From: Dicyema japonicum
Taxonomy: Eukaryota > Animalia > Dicyemida
Assembly: GCA_011109175.1 (NCBI GenBank)
Contig: RDEW01000008.1
Location: 1,600,513-1,664,512 of the forward strand
Direction of reading: 5' to 3'
DNA: 64,000 bases
Each line of letters starts with the position of its first letter. Position 1 is the first letter of the stretch. The notes below the pieces were generated by a model, which ran no database searches, was not told where the DNA came from, and was given only the letters and a program-made list of their open reading frames with translations. Below, one piece after another: positions 1-64,000 of this stretch. The position numbers were made by a program, and so were the translations under genes.

Positions 1-239
1 GACGAACAAACAGAAACTACAACCAATTAGCCACGAAGCACCACATGACGCCACGCGGCCAGAAGAATATTTAGTCATGATGCAAGTGTCCACTCAGATT
101 TCCACTCTCTGTGTCGTAACAACTCATCGAACTGAGTGTGTTTTTGAACGTCTAGATTTCTTTATGTCATACATTCTACATAAATGTTTATACTTAAGTT
201 TATTTTAAATAATTGGGATGGGGTCTGTACCGACATCTT

Positions 240-920
240 TTCCAAGTCGGAACTTGAAAGGAGGAGGCTGCTCGGACTTTCGAGAATTTCAAGATAGAAA
301 AATACGACCCTCTCCACCAGATTCCACGTACAGCCCGTTGTCGTCGAGACGAGCGGAGTCTTCGGGCCCAAGACGGTCTCTTTTCTAAGATCGCTTAGGT
401 CAATGATATCGAAAGTAAGTAATGAGCGTCGAAAATATAATAACCCCTTATGTTTGCGAAGTGGTGTGAATTTTTCTAACGAAGCGATCTCGCTTATTAG
501 ATCACACAAGCATCTTTAATCACAATGAAAATTTATTGAATTTTTTTTAATTTTAAAGCAGAGATAATTAATCCTTGCAGAGAAGATTCCGTATGTTTTT
601 CAACATAATACGGCAATCCCGATTTGTTGTATTAGCCAAAACGATCCGCAGGGTTCTTTTTTCGGCTTGCTATTTTCCCTTCTATTTCTTTCACAAAGAC
701 CGCAGTGAAAGATCCTACGGTTCCAGACGTTTCAATAGCTACTGGTGTGAATCGGTATCGGTCTCCAATGACCGAGTACTTCAGGATTCGGCCAATTCTG
801 CTGCGCTGGCCGCAGATCCAGGTTTATGAGCAGATCTAGAAGGAGCAAAGTGAAGAAGGTATCAACACAGGTTACATCCCAGACCAATGATTTTCCGTGT
901 GAATATGGGTCACTCCGTCT
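240..920. mobile_element. Two CRE-like 3' fragments (240-430 plus, ~600-920 minus)
   Basis: KIEKYDPLHQIPRTARCRRD/PVVVETSGVFGP on plus; LVWDVTCVDTF...AAELAES on minus. Confidence 0.6.
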
Positions 921-979
921 TAACTAGGAACTTATGTCCGAAAGATAAATATCTAAGATGTATAAAGTTGTGAAGAAAC

Positions 980-2270
980 AGTATTTAGAATAAAAAATGG
1001 AGATTAAACAAGGATTTGATTGTGCAAACCTTATTACCGAGGAAGTCTTATATAAAAACTATGAATCAGATCTTTCATCAAAACTCGATCGTCTAGTTTT
1101 TGAACTTTTCTGAATCGGGGGGCAAAAATAAAATTGAATTTCCGGATATTAAATTAGAAACATTGCCAGAACAACCGCGGCTCGGATAAATTTAAAATAT
1201 TTCAAAAGCTCAAATAGATGGCTAGATCGTTTTAAGAAGCTTCATGAACTATCTATTAAAGCAATTTCGGTGAAAAGAATTTCTGCGACAAAAATTCAAT
1301 TAAAAAATTTTACAAATAATATGACCAGTTGTTTACCAAGTTTAATATGAAAGATATTTTTAATTTTGATAAAACTTGCCTATTCACTAAAAACAATTCG
1401 AATAAATCATTTGTCACTAAAGATGAAAATTGTTTTGGTAAAAACAATTTGTACAAAAAAGATATGTTTTTCAATGATGTAGTATTAAAGGTGAAAAGTT
1501 ATTGGAAAGTTTAAATCATCGAGATTCCATAAAAATATAAGAACTGAATTTGGGGTACTAATTTTAAATTATACATAGGGGTTATATACAGTGCATCCGA
1601 GAATGGAGGAATAGTGATATCTTCAGCAACTTGTTACAAAGAATTAATAGTGAAATGTTCTTACAGAATCGACAAATTTTAATTCTTCTCGATAATGCTC
1701 GATGTCAAATTGTCAAAATTATTCTAATCTTACTTCCGTCAAAACTTCCAAAAGTATAACAGCTATTCTTAAGCCCATTGATATGGGGATTATGAATTCT
1801 TTTAAATCATATTCAAGTGTCCTCTATGAAGCAATTTGTATCGACGATAATTAGGAAAATTATGAGATTTTTTTCCTAGTTAAAGATAAATATGCGAAAG
1901 TTATTGTATTCGTTGGAGAAGACTGGAATAGAGTAACTAGGGACACAATAAATAATTGTTGGAATAAAATAGACGAAATTAGAAATAGTGTGCCCAAAAT
2001 TTGTCCAAGCATTCAATCTGAACTTTTGGAGTTCAAGTTTAATAGACATCCAATTTAGTGGAATTGGAAATAAAACACAATTGTATGATAGGTGTGATGA
2101 AATTGAAAATCATAGCTTTAAAGACAATAAATATTATGAATAATCTTGAAAATTCATTAATTGATGCTTGTCCTAAGCACTTTGAGAGTATTATGATTTT
2201 AGACTGAACGTCTTTAAAAAATTACGGAAAAATACAATATTGAGGGAAAAATTAGCGATCACTTTTTTAA
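980..2270 (+). mobile_element. Decayed pogo/Tigger (Tc1-mariner) transposase
   Basis: FKSSNRWLDRFKKLH (CENP-B-type HTH), DIFNFDKTCLF, LILLDNA, PIDMGIMNSFK. Confidence 0.72.
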
Positions 2271-2340
2271 TTAATAAATAAAATGGCTTTTTATCGTTAA
2301 AATGCTATTTAATTAAAAAAATTAAAAATAATACTGAAAA

Positions 2341-4664
2341 AAATGGATAAATTATCTTACTCTGTTTTTCTGTGGAGATGTCGAGGAAAATCCTGGACCA
2401 GACTTAATCATATTACAAATTAACATCAATGGTATCCGAACAAAATTGCCGAACTACAACTATTTCTTATAAATCACTCAGTGGATTTAGCTCTTTTCCA
2501 AAAGATGTTTTCAGGCGAGACAGAGGTCATGGAAAGGGATGAGGCTTTATTACGCTAATCAGGAAGCATATAATGACCAGAAATATTTCGGATGACATCC
2601 TGGACCCCTTCCACCACGACGACACACTGGAACAACTAACTCTGAGAATCTTCCTACCCTCTCTCCTATTGACAGTTTTCAATATGTACATACCTCTTCA
2701 CCGTCATGCCTCAGTGACTACAGGCCGAACTCAAGGGATTCACCAGGTTGGGAAACACTAATTGGCGGTGCCCTAAATGCGAAGAGTTCTCAATAGTATG
2801 CTGACCAACAACTGGATCAACGGGGAGTCCTCATATCCGACAGTTTTGACGACCTGATCATTCTCAATAATCCAAGCAAACACACAAGGACCCCTTCCCG
2901 TCAAGGTGACTCCCCTATTTCACCCGACATTTCTCTTGCCGCTCCTTTTCTTGCGACTGTCATTTTATGGGATGTTATATACGACTTACATACTGAACAT
3001 AATCCGATCTTAATGAGAATCACACAAAAACGTAAGTTAATGAACACTCCGAGAACCAATGTTTACTTCTCAAAGGCAATATGGCTCACTTTCACATATT
3101 TTATCGAACTAAACCTTCAGGTCTTTCGGATAGAGGATTTCGGATCTATCAATGCTGCTGTCAATACCTCAACGTGATTATACTCCGAGCTCGCAAAAGA
3201 TACATTCCGATGGGCGTTCTCAACGTCCATCACACCCAATTGATGCTGGAATGCGAGCTCTAGTCCAAACGAGAAATAATCTAAAGAAATTCGAAAGATA
3301 ATCAGTGGACGTAATTGAAAGGATATCAAAACTGAATAAAGAAATCATGCAGAGCATCACAAAACACAACAAAGAACGTTGGGAAGCCATGCTCAGAAAA
3401 GCTACGAATAATACTTCCACCAATGTATTATGGAAATCGATAAGGAGGCTCAAGAAGTGCTCTTCACATTTAATTGGACATCGAGAGCCATGTCCAAATC
3501 CCAATAACATTATGAAGTACTATGTGAATATTATTCATAAATCATATTCAAAAGACCTGGATGTTCGTTCAAGCCAAGGAAGGAATAAATGTCCCAACAT
3601 GACTTTCTTCGACCCGTCAATGGTGCACTCAGTAATCAGGAAAATAAATAACTCGTCATCCCGCGGTTCAAATGACATGACTCTCATGACTCTGATGACT
3701 CTCGAACTGAAACACCTGAGTCCTTCAGCGACGGCCGCAAAGCACAAATTTTCAGTAACTTCATAAACGGTCGAATGGACTAAGTGGTTGTAAACAACCA
3801 AAAATCAAAACCTCGATACTTTCCAAATGGAGTTACACAAGAATCACCGTTGTCACTAATACTTTTCAACATGTTCCTTCTCCAGCCACCAAAAACTCAA
3901 TTCTTTTATTGTATGCGAAGAATCGAGGAGGCGACAAAGTCCGTGCAAGATCTACTAAACCTGATGGGTCTTAGGTTCCTGAAGAACAGTCTAAATATAT
4001 CGCCAGGAAAGTCACATGTAATGACGTTTTCCTCAGCACGAAAATAAATACAACAATACCAGGAATAAAGTTGTATGATTCCCCGTTCCTCATTAAGAAT
4101 ACCATTTCAATCCTTGAGTCATCCTGGATCTTCTCCTCATATTCACTCATCAACTAGAACTGGTAACCTCAAGAATCCAAAAGAAAATTGGAATTTTCAA
4201 GGCTTTTACTCACTCCCCATTATCTTCCCGTCAATCGTTGGAGCTACTATACAAACAATTTGTTCTACCCAGTATCGAGTACTTCTGTGCTGCATGAATA
4301 GTTCTGCTATCACTATGGCACAGAGAAAGCTGGAAGTGTTACAAAACTGATTTTTCAGAATCTTATTGAGCCACGTAGTTAATAAAATACTAAACGTCCC
4401 CCAATCATGGAATACATTACGGAACGTCATCGGGACTTCCTCAAGATGGCAAAGTCCCCTTACCATCCCCTCGGGCCGTACATCAAACTATATATGGACG
4501 CCTGCCCGAGATGTGAGAAGAAACCTTCCCCGCTGTGGAGATTAATTCAGGACTCCAAAACTAACCACAGGAAAAGGACTGATATGGACATCGGGATCAC
4601 TTAATTAGACGATAGCTTTATCCTCTTTCTCGTGATTTCGGGGTTAATAACATAAAATAAATAA
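2341..4664 (+). mobile_element. Decayed Ingi/Vingi-like non-LTR element: 2A peptide, APE, internally deleted RT, 3' tail
   Basis: CGDVEENPGP then ILQININGIR (APE start), NMYIPL, SPDISL, HNPIL; RT GVTQESPLS; tail gggatcacttaattag...ggggttaataa followed by A-rich sequence. Confidence 0.78.
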
Positions 4665-4899
4665 ATGTGGTGCTATGCGGCTAATTGGTTGAAAATTTAT
4701 ATTCCTTCCTCTGATGGCGTCGTTGGGACACTTTACTCAGGAGACACCATTACCTGGCCGGCATTCAAAAGGATTCAACTATTTATTCTACTGGGAGACA
4801 ATTTTGTTACCTGACGACGAGTTCTGGAATTGATCTCAGCTCCCCGGACTACGTCCTCTGGATCACTGTTCTTGGATGAAGGTCCTAAATTATTGATAG

Positions 4900-6100
4900 G
4901 AAAGAAAATTTTTTTATAGTTTGCTAATAGACTTCTACCCAGACAGTCTCCCCAAGAAATCGATCTAACACAGGGAAATTTTTGATGATAAGTCTCAGGT
5001 ACTTTAGTGCGGTTTTTGAAACCTCTAATAAGATTTTCGATAGTTATTTTAACCTTGCACATTTTTCCTTCCAATCAAAGGAAACTGAATACAAGGATTT
5101 ATCCCGTAAGCAAGATTTAGAACAAAATCAAGCGTTTTTTTCAAATTTCTCGAGAATTGAGTCTCTCCTTTTTGAGTCGTACCCTTATAACATTCCAGGA
5201 AGTATTGCGGAGTTGAAGAGATAAACAAATATCTCCGACTCGAGTTTTAGCTTTCTAACACAGAACAGAGTCTTCGTAGCTTTTTTTTGCATATTTTATC
5301 ATGTTTCATAAAATTCCAAAAGTTTGGGTTTTTTCTATATAATCACTGCATTGAGCTATCCACAAATTATTCAATGCTTTTTCGGTAATGGTCCCAGTTT
5401 ATAAGTGTCAGATCATAGTTTACTAGAGCAGGCTTGACCTCTAAAGGAGTTAGGTTGAGTTTATAAAGGATTGGTAGATGATCACTACCAACATCACCAT
5501 GCGTAATCGGTCGTTCCAAAAATTGAAGAACAAATTCCGATATCAGCGCCACGCCAAAATAATCCCAGTCACTAGGGGAATAGTGATTCAGATTGAGGAC
5601 GTCATAATAGAAAATCAAGAAGACACGTACATATCTTTTAGAACAAAGAAGTATCTGTTCGTCCCCACACAACCGAACGAGGTGAATCGAGAACGATGCA
5701 TTTTCATCATGAAAATTTTTTTTTATAAGATACGGATATGAAGATAAAATTTTCGAATATATCCCTCTTTTTCTTTAAAGATCGGGCGTTCATCTCAATA
5801 ATAGTAAGATCAGATTTCATGTTTGTAGAACCTCTGCATTTCCAAAACAAAGGGCTAACAGATTCCGGACGTCGAGTTCGACAAAAATATCAACCAGTTT
5901 TTTTAACAACACTTATCAATTCCGGGACCTCGAAGCACCAAGTTACTGGTTTCCTGTACCATTTAAACGAACTCTCTAAAAACCAAACACCATGTCCAGC
6001 CTCACATGTGACGTGGAATGTGCTTGAGCATAAGTTAATAGACTTGAGTAATTTTCCAGGGATTTATATTAAACATAATTATTTGTTGGGGGTTCTATGA
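4900..6100 (-). mobile_element. Internally deleted APE-type LINE (Jockey/CR1 group)
   Basis: LTIIEMNARSL (APE start) and GDVGSDHLPI (APE end), then a C-terminal region homologous to 21500-21950. Confidence 0.65.
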
Positions 6101-6426
6101 TTATTAGTAATGTTTGATTATTTGACGTTTGAAGACACATGATTTTTAATATTTTTTTTACAAAAATAGAAATTTTGATTTTACAGATAAAATTGGTCTC
6201 AATAGTGCGTTGAGAAATCCCGAGTTACACTAACTTTATATACTATCTACTTAGCTATAAATCTCTAGATACTAGCGAATTAAATTTGACTCCCATAAAA
6301 TTAGGGACTCTTGGTTTGCTAACAAAAATCGAGTAACCTCATTAATATAGTGGCCACCTAGTACTGTTGATATAAATCAACTTTTATAGAAATTATATAA
6401 ATTAAAATAGATTAATTGATTTTTAA

Positions 6427-8119
6427 TCATAAAATTATACATTTAATTATCTGATATTCAAGGAGTAAGGAAAAGATTATAAAAATGACGTATGAAACAA
6501 TCATAGAAACTCCCAGTAATTTTGTCATTTTATACTGAGACAGTGCGATTATCACCACCACACTTAACAACATAGCAAACAGCATCAAAACTGAGCAGAA
6601 CATTCCTTTACTGCTTATATCAACTGGGATTCGTGACACCATCCAGTATAACAGCCATGGAAACGGAAGACTATTCTAAAAAAACCATATTTTACCCGAC
6701 ACAGACGTCGAAAAGATTACTTCCAATTGAACTAGAGACTGCCATGTCCCCAAATCCCTTTTTAGTGACAATATAGCTGGTTATCAAATCGGGAATACTT
6801 GTCCCTGCTGCAAGCAATGTCAGTCCCATTACCCGAATTTTGAATCAACTCAAACCTCATTTGGGATCCCAAAAGTGGTCCCAAACTGGTTCGCCCACCA
6901 AACCATTAAGTACGAGAATATGGCGATCCACAAAATACTATTAATAAACGTGATAATGTAGAATTTTCTCATTTTCTATAAAAACACTGAAATTGTATAC
7001 TTGACTGTTGACATTGGGGATAGTAAAATAAAGCAAAAAATTGATGGGAAAAAGAAGGACACATTTTATTCGACCATAAATAGAATCGGGCCAGTCAACC
7101 AACCCGCCCTCCTCCTAAATCTAATTTAATTTTTAGAATATTTCTCACCCGATCATTCGAATCTGTCGTTTCCTTTAAATTTATATTACTAAAATACATT
7201 TTTTCCAACTTCAATCTGTTTTTCAGAGACTTTAGAAGTATTAATTGTATTTTACCTGGAACTACCGTCGACAACCGTTTCTGAGAGCCACTGATGCGAA
7301 CGAAAACTATTGAGTTCTGGGATAAATAAAAAAACATACTTTCCTTCCGACTTGCTGAGTATTCAAGTTTTTCAAAATTTTGTTTTTTACGTAATTTTCG
7401 ATGTTTCTGTTGTATTTCATAAAAAGGACGTAAACAAAGTACCAAAGAAATAAAATGAGGGCCTCCCACCAGAAAATTTTGTTATCGACGAAGAATATTA
7501 TCAACATTATAAGGGAGATGACGTAAAATACCATATCCCGAAAAAGTGGCCACCAAGTCAGAGTTAAAACAGTCGCACTGGACAGAGCACAGAATCCGAT
7601 GACGAACAAAATGTTGAAAACGGCGGATCCGATTATAGTACCAATTCCAATGTTACTGTGGGCTAGAAAAATTCCAATTATCGAAGTAAAAAGTTCAGGA
7701 GCACTTCCTCCAGCAGCCATAAAGGTGGCCCCAGCAACATCTTCACTAATGTCCAACTTTTCAATGATTACTTCCAACGAGGGAACAAAATAAGAATCAC
7801 ATACAATCGCCAGAGCGATGAACATGTAAAAAATCCCGATAATGTGTAAAATAACTGCTCCCTGTTTCCTCTGGCAGATGTCGAAAATATCATTTGGGTA
7901 ATTTCCAACCAAGTGATCCTCACAAGAGCTTGATTGGACTGAAAGAAGATTTTTCGACTTCACATGTAAAATGTACTCGCTAGAAACTCTTTTCGAGCAG
8001 ATTATCATAACATAAAATAATACTAGAGTTACACAAATCTGCTTGACTCTTTTAAAGCACCCCAACCCTCGTGGATTGCATAGTTTGCCCAATAATGCCC
8101 AGATTTTATCAATTGCCAT
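6427..8119 (-). CDS. NCKX: K+-dependent Na+/Ca2+ exchanger (NCKX / SLC24A family), multi-exon with micro-introns
   Basis: Alpha-1 repeat [20 protein letters not shown] and [14 protein letters not shown] in the 270-aa ORF. Alpha-2 repeat [14 protein letters not shown]...[16 protein letters not shown] reads on the minus strand at ~6700-6830, followed by the C-terminal TM ORF 6427-6642. Exons are joined by short GT..AG introns, e.g. gtatgtttttttatttatcccag. Confidence 0.93.
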
Positions 8120-10510
8120 TGTGGAGTAAACGATGCTAATTGTATTTGAACTGTTTTGTAAACGTAATCAGTACAATCAATGATGGACATGAATACATCG
8201 GCAGATTAATTGAATTCTGACAAGGGTGACAATGAGTGATTAGATGGGCCTTCATTTATGTGAAGATGGGGATCTCTATTTGCCCGATATCTGTAAAATT
8301 AATTATTTTGAACTAAAGTTAAATAAGTTTTAATTTTGGGAGTGATTGCAATTAAATGGTTAATTGTTGCCAATTACATTTATTGTTTTCTAATCAATAC
8401 AACTAATGCAATTGCAAAAACTTCACAATTTTCATGTAATTGGCAAATTACAATAAATCATGTGAGACTCGGTAATAGTCCTACACGTGCCAGAAATTTT
8501 AAAGTTGATAAAAATTACTTTTGTCATCACTTAATTTAAAAAAATAGGATTTTAAAATAAGTAACGTCTGCCGAATTAACGTTCTTTAAAACTAGCCTGA
8601 GAAGAATATTCTTTTCCTTTACGTTTGTCCTCCAATCTATCATTTTCATATTTTTTTCTGTCAAATATAATTGGATGATACTATAAGAGCATGAATTCAG
8701 ACCATCGTGAACGAGAAGATATTTGAGAGCATGAGGATAGAACATAAATTTGGGTTGGTCATATTGGCCAACTCACGGAAAAATGATATCGATATTGGGA
8801 CAATCCATGGAGAAAATGTTAATTGAGAATGATGTTTGTTCAAGAGTCTGGACTAAGGAATTGATAGAAAAAATCCTGGACAGTCCAAATTATCTACTAG
8901 GAAAAACATGCAATTGTGGGTTGACTGGCTCAAAGAGAAAAATTAAATGAGATGGAATTTGAAACAATTTTAATATATGACAAATTTTCAAAAATTCGTA
9001 TTTAATTGCAATGTCAGAATATTTAGGATCTTTAAGGTCTCTAGCATAGATAGGCAGATTAGCTCCTGAGTCAATTTTTAATACACCATTATATAACTCT
9101 AGCCGAGATAGAATAGAAGAGTGTCATACCTTGAAAAATTCAGATGCTTCCCGGTTCGAACCTCATGCTGTCCATTCTGGCTGTAGGTTCAACTTATCTA
9201 CGATGCTTCATTGCTTGACGAGTGATACCGTAATCAGTGATACCTTACTGCGGAACCAGATTGTCTGCAGGAACTCACACGCAACCAAAAAAGACTTAAG
9301 AACATCTCTTGGCATAAGTAAAATGGTTATTGTAAAAATGCTGTTATTATATTACTATCCATAAAATACAATATATTCTCAATGTTAAAATTCTCGGGTA
9401 ATTGGTTGGTGGTGTTTGATTATTTCTCAAATGGTTCTTGTTAATTTCTAGAATATATAATCCTCATCTAAGGTAGCCATTGCAAAGCGACCAAGAGACG
9501 GCCCAAATTTTCTCGTCACTCCATATTCTAAATTTCCCCCTCAGATATCTGGTAGCGTCCGTTTTTGGCTGTAACTTTCGTGTTAACCAGCGGTTTCTTT
9601 CATCTAGAGTGGTCAAGGCTAAGTAAAAAGACATATAGCAATAATAAGTGATTCGATTCCCTCGAAGGTTTTATCGTCTTGTGCTTGGTTTTTTTCTATT
9701 CTCCTGTCTCAGAAGACTCCAAGTTCTATTAAAAATGAAAAAATGATCATTTGCTCTCCCAGAGTTCAGTGGATAATTTCTTTGTGGATTCACACAATAG
9801 TGGTTCCGGAAAAACTTATCCATGAGATTGTGTGCGTGGTTACTGGATGCACTCAATTGCTTGTTAACTGTCGACTTCTTTTTCGGTGTATCAGGGCTTA
9901 ATAAAAAGAAAGTTTCCAAAATCTTCGAGTTTGAACCCTAATTATATACAACATTTCATCAGTTCTTCATCTTGAAGTGACAAGAATTAAGGGATAAATC
10001 TATAATAAGGCGGAGATGTTATCTACAAAAAATACGTCACTATCTTTAATAACTCAAGCAATTTAAGCTCTACCAATTCTGATACGAGGATTAATATTTC
10101 CGATTAATAATTAAACCGAATTGTCTTAGTCAAATTTATGGAGTTTAACCTTTAAACCGAATATATGAAAATTGCCGCCATCCTCATTATCTGAGAAGTG
10201 AGTCCGTTTAGTGACACTGAGGTTTTTAAATCAGCCTTTTCTTAAAAAAGATTGTCTTTTTCTTTAACTGTGTTGAATCATCTTCATAACGCAACTATTA
10301 GATAATAATAATAACATCAGAGACCACGGTTACACAAACTAACTAATAGCGTGATCCCAGCACGCTCTAGCAGGGACCTCATCTTGGCCCGATCTCTTCC
10401 CTGACCCCACACAAGCACGCATCGGTTGAATGACTGTATCTTCGCAGTCACGACGGCGTGTTACATGGTTAAATCTTTTTATAATCTCAAATTTGTTAAT
10501 AACTGTAACG

Positions 10511-10840
10511 AGCCGCGTGGCGCCATGTGGTGCTGCGTGGCTAATTGGTTGAAGCTTTCTGTTTGCTTGTCTGTTCCTCCTCTCTCTTCCTATTAGAGTG
10601 GCGTCATGTGATCCACCTGTCTAGGTGGCGCCCAGTGCCTGGCTGGCACGAAAAAAGATCATTCACTTTCCCCCACTCCACTGGAGGGGTTTCCACAACT
10701 GCAAATATGGACGTCTTACCCTTTATGCTGATTCCGGATGGACTCTGTTACTGTAGAAGTGGAAAAATGATACACTTAATTAGTTGTTTACTTTAACTTC
10801 TTTCTCGTGTATCCGGGGTTAATAAATTAAAAAAATTAAA
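10511..10840 (+). mobile_element. Short non-autonomous retroposon family 2 with Ingi/Vingi-type tail (relatives 1-60 -, 4665-4900 +, 13590-14060 -, 48558-48810 +)
   Basis: Common head gccgcgtggcgccatgtggtgctgcgtggctaattggtt; tail cacttaattag...tttctcgtg..ccggggttaataaa matches the LINE tail at 4597-4655; possible TSD aatctcaaatt (10483-10493 / 10842-10852). Confidence 0.7.
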
Positions 10841-10849
10841 AAATCTCAA

Positions 10850-11893
10850 ATTATTTTATTATTTATTTTATTTTAAAACCCCAAGACCATTAAGAAAGAA
10901 AGAATTAACTTGCTAAATTAAGTGATCCCAGCCTCCAACATCTCTTGAATTCTCTTCGAATGCTCCACCAGTGAACCAACAGCATTTCTGAAGTGTCTTC
11001 TTTTATTTCTGCAGAGGAATTCTATCGGAGTGCACTTTTTTAATGCCGATCTGAATTCCTCCGCATAACCATCCTCTCTCGGAATGGGTTTCCTAGCTCA
11101 TTGCTCATACGTATTTCTCACCGTCCTCCTCTGAAAAGACTGGGGATGGATGTGGAGTCTGATTGAATATGCCTCTTGATCTTCCGTCTGAGAGAGTTCA
11201 TACGCTCCACCCTCGTAGAAGGAATTGCGAATCTCCAGGCAGAGCAAGCATATTCAATCGTCGGCGCAATAACTTGGAGATATATTTTTCTGACACAAGC
11301 AGTAGGAAAGGGGCTCTTTTTATTCCATTTTCGAAGACCCTTGGTTAACACCTCCTCCCTGTGACTGGGGAACGTCATAAAAGAGTCGAAAGTTACTCCA
11401 AGGATCTTCTGGATTCGAGTATAAGGGATGGGAATGTTTCCGCGGAATATCTCAAGTTCACTTTTAAATCTTCTGTCCGTAGTAAATAGGGTGAACTGAG
11501 ACTTGGATACAAACACAGAGCAACTTCATGGATAGCCAGTCACACACCTGGTTGAGGTGTGACTGAGCCACCGCCACAGCGCTGGAGGAAGATTTGTCTC
11601 TTGCAGCGATAATCAGATCGTCCGCATAAGATAAAAACATGGTGTCCTGATCATTAATAGTAAGTAAATCGTGTAGAAATAAGTTAAATAAGAGAGAAGA
11701 CAGAGGGGAGCCTTGTGGGACCCCATTAGGGAGTAGTCTTGATTTTGAAGTAATTTTTCCAATCCGGAGTCTTCCACGTCGGCCATTTAAGAAATTTTCC
11801 AGCCATAGCATAATGCTCGGATGTAAATTTGAGTTAAAGATCTTTTTTGTTAGGAGAGTCCTCAAAACCAAGTCGAAGGCTTTCTGTATATCT
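10850..11893 (-). mobile_element. Ingi/Vingi-like RT 3' portion
   Basis: IDIQKAFD, GVPQGSPLS, YADDL, KILGVTFD, PTIEYACSAW; same tail type as 4595-4664. Confidence 0.82.
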
Positions 11894-11894
11894 A

Positions 11895-12220
11895 TTTTTT
11901 TTAAAAGCCTTTTTACGAGAGCCATAGTATTTATAGCTCCGCATAGGCAGGACACACACTTTATTTAAGTAAAGAACAGTTAATTTTAACTAATCGTAGA
12001 ACCAAGGAATGATCTTCACTTCTTTTTGTTCTTTTTCTTGTGTGAGTGTCTTTCTAGACAATCCAGTTCCGCAGTGAGTATTCACTGATGACGGCGTCAC
12101 TCGTCAAACCCTTTCTGCATCGTAGATGCGTGGAACCTTCCACCAGGTGAACAGCAGCGAGATTCGAACCCGTAGCCTAAGCCACTTAAGCCCGACACCT
12201 AACCACTATGCAACCCGGCT
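11895..12220 (-). mobile_element. SINE family 1, full-length copy inserted in an RT
   Basis: Near-identical to 28598-28922; head cagccgggttgcatagtggttagg...ggttcgaatctcgctgctg. Confidence 0.85.
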
Positions 12221-12229
12221 GTATATCTA

Positions 12230-13560
12230 TAGACACCAGAAATTCGCCTCATTTTAATAGAATATAAAGTAAATTCAAAGCCTGCTATCAAAGAGGAGCG
12301 AAGACTAAGAGTGAGAGACTAACTGATCGTATGAAGCAGCGGAGACTAACAGTGACCTTAAAATAGTGTCTGATCATTTTCTTATTAAAAATCCGCAGCA
12401 AAAAGAACCTGCGACAGAAGCCAGGAAATACAAAGACAGAACAAATATGAGAATCCTCACAGTGGAAAGAAAACTCAAAGATTTAGATTGAAAAAAATTT
12501 CAAGAATATTGATATTTTACCCTGCTCGGAAAGGATGTGGATGCTTTGGATCAAGAGAGTGCACGATTAAAAAATCAAGATGGGCGTCTATTCAAATAGA
12601 ATAGACTAACAGAATGTATAGTGCAATACGGATGATCAACCGAAAGAAACAAGAATCTAAAAATAAAACTGCAAGACGATAATGGAAAACACTGATAAAC
12701 CCTGTCGACCAAGTTGAATGCATAGCAGCCCACTTTGAAAATTTACTTAAAACTCTAAGAAACATCCGATTTTACACGCAGATACTTTACAGAAATAGAA
12801 AAATCAAGTCAATAGACTAACTGAAAATGGTAGTTCCCATGGACCAGACATCAACTTCTAAATTTCGAACCCACCATACTAATTGATATTATGACAACAC
12901 TTCTAAATGCTATTCTTGCGAGAAAAGAATGTATATCCCTTGAATTTGGACTACTAATACCGATCAGGAAACCTAAAAAAGGCAGTTCGTACAGTGGAAG
13001 ACCTACTCCGCTAATCCTGCTTAATATTCTACTGTAATTAGTTACATTGAATCACATCACATCAAGAATAAAGTGGATAACTGCCTGGCACCAAGTCATA
13101 GTGGATTTGGGACTGATAGATAAACGACATATATTTGGAGTCACAAATGTCGCTGTAAAACAAAGATACCAAAATACAACTACAGCGCTTGGAATAAATC
13201 TTTTGGGGCTTTCAGTACAGTTCGCCGAGATGTATTACTGAAGGCAGTGCAGGAATTTCCTCCACCCAACATAAAGCTAAGATTTCGAATTGGCGAAACT
13301 ACCAAGAGAATTTGCATATAATATGGTGACTCCTCAAAGAGATTCCTTTTCTCCTTTGTTGAGGAACTCGAGGTAGATTCGTCTCCAGCTCAGGACATTG
13401 CTTGGACTGAATTGGTCGAAGGAATCAACAAGAAAGCGCTATATGGTGTTTGCTTCACTGGTTCGTTGAACCTTGAGATCATTGATTTTAGATGAAGGCT
13501 CTTCGGACACATACTAAAATGGAACTAATATACCCCCAAACGAGAAATACTTTGTCGAGA
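12230..13560 (+). mobile_element. Heavily decayed RTE fragment
   Basis: Remnants of RMYSAIR, IAAHFENLL, GPDI, GLLIPIRKPK colinear with the 25620-28600 element. Confidence 0.6.
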
Positions 13561-13837
13561 GTTGATCATATTTCTGTTGACGGTAATGAGTCACACTTTC
13601 TGGAGTTCCAATGTCACTCACAAGCCAGAGAGACCTTCCAATGACACTCACAAGTCCACCCAGAACCAACAGAAAGATAGTAAAACATCCAGTCTTTCCA
13701 GTTGTGGGAACCTTTCCAATGGAGTGGAGGATAGCAAATGATTTTTTGTGTCATCTTAACACTGAGGATCACTTGAGACAGACGGATGGCATGGCACCAG
13801 TCTAGTAGAAAGAGACGAGGAACAGAAAAAATAGAAA

Positions 13838-14003
13838 GAAACCTTCAGCCAATGTAGATAGAAGGCGGAATGAAAACCAGGACCATTTTTATCAAAACCA
13901 TGCCCATCATTGTAGAAACCTTCGACCATCTAGCTAGTTAGGGGAATCCAAACCAGGTCCATTGTTGTAGAAACCTTCGACCAGGTAGCTAGCATAAGGA
14001 ATC
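13838..14003. repeat. ~55-bp tandem repeat (2-3 units) in the head of a family-2 retroposon
   Basis: tgtagaaaccttcgacca at 13911 and 13966; degenerate third unit at ~13838. Confidence 0.75.
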
Positions 14004-14873
14004 AAAATTTAAAATATACTTATTTAGTCTACGAGTGGTGCCCATGACAATAAATGACATTAAAATCATCTTTTCAAAATTATTTGATCGATTAATCATC
14101 GATCATAAATAATGTAAATTTGGACAGCAAAAGTTACCAAAATACGCACAATACCACTAAACTGAAAAAATCAAGAAAAGTTAAATTCAAAATTGATTTA
14201 TTCCCTTTTTATAAACGAATAACTACACAGACCTGTCATTTCACCCACTCCACTCTTTGTTCATTCAAATAATGGCCATACACCTCAGCATACTGTCGTC
14301 AGCTCCAACAAACGATAAAATACTGATGTTAATTCCTTTTGCAGAGTACTAGCTTCTTGCATGTAATCGTCTAGCACGTCCTATAGGATCTCCTTAGACA
14401 CACATGAGTAATATTCAATTCAAAAATCATGGATGATCAATTCAAGAGACATTACCCTAAGAAATCCTCCAAATCACAATATAGGTAATTTTAAGAAAAT
14501 ATGGTAGTAGAAGTGACAAACTCGTTTACTTAAATATCTTTAGTCATTAATGCTAATTATAGAAGCACGACTCAAGATGATGCAAATTCAATCTTAATTG
14601 CTCTTGAAAGGAAATAAGCCATAAAGCATACATTAAGTCAATTAGCTAGACAATAACTCAAACATAGACGAGAAGAATGAGCAGAGATGGTACCCGAACC
14701 ATAAATACCACAAATCCATACTACCCCACCCCCCGCAGATTAATCTTCAATTAATGGCTCTTTAAAGCTGCCATATAAAGAACAATCGATACAACAAGCC
14801 AGATAACAGGAGCGATAATTATAATATAAAAATTTTATTATAAGACATATAAATATACTCATCGTCGGCTTCT

Positions 14874-15539
14874 TCAGGCAAAAATCCCATGTGAGGGTTC
14901 GTTGTCCTCAAAGTCTTCGTAACATTCGAGGAATCCATTAAAACGCCTTTTCTGAGGATTCGGGGACCTCGGAGAAATGTTAGGGAGGGAATTAAAGGAG
15001 TAGCTACTATCAGTGGTATTATTCGTAATGTCTAAGATCCCACTGACCCTTTGATTTGACATCCTGCCCTTCAAACCGAGCACTTTTGAATCAGAGAAAA
15101 CATCTTGTTTATTTTCTTCATCAAGCGTAAAATTGAAAAAGCTTCCACCTTTACCAACAAACTCTCCCAAATGGATAAAAACGGATTCCTCCTTTTTGTC
15201 ATCCCTTTGACAAGAAGTAGTTGTTTCTTTGATCGGATGCCCATTGATCTGGCATTTGAGGTCATTGGAAAATTTGTCATCAACTCGATGTTTGTCGAAA
15301 CATCCGATTTTGTGCATTATCCGTAATCTTTCAAGTTCTATTCCTTCTGGGTTTTCATTAAAGGTTTTCTTCCTCCATTTCCAACCCAAAATTTTATCAA
15401 TCCGATCACACCGTAAGTTGGGTCTGAGAGCAGGGATTGGTTTGATTGGATCCGGGTCAAGCTTAACAGGTTTAGTCCGAATGAACAGAAACTGCTGACA
15501 ATCGCTCATCAAGTATGGGGTTACGCGTTGTTTCGGCAT
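14874..15539 (-). CDS. Hypothetical 221-aa protein or exon (weak chromo-like RIDKILGWKW segment)
   Basis: Longest non-TE ORF in the region; no family recognised; flanks look like degraded coding sequence. Confidence 0.35.
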   Translation of the reverse strand: MPKQRVTPYLMSDCQQFLFIRTKPVKLDPDPIKPIPALRPNLRCDRIDKILGWKWRKKTFNENPEGIELERLRIMHKIGCFDKHRVDDKFSNDLKCQINGHPIKETTTSCQRDDKKEESVFIHLGEFVGKGGSFFNFTLDEENKQDVFSDSKVLGLKGRMSNQRVSGILDITNNTTDSSYSFNSLPNISPRSPNPQKRRFNGFLECYEDFEDNEPSHGIFA

Positions 15540-16619
15540 TTAAACGATGTAATCAATACGTAGCGCGTCTCGTAATTGTCTTGCAGAATCATTAACGGTG
15601 TTTATCAGTGCTTTTACAAACGGACTATATTACTAACTCTCATTAACAAAATTATTGGATCAGAACGACGGACTGAGTGGCTAATTAAGATATCTACAAA
15701 ACCTTTTGATAAACCCAAACCTTACTATTTGTCTCTGTTGTCAATTTAAGGGGCATTTTGGATCCGTAATTACTCAGGGATTAAATTTAAGCAACAAAAT
15801 CTACAATATAAGCGAAAAATAGACATGACGTTCCAAATATAATCCTTCTTTATCAAAGCAGTTTTATCATTGAAATCGATTATTCAATTAAACTATGACT
15901 AAATTTGGCGAGATAAGTTTGATCGTAATCCTTAAGTGGTCCTCAATGTTGCGTAATCATCACTTTATGAAATTCTCTGAATCAGCCAATAAAACCCCAT
16001 TTGTTAACATTTCTATTGTTATGTTGATTGAATTTGATAAGTAATTATGAATAAATGAAAAACGATACTTTTTTTAGTAATTTCACTTGTACTTAAGCAG
16101 CTTAAGCAAACAGGAGACTTAGCATGCGGAAGGGAGAGGTTGACCTCATAAAATAGGCTCAAATTACTTAGACACTGCTAAACTCATTAAAAATGATCGC
16201 ATTAAATTTTCTAATAATAGACGAATAATAATCCCTAGTATATGCTTGTTCATATTCTCAATTAAATCAAAAGAAACGTAAAAATTGAGCTTCTCCCGAA
16301 ATTCCAACAGTTCTTGAGAGCTAATTATATCGATCTTTTTCAAGATTAAGTTTTTTAACAACAAAAATGATGATTGACTCTTCGAATTAGCTTATTTGAC
16401 TCAATTTATCACTAAAAGTAGAAAAAAGACCTATTGTACGAGATGGCTACTTCACTCGGCAATATATGAAAGCGCATGTCTTCCTTCGTCTCATGGGCAT
16501 GGGCGAGGTGGATTCATAAGACATCAGAAACCCAAAGTTCTAAACAAAGGGACTGTTTGATGTAATAAGTATCTAGATTTGAGTTCATGTGTCCGAAGAT
16601 GCACACATAAGACGGTAGT

Positions 16620-18600
16620 TAAAATAAATTATTAACCCCAGTTTCGCTAACCGGCAAATAACTTGTCTTTAAGAAAGGCCCTCCCAGAGATCCATTACTT
16701 TCACGCCCTGGTAGTCCATGGCAAGCAAAGAGATTCTGAACTACTCTCCCTACCAGAGACGCATGATGTAAACGAGAAAGTCCACTTTGACGGCTCTTAG
16801 AAGAAGCAGTCCTGAAGCGCTAATCTCAGGAGGTCTGCGTTCCAGTATCTTATTCTCTCTGATGGTTCGTATGGCACTCGTAGACAGAAAATCATGCATA
16901 CTTTTATTCCAGGTTTGGTCTTTCGCCGGAGGTGAGATTTTCCTTAGTGTTTTTGGAAATAAGTGAATGTTCTAAATATTTTCCCGCGTTAGTGGATTCA
17001 AGTAATCGGAAGATTGAGTGGTTTGGGTCAAGTGATTGTCTGAGATATTGTTAATTCTTCATTTCAAGGTGGTCACCCAAAGAGGGGAGAGTGATAGAAA
17101 TGAAACTCAACTTGGGGAGGTATAATTCAGTGTCGTCCTGATGAATTGCCTGTACAGGAACTTTAGACACTCCTTTTGTTGGCCATTAGAGTTACCAGAA
17201 GATATTTGATTTTCACTTTGCTGCAGTGCAAAGTTGTTCAATGTGCTTATTAAAAGTGGAATGATGTGACATACATGACTTGGAGGATTTTAGAATATCT
17301 AACCACTGGAGAAGTTCGTTGTTGAGGTAGATATTAGGACAGTGGTTGAATTGACTCCGATCTGTTGTAAATAGTGTTATTGATGGTTTCGAATTGGATA
17401 GATACATCCAGTTTGTGATCATCAAGTCGGAAAATAAATTCAAATGTGTTTTGACATAATGAGGGCAATTAAATGTTTTTATCCTTTGATGCAATTATTA
17501 GGTCATCGGCGTGTCATAGAAGGACCGCTGAGGTAGATATAAATATTGAAAGTGAAAGAACAGATCTCTGAGGAACATCGCTGAGGAGGTGGCGAAAATG
17601 GACATATGAGAAGTTCGACCCAATCTTCCGGAAAGGAAATTTTTGAGCCAGGACAGCCAAATTTGAGGAATATTTGATTAACTGATCTTATTTGAGGCTT
17701 TTGCCGAATCGATTGAATCCAGAAAAGTTCTTTCGAGGTGTTTGGCATTTTTAAAACACCGACAATAAACTGCGTCAAAGTGGAGAGATGAGAGGTTGTC
17801 GAGTGAAGGGGACGAAAGCTATGTTGTGATTTGGATACATGAGTGGCTCGAAATCTCGTTCAAGACTATTCTTTCTAAAATCTTCGTTACAACTGAGGAA
17901 AAGAAATAGGTCTGTAAGAGGAAAAAAAGGTGGTTGTTTTTGAGTACGGGAATAATAATAGATTTCTTCCATAACATAGAGATGAAACATGAGTTGACCA
18001 TGGAGTTCGTTAGGTCTGAGATGTTTCAAGTGGAGGATAAATAGGCCATCGGAGCCTTTGGCAGGAGAGCTGCGCGCATTTTGGATCAAGTTATAAATTG
18101 TTGTCCCAAAATCATTGGGTTAAAGAGAGATTCTCTTAGTCAACAAAGTTATCAAAAGGGAAGTCTAAAGGGTTGTTCTATGTCAAACACGGAAACGCGA
18201 AGCGTCCTGAACAAAGTAGTTTTTCATGGCCATGTTCGCTGGGCTCCCCGGGTTCAGACGAAGACAAGTTCTTTTCTTTTCCAGGTACTAGAGAGCCCCT
18301 GATATTGAACGTCAAGAAGGAGTAGTCTAATAATTGAATTCTACGTTTTCCAGACATAGTGTTCAAGAGCCACGTCACCAGCTCAACCAAAATCTTCTCG
18401 TATCTCGGGTGGATTTTGAGCTATTTGATAAAAGTGTCGTAGAAGAGGCTGGTTGATAGGTTGGCCATCGTCACGAATTTTCGTTTTTGTTCAAGTAGAA
18501 GTGCTTCAAGAGTCGTAGACTAGGAATTAAGGTTCATGACTCTGTTGATGGTTTTAAGGATTTTGGTCAACTTGTGCATGGAAGAACATGAAATGACCAT
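16620..18600 (-). mobile_element. Highly decayed Ingi/Jockey-like RT element
   Basis: SSPAKGSDGLFILHLKHL, WKKSIIIPVLK, SITLFTTD fragments. Confidence 0.6.
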
Positions 18601-18709
18601 TGTCAACGATGAACTTGCGTGCGTAAATCAATATTGGTTGACAAATTGGAGGTATATGAATGTGAGGAAACAAAAGTTGTTAAAATTTTTATAAAAAGAA
18701 TTGAATTTC

Positions 18710-19050
18710 CGGCTCTGAAGCACGAAGCCATCAACGAGGTTGTGAAGCGCTCTCTTCAGGCGGCTGAATTCCCGTCGTCACTGGTACCGGTGGGCCTGGA
18801 TCGTGGAGATGGAAAGCGCCCATACGGGATAACTGTCTTCCCTTCTCTAGGAGGGAAATGCTTGATTTGGAATGGGTCATGTACCACACCTTGTCCCAGT
18901 CGAGATTTGCTGGTTCTGAGTCGAAAGCTGGGAAGGCTGCTCAGACTCGAGAATTTCAAGATAAAAAATACGACAGCCTCTCCACAAGATTCCATGTACA
19001 ACCCTTGTTATCGAGACGAGTGGAGTCTCTGGTCCCAAGATGAAATTTCT
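18710..19050 (+). mobile_element. CRE-like RLE fragment
   Basis: KHEAINEVVKRSL...PVGLDRGDGKRPYGITVFP. Confidence 0.75.
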
Positions 19051-20289
19051 TAACTAACAACACTTCTCTGTTGGAGTCGTCGATACGAATGAATGACTGC
19101 GGATTCTTCCATTTCTGTTAGGAACCAGGTAATCCACTATATTTTTCCATATTACGTTCTGAAGAGGAACATGCCTTTCTTAGACATCCATCCTTCATAC
19201 ACTTCTTGGAAGCGATGGAATCCTTTGATGCGCACATGACGAAATGGTAAAGAGACCCGTATCGCCCAATTACTTCGGTTACTATTACCTTCAATTTCTT
19301 TGTTTTCTTGTGTTTTGTAAATATATAAATAACTAGCGAAAATGTCTTTAAATCTCTTGACTTCAAAAAATTCTTAAATGCTCTATTTGTCTCATAGTGA
19401 AAAAAAGCTGCCAAAGTTGAAATTTCAGTTTAAATTAAGTTCCTATGGTTTAATATTAAACCAAGACACTTTAAACTTAAAAAGTTGACAAAAATGGAGT
19501 AAATAACATTAAAACAAAATAATGGTAAAAAATCATTGTACTGCACAATAAATTCGTTTTGATAGACTCTTCTGCGGCTCAACAAGAATATAAACTCGAC
19601 CATAACATGGATTTGAAATAAAAATGATCATTCATACTTTATACTTAAAATGACTCAAATTAAAGAAGAATTAGTTTAAGATTGTTTTAGTGCATAAAGT
19701 CTCAAAAACCTATTCAATAAATTGATTAGCCGATATTTTAATCGTTCAGTAATTGAATTATGTCAGACTTTGAAAGTGCATTTCTTATATTTTAATCAAT
19801 TTTCGAACCAACGAACTTTATGGAGCATTCAGTTTTAATGCCTCCTCCAGTTGATCTCCGTTGCTATCGTGAAAGACAACGTTTTGCAAATATGTCGACG
19901 GGGACCATTGACTAATTAGTAATTAAATATTGTTTACCTATAAATTATAAATTATATTTTTGTTTTATTTAAAAATCGGATGTTCATTATATTTTTGGTT
20001 GAACAGTGACGTGCGTTTGACACTGTCCACAGAAAAACATTGTTGGACGTTGCTGGAGTTTTCTTGATGAGGATAACACAAGACTTGTCCGTTTCCTATT
20101 ATCAAACACTGAATTAACTGTACGAGTTGGAAACACAACATCGAAGCCTTTCGGGACAACAGTTGGAATACCTCAGGGGGATTTTCCGGTCTATACGTCG
20201 TATACCTGGAAGCGGCATTGATACCTCTTAGAACAAAATGTGAAGGATGCTGAACATATAAGAATCACAAGGGAATTAAAATATATTGA

Positions 20290-21220
20290 TGAAAATTACA
20301 ACTCGGGTACATGGGGGGTCACAGAGCTAAAGCTAAAAAATGGATATATTTCATCGAAAACAATTACGCAATTTAATGGGCCTAGGTTGGCCCAGGAAGA
20401 TTTCAAATAAGAAATTATACTTTGTGGCACAATCGAGACCAATAAGCATCGACATTATTGAATCAAGATGGAGACTGTTTAGGCACGTGCTTCGAATGGA
20501 CTTAATGCCCCTGCAAATAGAATAATGGACAATTACTTTAACAATGAGAACAAACCATCGTTCAGAGGAAGACCCAGAGTCACTCTACCGTGCCTCTGAA
20601 CAAGGATCTTAATGGAATTGGAAGAAAACTTAAGAAGACCTAGAAGATCTACTGACAGATACGCAAAACAGAGGGCGATGGAGACGCCTAGTGAAGCAGA
20701 TTTTGAAACGTGTGGCACAAACGGGACCTTAGTTAATATAACGTTCTTTGGTTTTGTGAAAGTGCTTTTAATAATTTAATAATAGTGACGTGACTCCAAA
20801 CACGGAATTCATGGGCTAGAATTCTCCCTCTTACGTTCAATATCAGAGGGCTCCTGAAGGCAAGATGAAGACTACTTGGATATATACTTCGTCTTGACCT
20901 GAGGACTCCCTCATACGTGGCTATGAAGAATTACACTGTTCTGGACAATCCGCGTTACAATCGTCGACCGAGGGCGACCCTACCGACAGTCCTTGATGAA
21001 GACCATTTGAACACAACAAGGCGACTCAATATCTCCAATGCTAATCATATCATAAAAAATACTGAGAGATTTGAGAAATATATGCAAGACTGACAAGATA
21101 ACTAAAGTTGCATATGCTGACGATATGGATTTCATCTCACACAATAAGTTGCCACTCGAAGAGTTACTCAGCATATCACATTTCACAGTCGAAAAATGTT
21201 TTTAAAAAGTTAATACGGAA
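20290..21220 (+). mobile_element. RTE C-terminus with tail (20290-20785) and a separate RT core fragment (20990-21220)
   Basis: FHRKQLRNLMGLGWPRKISN...RWRLFRHVLRM, RGRPR, tail ..gtgaaagtgctttt aataat; QGDSISP...AYADDMDF. Confidence 0.7.
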
Positions 21221-21479
21221 AAAAGTCATTATTCCCTTCAACGTCATTATAGATCATCGAGGTGTTCTTTGACACAAACTTGTCACTGCTATAAAATGTT
21301 AGTTTAGTTTTATTGTGGTCTTTTAAATTTTTCATTTCACAACGACACCATGTTTAAGAATAACAAATTTTTGTCTCGTAATGATCAATATTGTACTTCG
21401 CTTTATGGATTGTTATTTCTTTTCAATAGCAAGTAAGTTAAATAAGTAAGTTATTTACAAAGAAACTGTAAATTAAGTG

Positions 21480-22360
21480 ATGGGAAGAATATGAAACGAT
21501 AGGGCATGTCAACTGACTTCTACCCCGACAGTCTCCCCAAAAAATCCGTAAATACAGGGTCATCTCTGAAGATATGTGCAGATACTTTAGTGCGATTTTT
21601 GAAATCTCGAATAAGATTTTCGATAGTTCTGCCAACCTTGCACATTTTTCCTTCGAACCATAGGGAATTGGCATACGAGGACTTATCCCGTAAGCTAACT
21701 TTAGAGCAAAATTTCGCGTTTTCTCAAATTTCTAGAGGATAGAGTCTCTTTTTTTTTAATCGTACCATCTTTCTAAACCGTATAACATTGCAGGTAGTAT
21801 TGCAGTGTTGAAGACATAAACAAAGGTCTCCAGCTCGAGCTTTAATTTTCTAACGCAGTAAAAAGAGTTCGTAGCTTTTTTCTTTCGTATTTTAGCATGT
21901 TCCATAAAATTACCTCCTTGTCAATTAGGAGGTCAAGGTATTTCATAATCTCTTCCAAGGTATGTCTTGTAACAAGCTCTTTAGTTAGCCATCCTCCTGC
22001 CTCCAGTTATCCTCAGCATACCAGACTTCTCATGTGCCACCGAAAGGAAGTTTTCATTACACCACTCTTCGATCTGGTTATGTACGTCTTCAATCGTTTT
22101 AGTGTATCATTACGTTCTATATTTTCAGAAAGTCTGTTGAATACAATACTTTCCATAACTCTTGAGATCGTTGGTATAAGGCTTATGAGCCTATAACTGG
22201 TTGTTAAGTACCCAGGTTTCCCAGATTTACATATCATCTTGACCTCCGTCAATTTCTAATGCGAAGGTATATTACCCAAAGGCAAAACTCTATTTTAAGA
22301 ACTAAGTACAGTAATGCTAGTTAACCCGAGGCATTCTATGCAAAACGAAAATGTCGGATA
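21480..22360 (-). mobile_element. Jockey/CR1-group RT fragment
   Basis: KSGKPGYLTTSYRLISLIPTISRVMESIV; shares its 3' part with 4920-5320. Confidence 0.65.
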
Positions 22361-22499
22361 GATTTTAAGTGTTTCTTTACAAAGTACTTGGTAATATATG
22401 CATTACAGTTTTCTAAAAATAGCTATGACCGAGGTAAATCTAATTGACCATTCAAACTTTATTTAACCAACATAAATTTATTCTTTTATTTAACACTGT

Positions 22500-23230
22500 C
22501 ATCCATCCAAAGTAGACCCCGCTGACATTATCGACGTTGCGTTGCCTCTCACGATTGCAACAGAGATCAACTAGAGAAGACACCGGGTCTCACGTGTGTC
22601 GTGGCTTTTTAGTGTAGCTAAGCGTCCAAGTTTCTTTAGGAAAAGAAGCGATTTTCCATTTATTCCTCCAGTTGTCTCGACCACAATCGGATGAAACGCG
22701 AATCGGTCGCGTAGCGCTTCGTATTTCTTCTCCTTTGCTCTCATCGTTTTTTCCGCGGCATACAGTGTGTCTACCGCGCTCCCGACAATGTTGGACGGGC
22801 AAAGCGTGTCGACACAAGTAGCGTCCCAGACCAAAGGTTTCCCTTCTTCAAATAGGAAAATTGTGATTCCGTCAGGACGTTTTCCGTCTTTTCTGTCCAG
22901 GCCAACAGGTTCTAATATGGCTGGGTATCCAGCAGACTCCAGGGCTCGTTAAAAATTCCGTCATGGGAATCGTCTTGCACTTCTTCAACAAGAGAAGGGA
23001 TTGTGTCCATAACAATCGACGGTGGCGCCACACCGGCATTTGTGAGTCCTGCAAATCTCCAGCCCAAGTCTGGTGGAGATGCCGATGCGGACAGTATCGT
23101 CGTCAAGGTAGGTCCCGATACTACCAACGAGGAGTGCATTGATCCATGTGCCACTCGATTCGCATCTTTCAATGACTAGACAGGCATGTCTATGTTGGTT
23201 TGATTGGTTTAGAAGCCTTCAATATTTATT
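22500..23230 (-). mobile_element. CRE-like RLE fragment with 3' end
   Basis: VWDATCVDTLCPS...KEKKY...FHPIVVETTG. Confidence 0.78.
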
Positions 23231-23349
23231 CTCGCATTAAATAAAGAAAACCCAAGTCGACCGGTCGTCGAGTTTGTCCACCATTTTTTTGACGCTGATG
23301 CTTCGAGGATTCGTCCTCATCAAACAAGACAAAATTTTTAGTTCTACGA

Positions 23350-24340
23350 GCAATAATGTCTTCTCAACAGCTGATTGTCGAGATGACTAAGAAAATTGAA
23401 CAACGGAAATCACATTTTGTTTTTATTGAAAAGTTTTTTACGAGGACTCTTTTTACTGACGAGAAGTCTATGGTGTGTCATGCTTTATCGCTAGTTGGAT
23501 ACAAAAAGAAACAACCTGGAGAAAGGGCCAGAATTACATCTCTTTTCAAGGTAAGATTAAAGTTATGGAGAAAAAAATGTCGACATTTGAATCGAGGAGG
23601 AAATTTCGTATGGACGATCAAATGTTTGAAATGAATAGAAGGTCCTTTTACAGGAATTCGCATTCAGGACAAAATAATATTAATACTTCAATTAATAATG
23701 GAAAATGCGCAGATTTTCGGGAAGAATTATGGAAAAGGAGGAGTCTAAATTCGTAAAATTTTAATATCGGAAAAAGAAAGACTGGGGTGTTGAAAATGTT
23801 TCTGTTGAATTCTCGAAAAATGTGTTTGAACAGACGAGTCAAATTTTGCCGAATTGGAAGGCCCAGGTTGCGATGAGGTCTACAACTTTTTCCATAAGAA
23901 ATTTATTTCGCTGCATGAATTTATCTACACCGAAATGCTTAGGATTCTAAAAGGAGAGTACGTCTCTGGAAACTAGCTTTTTACTGAAATTACATACTTT
24001 ATCCCAGAATTTGAAGTGCCACAGTCGTCAAATGACCTACGCCCTATTACATTCATGTCGTCACTAAATAAACTTATGACAAAGTGTATCAATGCCAAGT
24101 TAGCGGATTATGTGGAAGCGTTTGGCTTTCTTCCTGAAAACCAGATGGGAACGAGGAAGAGATGTCAGGGAGCTAAAGAACAGGCACTAGTTAATAAATC
24201 ACTTAATAAAGTAAATGGAGGTGGATTATATGCTGCATGGATTGACGTCAAAAAAGCATTTGACTCGATTGACCGCAACTTTTTAATGGAAGTCCTTGAA
24301 AAATCCGGAATCTCTGAATATAAAACTTATTTCATGTAAT
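23350..24340 (+). mobile_element. R4/Dong-like RT fragment
   Basis: LPNWKA.GCDEVYNFF, LRPITFMS, ENQMGTRKRCQGAKEQAL, AWIDVKKAFDSI. Confidence 0.7.
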
Positions 24341-24599
24341 GTTTGTATTACTCATCTCAGAATATGCCTAACTCACATTTTATTTAAGAAGTAAAAAAAG
24401 AGTTATGATAATTAATCCAAAACATTGGAGATGTTCTTAACTTCTTGTTCTTTTTTTTGACTACGTGTGAGTCCCTTAGAGAATCCGGTATCGCAGCGAT
24501 GAATCAAGATGACGACATCAATCGTCAATGCAGAAAATTAATATCATCAAATAATTATCGCATTATTCGATTTATAAGAAATTTAATATTTAAAATTTT

Positions 24600-25611
24600 T
24601 TTTCATTAAAACGAACTTGGTTGGAAACAATGTAAGCTTCCCTCTGGATTTGGGGGTGTCGGAATGAGATCGGCGCTGGAGGTTGCGTACCCGGCATACC
24701 TATCGTCTCTCTCAAGCTGCAGCCATTTGACACGGCAAGTCCTTCATAACAAAATTGGACTTCGCTGGAATGAGTCATTTGACGAAGCTTGTCGAAAATG
24801 GAACGAGTCCGGACTCAAAATCCCCGAAGACACAACGAAGCAAAGTAATTGGGATGACATTGTCTGCTCCAAAATTTTGGAAGACCTCAAAAAAGAAGCA
24901 AATCAACATCGTCTGGCTAGTTTGGTGTCAGCTTCAAGTAGAGGGAGTGGAGCATGGCTTGGTGCAATACCTTGCCCAAACCTCGGGACCTTTTTGGACG
25001 ACGATTCTTTGAGGATTGGAATCGGACAAAGGCTGGGACTAGACGTTTGCCAGGAGCACCGATGCCGATGCGGGAAAACAGTCGATGCGAAAGGATTGCA
25101 CCCGCTGTCCTGCAGAAGAAGCGCCGGAAGGGAACCACGTCATGCTGCTCTGAATGATGTGATCGTCAGAGCTCTGAAGGTTTCAGGCTTCCCAGCACAG
25201 CTTGAACCAGTGGGTCTTGATCGAGGAGATGGGAAGAGACCTGACGGGATGACCCTTTTCCCCTTCACGTCTGGAAGATCTTTGGTCTGGGACGCAACTT
25301 GCATAGACACGTTCTCAAGCACGAACATTTTTAAATCGGTTCAGACACCTGGAGCAGCTGCTTCGACTGCGGAAAACCTAAAAATCAAGAAATATTTTTG
25401 CCTCGGGGATCGCTACCGATTCACTCCTGTTGCGACCGAATCATCGGGAGCCGTTGGTCCAATGACGGCTGAATTCTTGCAAGAACTCGGAGGATTGCTT
25501 GCCAGAAAGAAAAGGGATCAACGAGAAGGGTTATGGCTAAGACAAAAGATAGGAATAGCCATACTCCGAGGGAACTCGTTCGCAATCCACGCAGCAAGCT
25601 TCCTCAACTGA
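24600..25611 (+). mobile_element. 5'-truncated CRE-like non-LTR retrotransposon (CCHC finger + restriction-like endonuclease)
   Basis: [28 protein letters not shown]...WDATC...AE..K.KKY, LRQKIGIAILRGN in an open 315-aa frame. Confidence 0.85.
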
Positions 25612-25619
25612 CATTTGTT

Positions 25620-28600
25620 TATTATTATTAAAGCACTTTCACGAAAGCCATAATGATTATAGCCCCGCATGTGCAACACTCAAAGAAACATATTTATAGT
25701 TAGTCTTTTCCATCTTCCTCTGTCGAATGCGAGTGATCTCAGTTCTTCCAGGTCGTCTCCCGTCTTTAGATTTTTTCTCACACGATTTAAGTCTTTGTTT
25801 AGGGCTGTCGGAAGTGTCGATCTAGGTCGTCCTCGGAAGGGTTTTTCGCATCTGTCAAAGTAATCTTCCATCGCTTTGTTAGCGGGTGCGTCCGGGTTCA
25901 TTTTTAGTACATGCCCAAATAGCCTCCACCGGGCATCTATCACATCCTTGCTGATGTAAGAACACATACACTTGTTGTAGATACCAGTGGTTGATATTCT
26001 ACGTGGCCACTCCATTCCGAGTAAGCTTCTTAGTTGCCTTCTATGGAACGAATCCAGTTTCAATAGTTCGTTGAAGGAACTTCCCCATGTCCCAGCGTTA
26101 TACAGTAGGATCGGTTTCACAAACGCGTTGTAAAGCCTGCATCTGATGTCAATTCCAAGTCCTTTGGCCCTTAGCCATCCTTTCTTCAGTTTAGCCATTG
26201 CCGCATTTGCCAGTGTTTTCCTCCTTAGTACATCTTCAGCGTCTCCTAGTAGAGAGCCGAGCTTATTAGTACGTCTCCATCTTTCTGAGTAATATCGTCT
26301 TCTCTTTTGATTTCCGTAATTTCAGTTTTGTTAACATTTACGCTGAGAAACCATTTCTCAAGCTCCGCAGGTGCATTTTCTAGCAGGTGTTGGAGTGCGG
26401 TCACATCCCGTGATACAAAATCCACATCATCCGCATAAGATGTCTCTTCTATGTCTCCTATATAGCATTTACGGAGGTCGCGGAGTGCAGATTCAAGGTA
26501 TATGGTGAATAGTAAAGGGGAGAGGGAATCACCCTGGGGTGTCCCAATCGTTGTTTTGAAACTGCGGGAAGTTGCTCCTTCTGTCCTCACAGATAGTCTT
26601 GTGTTCGCAAGTAGTAGTCTGATTATCCTAACCGACGATTCATCCAATATTTGCTCAAGCACATTCATCAGTTTCTGTCTGTTTATTGAGTCGAAAGCTC
26701 TGGAGAGATCTATTCCCAACACGGTTGTTGCGCTCTTGAATCTTTGGTGCGTTGCGCAGCGCCATCTGTGGCTCCATACAATGTCTGCCGTAGACCTCCC
26801 TTCTCGGAACCCACTTTGACTTGCTGGTAGGTATAGATCGCCACACCCTTTATCCGGCTTAGTGCAATGTTTGCCAGCACCTTGCGTATCGAATTCAGAA
26901 GTATTATCGGGCGGAGATTTTCTACTGGTCCTTTTGATTTGTTCGGTTTTTGTATGGGTATTAATAATCCATTTCCAAGTCCTAGATCGGTATTAGTTTC
27001 AAAGACGTCATTTAGGGTTTTTGCAATTGTGTCGCTAAGTTTTTTTGGCCCATATTTTAGGAGCTCAGGGCTTATGTTGTCCGGCCCAGCACTCTTGTTG
27101 TTCTTCAGTTTATTTATCGCTAATTCCACCTCTTCCACTGTGATTGGGATTTTTAGCGCCTTTGCTTCTCCTTGGAAAGGGGGAAAGTCATTATTTTCTT
27201 TATTCAACAGTGTTTCGAAGTGTCGTGCAATCAATTCTGCTTTTTCTTTCGGGTTACCCACGAATTTTCCATCTTTGTCTTTGATGTGAAGGATGTTTTG
27301 TCCTTTCTTTGTCCGCAGCAGCCGCAAAGCCGCATACATCCTTGAATTGTCTTTTAGGCATTCCACATCTTTTAATAGGGATGTAATAATTTCCCGTGAA
27401 TGTTTTCTGTTCATCTTTTTGATTTTCCACTTTAGTTCCCTTTGTTGGATATTAAGCTCTTTTTTTTACTCTCGTCTGACGTGTTTGCCGCTTTTAGTCG
27501 TAGCTCTCTGCAATGCTTTGCCATATTTGGCACGTTCGGGTGGTGATCCAATTTTAGGGCGTGATGATTTCGGACTCCAAGGCATATTTTGGCCGACTTG
27601 GAGATTGCCTGTTTTGTTTGATCCCACAGAGTTCGTACTGATGATTCCGGTGCGGTTTTCACCATAAGAGTCTCGATTTGTTCGTGATATTTAGCTCTAC
27701 AAGTTGGCTCTAACCACAATTTTTCTGTCTCGCCTTCTTCGCATTTTTAATGTATTTTTTCCCAGTCAGATGCTTTTTTACACAAAGTTTTGCAATGACG
27801 ATCCTGTGGTCACTTTCGGTTGTTGTTCCCTGGTAGGAACGTGCATCATTTATCAGGTGTTTATCAGACTTTCGGCAGATAATGTAGTCGATTTGATTAT
27901 ATATATTCACGGTCTCTCCGACAGAGTTTTTTCTTTGTCCGTGCCACGTCGTCTTGTGGTAAGCTGAGTGCGTAAAGGCCGTGTTGCACAGGAAAAGGCT
28001 ATTTGCCTCGCAAAAGTTTACCAGAGAGGCTCCAGATGCATTTCTCCTTCCGCGCCCGTGTCTTCCAATAGAGGATTCTTCGGGCCCCATTCGCATTCCG
28101 GCCTTTGCATTCATATCTCCCGCAACAAAGACAAGAGACAAGGAAGCATTGTTAGAGTATGTGCTTGATAGTTCTGAGTAGAATTCCTCGAGTTCACCGG
28201 GGTTCTTGATTACTCGTCCACATTGTGGTGCATAGACATTTATGACGGTTAGTAGACTCTTGGACGGGCATAGTTCTTTTAGTTTGACTTGTAGGACACA
28301 TATTCGGTCGTTGACTCTCCAATAGCGATGTAATTTTTTGAGGTAATCCACGTGTAGGGCAAATCCCATGCCGTAGTGCTTGCATTCAGTTGGGAAAAGA
28401 ATCAGTCGGTAGTTGTTCCATGTCTCATCGCGTCCATTTTCGATTTTCGTCTCTTGTAGGCAGCCAATAGATATTTTGTATTTCTCGAGATCGTCACAAA
28501 GTACTTTCCTTGTCCAATCTTTCGATATTCCACGTACGTTAAACGTCATTAGCCTGAGTTCTCGATTGTATGATGAGTGTTTTCAGACATTTTTCTTAAC
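25620..28600 (-). mobile_element. Near full-length RTE-clade non-LTR retrotransposon (APE + RT)
   Basis: APE motifs TFNVRG, CLQET, INVYAP, GDMNA, NQIDY, SDH. RT motifs SAGPD, LRPIILL, IDLSRAFDS, GTPQGDSLSPLLF, YADD. RTE-type C-terminus RWRLFGHVLKM...RGRPR. Short 3' UTR with stem-loop and (TAA)n tail. About four single-base frameshifts only. Confidence 0.93.
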
Positions 28601-28922
28601 CGTGGCTTAGTGGTTAGGTGTCGGGCTTAAGTGGCTTAGGCTACGGGTTCGAATCTCGCTGCTGTTCACCTGGTGGAAGGTTCCACGCATCTACGATGCG
28701 GAAAGGGTTTGACGAGTGACGCCGTCATCAGTGAATACTCACTGCGGAACTGGATTGTCTAGAAAGGACACTCACACAAGAAAAAGAAAAAAGAAGTGAA
28801 GATCATTCCTTGGTTCTACAATTAGTTAAAATTAACTGTTCTTTACTTAAATAAAGTGTGTGTCCTGCCTATGCGGAGCTAATACCACGGCTCCGTGAAA
28901 AAGGCTGTTATTATTATTATTA
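28598..28922 (+). mobile_element. tRNA-derived SINE family 1 (RTE-type tail), near full-length
   Basis: A-box TGGCTTAGTGG, B-box GGTTCGAATC, structured core, 3' stem-loop homologous to the RTE 3' UTR, (TTA)n tail. Confidence 0.85.
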
Positions 28923-29559
28923 TAGTAAATTTAAGAATTCAATAGCTAATCAAATTTTTTAAACGATTTGAGAGATTGGTGAAAAGTTTGAGTTTGAAAC
29001 CCTCAAGATATTGAAATAGACTAAAAATACTCTGCCAAACATAATGCACACCTTTTCCTGAATTGATTCTTTAGTTTTTCATTTTGTCGATTTTTAACTT
29101 CATTTTTTTCAAGTCTTTTACAGAAATGAATGTTCCTTAGCATTATCATCCCAGATTCATTTCTGTGCTGTAGTAACAATTACGACTATCAATTATTATT
29201 CCAATAACTCTATTTCAAGTAAATTAAGTAATGTTCAATTAAAAAATTGCTACAATGAGTTAAATTATTGCTCATGAAAATAAGAAAATTAAAAAAAAGT
29301 TAGAAGTTTACTTGACAATTCAAATTAACCGTCATCAAACCCTCAGGGTAACGAAATTATTGAAAAATTCTCGAAGGTTTCTAAGTAAATAAACCTGTAA
29401 ATTATTAAAATTTAGGTGAGTCAATTCCTGCTTTTCTTCTTTAGGAACAACAAAGTTCGCTGTTTCGATTCAACGATAACAATTTAATTTCCAAAAGAAC
29501 GATCTGTTCAATCGCCATGATAGTAAAAATCAAGTCACACTAATAAAAGAAAACAAGTA

Positions 29560-31700
29560 AATTCTTAGATTCAAGAGGCCAGGAATGGGAAGGCGATCCC
29601 TCTGATCGCTGCCATTTCGAACCTCTGCATCAACCAGAGTCCTTCGCGGTGCTCACATCTCTTTGAAACAAATCTTGGTCCGATACTGGAATTTAAAATC
29701 TAAACTTCTTGGCATTCTCTAAATAAACTTTTAAACTAATTTAATTGGGATTTCATTTTATATACGGCTTATGTGACTTAAAATTATTCATTCTTGAGTT
29801 ACTTTATATATAACCAAATGTGTTCAATAAACTCAGATTAGATTGTCAATTCCTGACTAGGCAAAACAACCTCAAACAACTTTGGGAACCTTAGTCCAGT
29901 GCCCCCGTTCTCACAGGCAGATTACACATTTTCCACCCCGGTTCATCTAACTTTACTTTTAGTATTGACTCCGCCGACTGTCTCAGGGTAATGCTCTCCA
30001 ATGTTCAAAACAAGTGAACTTCTCAATAAGTACATCAATTTCGACATAGTAATGCATTTCTTGATAAGAAAAAAATAGATGTGAATCCAAGGAGGATATT
30101 ATCTCCGTAAAAACTTCTAATTTATTCCTTTGTTGCGAAGGTGGTTTTTCCGAGCGGACATCCGAGAAAGTGTACCTTGTCCATAGAAGTGATGTTGATA
30201 TCTGGTAGTAAGGTTTCAAATAAGAAATATAAGATTGAACAAGAGACGTTGACAAGTTCTCACTTCTTAACTTTGATACTCAATCTCAATTCGCATAGGG
30301 CTGGAATAGCTGAAGAAGCATCGTGATATACATTCTCCCATGGGCCAGCTATTGTAGCATTATCCAAGCACCACAGGTTGAATTCGCAGTTTATATTGCG
30401 CGCCACAATATCAATCTTCAAAGCGGAAATCAAGCTCCCTAAGAGGTCTCCCCGCTGAACACTGGTGCGAAAATGAACGATTTCGTTTCCGTACACTAAG
30501 GTTAACTCCGTCACGTACAATAAGTGTACAAGCCGGCTAATTTCTGAAGTTCTCTACCAACAAGTCTTCAAAATACAGTCACTCCTTAGCGAATTGAAGA
30601 CGTTCGATATATCAAGTTCATGCCTAGGAATCGGGCTTGGAGATTATTCATGCTGAGGTAACTCCTCATTGCATGCACTGTTACCTCGCATCCACTGGTC
30701 TCATCCACGCCAAGTTGAGTCGGGGACAGCGATCCTAGGAGAGATTCTCTAGGCTGTGATTTTACCAGCTAGCCTTTCGGAAGTATGTTCCGATCGCAAA
30801 TGAACGAACTCCACCATCTCCTTTTCGGAATGCTAATAGATTTCCTCAAAAAAGATCTTTAGCAAATGTGGGCGAGGAGGTCGGTGATAGACGTGGTCAC
30901 AGCTCGGCCCGCCTCAGCAGTAGCATCTGAAATTAAATCCTTTACATTGCTTGGACGTAGTCTGTCCAACCTCCACTACTGCTGGATGCAAACAACTTTA
31001 TTCCTCGTATTACTTAGTTTTCGATGAGGGAAAATATCCGGAAGCGTTAAGTGGGGGTGATTCAAAGGTGGAGCTAGGTGCTTTCTTTTCAGTAACTCAA
31101 AAACTGCTAGACACGGTTTCGCGAGTATTTTGTCAAAATACACAACACTAGCTTCAAGGACGTCCCCTTCCATCAGTTTTAGATTCACCCTTTCTTTTAG
31201 TGATTTAGAATTTCCAGTTTTTTCTTGCTTAAGGAGACAATTGGTACCGCGGAGGTGTTTTTTTTAAATGCAAGGCGTTCTTTTTTATTATACTTTACGA
31301 CATTTTCCGGGGCAGTAATTCCGAGGGTCATAGGTGCGAAGTTTAGTAACTTTAGCCAAGAGCTCTGATCATTGATTTATAGATTATTGACGTGAGACAG
31401 TATCTATTCGAATCAATCTAGCTTTTCGACTCTCTGATAACTTGAGAAAAAAAGGTTCGATGCTTCCAGAATACGTAAAATGATTTACTTCAACAAATTG
31501 GCGGTTCAGAATGGGATCAACATCCATCTAATACACGCAGTCCTATTTGTAAACGGATCCCGCTGTCAGTTTCGACATTCTTACAGACTCGAAGCGGAAA
31601 AAATTTCTCATAAGACGTACAGTTCAAACCAAACTTCCTTACGTTGCAATTTTGGCAAGATGCGCATTTCTACAATTTCACGAGTAAAATGTGTATAATA
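29560..31700 (-). mobile_element. Decayed CRE-like RT region
   Basis: SVQRGDLLGSL...FNLWCLDNATIAG corresponds to GVQQGDPLGP...WYLDD; many stops. Confidence 0.65.
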
Positions 31701-32300
31701 ATACTCATTCGACCTTTATGGAAACGGAAGAATTGCACCGTAGGGCTTGCATTCTGGCAGCTTCTTCCCCTCAGCGGTGCTTGGCTGAACGGGTTCCATT
31801 CATCTTCAATTGGTTCCCTTCTGGAACAGGACGCCATCCGGAATGGGATATCTATCCGTCTCGGGATCAACCTGTGCCAGCCTCATCCATAAAATTTTGT
31901 TTTAGACTGCAAAAGACTTCACCCGCTCTTTTGCGTCTTAGCAGAGGCCGGTTCCCGAGGTATGCAGCCCTCATCGGGGTTGTGAACCGCAATCTTGAGG
32001 CGGCTAGATTTCCGTCGTCTCTGGAACCGGTGGGCCTGGATCATGGAGATGGTAAGCGCCCAGACAGAGTAGCTGTCTTTTCCTTCTCTCGGGGAAATGC
32101 TTGATTTGGGATGGGGCTTGTACCGACAACTTTTTTTAGTCGAGACTTGCTGTTTTCGCGTTGATACCTGGAAGACAGCCTCTATACAAGATTCCATGTA
32201 CAGCCCGGTATGTCGAGACGAATGGAGTTTTCGGTCCCAAGGCGGTCTCTTGTCTAAGATCGTTCGGGTCAATGATTTCGACAACTGCTAGAGAAATCTT
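31700..32300 (+). mobile_element. CRE-like RLE fragment
   Basis: GAWLNG...LEPVGLDHGDGKRPD...VETNGVFGP. Confidence 0.75.
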
Positions 32301-32411
32301 TGGAATAGCCAAACTATATATTTCCAAAAATGTGTTGAAAATAAGAAAATTAAAAAAAAGTTGTTTTTATCCATAACAATTTGTTCTTTACCATTTAAAA
32401 AATTATAACGC

Positions 32412-33100
32412 ATTCCTTGGTTCTACGATTAGTTAAAATTAACTGTTCTTTACTTAAATAAAGTGTGTGTCCTGCCTATGCGGAGCTATAAATACTATGG
32501 CTCTCGTGAAAAGGCTTTATTATTATTATTATTGGTCGGGAAAATGGTCGGATGTTCCTGGTCTGAATCTCGCTGCTATCCATTTAGTAGAAGGTTAGAT
32601 GCCTCTAGGATGTCGAGTATCTGTGATTGTCTCAGAGATTCACACTCAAGCAAAAGAAATAACAAAAATTTAAGAACACCTTTAATCTCTTAGATTAATA
32701 ACTTGGATTAATTAGCATAACTGTTCTTAAATGAATTCCACCTAACGAGTGCCTTGCAAGAGACTTGATGGCCCTTAGTTCATATCTCACTACTATACAT
32801 TCCGTTTGAAGGTTCCACGCATCTACGATGCTTTGGCTTGACGAGTGACCCCGTAATCAGTGAACATTTCACTGTGGAACCCGATTGTCTATAAAGGACA
32901 TACAAAGAAAAAAGAAAAAAGTAGTGAAGAACATCCTTGGTTCTTCCTCTACGATTGGTTGTCATAACTGTTCTTTACTTAAATAAAGTGTGTGTCCTGC
33001 CTGAGCTATAGCTAATATGCGTAAAAGTGCAGTTCTGCCGAAGCTGAGATGAGTCATGGAAACATTACTACCCCTTGGCTGAAGGGCTGAATTATTATTA
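32412..33100 (+). mobile_element. Three stacked SINE family 1 copies or fragments
   Basis: 3' half 32412-32533, old copy ~32535-32770, copy ~32805-33100. Confidence 0.75.
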
Positions 33101-33194
33101 TATTGAGTTTTTAGACAAATGATAATAATTTTATAAATCATGTGAAAAGGTGGAAAGTGTCAAAAAACTTAAAAAATTATTTCATTAAAAAAAA

Positions 33195-33240
33195 TAATTT
33201 TATTCTCCACCAATGAAAATTTATACTTGACTCATAATAT
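33195..33240 (+). promoter_or_regulatory. Conserved upstream block of the NR paralogs with a TGA(C/G)TCA site (homologs near 38790-38835, 41725-41770 and 44800-44845 on the minus strand)
   Basis: An attttaytc..caatgaaa-tttatacttgaStcata block is retained upstream of all four ATGs while neighbouring sequence diverges. Confidence 0.55.
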
Positions 33241-33257
33241 ATTTTTTATTTTTAAAA

Positions 33258-34150
33258 ATGGAGCATTGCAGAGTATGTAATAGGTTATGTAATACAATAA
33301 GTGGAATATGTGTTGTATGTAAACAATTTTTTAAGTAGTAAAATATTATAAACTTAATAGGAACCACATCAATAAATGTATTAAAATTATTTGTCAAAGT
33401 GAAATTCCATGCGAACCAAATGGATTGAATAGAAATTATTGTAGAGATTGCAGATTTAAAAAATGTATAGAGCAAGGACTAACCCTACAAAGTTTGATAA
33501 TGTTGTCATTTTTAGATATCTATGATAATATTCATAGTCGAATGAGGCATCTAACACCATTTAATAAAGTTTCATATATTAATGATAAATTGGATCGGGT
33601 ATTTTGAATTATAGTTTTAGTCAATTAAATTCGACTCCGTCATAACTTTTTTAGAAAATCATGAAAATTATAATATCCAAATAGACTATTTTACGGAATT
33701 GAACAAAATTTGGATCGAAAAATTTATAGAATTCGAACAAATTCAAATTACAACAACGGTAATGAATGGATAATTTTTGTAGGATTTGGAAAATTATTAT
33801 AGTTACATTGCGAAGGCTAATATTGTCATTAATTGCTTAATAAATTGCAATTATAGAGTAATTTGCAGCATTGGAGATTCAGATAAATTACAATTCATAA
33901 TGAAATACAATAATTTGCAAGACTATAAAATTATTTAAATATATCATACGCCGAATATAGACTATTTAGGATTTTGTGCTTTTTAAATATTTGTATGACA
34001 ATTCAAATTCAAATATGTTTTAAATACTACGAATATTTTGGATATTTATATGAAGTTCGTTCATGTAACAGCAATGATTTACGTCTACTATTATTTGTCA
34101 TTAAAGAAATATTGGAAATGTCATTAATTCTCCATAGAATCATTAATTAG
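33258..34150 (+). CDS. Mini nuclear receptor copy A (C4 zinc-finger DBD plus reduced LBD)
   Basis: Splicing introns 33335-33360, 33492-33515, 33599-33620 and 33759-33782 gives MEHCRVCNRLCNTISGICVVCKQFFKNHINKCIKIICQSEIPCEPNGLNRNYCRDCRFKKCIEQGL... One -1 shift in an A-run near 33928. Confidence 0.85.
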
Positions 34151-34659
34151 GAAAAATATATTTTTTATTTATTGGGTTTTAATTTTTCTTGTTCAATTCT
34201 ATATAATGTCAGTAATTTATAGTTCTTGAGATTTGAGCTTTAGAACTGGTTCTTCCGAAAACCTTCAAAGTTTAACTTTCTCGTTTATGATATGGGCATC
34301 ATCCGTCTCTGGCTGGGAGAAAAGTTTGGGATATCTTTGCTACCCTGGACCACCAGGTCTCGACGTCAAAATAATGTATCTTTGGAGCGCCCTGTCTTAG
34401 CGGCGTTTTGTGACGGTTACCAGTTTCCTATAAGTTAGCGAAACTTTCATTATCTCTTACGTTCTGGTAGCGCACAGGCCACCAACCTACTGCACCAATA
34501 AAGTGAAGCATTTTCTTCACTTCATTAGAAGATTTCATACCTGGCGACGTTCTGCCTTGTCTTTTTCGCTCATATATAGACACAATGAAACGAGGTTAAC
34601 ATTTCTACAATTAAATTTTTAGGGGATGATCTAATAAAAAACAAATATAAAATTAAAAA

Positions 34660-35460
34660 AAATGAAATACACTTAATCATTTTTTGCATATATCATCAAT
34701 ATCTGGTCGTATGGCTGACAACACCACTCGCATTTCTGCATAAATATTTTTCAAAATTTCCCGTTTTTTTTTATTTAATTTGAAAACAGCGTAGAAAAAT
34801 TGTTTCTCATAAATATGTCGTTGAAAATTGTCAAAAAATTGTTAGTGCTTGTGTAGATGATATGTGATATATGTTTCCAGAATTCCGTTAAACAGTTCAA
34901 TAAGTTCTTTATTTTCTTTAGCAGATAAGTGTTCTAAAACACAATGAGATGATTCTATCTCATTATTTTTAGATTTAACTAATGAAACAAGTCCATTAAC
35001 ACGACCAGACTTACACGGGGCTCTATTTGTACCTATAACAATACAATTGGCAAATGCAATATTATTGAAATTGAAATAATCATTCATTATCGTGAACATT
35101 TCAATTGCTCGAGTAGTAATTAAAATAGGCTTACATAACAAGTATTGTTCTGTAATTTTCCCAAAATTGACAAATCGTATATATGCCAACAAATGTGAAA
35201 TTCCTGAAATGTCTGGATTCATCAAGTTGTAATAAAAAACGAGTTTCATTAATAGAAAATAAGACATTGTTTTCAATATTCTCCGACAAAGAACAGATGA
35301 GACAGTGTTTTCTGACAAAGGTATTTTCATTATTTTTTGTTCATATTTATGACCAAATATGGCCCGGCTTTAACTTTTAGATTGCATCTGTGATTATGGC
35401 CTCCTCGTTTTCTAATTTTTCATCATAATAGCGTACATTATTTGCCTTTAAAAAAAGTTT
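34660..35460 (-). mobile_element. hAT (Buster/Charlie; ZBED5/SCAND3-like) transposase relic
   Basis: IPLSENTV, DISGISHLLAYIRFV, IGTNRAP...GLV, SHCVL, EMRVVLSAIRPDI. Confidence 0.72.
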
Positions 35461-37861
35461 ACTTCATTTAATAAAATATTTTCCTTCTTTTTTATATCCT
35501 TATTTCCTTATATCCTTCTTCCTCATATCTTTAAGTAAAACCGTCAAAATTCTGATATCTTTTGATCAGTATATGATAGGAAAAAGTCAATTTGTCTAAT
35601 GATTTCAATATTTTTCTTCAACTGAAAGATTTATACATTTTCTTGACATATTTGAGGAGCTAAAACAATTAAATCTTAGGTTATCAACAACCTGCTGGCT
35701 ATTCAAGCGAATCTCGCTCGCTATCCTGAGAGGAAATAGCCACGCAGTCAGGGCAGCCTCTATATAACCGTTTACTCTATTTTCTTTTTTCAATGAAATT
35801 TAAATAATTAAAAAAAACAAAGAAGTGAAATTATTTCTTTAATTTAAAAAGAAAAATGTAAATAAATTTATATTATAACTTTTTAAAATAAATTTTAATG
35901 AACTATTTTTTAAAAAGATAGCGGTTTAATAAAACTGGCGGTTAGTAGAGAGTTTGCCATATGATTTTTGGGATTTTCGTTAAAATTTGGCGGTTAATAA
36001 AAATAAGAAAATTGTAGCAGATATGAGTTATTTGAAAATTCAAATTAGTTCAATCAGTCCAACAGTAAAAGAAAACGAATTTTTATTAGAGAATTAAATA
36101 AGAATGTCATCATAGAGCTTCATCGAGTTATCCAAGGTAACTAAGAGAAAAATAAACCTGTAAATCATTCAAACCCGGCTAATTTAAATTCCCTGTTTCG
36201 ATTCAACGAAAACAACATTTCAACTTCCTAGAAATAGGTCTTTTCAATCGCATTGGTAATAAACATAGTTAATACTTAGGTCTCTATATTTAGCGCAAAT
36301 AATTCATATATATCAAAGTCAATAACCTGATACGTATTGGAAAAGTCCAGAGCCTCTAATACATATCTACTTCTTGATCACAATATGATTGGCCCCTCAT
36401 CTCATAAACATTCATGTGATTAGGGAGATCAGCCACGTTTTGGCAAAGTTCTTTAACAAGAAACATGATGATTGAAAATAGCACGGGAACCTCAAAAAAA
36501 AAAACCTTGTCAAATCTCATTTCCAATATTCTACCTGAGTTGTTCAATTTCAAACTTAAAGTTTATCAGACTAAATAAAGATGCCTTGTTTTATGTCTCA
36601 GTTTCAGGACTACAAATATCATAGTACTTGAAGAAGTGCTTCGCTAATAATACACGGAAAAATCCCCGACTTTCCCGAACACAATTATCAAACTGTTAAC
36701 TAACTGAAACAGAATCATCTCACACTGTTCTGCGGTCGAAGTAGGATGCATACTTTACAACACTTTTTCTCAACAAGGGGCGAATTTTACTTGTTAAGGA
36801 GCAATTTTTTATTTAGTGATTTTTAAATTATAATAATAATAACAACACCAGAGACTACGGTTACAAAAACTAACTAATCACGTGATCCAGCACGCTCTAC
36901 CAGAACCTCAACTTGGTCCAATTCTCCTCCCTTGACCACAAAAGCACGTATCGGCCAGAATAACTGAATAAAAAACATAAAAAAAACAAGGACAAAAGAA
37001 GAAAAATAAATTCATTAATAAATGCCTACAATCCACAAACTACTCAAGATTTTTCTATTAATATAAAGTCGCGTATTTTTTGCCAATACTGTTTTTTTAA
37101 TTATTTTATTATATACAACCTCCATTGTCAAGAGTGCAATACCTCCATATGTAGAAATGTCTTTTAAACATATTGCCCAAAGGGAATCTTAAGAATTATT
37201 AAAAACTATTCCATTCAGTAACTTACAATGCTAGGATGATTTGATGATATATAATCGTTACTTTTAAAAACATTTAAATCTAGAAAAAAACTCATATAAT
37301 ATAGTCTCTGCAATAGCGATGATCGCAAATACTATGCATTTATGAATTTTTAAAACAAAAATGCAAAATGCGATATTTATACATTGTATACAACGCAGGC
37401 AAAAGTTTGACGATAATTTATCGGTTAAACTGCATGAAAAATAAATATTGTAATACGAATTTACTTACTTTATCTCAAGCTATAATCACTTTTTCTAGAT
37501 TTTTAAAATTATTAACAGGTTTGAAAATTTTTTATAATGGCGATACGAAAAAAGAGATTGAGAAACACTGCTTTACAAGGATCAATTTGATCCATATATG
37601 TATTGTGAACCCTTTATTGGAGCATGGAAAAGATGGATCCTTTTTAGGATATCGCACATGGATTGTGGTCTTCGAGTAATTGGATCTCAAGATAGCTCTT
37701 AGGAATTGATAAAGGGAAGGAGAAGAAATAACCCTTTGATCAAGTAGGCAGTACCCTGGGAATCTTACCAACTCGACAGTAATAACAAGCTACTAGTATA
37801 AATTAATGAATAATTCAATGAGAAAAATTAAAACCCAACATATTATAAATTAAATTTTTTG

Positions 37862-38754
37862 CTAATTAAGGATTCTACAGAGAATCGTTGACATTTCTAA
37901 TATTTCGTCAATGATATATAAAAGTACACTGTAATCGTTGTTGTTATATGAACGAGCCTCATATAAATATCCTAAATACTCACTGTATTTCATATATATT
38001 GGAATTTGATTTGCTGTACAAATTCTTAAAAAGCACAAAATCCTAAGTAGTCTATACTCGACGTTTGATATATTTAAACAATTATAGTTTTTTAAATTAT
38101 TGGATTTCGTTATAAATTGTAATTTATCTGAATTTCCTAAAATGCAAATTTCAGTATTTTTGGAATTCCTTAACAAATTAATGACAATGTTAGCTTTCGT
38201 GGTGGAATTATATAAATGGTTCATGTTCTACAAATGTTATCAAATTAATTACTATCACTGAAAATTGTATTTTTTCGAATTCTTTAAATTTTTCGACCCA
38301 AATTCTGTTTAATTCCGTAAAATAATCTATTTGGTAAATATATTTGTCACGATTTTCTAAAAAACTAATAACGGAGTTAAATTTTATTGACTAAAACTAT
38401 AATTCCAAAATACCTCATTCAATTTATCCGTAATAAATATAACTTTATGGAGTGGTGTTAGATCTATCATTTGATTCTCAATACCAATGTAGATGTCTAA
38501 AAATAACAACATCTTCAAACATTCTGGACTTAGTCCCTGTTCTATACATTTTTTAAATCTGCAATTTCTACAATACCTGCTACCCCATGTATTTGGTCCG
38601 CAAGGAATTTGGCTATCACAGATAATTCGAGGGCATGATTTGATATGATATCTGTTAAGTTTATAATATTTTTTTACTTGAAAAATTGTTTACATGCAGT
38701 GCATATTCCCATCGTTGCATTACTTATCTTACCGCATACTCTGCATTGCGCCAT
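37862..38754 (-). CDS. Mini nuclear receptor copy B, intact, 264 aa after splicing
   Basis: Removing four introns (26, 24, 23, 25 nt; the first is 38652-38677) gives an uninterrupted frame: MAQCRVCGKISNATMGICTACKQFFKYHIKSCPRIICDSQIPCGPNTWGSRYCRNCRFKKCIEQGL...IWVEKFKEFEKI...NISNVEYRLLRILCFL...STILCRILN*. Confidence 0.88.
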
Positions 38755-39099
38755 TTTTTAATTTGTTGCTTATTCAAATATATATTATGTTATATGACTC
38801 AAGTATAAAATTTCATTAGCAGAGAGTAACATTATTTTTGGTACTTTTTGCATTATCTGGCTTCCACTTTATAGCGAATTAAAAAATAATTACTGTAATT
38901 AAAATTATATTTTATTAAAAAATTATTTTTATATTATATTCTTTGCATCTAGTTAACAACTGGTCATCTTTGTAATTTTTTAGAATTTTTAATTTTATTT
39001 TCCTGTCTCCATAAAATCCTTGAAATAGCTAATTAGAATTTTCGTGTTGTTCTGTGTGCTTATTATTAACACTAACCCACATTCTAATGTATAAATTAG

Positions 39100-39700
39100 T
39101 AGTTGTAAACCGCTCAAAATGCTGTGTATGTGCACCCGTTGTAAAATCCACAAAATATTAGCGGCTATTGACTTTCAGATGATCATATCCCACCTCTTTG
39201 AGGGAATTTGGAATATCTTCTCCAGCAGTCACATAGGAACATCGATCATTATTCCACATTTTTAGGCCATTCTTAAAAATGGCAGTTGTCAGATTCTCCA
39301 TATTTCGGTTGGGGATTGCTTCCGAGAAACATTGTTTAGTTTCTCTGCATATCTCCCCGAATACCAATTGTTCGAGTAACATCCGGCCTTGGCTACACTT
39401 TCTCTTTGAAAAATTAATTTCGTAATCTCAACACCATCCCCTCCACCTAATATTATTTGATTTTTTTCTTACCAATTTTTCATCTTGGAAGACGATTTAG
39501 CGATAACACGCATATTTCGCGCATATATACTGACCAATCGACTGTTGTAATCATGGCTCATCCAAGATTTTTTCCACGGAGTTCAACGAAGATATATTTT
39601 TGGTTCACATATATTAACCTAATCATATCCTCGAATTTTACTTTAGTTCCCTTTAACCACGTTCCCGTAAAAATTGATAATGATTTCAATATCGGTTCTC
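39100..39700 (-). mobile_element. Merlin / IS1016 (ISXO2-like) transposase relic
   Basis: EQLVFGEICRETKQCF...GYDHLKVN...FVDFTTGAHTQ. Confidence 0.72.
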
Positions 39701-40194
39701 AGAGATAAGTTAGATCGGCACACTTTTTTTTATAATACTATGACCGATGGAATGTCTCAAATCTTAGAATGTCTCTAACACGCAATAATTCTAGGGTCAT
39801 TCTTCCGCAGCAATGGAAGCCGCGTTATTTTTACTATTAAAAAAACTTTCTCACTAAAAAAATTATTTTTTTAAACTCGCTAAAAATAGATGTCAGATTA
39901 TGGATATTTTTTCTTTAAATTGAATACTTTTTAATTGTTTAAAAACTCTACTATTATTTTACTTATTACATATTTTCAGATTTTTATTTCGAAAAAATTC
40001 AGTCCGACGAATTCCAGAAGTCAAGTAAACTTGACGGCTACGATAAAATTTCATTAGTAATAATTGTGAAAAATCATATATTACTCATTTCAGTTTTTTA
40101 AACACTTGTTTGACCCAATGTCATTAAACTTTAATAACTTATTTTTTAATTAAAATTTAATTAAAGTCAATAAAGTTAATTTTTGAGGCAAGGT

Positions 40195-41190
40195 CTCCAT
40201 TATGGTATGCAGGCATTGAGGACGCAATGGGGATTACCATATGTTTTGGAAGATTCATCGTTTCATTCTAGGCTCTTCCTTTTGCAGTTCTGCAAGCAAC
40301 CCGATTAACCCTGAAGTGCCGAAGCCAAAGGACATCAGACGTCTCAAGTTAGATCGACTGGAAGGCAAATCAATCCACAATGGCACCGTACTTCCTCCTT
40401 TCGACCTGCGCACAACGATTACTTGAGCAGATTTGCCTTCGAGAAAGTATTCGTGCACTTTGAATCTTAGGCAAGACACCATTCTCCACGGAATGGCCGT
40501 TACATAGTCCTGCCTCTTGCTATCACCAATTTAAAGTCCGACGGGTTCCAGAAGTCAAGTAAACTTAACAGATACGATAGCCTTCATGACAGTTGAGTTT
40601 AGAATGGTGTGACGAGGGAATCTCCCAGGGTTCTGTCTGCATGACAGAGTTAACCATCTACCGCACCGGAATCAGTGTTCTAACCAGATATCGAGGCTTA
40701 GCCGAAAAACAACTCCAACACGCATAGTAGTATCGCGATCCAGTAGAGTAACAAATATGTGTACCGGAAGGATCGAATTATCAGCGGACCCCACATTCAG
40801 AAATGTGCTGCGATGAGTATCTGCGAACATTCAAGTTCTTTTAATGCATTTCTCGAAGAATTTTATCCTACCAGTTTAGGATTAGGAAATGAATTTTTCG
40901 GAACATCTAGCATGATTGTAGTGCAGTGTCGCACAACCGTGTTACGCACATGGGCGTTAGTTGTGAGATTTGACTCTCGAATAGTGCGATATCAATCATA
41001 TGATTTGAAAAAAAATTCCTCAAAATTGTTCTTTTGCTAGAATAATCGTGCTTTTCAGGAGGCTGAAAACAAGATGGAGCACGTCGCCAATGATTGGAGC
41101 GAAACGAAGATAATTGATCTTTTTTGATACTCATTAAGGCACCCTTATGTGAGCTGCCAGGTCAGAGATAGTGAATTACGTGACGCAGCT
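40195..41190 (-). mobile_element. CRE-like RLE fragment
   Basis: Minus strand reads degenerate LLEPVGL...IAVENGV...SSKTYGNPHCVL; homologous to 24664-25611. Confidence 0.6.
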
Positions 41191-41431
41191 CTAATATGAA
41201 TTTTTATTAATTTAATAACCCAGGATGTACCCTAAAAATGGTTAAGAATTATTTAGCGTCTAAATAAGGTAAATCTAGTTCTTACGGTAGAAGTGGGATG
41301 GATCCTTCTGAAAGTCAAGTTCATCCATATCTTCCATTATGAACTCTTCCAATGGAGTAGGAAAAAGAAAGATTTTTAGATGCCACCCAGAGTTAGGGGT
41401 CTTCCGAGTATGTTTGACCTCATGAGGCCTC

Positions 41432-41689
41432 TTAGGAATTGATAAAGGCAAAGAGAAGAAAGAATCCTTTCATTAATAAGAGGTGTAAGCTGGACGGTAA
41501 AAGCGATAAGTCTTCTTCCCTTCGTCTATTCGATTCGCATGGAATTTCATGCTGACAAATCATTTTAGGACATAATTTTACGTGGCTCCTATTAAGTTTA
41601 TAATATTTTCTACTTAAAAATTGTTTACATGCTTTGCATACTCCCGTCTTTGCATTACTTAGTCTACCGCATACTTTGCAACGCCTCAT
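41432..41689 (-). pseudogene. Mini nuclear receptor copy C, internally deleted (first finger and half of second only)
   Basis: MRRCKVCGRLSNAKTGVCKACKQF...CQHEIPCE, then joins directly to the block that lies downstream of copies B and D. LBD exons are absent. Confidence 0.8.
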
Positions 41690-41809
41690 TTTTTAATTTT
41701 TGTTTTTTTTCCAAATATATAGTATATCATATGTTTCAAGTATAAAATTTCATTGATGGATAATAAAATTATTTTTTTAATTTTTAAAAATATTGAAATA
41801 TAAAACCTT

Positions 41810-42515
41810 CAGAGTATGGCCATTCCAATCTTTTGTCTCAGCCATATCGCTTCTCGTTGATCCCTTTTCTTTCTGGAAAGCATTCCTCCGAGTTCGCGCA
41901 AGAACTCAGCCTTCATTAAACCAACGGCTCCCTATGACTCGACCGCAACAGGAGTAAATCGGAAGTGGTCCCCGAGGGAAGAATATTTCTTGTTTTTTAG
42001 GTTTTCCGCGGTCGAAGCAGCTGCTCCAGGTGTTTGAACCGATTTGAAAAGATTTGTGATTGAAAATATGTCAACACAAGTTGCATCCAGACCAAAAATC
42101 TTCCGGATGTGTAGGGGAAAAGGGTCATCCCGTCAGGTCTCTTTCCATCTTCTCGATCGAGACCCACTGGTTCAAGCTGATATGGGAAGCCTGTAGCCTT
42201 CAGAGCTCTGACGATCACAACGTTCAGAGCAGTGTGACGTGGTCCTCTTCCGGCGCTTTTCTGCAGGACAGCGGATGCAATCCCTTCGCATTGACTATTT
42301 TCTTGCATCGGCATCAGTGCTCCTGGCAAACGTCTAGTCCTAGCCTTTTTCCGATTCTAATACTCAAAGAATCGTCATCCAAAAAAGTCCCTAGGTTTGG
42401 GCAAGGTATGGCAGTAAGCCATGCTTCACTCCCTCCACTTGAAGCTGACACCAAACAAGCCAGACGATGTTGGTTTGCTTTTTTTTGAAGTCTTCCAAAA
42501 TTTTGGAGCAGACAG
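41810..42515 (-). mobile_element. Second closely related truncated CRE-like copy
   Basis: Aligns by eye almost base for base with 24862-25560. Confidence 0.85.
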
Positions 42516-42769
42516 TTTTTTATTAGATATTTTCAGATTTTACAATTTCTGAAAAAATAAAAATTTCATATTGATGAATTTCAAAAAATCATAGATTATT
42601 CATTATAGTTTTTAATATCGGTGTAGCCCTATGTCTTAGATAAGTGAATTCTTGGAGTCTGCCAAGAATGATACTACTAGTATCATTAGTATCATACTAG
42701 AACCACTCGATGGATTTCGATTTTGTATATTTTTATTATTCCACAATAAAATCTAGATACTGCAAGCTA

Positions 42770-43275
42770 TGAACCAAGCCGAATGAGAAGCAAGTCAATG
42801 TCGCTTTTAATTACAAATCTATGCTTGTGGAAGTCAAAATTTAGTTCATTTTCCTAACTGCAAAGTACTCAAAAATCATGCCAATTCTGACTGAATCTGT
42901 ACTTACATTTACTAAATATTAGAGTCACCTTGAGTGATTTCTCAAATGAGTTCCAGGAAAGATTTAGTGATTTCTCATTATTTGAATTCCAATTTTCATT
43001 ATTCTTGGCACCTTTAACCTCTGATGTTGTCAAATCAGAAATAAACTTGCAGATGTATTAGAACTGCAGTCTGATTCTACACTCAGAGCAAAATACCTAG
43101 AGTGGGGATACTTGGCTTTTATTCATACTTTCCTGAAAAGTTTACGAACTTCAAAAAGTTTTCAACGGGTATTATGGAATGTTTGGTTCTACCTATGTGT
43201 GAGCAGTTGTTTTTCTTCATGAAATAACAAAATCTTCTCAGAGAACAAGGCAATCTGATGAAAACGTATCATTAC
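42770..43275 (+). mobile_element. hAT (GTF2IRD2-like) transposase C-terminal relic
   Basis: MFGSTYV(C)EQLFSFMK..KSSQRTRQSDEN dimerisation-domain motif. Confidence 0.6.
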
Positions 43276-43869
43276 TAGGGCCATTTTTTGACTTCATAAA
43301 TTCGAAATTTTGTCCTAAAAACTGACTTTATTGACTTTAAAATTCCAAAATTTTGACTTTTTTGACTTTATGACAAAATTATCTAAAAAAATTTTTAATC
43401 AAAAACATTGTTAAAATATAGAATAACAAAATTCAAAACGTTTTCAGGTTAAAAATCTCGGTCTTAGATAGTAATTTTATCAATGGAATAAGATTTTTCA
43501 AATGCCCGTATATGCATAAGAATTATTTAGCGTCTAATTAAGGTAAATCCAGTTCTTACGGTCGAAGTGGGATGGATCCTTCCGAAAGTCAAGTTAATCC
43601 ATATCCGCCATTGTGAACTCTGCTAAATGAGTAGGAAAAGGAGGGATTTTTAGATTCCACCCAGGGTTAAGGGGTCTCCCGAGTATGTTTGAACTCATGA
43701 GGCCTCTTAAGAATTGATAAATGCAAAGAGAAGGAATCGTTTCACCAAGTAGGTAGTTGTGTTGGAATCTTGCCAACTGCTAGATGGTACTAACAATTTA
43801 CAAGTATAAATTACTGAATAATTGAATAAGAAAAATTATAAACCAACATATTATAAATTAATTTTTTTA

Positions 43870-44761
43870 CTAATTAAGGATTCTTTGAAGAATCGTTGAC
43901 ATTTCAAATATTTCTTTAATGACATAAAAAAGTAAACAGAAATCGTTGTTGTTACGCGAACGAACATCATATAAATATCCAAAATACTGTAAGCATTTAA
44001 AATATATTTGAATTTGATTTGCTATACAAATATTTAAAAAGCATAAAATCCTAAATAGTCTATACTCGACCTTTGATATATTTAAAAAATTTTTATAGTA
44101 TAGTAAATTATTGAATTTCATTAGAAATTGCAATTTGTTAGAATCTACAATGTCTAAAATTTCCCTATAGTTGCAATTCATTAAGCAATTAATGACAATA
44201 TTGGCATTTTTGGTAAAACTATAATAATTGTCCATATCCTATAAATTTTAAAAATTGATTACCGTTTCTGATAATTGTATTTGTTCGAATTCTATAAATT
44301 TGTCTACCCAAATTTTGTTCAATTTCGTAAAATAATCTTTTTGTAAAATATATTTTTCATGATTTTCTATAAAAGTTCTAACTGACTTAAATGTAATTGA
44401 CTAAAACTGTAATTCCAAAATACCTCATTCAATTTATTCATAATGTATAAAACTTTTTCCATTGGTGTTTTATTTTCTATTTTATTTTCAATACTATTAT
44501 AAATGTCTATGAATAAAAACATTTTCAAACATTGAGTGGTTAGTCCCTTCTGTATACATTTCCGGAATCTGCAGTGTCTACAATATCTTTTATTCCATCT
44601 AGTCGTTCGCATGGAATTTCACTTTGACATAATTTTTTAGGACATAAATTGATGTGTCTCCTATTAAGTTTATAATATTTTCTACTTGAAAAATCTTTAC
44701 ACGGAGTGCATATTCCCATAATTATATTATTTAGATTTCCACATACTCTGCAGGGCCTCAT
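43870..44761 (-). CDS. Mini nuclear receptor copy D (two -1 shifts in the DBD; pseudogene or sequence error)
   Basis: MRPCRVCGNLNNIIMGICTPCKDF...CQSEIPCE..RWNKRYCRHCRFRKCIQKGL, with the same four intron positions as A and B and open LBD exons. Confidence 0.8.
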
Positions 44762-45639
44762 TTTTTATTTTTTGTTTTTTTTTCAAATATATAATCTATT
44801 ATATGAGTCATGTATAAAATTTCATTGATGGCGAGTAAAATTATTTTTTATTTTATATGAAATAATTTTTTAGAGTTTTTTAATCATTCCAACTATTCAT
44901 TTAATTTAAAAATTTTACTGTTTCCGGAAAAGTATTCAGATTTTTTACTATTTCCGGATTAGTAATACACTTAAAATTTTATTACTGATAAATTCTGAAA
45001 AATCATATATTACTCATTTCAGTTTTTAATATTGTTTTAGCCGGATGTTCTTGAACTTTAATAGATATTTCCAAGATATTCAATCTTAAATAACTGAATT
45101 CTTTTAAGTCTCCACTCCTGAATGACACTAGACCAACTCGGTGTCCATTCGATTCTGGATATCTTTATTATTCCGACACTAAAATCCAGACATTTTTACG
45201 CATACAGATAATCTTCTGAGACAGCAATCATCAACCAACATAAATATCTCAAAATATTGTTAACATAATTTGTGTCATAGAGAAAAAACCAAGACTCTTA
45301 GTTTGGCTCTCTTACACAAGCAGTTGGGGTCGGTTTTCTCATGATCATGTTTGATCAAGTTCTCCTCCATTACTCTTTCGGATTGGAAACTCCAAGAGTC
45401 GTCATGATGCTTTTCTTTGATACCACTTCTCTTCATTCCAATAGCCTTTTTTGTGTTAGCCGCCATTTTCTGTGCAATTAGTCCAAGAGATTTAAGGTCC
45501 CCATGAGGCGCATGCATAGGAAATACACGGCTCATTTATTCTTGTAGAAAGCAGCATCCCATACAAAGGTTTCCTCTCTTGGAATGGGAAAATTGTGATC
45601 TCGTCTCCTCTGTCCAATTCATTTAATATTATTTCCGTT

Positions 45640-46340
45640 GTTTTCAATGAAATTTTTATTCTTGATGGCGGCAAAAACATAAATTTAGAAAATTTCTTAA
45701 TACACTTCTGAATTTGAGATCATTTTTATATTTTGAAGAAAATCCAAGTTCTTGGACTTTTCTCCAAACTGCTTGTCCAAAATAAATGTACAGCCATTTA
45801 TGAATGCCGAATCAAATACCTTTTCCACTGCATTAATAAGTCTCATTTCACAATCCACAATTATGTTTTTAGGGTTGGTTCTTGAGTAACTCTTAATAAA
45901 AATTAAAACATTTTTGAAAACCCACACACAAAAAAAAGAAAAAAAAAAGTGTAGATCATTCCTTGGTTCTACGAGTAGTTAAAATTAACTGTTCTTTACT
46001 TAGATAAAGTGTGTGTCCTGCCTATGCGGAGCTATAATATTATGGCTCTTGTGAAAAGGCTGTTATTATTATTTATTATTATTTGTCCATTGTTTTGGAA
46101 TCATAAATGAGAAAATCTTAATTTTTTAAAGATATCAGGAATATCACGACAAAATGTTTCAATTTCTAGTTTTGTTAATTTGTTTTGTAAATATTTATAT
46201 TGAAGACGTGCTGATACTTCTTCATTTGTAACGTTGCTTGTAAATTTTGATATTATTTCTCTAGAGTCATCTCTTGATCCTTGTGCTCTTTCATTAATAA
46301 AAATTAAAACGAATTATGATATTTAAAATCAAAAATGGCA
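45640..46340 (-). mobile_element. MULE transposase relic split by a SINE
   Basis: PKNIIVDCEMRLINAVEKVF...GCTF. Confidence 0.6.
45925..46082 (+). mobile_element. SINE family 1 3' half inserted in a MULE relic
   Basis: Identical tail segment ...gtgtgtcctgcctatgcggagct...aaaaggctgttattatt. Confidence 0.8.
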
Positions 46341-46469
46341 AAAAACTGGCATCTATAATTTCTTAAAGATAAAACATTTTTAATTAATTTTTGTATAATT
46401 TAACTCAATAAATTGACCCTTTCCTGAAAAATGATATTTAATGGCAATAACTTGTTGAACGGCGCCGGC

Positions 46470-47975
46470 CACAACAAGAACCACATTCCACCTCTTCACT
46501 CCCGCTAATGTCAAAAAGGCTATTAAATAGCTACGTCCCACTCGTGCTTGTGGTCCCTACGGAATTTGCACTATTCACCTCAAACATCTTGGACCTCAGG
46601 TACGGACCATACTATCAAGACTGTAAAACGACTCCATCAACTACTATGTGCTACCTAATATATGGAAAACCTCTTTTATTACGCCAATTCTAAAGTCCAG
46701 AAAACCAAAAAACGTTCCCTCTTCTTACCGTCTTATCTCAATAACTTGTGTTTTATCGAAAGTACTGGAAAAGCTTGTGTTAATGCACATCTCCCCTGCT
46801 CTACATCTATCAGAGTTTCAACATAGTTTCAGGGAGACCGTTCTACAACGACTTATTTAAGTTCTATCTCCCAGTTTAATACTGACGGATTCAACATGAG
46901 AACACACTTATGGACGGCCTTAGTATCCATTGACATATAGAAGGCCTTTGACTCTGTTCCGAGGAAACTCCTAACGCAAAAGATTTTTAACTCGAACTTA
47001 CACCCAAACATCAAGCTATGGCTGGAAAACTTCTTAACTGGACGAGAAAAGTCCGATTGACAAAACCAATTCAAAATCAAGACTACTCCACAATGGAGTC
47101 CTGCAAGGCTCCCCTTTTCAACCTATTTCTACATGACCTACCTACTACCAATGACCAGGACACTATGTTTTTATCCTATGCGGACGACCTAATTATCGCT
47201 GCAAGAAATAAATCTCCTTCCATGGCTGTAACAACTGTTCAGACACACCTAAACCGAATTTGTGACTGGCTATCTGCAAATACGTTATGTGCATCAGCAT
47301 CCAAGTCTCAGTTCACCTTATTCACTACGGAGAGAAGGTTTAAAGATGGGCTTGAGATATCCATCGGAAACAATCCCATCCTTTCTATGCGGACCCAAAA
47401 GATCCTTGGTGTAGTTTTCGATTCTCTGTTGACGTTCTCGAGTCACGTGGAAGAGGTGCTCGCCAAGGGTCTTCGGAAATGGAACATTCTGAATGCGATG
47501 ATAAAGAAGAGCCCTTTCCCCCAGCTGATTGCATCAGCAAGGTCTATCAACAAGTAATCATACCGACCATTGAATATGCCTGCTCCGCCTGGAGGTTTGC
47601 GATTCCCCTTTCGAGAGTGGACGTTTGAAATCTCTCAGGCGGAAAATTATGCACCACACGGACATCCCCATTGGCGACCTCGTTTCTGATGAGGCAACGT
47701 TGAAAAATGGCCAGGGTTTCCTACGTTTCTGAACTGGAAACCCGTTCAAGGAAAAAGTGGCCCATGTAGAGGAATTTCGGTCGGTAATAAAAAAAGTGCA
47801 CGTCGATCGAATTCCTTTGCAGAAGCAAGAGAAAACGCTTCCGGAGTGGGGTTAGATCATCAGAAGACCAATTGACGAGAATTCGGATGTTGCTGAAAGC
47901 TGGGATCACCTAATTAGTTAGTTTTGACCTATCTTTCCTGGTGGTCTTGGAATTAAACAAATAAAATAAATAAAT
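46470..47975 (+). mobile_element. Ingi/Vingi-like RT, same family as 10850-11893
   Basis: PNIWKTS...SYRLISIT, FLHDLPTTNDQDTMFLSYADDL, tail gggatcacctaattag...(TAAA)n. Confidence 0.82.
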
Positions 47976-48289
47976 GGCAAAAAATGCCCTAATCCTGTCT
48001 TTCTTTGTAGACAGATCCACGCCTCACATCCATATATCAAGCTGGGCAGGATTATTCTCAAAAATATGAAATATTTTTATTGATTTGTTATTTTAAAGAT
48101 TTTCCTTTTTATATTCGTGTCAATCAATATTGATTTTTATATTGAAAATTTTCTTTATATAATGCTTCAATCATTATTCATTTTTCTTATTTCTGAAAGT
48201 TTTCTTTTGAGTTCTACACTGAGCTGTAATTGATGGTCTCCACCACTCCTCTTTCGTATTATTTTTTAGATTAAAAATTTTTATTATTC

Positions 48290-48558
48290 GAATCCAACTT
48301 CTGTACATTTCAATTAAAGGTTCCATGCATTTACGATGCTTTGGCTAGACGAGTGACGCCGTCAACAGTCAACATTTCACTGCGATACCGGATCGTCTAT
48401 AAACGACATACGCCAACCATAAATAAAAAATAAAAAAATGTGAAAATCATTCTTTGGTTCTCCCTTTAGATTAGTTATAATAACTGTTCTTTACTTAAAT
48501 AAAGTGTGTGTCCTGTCTGAGCGGAGCTATAGCTAATATGGTTCTGCGTAAAATTGCA
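48290..48558 (+). mobile_element. SINE family 1, diverged copy (others at ~9140-9360 +, 24340-24530 -, 53680-53880 -, 55470-55680 +)
   Basis: Shared core gcatctacgatgc...gacgagtgacgccgtca.cagtgaa...tcactgcggaacc. Confidence 0.72.
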
Positions 48559-49027
48559 GCGTGACGCGATGTGGTGCTATGCGGGTAATTTTAAAAGTTT
48601 ATCTTCCTTCCCTTTGATGGGATCATTGGATAAACTTTACTAAGGATACGCCCAATGCCTGCTGTCATTCAAAAGGATCTAACTATTCTTTCTACTGGAG
48701 ACAACTTCGTCACTTGGAGGCAACTTCTAGAATCGCTGGAAAGCGTTAGGATCAAGGAGTTAGTTGGTTTGGTTTTATCCTTGGTCTTCGATATAATTTT
48801 ATTTATTTTATTCGAATTCTATAAAATTTGTCCTATAATTCTGGTGTCGTTGAAAACTTATCTTGATTATAGGCGTATGCTGAATTATTTAGTTAATATA
48901 AGATTAAATATTATTTATGTGCTCCCAATTTATGAAACAACATCTTTTCAGTAATGAGATTTTTTGGTTCTAAGGATAAAACTAAATGATTGTACCTTTA
49001 TGACAGACGATTTCATTTTGAGTAGAT

Positions 49028-52000
49028 TCATCTACAATCGCAGTCATAGAAAGTCTGGGTTTGTTTACAGTGGGAAGATTTTCGAGTTCTTTTAAATCCA
49101 AAGTCTAATCTAATTTCACTAAAAATAACCGAAAATGCAGAATTGTGAATACACGTTTTGTTTTTGTTGTCAAATTTGATTCTGTATTTATTATGGCATG
49201 GAGAATCTTTCTCCTGATAATGTTGCTGATATTTTTTCCCTATTTTAAGAAAATTCAAATACCCAGTATAGTTTTGTTCCAAACTTTATAGCTTTCGTCG
49301 TACTCTTTTTCAGACACGAGACTGATTTTTCGTGATTTTACCTGCAGTTCATCTTCTCCGTCAGCCTCAACGACCTGTAATAATAAATATTTAGACATCG
49401 TTGTCAGTTTCTTTAGTAGATTCAGAAATGTAGTTAATATTCCAATATTCATGCTGTCCAAATATCCCAACCATATGCCCTTTTATATTGTAGAGGACCA
49501 CGGAACAGTCAATGCTAGAACAAACGAGAACAGTTGTGCCAAAATAATCGAGAATTTGCAGTCCTGTGATCGAATCATGTTGCTGGTTGAACATGTGCAT
49601 AAGTTCTACAAATATAAAACACTACATGTCGACTAGGTTTATCTTCAATCTTAGTTTCATCCACACAATATTCCTGAATGTCCCAAAGTGTGACTATTCC
49701 ATCACTATCCCCCACTGCGAGATATTTGTCGTCCTCGTCTACAGCGCATATTATTGATTCGACTATTGGTTTATTTTAGAACCCACCGCTATCTTGTGCT
49801 TTGAACTGTCCAATTAAAACTTCCTTGTTTAAATTCCAAAAATATATCCACAAATTCGCTGTAATCACCATCAAATTTGCCATTTTGTCGTCTACTCTTT
49901 TACGGAGACAAATTATTTGGCAAATTGAGTCACTCTAAAGTAAATAAAATTCAAACCTCTTCTTTCTTAGCAATTGAAGTGGAAAATAAATATTTCTAAA
50001 ATGGAATATCGTATCTTACACTGCTTTTGGAGAAAGATTTTTTAAAACTTTGAGGTCTGCTCTGTTAATAAAATATCAAATACTCAATACCTGGACCGGT
50101 TCTTCCAGTACCCTTACAACCTTGATGACTTGCTCCGAAAATATATTCCAAGCAATGATTAATCCCTCCTGAGAAGCTGTAATGATTGTTGTTTGATTGA
50201 GATAATCGCAATAAACGATATCATCCGTATGATACTGTTTACTAAAATGGTCCTTACTTGGTTCTCTCGCTGAAAGATTGGCTTCACGTGGTGTCCCTCG
50301 AAATCTACTGAAGAAAACATAGCATAGGAACTTAAATTTTTAACTAAACTAACTTTGACCACCCAAAAACACAGATAAATCTCCTCAGAACTACAATTTT
50401 CTTAATTTCGTGGTGTGCTGCAACACAGCAGTCGAGAGTATATAAACAAGATCCGTTGTAGTTCCAAATCTAGTTCTTTTAAGTGTCCTACCTTGACAAG
50501 ACCGTCAGAAGCCGCAGTTAAAAATCCTGGAGTTTGTTCGTAAATGGCTAATGCCGTTATTTCAGCATTTCCATGGAGAGAATCGAATTTTTTTATTTTC
50601 TGTCCATTTGAAATTATCCAAATTGAAGCTGACCCGTTTACGGAAACAGAAACTAACTGAAACCATCAGATTGCTTAATACTTGATTTGTTGAAAAATCG
50701 TATTCCACGGCCACGATCGGTTTTGTGTGAGATTTTACCCTGTCTTCGACTTCATTCTCACGTTCGGTCTGAATGAGGGAAGAATTTGATGTAATGACGA
50801 GTCTGTTAGTCTCTTCTTCAAAAAGCATGCACGTGAAAACTAAAATTTTATCAAAAAAGAGTTCACAGTCATTTGAACGAGGAAAGACGGATGCCACTCT
50901 TTGAATACAAGTCAGCAAATACAAATCCCATATTCTTAGCATTCTGTCTTTTCCAATACTCAAAAGTTGATTTTTTAAAAGTAAGAACTTCACATGTAAA
51001 ACGGGTGCCACGTGACCATAGAAAACCTCAAATAAATATCAAATAGGTCACATTGCTAGGTTTGGATTCAATATAGAAAGAACGAAGTGTGATTCGATAA
51101 TTTATTCCTGCCGTAGCTAAAAATAAGTCCTCACTAAAACCTATCATGTTAGTATGTGGATTATAGTCGAATCCATTCAAACCTTGGTAGATTGGAATAG
51201 AAATTCTAGAAATAATTATCCACGTTTATACAGACGTGAGACGTTATATCTTTTACGAGGAATAAATGCTTTATCGAGCCAAGCCACGGCCAATGATTTG
51301 GCCCACGAGGATGAACAACTAATGACCAACTCAATTTGTGAAGTAAACATGACTTTAGTTAGTTTTACACCTCGAACTTTGCTTGACGTAGGTGTTGTGA
51401 GCATATACTTAAAGCATGAGCACGTGCTGTGTTTATTGTTCATAATATCTGCCATGGTTAGGTTTGTGCACATGTCGGACGTATTTGAGACGTTTTCATT
51501 GTTGATTGATGATCTTTCAAACAACGCAAGGCCCGGATTTTCAAAATAAAGTCCCCAATTGTTCCCATCAGAGTCCCCAAAAAGCAAAATTCCGTCATTT
51601 CTGGAGGAAGGCTGCGAACTTGGGTTAAAATTTCAGGAAACCAATAGAAAAAGCAAGTTGGAATTTGAGGTAGTTTCTGAATTCTATACTGGCAGACAAA
51701 CTGTTTCAGGGAGGCTTCGTAAATTGCGATTTCTTTGCACGTGAATGCGACCACAATTTTGTTTATATTTTTCATAAATTCTACTGCAGTGACCCAAATA
51801 TCCCGTGATTGACAAAGATCGGAGGTAAAACGATAGCTATTGATTATTTTCTTATTCCAAACGTTAGCAAATCCATCCTAACTGTACTTAAAGTTTAAAA
51901 ACCCGTGAAACTGTGAGGAATCGTTGGGCTGACCCGAACCTTACCAGTGATTGGATCACATCTTTGTGCACACTAAATCTTTTGGTTAATAAAACTTGTG

Positions 52001-52352
52001 AAGCACATTCACGTCCTTCCATTCCGGCGCCTGTCCAAGCTTTTCGCGGCTATCCTTGTCGTAAAAGGAATTCAAGAGAAAAGAGGCCATTTTCTCCCAG
52101 TCGACATCTCCTTCCCTCATTATGTCGATTTTGTCAAAAAATTCAATATACTATGCAGGTTAGATAAAATGTGACTTCCTCGTCGGTTCCGAAATTTAGA
52201 ATCGACCTCAATATATTTTTGAATTCATATTTTCCTATTTTTTGAAGATTTTTATTTTTATGTCGACTGACCTACAAATATATTAGGCACGAAGGAACCG
52301 TAAAGGAATTTAACATTGTCTCCAAATCAGATTTCGTCAGCTTCGATTCCAT
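49028..52352 (-). CDS. EF-hand plus WD40-repeat protein, WDR49/EFCAB8-like, many micro-introns
   Basis: WD40 motifs in several exon ORFs (GHVAPVLHV...LLSIGKDRMLRIWDL; SHTKPIVAVEYD; QHDSITGL...SSIDCSVVLYN; GIFGQHEYW). N-terminal EF-hand-like KIDIMREGDVDWE. Putative ATG at 52352 (MESKLTKSDLETMLNSF). Confidence 0.7.
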
Positions 52353-52539
52353 TTTTATTGCAAATTAAAATCATGGAAACATTTTTAGTTTTGCAATATT
52401 TGTAATTTTCGAAAACTAAAATATAAATGTAATTTAAATAAAATTTATTAAAACCATTATTTATTTTAGATTTTTTACCAAATTTGAATTTTTCATTAAT
52501 CAAAGGCTAATGATCGGAACTTGGTTTGGGACGCTACGT

Positions 52540-52810
52540 TTGTTGATACTTAGTCTCCAAAAAATTTGGCCGCTTCAGTCTCGGACCCAGGTCATTTTTC
52601 TAAGTAAGCTGTGGATTAGAAGAGAAGTAAGTACCGAAGCATTTCCGAGGATCACTTTTTGTTCATTTGAATATTTGGCTCACAAGCTGTCCGTGGATCG
52701 GCTCAATGATCAAAAGGGTCACCAAGGATCCACATGAGACTTGATGGCTTCAAGAGCGTATCTCGATAGCCATCATCAGAGGAAATAGCATTGCCATTCA
52801 AGATCCCTAA
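52540..52810 (+). mobile_element. CRE-like 3' fragment
   Basis: WDATFVD...WLQERISIAIIRGNSIAI. Confidence 0.6.
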
Positions 52811-55800
52811 ATTAATTGCTTTTTAAACATTTTTAAGTTAGTTTTTACGAATTGATGAATAAAAAATTTAAAAAAGGCCTAAATAAAAGGCAGTTAAAAT
52901 GAAGAATTAAACACAGGACCGCTGTTATAAGTATGCCATCCTACAACTAGTCTCCACCATGCGATCTCACAGTAGGCAAAATACGATGAAATAATCTCTT
53001 AGTAATGTAATTTTATTAGTTAAATTTTTTTAATTCATAAAAATAATGAAAATTCATTGCTTTCAATAAGAGTAAAGTGGTGTCAGACTTTATATTTAAA
53101 AACAATCTGGAACATCATAAAATCTTTAATTTAGAAAAAAGCAATTTATCAAAAAATGAGAAAATATGTCAATTAATCCATGTGGTTAATAATAAATAAA
53201 TGTTAATTCCAGTAGCTAATCAAGTTAATTAAATGTTTGACATGTCCTTTTGGAGAGCCATCCAGGAGTTTTGTCTAAGTCAGATAGGACTTCCCCTGTA
53301 TCGCTCTGGGGTCACTTAGTTAGTTGGGAACTTTCTTTTCCTTTAACCCGGTGATCCTGGGGTAATAATTAATTGTTTGGCTTTAAATTTTAATGAAAAA
53401 ATCAATCCGCAAAAAGGCGGAATTCATGACACATTAACGTCCAATCAAAAAGAGCGAAACTATTGAGGAAGTCTTCTTGCAAGGAAATCCTACCCAGAAG
53501 CTTTGAAACTATGGTTAATGTGACTGACGAAATTTTCTGGCGGAGGATTCGTGCTCTTGAACCCCGTCCTTCTCGTAAATGTTCTAGAACACAGTTTGAA
53601 CACCAGAAAAAAATGCGAAGACTGCTGAGGGAGACCGGAATCAGCTGATTTTTTTCGTTTTGAAATAACAGTTTGATAACTAATCTTAGAAAAGACACCA
53701 AGGAATATTCTTTACTACTTTTTTCTTTTTTTGTGTTTGAATCTTGTAGACAATTCGATTAGGCAGATAAGTATTCACTAAGATGGCGTCACTCGCCAAA
53801 CCCAGAAGCATCGTAGATGAGTATAACCTTCAACTGAATGTACAGTAGTTAGATTCGAACCAGAAACCTTCAGGATTTTGTCCGGCTCTTATAAAGAAAT
53901 TAATAAAATACCTAAAAACTAATCAATTGAATTTTCCGATCTTGTCTTTAGAATTTAGCATGTGTTTCCTCTGACAATCCAACAAGATTCAAAATTTTTG
54001 TTTAGGAGAGTGACACGAGTTGATGAATCAATATAAGAGAAAGAGTCAACGATTTTAGTCCTACACTGAGAATCTTCATCCAGTTTGCCTTTTTTCCTTC
54101 TCTACGGTCTAAGCCAAAGAGTTAGATTAGTAGAGGAATAAATTATAATTTAATCCAGAATAGTTTTTTTCTAAAAAAACTAAATGCATTCACTTTTATC
54201 AAATTTTGATAATTATGAAAAATGAAAAAATTATTTAAGTCAGTTTAAGGGAGACCCGAGACATGCTTTTCCAAAATATTTTGCTCGAGAAATTTACTTT
54301 AAATATAATTTTTCTTTATCTCTCCAGTATCGGACGAAGGCTTGCTTCAAAGAGATGCCATCCCCACAAAGGATTATAGTTGAAGCAGAGACTCGAAATG
54401 ACGGTGATCAGAGAGAACGCCTTTTCATTCCTGGCTTCTTAACTTAAATAATTTAGTTGTTTTCTTTTTTAATAATCGCATTATAATTAAAATTCTGTGC
54501 TTAGTCCCGAAATTGTGATTTTAGTAACGTTACTTGAAGAAATGTCAGTTATTCTGGCTGTTAATTTACTAGAAAGCTGAATTGGTGATATGCCATTTAT
54601 ACAGCAAATATATTCATCACTTCGTGACAAATGCAATAAATTTCTCGTCACCTTTCTTCCATGTACATAATAAAGTTTCCAAATCCGATCCAAAACTTGG
54701 GGGAACATAAACAGCCTTGTGGAAAAACAGGAGACCTCAAATGCTTTATCTATATCTATCTATATAGTTCTTAATCTTCCCGGTTCGTTATGTTAACAGA
54801 ACGTGAAAAAGAAAAGAACAAAATATTGAGACTTCCAGAATATTGAATTTTCGATCATGAGGTGCACTCTCAATTCGTTCTGAGTTCCTTATAATCTAAA
54901 TCATAATTCTTAATCCCTTGAATTTTTTAATTTAAAATTTTTATTAATCGAGTTTATGTTAATTTTGTTTCTTTGTGATTAAATGAATCACATGTTGGTT
55001 GAGTTGTTGACACCTCTCTAATAATGTCTATGTTTATCGACTCTCAGTCTGCTTATTGTACCCCGTTTACAACTGCAACTTTAAACGTCACAGGACTCGC
55101 TTCGAACACTAAACAATAGACCCTATACATTGATTTGGAACGATACAAAGTTAACGTGGCCTGCCTAAGAGAGGTGAAGGTGAAAGTGGATGGATGTATG
55201 CTGGGAAAATTGCCCCTCGATTAACTACGGAAAGTTACATGAAGAAAATTGGTAGAACGGATTGTGAAATACGACACGAGCGGAACCCTGAGTATTCATA
55301 TACCTACGGTTAACGCGCGAGTGATTTTAACTATCTAACTAGAAATCAAATTATAAACCTTTCCCTTGAAATTGTTCCATAATTATACACAGAACCTATT
55401 TGTTGATATTCTAATTAACCTAAATATTTAATTAGTTTCCTGGTTTTTCCTTTTCCTAACTTAACAATTGACAAGTGACTTTGTCATCAGTGAACATTTC
55501 ACTGCGGAACCGGATCGTCTATATAGGGCATACACCCAAGAAAAAGAAAACAAAGAAGTGAAGAACTTTCCTTGATTCTCCCTCATCGATTAGCTATGAT
55601 AATTGTTCTTTGCTTAAAATAAAGTGTGTGTTTTGCCTGAGGGGACCGATAGCTGAAATGGCTCCTCGGGAAGTGCATTGTTTTTTTAACTTAAATTAGT
55701 ATTTGCTAGTGTTTGAGTTTGATTGCAAAAAAAACTTGTCTATGTATATAATAACTTAAATAATTTATAAATAAATTCCTTTTTTATTATATCTATGAGT

Positions 55801-56777
55801 CCTATTTGAATAAAAGGGGGATTTCCAGAAAGATATTAGAGTTAGAAGAAAAAACCCTCCAAGCACTTTTTTCCTGCATAAGTTACGTCTGTAAAAAGGA
55901 CGTTTATTTTTATGCGAGTCATAATGCCCATTTTATGTATAGATACGAAGACTATTTTTTCTCACTAAAAAGATGACATATCATATCGCTTTTGAAAAAA
56001 TCAAGGAGAATTAAGTTCGCAATGCGTAAGAAATCGGATGAGTTTCATATCAAAGAAAAAGACAGTCTTATAAGTCTATTACGGAAGTCTGAACTTTCAG
56101 AAGGGAATTATGAACTTTCAAAAATTCTAATCTTGAACTCCTATATTAATTCGAGCGAACTATAAGAAGAATACAATGTAACCCCGATTTGGGGCACTTT
56201 GTAGTGTGAATTATAACAAGGATGGATAATGATGTCCAAACTCTTAGTTAAAATCATAAAACAAGAAAGTCTTTTTCAAATGGGAACTTTTTTGTCCAAA
56301 TTGTTCGATCGTAATCAAAAAAAGATTGGATGTCGATATACATCATGAATCCTTGAAGCATCAAAGTAATATTTCCCGATAAATTAAATTATTAGAAGAT
56401 GATCCATCGCGATCGATATGTCTTGATTACTGACTCTGCATGATATGTGACAAGTAGTATCCTGCAGTATAATGTTAAGTCAAAAAATCGCTTAAATTAT
56501 AAGTAAACTCATACCCTCTGGACGAAAGACAAAGATTCATATTGTTCCGGATGTTTTGACACCAACTGGTCGAGGAGGCATAAATTCAAAATTTACAAAA
56601 ATCAAATTTTAACAACATTTGGGAAATAAATGATTAAAATTATAAAGTTCAAATATATTCAAAAATACTCTAAATAAAAAATTTATCAAAAAATAATATG
56701 TAAATATTAAAAAGTATTATTTCAAATTCAAATAAATTATTTGCGTGAACATAAAGACAATTTTGTTGTAAAACTGA

Positions 56778-59700
56778 ATGCGAAAGCTAATTCGTTTAGC
56801 AGTACATATTAATAGACTAAACCCTAGGGAAAATCAGATTTACCTCCTTTAAAAAAGCCAGAGATCAATCCAGATGACCTTAATGTACCGAATTGTTTTA
56901 TTATAGGGTTTTGTGTGCCCCACGTGTTTTGAAAGCTTCATCACAGTGGACGAGCTGTCCGCTCATTTTCCACAACATGAGGTTTTTTTATTGTTTGTGG
57001 TTACCTATCAGGGCCATCAAGAAAAAGACAAAAGCACCCCATTATCGGTTAATAATCGACAAAAGGATCGCCTAGACATCCTCGAAGGGATCATTTCTAA
57101 CATTAAAGGAACGCTTAACGAATACTGCAAAGACGTAGGCGATTGTCAAATTATTTAGGGTTCCATAACTTGTCAACAGATGTCGCTGATAATTCCATTG
57201 AAGCCCTCCTCAGTGCTATTCTTGAGTCGTCCAAAGAAGACAAACAAAAGATCATAAATCTTGAGTGGGAAAAATCGCTTCAAATTTCCGAAATTTCTTG
57301 TCAGAATCAAAAACTGGCTAATTTGACTCAAAATTTCCACAAGGTTTTCCTTATTTTACTAATTTCAGTTGAAATCAGATGTGACTTCAATTCGCGAAGA
57401 ACATGCAATTTTGAGACTCCAGTCACGTTCCAATATGGATTTAATGACTCGGGAGATAGAATATATCTCCTTAAAAGTACCGTCGGTGGTAAAATTAACG
57501 GTATTTCTATCCTTGATTTGTTAGACGAATGTTGCCGTTAAATATAAAGCAAAGGCATTCCCCCCTATTTTATTTGTAGGCAGAAAGACAAAGGGATTTG
57601 TATCTTAGTAGACTTTCAGCAGTTGGAATGTTTATGAGAGGACTTAATGATTATTACCAGCTTAAAGAACTCAGAAACTCATTGAATGATTACTTTCGGC
57701 ATTTTTCTTTGATGTTACTACTTTAAAGGAATCCATGGCTAATAATAACCGATTTAACCTACTTTTGGCAGACAAACTGGCGGCACAGAGACAACTTTAT
57801 AACCGTCAGCTGACGAGTGTTCTTCTGAATGTCCAAAATATCGTCAAAAAGGACTTTTACGAGCTAAAATGTTATGCAACGGAGAAACTCTCTTCGCTGC
57901 GGTCTGAAATTATTAATTTGAATGGGAATCAGTCCCCAAAGAATATTATTGACGCACTACTAATACGTTTAAATAGGCAGCCTGGTTATGTTATGTTTTA
58001 GTTGTGTGGCTCACCAGGTTTCTTTGGAACGGGAGATTGGGGAGTTGAAAAAGCAGAATATTGCCTTGGTTGAGGCTGCCAGTTCAGACGAAGCTTCGAA
58101 GGTTGCCATCGACTTCCTGAAGACAGAGCAGGTGATTTTTACATTTATTCACCGTGTTTTCGTGATTTTATAGTATAGGTTATGCTTCAAGATAAGTTCA
58201 ACCTTGATTTGGCTGTCTCTGATACAAAACATGCCCAGATTGTGGAGTCCATGAACGGTGAAATTTCAGATTTGTTGGAAAAGAACCAAAATTTGGCCGA
58301 AAATGTGTGATTTTTATAATATCGCAGGTTTCTCGCCTTGAGGGACAAATGGAGGAGATCTCCACCCAAAATGAATTCCTCAAATCTGATAACCAAAGAC
58401 TAAGTCGGAACCTCGCCACCCAAAGCTCAATTTCAGCAAAGCTGGGGATAGCCTAGAACAGATCAAAATACCTTTAAAAGAACTAATCATTAGCCTTCAG
58501 TCGTTGAAGGACTTCATGTCTGTGGTGTCACGTGGGGTTTTGTATCAAAAGTCTGTTTTTTACACGGTCAGCAGCCACATGACTCGGCTTTACAAAGATA
58601 TGGAAAACCTGAAGACCACGACCTTTCATGAAACGAATATCATCGACACCAAAATACAAAAGACACATGCCAGCATTCTGAAATATGGCCATATGAAGAC
58701 CAAGTCCCAATTAATTCGGAGACGGAGTATATTATTGGAGTTTAAGTCGAATTTTAAAACCCAATTTTTTGACTATTCTTCCCTAAAGAATCTTATGAGA
58801 CGGGAAATTAACTCATTTTTTGAGCTTTTATTTGGCGCCAAAACTGCACTTCAGTGTCTCATTGATAGGAATTCGTCTCTGACTATTTCTCTCATTATGA
58901 AAGAAAGGAGGGAGCACACCCGCATTTTGAATGCAACCAGGAAGGATTTTCTTGACAAATTGGTTGATCTGAAGTCTCAGCTAAACCAGTTGTACCCCAC
59001 AAATACGATAATCTCTTTAATTGCTGAGATTTTGTGCAAATTTACAAAATTCAACTCAGTCCTCCCACGTGTGATAGTATTGCATAGGAATTATGTCACT
59101 AAAGCGGAAAGTATTTGTTCTACAAATGTTGAATTTATGAAAAGGCTTGCTGATTCCCTGAAAACTGGTCTGACTCCGTCGAATGGAGAGATTCTTGTCT
59201 GTTATCAGCAGTTTAGCAGGCTGATTCCAATTTTTGCACAAGTTTTTCGGGAAAATTTCTCATCACTTGAAAACTTAAAGTTTCTCGTTTCCACATTGAA
59301 CCGTCGAGTTGTGTGTTTTGAATCTTCAGTCATTAGAAAATGCTCAGTGTTTAACGAGTCTATGGTTTCGGCTTGGAATTATCAAAACAACACCATTTCT
59401 GACTTGAAACAGCAAATTGAATGCCAGAAAGTCAGAATAATGGCCAATAAGAAGATTTTCGACACATTTTGTTCCTCTGTGACTGCGACATTTAAAAGAG
59501 ATTGCCTCCGTGATGATTTGTCGGGAGTTCAGCTCAGTCTTGGCCTCCGGCGGTCATTTGAAGGACAAATCCGCGGAATTGAAGGAAACATGAATTTGTT
59601 TACTGAGTCAACCATGGTTACTTGTTTCCATTACTGTAGACTTTTTATCGACGAATGTCTACTGAAATGGCTGAGAAAAACGATAGATTTGAAGATGTTA

Positions 59701-60373
59701 CCAGGAAATTCAACGATTTGAAGGAAACACACATTCTCGAGGTTCAGAAAATGACGGAAACGGTGGAGCAGTTGACGAAGAGTAACAAAATTTCCGCCAA
59801 TTCTCTGGAATATTGCAATAAACAGATAAATAAGCTAAATCTCGAAAATGAAGGTAGAAATTCCCGGCAATTTCTTAGAGCTTGGGAAAGAAGTGAAAAC
59901 CCATCAGGAGTCAATTGATCTGCTAATGAAACAGTACTAAGTTCTTTTAACAGTAGGTATATTAAAATGGAAGAACGAGAGAGTGACTACAAGTCTCAGC
60001 TATCAGCTATAAGGATTAGAAACGTTGACCTGACGACTGCCATCAGAGAACTCGGCTCGGAGAACTCGTCTCTGCAGGTAATCGTGGTTTTACTGTTAGA
60101 TAATCGCTAATAGAGTCTCCAACCTTCAGTGGAACCCTGACAAGAAGTCTGAGGAATGTACGAAATGCCAGACCCCATTTACTGTGTCGGTGAGGAAGGT
60201 TGTGATCATTATATATTTTAGCATCATTGCAGGAATTGTGGTTCTATATTTGTAAGAATTGCTCGTCGAATATGCTCATACTTCCTTTCTCTCCAAAAAA
60301 ACAAAGAGTGTGTGATCAGTGCTATGATAATATTACTAATAGACGAAATCCGACTCAGGAAAGATTCTTTTAA
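56778..60373 (+). CDS. EEA1: Early endosome antigen 1-like (N-terminal C2H2 finger, long coiled coil, C-terminal FYVE)
   Basis: ATG at 56778 with introns 56802-56827 (26 nt) and 56885-56906 (22 nt) gives MRKLIRLA-GKSD...-GFVCPTCFESFITVDELSAHFPQH. C-terminus WNPDKKSEECTKCQTPFTVSVRK|HHCRNCGSIFCKNCS...RVCDQC is a FYVE domain. Two apparent -1 homopolymer frameshifts (~58447, ~60250). Confidence 0.85.
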
Positions 60374-60400
60374 TGTTTTATATTTACTAACAAATTTCAT

Positions 60401-60857
60401 CTATATAATAAAATGTTGAAATTCTGTTTGTCTGTTCGCTGTACTCAGTCCTGAGGTTTGCCAACTTACTGACGGCACTGTCTTTGGAAAATGGTTCAAG
60501 GTAGAACTATAAAAATTATTGGACAGTGAAGATGTGGTAGCTAGAATAGCTGATTCCTCTTTGGCTTTTCGTACCTTAATTAGAATCTGATTTATTGTTT
60601 GCAATAAAATTCACCTTCTGTGGCTAAAGTATGGTAAAAGTGATCTTTATAATATCAAAGCAATGTTAGGTACTACAAAATACTGATCCTTGAGGTGGAA
60701 ATCAATATTTTAAAATGGTTCATAATGATAACTTTTTGATCAGGCGAAAATTCGATACTAAGTGGATCAGTGTCCATCGAAAAAGAATTGTCCGAAAATC
60801 GATAAAAATGAATTTTGACATCAGTTAAAAATTTTTGATTATCACAATCCCACATTA
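60401..60857 (-). CDS. 3' exons of a probable WD40-like gene whose upstream exons lie further right
   Basis: An AG acceptor near 60858 precedes MWDCDNQKFL...PLSIEFSPDQK. Two short GT-AG introns link it to ORF 60401-60604, which ends in TAG. Confidence 0.45.
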
Positions 60858-61489
60858 CTAAATAATAATAAATATGATTATCCGGGACAAGGCTCCAAAT
60901 CCGGGACTGTCCCAGCTAATCCAAACGGATGGTAAACCTACATATATCTGATCTCTGACGATTCTGTTGAGAGTTGAAGAATCATCTTGATTATATTTCA
61001 AAGAGGATAGGTGTGCAGGGGGTGATAAATTTGCGGGTGAGAGGATTCCCAGTATTCAAAACGAACAGGTAAGGTTACGTGGTCCCAACAATGCTCGTCA
61101 AAAAGTAAAACGTTAGACGGAATCGAGCGTCTTGGGCTGTTGCATTTTTTCGCTGACAAGGCCTTTCTCAGCAAGAAAAGAGAGGTATTTGCGTTAGCAT
61201 CTCCAGGCTTGTGAACGTTGTTTTTAGTTTTTGTTCATTTCTTTTGAGATTGTCATTTATTCCAGCAACTATATGGGCATAGATCCTATTCTGAGGTTGA
61301 ACAAGGTTGTGCCCAGTAATCCCTTTGTTAGACTCCAGAAGACATGGGAATAAAGTATTGACCGTGGAAAAGGCTGACAGTTTTTCATGAGAGCTATGTA
61401 AATATAATCCGACCTCGATTTGGATAAAACCCTAACTTGGTTTTTGGAACACCCTCACATTTTTGAACACTTGGTAAGATTCGCATTAT

Positions 61490-62760
61490 TTATTATTTAT
61501 TTATAACCCGAGAAGGGAACACCAAGAAAGAATGTAAACAAACTAATTAAGTGATCCCGGTATACCACAAAAGGATCGAGAGGTTTTTCTTATGTTCCTC
61601 CAGAGTACCCACGGCTTTCCTGTATCGACGACGATCACTTTCATTAAAATTTGAAGAGGGTGGGGTTTTTTTCCAATTTGCGTGTATTTGAGGCTTCTAG
61701 TCTTGAATGGAAGAAACGACTTGTTTCGTGACCACATAGACCGATGAAACCGGAGCCGTTGTTTTCGATTGAGGCGTGGTCAAGCATTGGGGAGAAAGAT
61801 CGGCAGGTAGAGTCGTTAGACGTAAAAATTTGGCAGTTAGGGAGTCGATCTTGTACAAATTGGATATTGAAACTTCATAAGCCCATGAGGCACAAGCATA
61901 CTCAACCGTCAGTTTTAAAAGTTGATTGTACAAGAAGACAGCGCATTCCCATGAAGGCCTGGACTTTAAGAACGATTTCATTATATTCAGTTTCATGAGA
62001 CCTTTTGTTATAACGTTCTTCACATGTTGAGAAAATGTCATCAGAGTCGAAAGTCACTCCCAGAATAGTTGGATTAATCTGTAAAGATAAAGAGTCTCCA
62101 TATATGCTCAAATCCAGTGTATATTTTTCTTTTTTGTCTTTGGTGAAGATAGTATACGTTGATTTATCCCTGGATATGGAGAGACGATTAAAATTCAACC
62201 AAACTCCCAGGTCATCAATATGTGACTAAATCTCTGATTTTGCCATATCCACGTATTTGCTCCTGCTAGCGATAATTAATATGTAAGAAGTATTGAATCT
62301 GGTCCTCCAGGGCAGGGTAAATCTTTTAGGAATTAACTGAATAGCGCCGGAGAGAGGGCCGATCCTTGAGAGACGCCATTTGGTAGAAAACGGGACCTCG
62401 ATTTTCCATGGCCTATACAGACACGTCCTCTTCTTCTGGAAGAAAATTGGCTATCTATCTTTTCAAAGCCGACTGAATGGTTGTGTCAAAAACCTTTTTC
62501 GTGAGTAATGTTATCGGGACAGAATCGAACGCTTTTTGGATCTCCAGAGAGACCAATATTGTCCGTAGATGGCGTTTCGGTTCATTGAACCCTTCTGATA
62601 TCAATTGAGACAGTGAAGTCAAATGTGTCGTAGTTGAACGCTCACATTTGAAACCATGTTGAAAGTGGCAGTCGGCAAATGGGGTTTAATTTTCTAGAGT
62701 ATGAGTTTCTTCATTAGGCGCGATAATACGCACGTCAATGAAAATGACGGTAGGAAGAAG
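61490..62760 (-). mobile_element. Ingi/Vingi-like RT fragment
   Basis: DIQKAFDSV, GVSQGSALSPALF, PTILGVTFD; tail gggatcacttaattag. Confidence 0.78.
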
Positions 62761-63229
62761 GTAAGGTTTTCGGAGAAATGGAAATCACAAAAAACCTCGA
62801 TGTGGCACAAAATTAATTAATTGGTATATTTTGAAATTTCATGTGGCGTTCTTAAAATAACTTGAAATATCTCTTCTATCGAAAAAATCTATTATCAAAC
62901 AAAAGTTCGGAACGACCATTGAAACTATAGCTCGAATAAAAAAATTATTCAAAATTATTAATACTTCATCGACGAAGATATTGTTAGGAATCCCATAACA
63001 ACTTAATTTACGACACTGATTTTAATATCTGAAGCATGGCAAAATATGCATAATGAATTTGTTATAAAATGTTGGAACAGTATTTACAACAAAGAAACAA
63101 TCTCAATCATCAAAGCGATGTATCAGAAATTATAGAGCAGTGGTTCCCAACCTGGGTTCCTGGGAACCCAAAGGTCTACACGAAAGAAATCGCCGCAACT
63201 TCTTGGAGAGTCACTAATACAATTTTGCA

Positions 63230-63890
63230 CGAAGTTCAACCTACTCTTATGCAATACTTGTTTCAAGCACTCAGCAAGACACAAAACCACTTGGGTTGGC
63301 ACCAGAAAAGACAAATCAGGCAACACAGTCCGAATTTACAATCAGATTGACTATATTCTCTGCAAGCAACATCAGAAGGCCCTCATGCAATATTCGAGGT
63401 CATATGGCGGACTTGAAACTAGCAGCGATCACAAACTGGTTGTCGTTCGGCTAATACTAAACAGAATTGATGGAATATCACCTCCAAACACAGTCACAAA
63501 CAAAGCAGTCCGGATATAAGACGACTTTCTGTAATACAAAATGAGTTCAGGCTCCGAACTGAAAATACAAGTGCACCAGAAAAATCAACGAGCTCCGCAC
63601 CTAGAGAGGCAGAGTCCCAACAAAGGTCAAACAAATACAAAAATTACTTGCCAGTAGTGAAGCAGAAAATCAAATTTCCGAAATAACAAAATATAGTCAT
63701 TGGAGACGTTAACAAAGTTAATATAATAGCTTCGCATTTTGATCATCTATTCAATTATCACAACGAAATTAACTTCACAATGAAAGCAATGAAACCAGAC
63801 GAATCCACACTATTGCACCCAATAAGCATTTTGGAAACTCTTCATGCAGTCAAGAAACTGAACACCGGAAGATCTGCAGAACCAGACCCA
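63230..63890 (+). mobile_element. RTE APE/linker fragment
   Basis: LCNT.F.H...KTTW, IYNQIDYIL, SDHKLV. Confidence 0.7.
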
Positions 63891-64000
63891 GCACAACTTG
63901 TCCCAGCAGATCACCAATTTTTTCAATCGGTCTTTCCAGGAAGACAATACGTTGGAACTGGGAAAAGGGTGGCTAATATGTCGCGTCCCGTGGTGATGAC

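Follow-up and report, generated by a model that had tools for sequence, protein, structure and literature searches.

A lineage-specific cluster of small transcription-factor genes is probably present (probability of about 0.78) in the genome of the dicyemid Dicyema japonicum, a mesozoan parasite of the octopus kidney, its products combining a nuclear receptor (NR)-type zinc finger with a C-terminal domain that resembles nothing detectable. Homologous copies A, B, C, and D are present at positions 33258-44761 of the window, i.e., the whole 64,000-nucleotide stretch that was analyzed (assembly GCA_011109175.1, contig RDEW01000008.1, positions 1,600,513 to 1,664,512 of the forward strand), and a genome-wide search gave a family of three full-length copies (A, B, and D), remnant C, and a partial duplicate on contig C223. 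The full-length gene consists of four exons and three predicted spliceosomal introns of 22-26 nt and encodes about 272 aa. The features are listed below in window coordinates, except for the copy on the other contig.

33210..33230, + strand: upstream element conserved among the copies, located some 30-50 nt 5' of the copy A ATG and containing CCAAT-like and TATA-like stretches
33258..34150, + strand: copy A, exons 33258-33334, 33361-33598, 33621-33758, and 33783-34150
33335-33360 (26 nt), 33599-33620 (22 nt), and 33759-33782 (24 nt), + strand: predicted introns of copy A, GT..AG
37862..38754, - strand: copy B, intact in the assembly, exons 38754-38678, 38651-38414, 38390-38253, and 38227-37862
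38677-38652 (26 nt), 38413-38391 (23 nt), and 38252-38228 (25 nt), - strand: predicted introns of copy B, GT..AG
41243..41784, - strand: copy C, a deletion remnant with homology to the promoter, exon 1, intron 1, and exon 2 start of copy D and to the copy D 3' flank
43870..44761, - strand: copy D, exons 44761-44686, 44660-44424, 44400-44263, and 44238-43870, introns of 25, 23, and 24 nt
38799-38819 (copy B), 41736-41756 (copy C), and 44808-44828 (copy D), - strand: the same upstream element
Contig C223: fifth copy, a broken 3' fragment

The read depth table shows the region to be repeat-rich, and a Pfam search of six intergenic ORFs gave no match.

Removal of the 26-, 23-, and 25-nt introns from copy B yields a single open frame of 272 aa. 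An earlier sequence-only reading of the window had already recognized this unbroken frame, although it gave a length of 264 aa and spoke of four introns, where three per gene were found in A, B, and D; its statement that four paralogs share identical intron positions holds for these three copies, C being a deletion remnant. The putative introns occupy the same aligned positions in A (26/22/24 nt), B (26/23/25 nt), and D (25/23/24 nt), and the splice model rests on their GT..AG ends, their lengths of 22-26 nt, within the 21-31 nt taken for D. japonicum micro-introns, and the restoration of the frame by their removal in three paralogs, with exons staying in frame even though intron lengths differ by 1 nt among copies. 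Introns 1 and 2 show 94% identity compared with 81-84% at synonymous third positions, and DNA read contigs contain no joints at the intron coordinates, as expected of DNA. Among animals, comparably short introns have been reported only in myxozoans and D. japonicum. An in-frame TAA lies six bases upstream of the copy B ATG and the first Cys is residue 4, three residues preceding the double zinc finger, so that the A/B region is absent, in agreement with the earlier description. Upstream conservation is confined to a short stretch: the last 80 nt before the ATG are 70-88% identical among copies, versus 30-60% further upstream, and the conserved element was found at just these four sites genome-wide when up to two mismatches were allowed. 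Both this promoter-proximal element and the splice sites are kept in all copies.

The evidence supports the presence of an NR-type (zf-C4) DNA-binding domain in the predicted proteins, which becomes visible only after the tiny introns are removed. Against the curated cut-off of 21.1 bits for Pfam zf-C4 (PF00105), exon 2 of copy A (the second-finger exon) alone scored 27.1 bits (E=5.8e-6, profile positions 31-68), and 26.5 bits in the zf-C4 genome scan, whereas copy B exon 2 (19.5 bits, E=0.0014) and the second half of copy D exon 2 (18.5 bits) fell just under it; these scores are lower bounds, because exons were searched separately and not as a joined protein. The zf-C4 match that had been anticipated for spliced copy B was thus obtained above the cut-off in copy A and narrowly below it in B itself. 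Exons were joined in scripts for the frame check, cysteine spacing, stop simulation, and dN/dS. Counted in this way, spliced B reads C-X2-C-X10-C-X2-C-X15-C-X5-C-X9-C-X2-C, confirming that splicing restores the canonical NR spacing (C-X15-C-X5-C-X9-C-X2-C-X4-C): the linker separating the two fingers, counted from the last Cys of finger 1 to the first of finger 2, has the canonical 15 residues (C21-X15-C37 in B), and finger 2 is followed by CRFKKC and QGL/KGL, a canonical CRxxKC..GM-type basic helix. The best PDB sequence matches were NR DNA-binding domains, the best one for copy B falling on the ecdysone receptor, in the second finger of its DNA-binding domain, and the PDB alignment, which marks the first Cys of finger 2, keeps the register of that finger in the ecdysone receptor, FXR, and TR4. 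A homologous-protein search with copy A exon 2 found nothing.

The first finger and the P-box depart from the canonical pattern. All four copies of the cluster have C-X2-C-X10-C-X2-C as finger 1, three residues short of the canonical X13 with its GxHYG loop, and exon 1 alone (finger 1) gave no zf-C4 match and only generic zinc-ribbon hits. The P-boxes (A, CVVCKQFF; B, CTACKQFF; C, CKACKQF(L); D, CTPCKDF(-)) lie outside the C-E/D-G/S/A-C-K-G/A/S/V-F-F type: CK and FF are kept and the start of the recognition helix (CKxFF) is retained, while the discriminating residues are novel and differ per copy. The genome scan revealed at least 20 canonical zf-C4 loci in the same genome, the best cross-match to the genome's canonical receptors being 28-30% identical. 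Cluster genes and these receptors belong to the same family of domains and both have a tiny intron separating the fingers, and at least eight other zf-C4 genes of the genome have their DNA-binding domain split by such an intron. Unlike the cluster, with its X10 finger, variable P-box, and phase-2 intron, the canonical receptors have X13, a CEGCKGFF-type P-box, and a phase-0 intron of 23-31 nt between CEGCK and GFF, found in six of eight further zf-C4 loci that were inspected and apparently in a ninth canonical locus (C24) as well. The cluster intron lies after FF plus 2 nt, 11 nt further 3', and this offset rules out that intron 1 represents the conserved receptor position. The published D. 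japonicum count is eight zf-C4 genes and only four Hormone_recep genes; this difference leaves room for the cluster genes being already annotated, so that they may not be hidden from annotation as the sequence-only reading expected.

The copies differ in their state. Copy A exon 4 is frameshifted as assembled; every read contig, at full depth in all four DNA runs of one sample, including contigs that start in unique upstream sequence (at most two mismatches), has an additional A following 33926, by which the frame is restored, so the frameshift is an assembly error, and the corrected gene has a frame of 273 aa. For copy B, a read contig (X2) is identical over 37745-38465. In copy C, alignment pairs 41784-41525 with the promoter, exon 1, intron 1, and beginning of exon 2 of copy D, and 41472-41243 with the D 3' flank; between the two, the gene body has lost about 850 nt. 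Within 41432-41689, the gene parts are confined to the promoter, the first exon and intron, and some 60 nt of exon 2. Two single-base gaps, one in exon 1 (~44696/44695) and the other in exon 2 (~44606/44605), put the assembled copy D out of frame, with intron 1 removed or kept alike; exons 3 and 4 are open, and a search for contigs encoding exon 4 found none. Copy D is either recently broken or hit by the single-base omissions known elsewhere in this assembly. The fragment on contig C223, 7-11% diverged from A, already contains stops, frameshifts, and a 228-nt insertion. Copies C and C223 are dead, and the number of intact copies is two (A after read-based correction, and B), not four.

It might be supposed that the whole cluster is made up of pseudogenes in decay, left over from a formerly active gene and no longer expressed, since in the assembly three of the five copies are fragments or broken, repeats abound in the region, and dN/dS among copies is high (about 0.54-0.66, reaching about 1 for exon 4 of B versus D). 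This is unlikely, because the spliced frames of A and B are complete and open throughout and D is stop-free in register at 20-23% divergence, whereas the unconstrained C223 copy, which serves as a control for decay, broke at a lower divergence, and because promoter-proximal element and splice sites are conserved across copies. When A and D are read in the spliced register of B, no stop occurs in about 270 aligned codons, compared with about 11 expected in a neutral simulation at the observed divergence (P(no stop)<=5e-5); judged from these alignments, and from the dN/dS of 0.54-0.66, the predicted spliced frame is under selection. An even less probable alternative is that intron 1 turned coding in the C/D lineage, the loss of one base in exon 1 and one in the intron adding about eight residues (RKYYKLNR) in the recognition-helix region. 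Both C and D do read in frame through the stop-free 25-nt intron 1, which is identical between them (25/25 bases), and the downstream exons of D are still open; however, a run of eight AT-rich codons has a roughly even chance of containing no stop, C and D have their exon 1 gaps at different aligned bases, D has a second frameshift in exon 2, the assembly drops single bases as in copy A, and an insert of this size would disrupt the DNA-reading helix.

The cluster of small selected genes remains the preferred reading, although several observations count against it: finger 1 on its own goes unrecognized as zf-C4, B exon 2 scores narrowly under the cut-off, the DNA-binding-domain intron is offset by 11 nt from that of the canonical receptors, no ligand-binding domain was detected, and dN/dS of exon 4 between B and D is about 1. 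The question becomes what their C-terminal region is. The sequence-only reading had taken the products for miniature NRs, of which the zf-C4 DNA-binding domain stands and the ligand-binding domain could not be detected. Pfam Hormone_recep (PF00104), expected in spliced B, gave nothing at E<=10 when the exons of A, B, and D were searched one by one, a procedure that limits sensitivity, and its genome scan gave none at the locus; a PDB sequence search with B exon 4 and an A/B/D profile returned no ligand-binding domain, a profile search of 1.84 billion representative proteins gave 0 matches for the C-terminal region, and an ESM Atlas search by features gave no usable match. The sole weak profile match (E=0.28) fell in the leucine-rich-repeat region of the relaxin receptor RXFP1 and was discounted as compositional; Pfam showed no LRR family even at E<=10. 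As far as sequence comparison goes, the C-terminal ~200 aa are an orphan or unrecognizable domain and the proteins are not proven full receptors; with no ligand-binding domain detectable, the term nuclear receptor holds for the DNA-binding domain alone. This domain may nevertheless be an extremely degenerate ligand-binding domain, and it is conceivable, though we would not favor it, that the C-terminal ~200 residues are a true, compact, highly diverged one and the proteins complete miniature nuclear receptors. The ~206 residues after the DNA-binding domain are near the minimum size of a ligand-binding domain, and the canonical Dicyema ligand-binding domains themselves barely pass Pfam (25.7 bits vs a cut-off of 23.5), a homologous-protein search with one of them having found nothing. 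AlphaFold models are also mostly helical: exon 2 (pLDDT 63) has helices at 42-61 and 66-78 with pLDDT 70-87, and exon 4 has three long helices and a hairpin region at low confidence. Aligned by hhalign with one of the canonical Dicyema ligand-binding domains, the region gave a single match (probability 0.2%), which falls at what we take to be the site where helix 5 would meet the beta sheet, and the exon 3 motif W-x3-F-x2-F-x2-I and the exon 4 motif EYRLLRIL resemble helices 3 and 8. Against this stand the empty searches above, a pLDDT of 42 for the exon 4 model (below the quality needed for fold comparison, too poor for a fold search, and a further limit on sensitivity), and the lack of an evident AF-2-like end; Foldseek of the exon 2 model against the PDB found nothing at E<=0.001.

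Within the reading of a private transcription-factor cluster, a mechanism can be outlined. The proteins would bind DNA as NR-like factors, the differing P-boxes would give the paralogs different half-site preferences, and the factors would act without a classical ligand, their C-terminal domain possibly serving dimerization or cofactor contact. A tentative extension, less likely than not, is that these genes form a dicyemid-only minimal transcription-factor class, joining an NR DNA-binding domain (with a finger 1 that falls three residues short of every canonical receptor, and a P-box changing per paralog) to a new non-ligand-binding domain of about 200 residues. If true, the NR DNA-binding domain would have been recruited into a new architecture and diversified its DNA specificity in a parasite of about 30 cells.

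Several known systems offer comparisons. Lineages of flatworms and of molluscs have independently duplicated divergent NRs with atypical P-boxes (Wu and LoVerde 2021, PMC8363021). The cluster resembles them in its recognizable DNA-binding domain, non-canonical P-box, local duplication, and lack of an orthologue outside the lineage, as well as in its spiralian host lineage, dicyemids being allied to flatworms; it differs in the shortened finger 1, the missing A/B region, the size of about 272 aa, and the undetectable ligand-binding domain. A DNA-binding domain without ligand-binding domain is also found in NR0A (Drosophila Knirps, KNRL, and EGON) and other arthropod and nematode receptors (PMC8363021). 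As in NR0A, the NR DNA-binding domain of the cluster proteins lies at the extreme N-terminus and is followed by unrelated sequence, both being presumed ligand-independent transcription factors, although nothing suggests orthology. The first-finger loop of Knirps has the canonical 13 residues. The nematode SupNRs, to which the sequence-only reading had likened this expansion, comprise hundreds of copies, are derived from HNF4, and retain the ligand-binding domain. The likeness holds in kind, since both are lineage-specific, tandemly duplicated, and fast-evolving with novel P-boxes (the cluster is private to this genome, with about 60-64% amino-acid identity between copies), but not in scale: the dicyemid has three full-length copies plus two fragments, for which neither a parent could be identified nor a ligand-binding domain detected.

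Dicyemids belong to the most reduced animals, with a body of about 30 cells and a genome of about 5,000 genes, and the transcription-factor repertoires reported for them are the smallest among the bilaterians examined. A private, still-duplicating NR-like family runs counter to this trend of loss and would be a candidate regulator of parasite-specific biology. The locus holds genes missed by an ORF-based reading of the D. japonicum genome, and it illustrates that single-base assembly omissions can give intact genes the look of pseudogenes. The short finger 1 and the paralog-specific P-boxes provide a natural test of how far the DNA-binding domain can be reduced and how its specificity diverges.

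Four homologous stretches were found where the sequence-only reading had placed a cluster of small nuclear receptors, and a partial duplicate was detected on C223, another contig of the same genome assembly:

33258-34150, plus strand: copy A, exon 4 frameshifted in the assembly only; 273 aa with an extra A
37862-38754, minus strand: copy B, intact in the assembly and matched without a difference over 37745-38465 by an independent read contig
41243-41784, minus strand: copy C, reduced to its promoter, exon 1, intron 1 and ~60 nt from the start of exon 2, fused to the 3' flank
43870-44761, minus strand: copy D, as assembled missing one base each in exons 1 and 2; exons 3 and 4 open
C223:364966-365850: fifth piece, with 89-93% identity to the part of A that it duplicates (exon 3, exon 4 and 3' flank)

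Removal of three GT..AG segments (26, 23, and 25 nt) from copy B joins exons of 77, 238, 138, and 366 nt into a single open frame, which bears out the unbroken protein that had been proposed, with a length of 272 aa instead of 264 aa. An essentially absent A/B region was likewise recovered, because only three residues precede the first Cys (residue 4) and an in-frame TAA lies six bases 5' of the ATG. Identical intron positions had been claimed for all four paralogs; they are common to A, B, and D when aligned (lengths of 26/22/24 nt in A and 25/23/24 nt in D, each of the three introns varying by 1 nt among copies), whereas C retains only intron 1.

The number of full genes was overestimated, as two copies are intact (A after read correction, and B), D is broken as assembled, and C is a deletion remnant that has lost ~850 nt. 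The frameshift of copy A is an assembly error, because an extra A after 33926 is present in every contig of all four DNA sequencing runs of one sample, including contigs that start in unique upstream sequence with at most two differing bases, and restores the frame; exon 4 then has the same length as that of copy D. At 33874, the assembly G is A in most read contigs (Gly to Glu). Copy D as assembled is out of frame with or without splicing of intron 1. The C223 piece contains stops, frameshifts, and a 228-nt insertion and has no DNA-binding-domain half, providing a gauge of how fast an unconstrained copy decays in this genome. A genome-wide search found no further family members.

Comparative evidence strongly argues that the introns of A, B, and D are genuine. 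When A and D were read in the spliced codon register of B, no stop occurred in ~270 codons despite the 1-nt differences in intron length, although nucleotide divergence among the three copies is 17-32% per exon and 20-23% overall (amino-acid identity 60-64%); in a simulation of neutral mutation of the B coding sequence to the observed divergence, ~11-12 new stops were expected (P of no stop <=5e-5). The dN/dS values of 0.54-0.66 overall, reaching ~1 for exon 4 in the B-D pair, are consistent with weak constraint on the proteins. Introns 1 and 2 (38677-38652 and 38413-38391 in B, and their equivalents in A and D) show 94% identity between copies, compared with 68-83% in flanking exons and 81-84% at synonymous third positions; being more conserved than exons and slightly more so than synonymous sites, such tiny introns may be constrained at most of their positions. 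In addition, all four copies share a conserved 21-nt element ~30-50 nt 5' of the ATG, which at up to two mismatches occurs nowhere else in the genome. At least eight other zf-C4 genes of the genome have a DNA-binding domain interrupted by a 23-31-nt intron, and six of these eight introns have phase 0 at CEGCK|GFF; the corresponding intron of the window family is in phase 2, 11 nt 3' of that site, a near but different position.

Exons were searched one at a time, unjoined, against Pfam and PDB sequences and in folding. The expected zf-C4 (PF00105) match was obtained for copy A, whose exon 2 alone scored 27.1 bits (E=5.8e-6, profile positions 31-68, cut-off 21.1); exon 2 of B (19.5 bits) and, as its in-frame half, exon 2 of D (18.5 bits) fell just below the cut-off. 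Among PDB sequences, B exon 2 best matched the ecdysone receptor DNA-binding domain (E=0.0015), followed by FXR, TR4, and androgen receptor, with alignments in register with finger 2. Counted in the spliced frame of B, the cysteine spacing is C-X2-C-X10-C-X2-C, X15, then C-X5-C-X9-C-X2-C-X4-C, so that the predicted C-X15-C-X5-C-X9-C-X2-C-X4-C pattern is regained; one additional Cys lies within the X15 linker that leads to finger 2. Exon 1 (25 aa) was matched only as a generic zinc ribbon, and its finger 1 loop of X10 falls three residues short of the X13 of canonical receptors in the same genome. The start of the recognition helix, CK..FF, is retained, and the P-box residues are new and distinct in each copy (VV..Q, TA..Q, KA..Q, and TP..D).

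For the C-terminal ~200 residues, no match to a nuclear receptor was obtained. No Pfam family matched them in any exon of A, B, or D, Hormone_recep (PF00104, the ligand-binding domain) included, nor did a genome scan with PF00104 give a match at the locus; PDB sequence searches returned no ligand-binding domain, an exon 4 profile of A/B/D had no match among 1.84 billion representative proteins, and ESM Atlas yielded no usable match. The AlphaFold model of exon 4 was unusable (pLDDT 42), whereas that of exon 2 predicted two confident helices C-terminal to the zinc finger, for which no structural neighbour was found. The region may be a very degenerate, compact ligand-binding domain, as canonical Dicyema ligand-binding domains themselves barely clear Pfam and the exons were searched separately. 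An hhalign comparison with one canonical Dicyema ligand-binding domain gave a probability of 0.2%. As tested, A, B, and D would be zinc-finger proteins of nuclear-receptor type whose C-terminal domain is an orphan. The architecture is similar to that of the NR0A (Knirps) group and other DNA-binding-domain-only receptors, and the nearest described category is that of 'divergent' receptors with atypical P-boxes, which have separate origins in lineages of flatworms and molluscs (PMC8363021). The proposed analogy with the nematode supplementary receptors is valid in kind but not in scale, with three full-length members genome-wide.

In parts of the spacer between copies A and B (34652-36979), e.g., 35622-35815 and 36786-36979, the word depth of read contigs exceeds the local level 100- to 1000-fold; these parts are repeats of high copy number or pieces of transposons, and ORFs in the spacer had no Pfam match. 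Each of the four runs has one contig that connects 33193 directly to 37194, omitting 4000 nt with the whole of copy A; the shorter side of this junction is only 25 nt, and either an artefact of repeats or a haplotype without copy A may explain it.

The published D. japonicum assembly (PMC6736024) has a GC content of 36.7%, consists of repeats for 49% and spans 67.5 Mb in 377 scaffolds, and 67,542,437 bases in 377 contigs were scanned here. In a 2026 survey (PMC13644364), myxozoans and D. japonicum were the only animals found to have introns <30 bp. Lu et al. counted eight zf-C4 and four Hormone_recep genes in this species; that annotation therefore contained DNA-binding-domain-only proteins, and copies of the window family may be among them. 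A literature search brought up no description of the dicyemid receptor set. Contig C345 (1076638-1080333) carries an amplified second-finger exon array, in which a single nuclear-receptor first-finger exon precedes at least 12 second-finger units (PF00105 positions 25-62, 36-44 bits), all with open frames and arranged in tandem as a 232-nt repeat whose copies are 97-99% identical. With at least 20 separate zf-C4 loci in the whole-genome PF00105 scan versus the eight published, the receptor set of D. japonicum looks under-annotated. Judged from sequence comparison, the window family is real, selectively maintained, and lineage-specific, with two intact copies rather than four, and is predicted to encode nuclear-receptor-like proteins whose shortened first finger is unusual.
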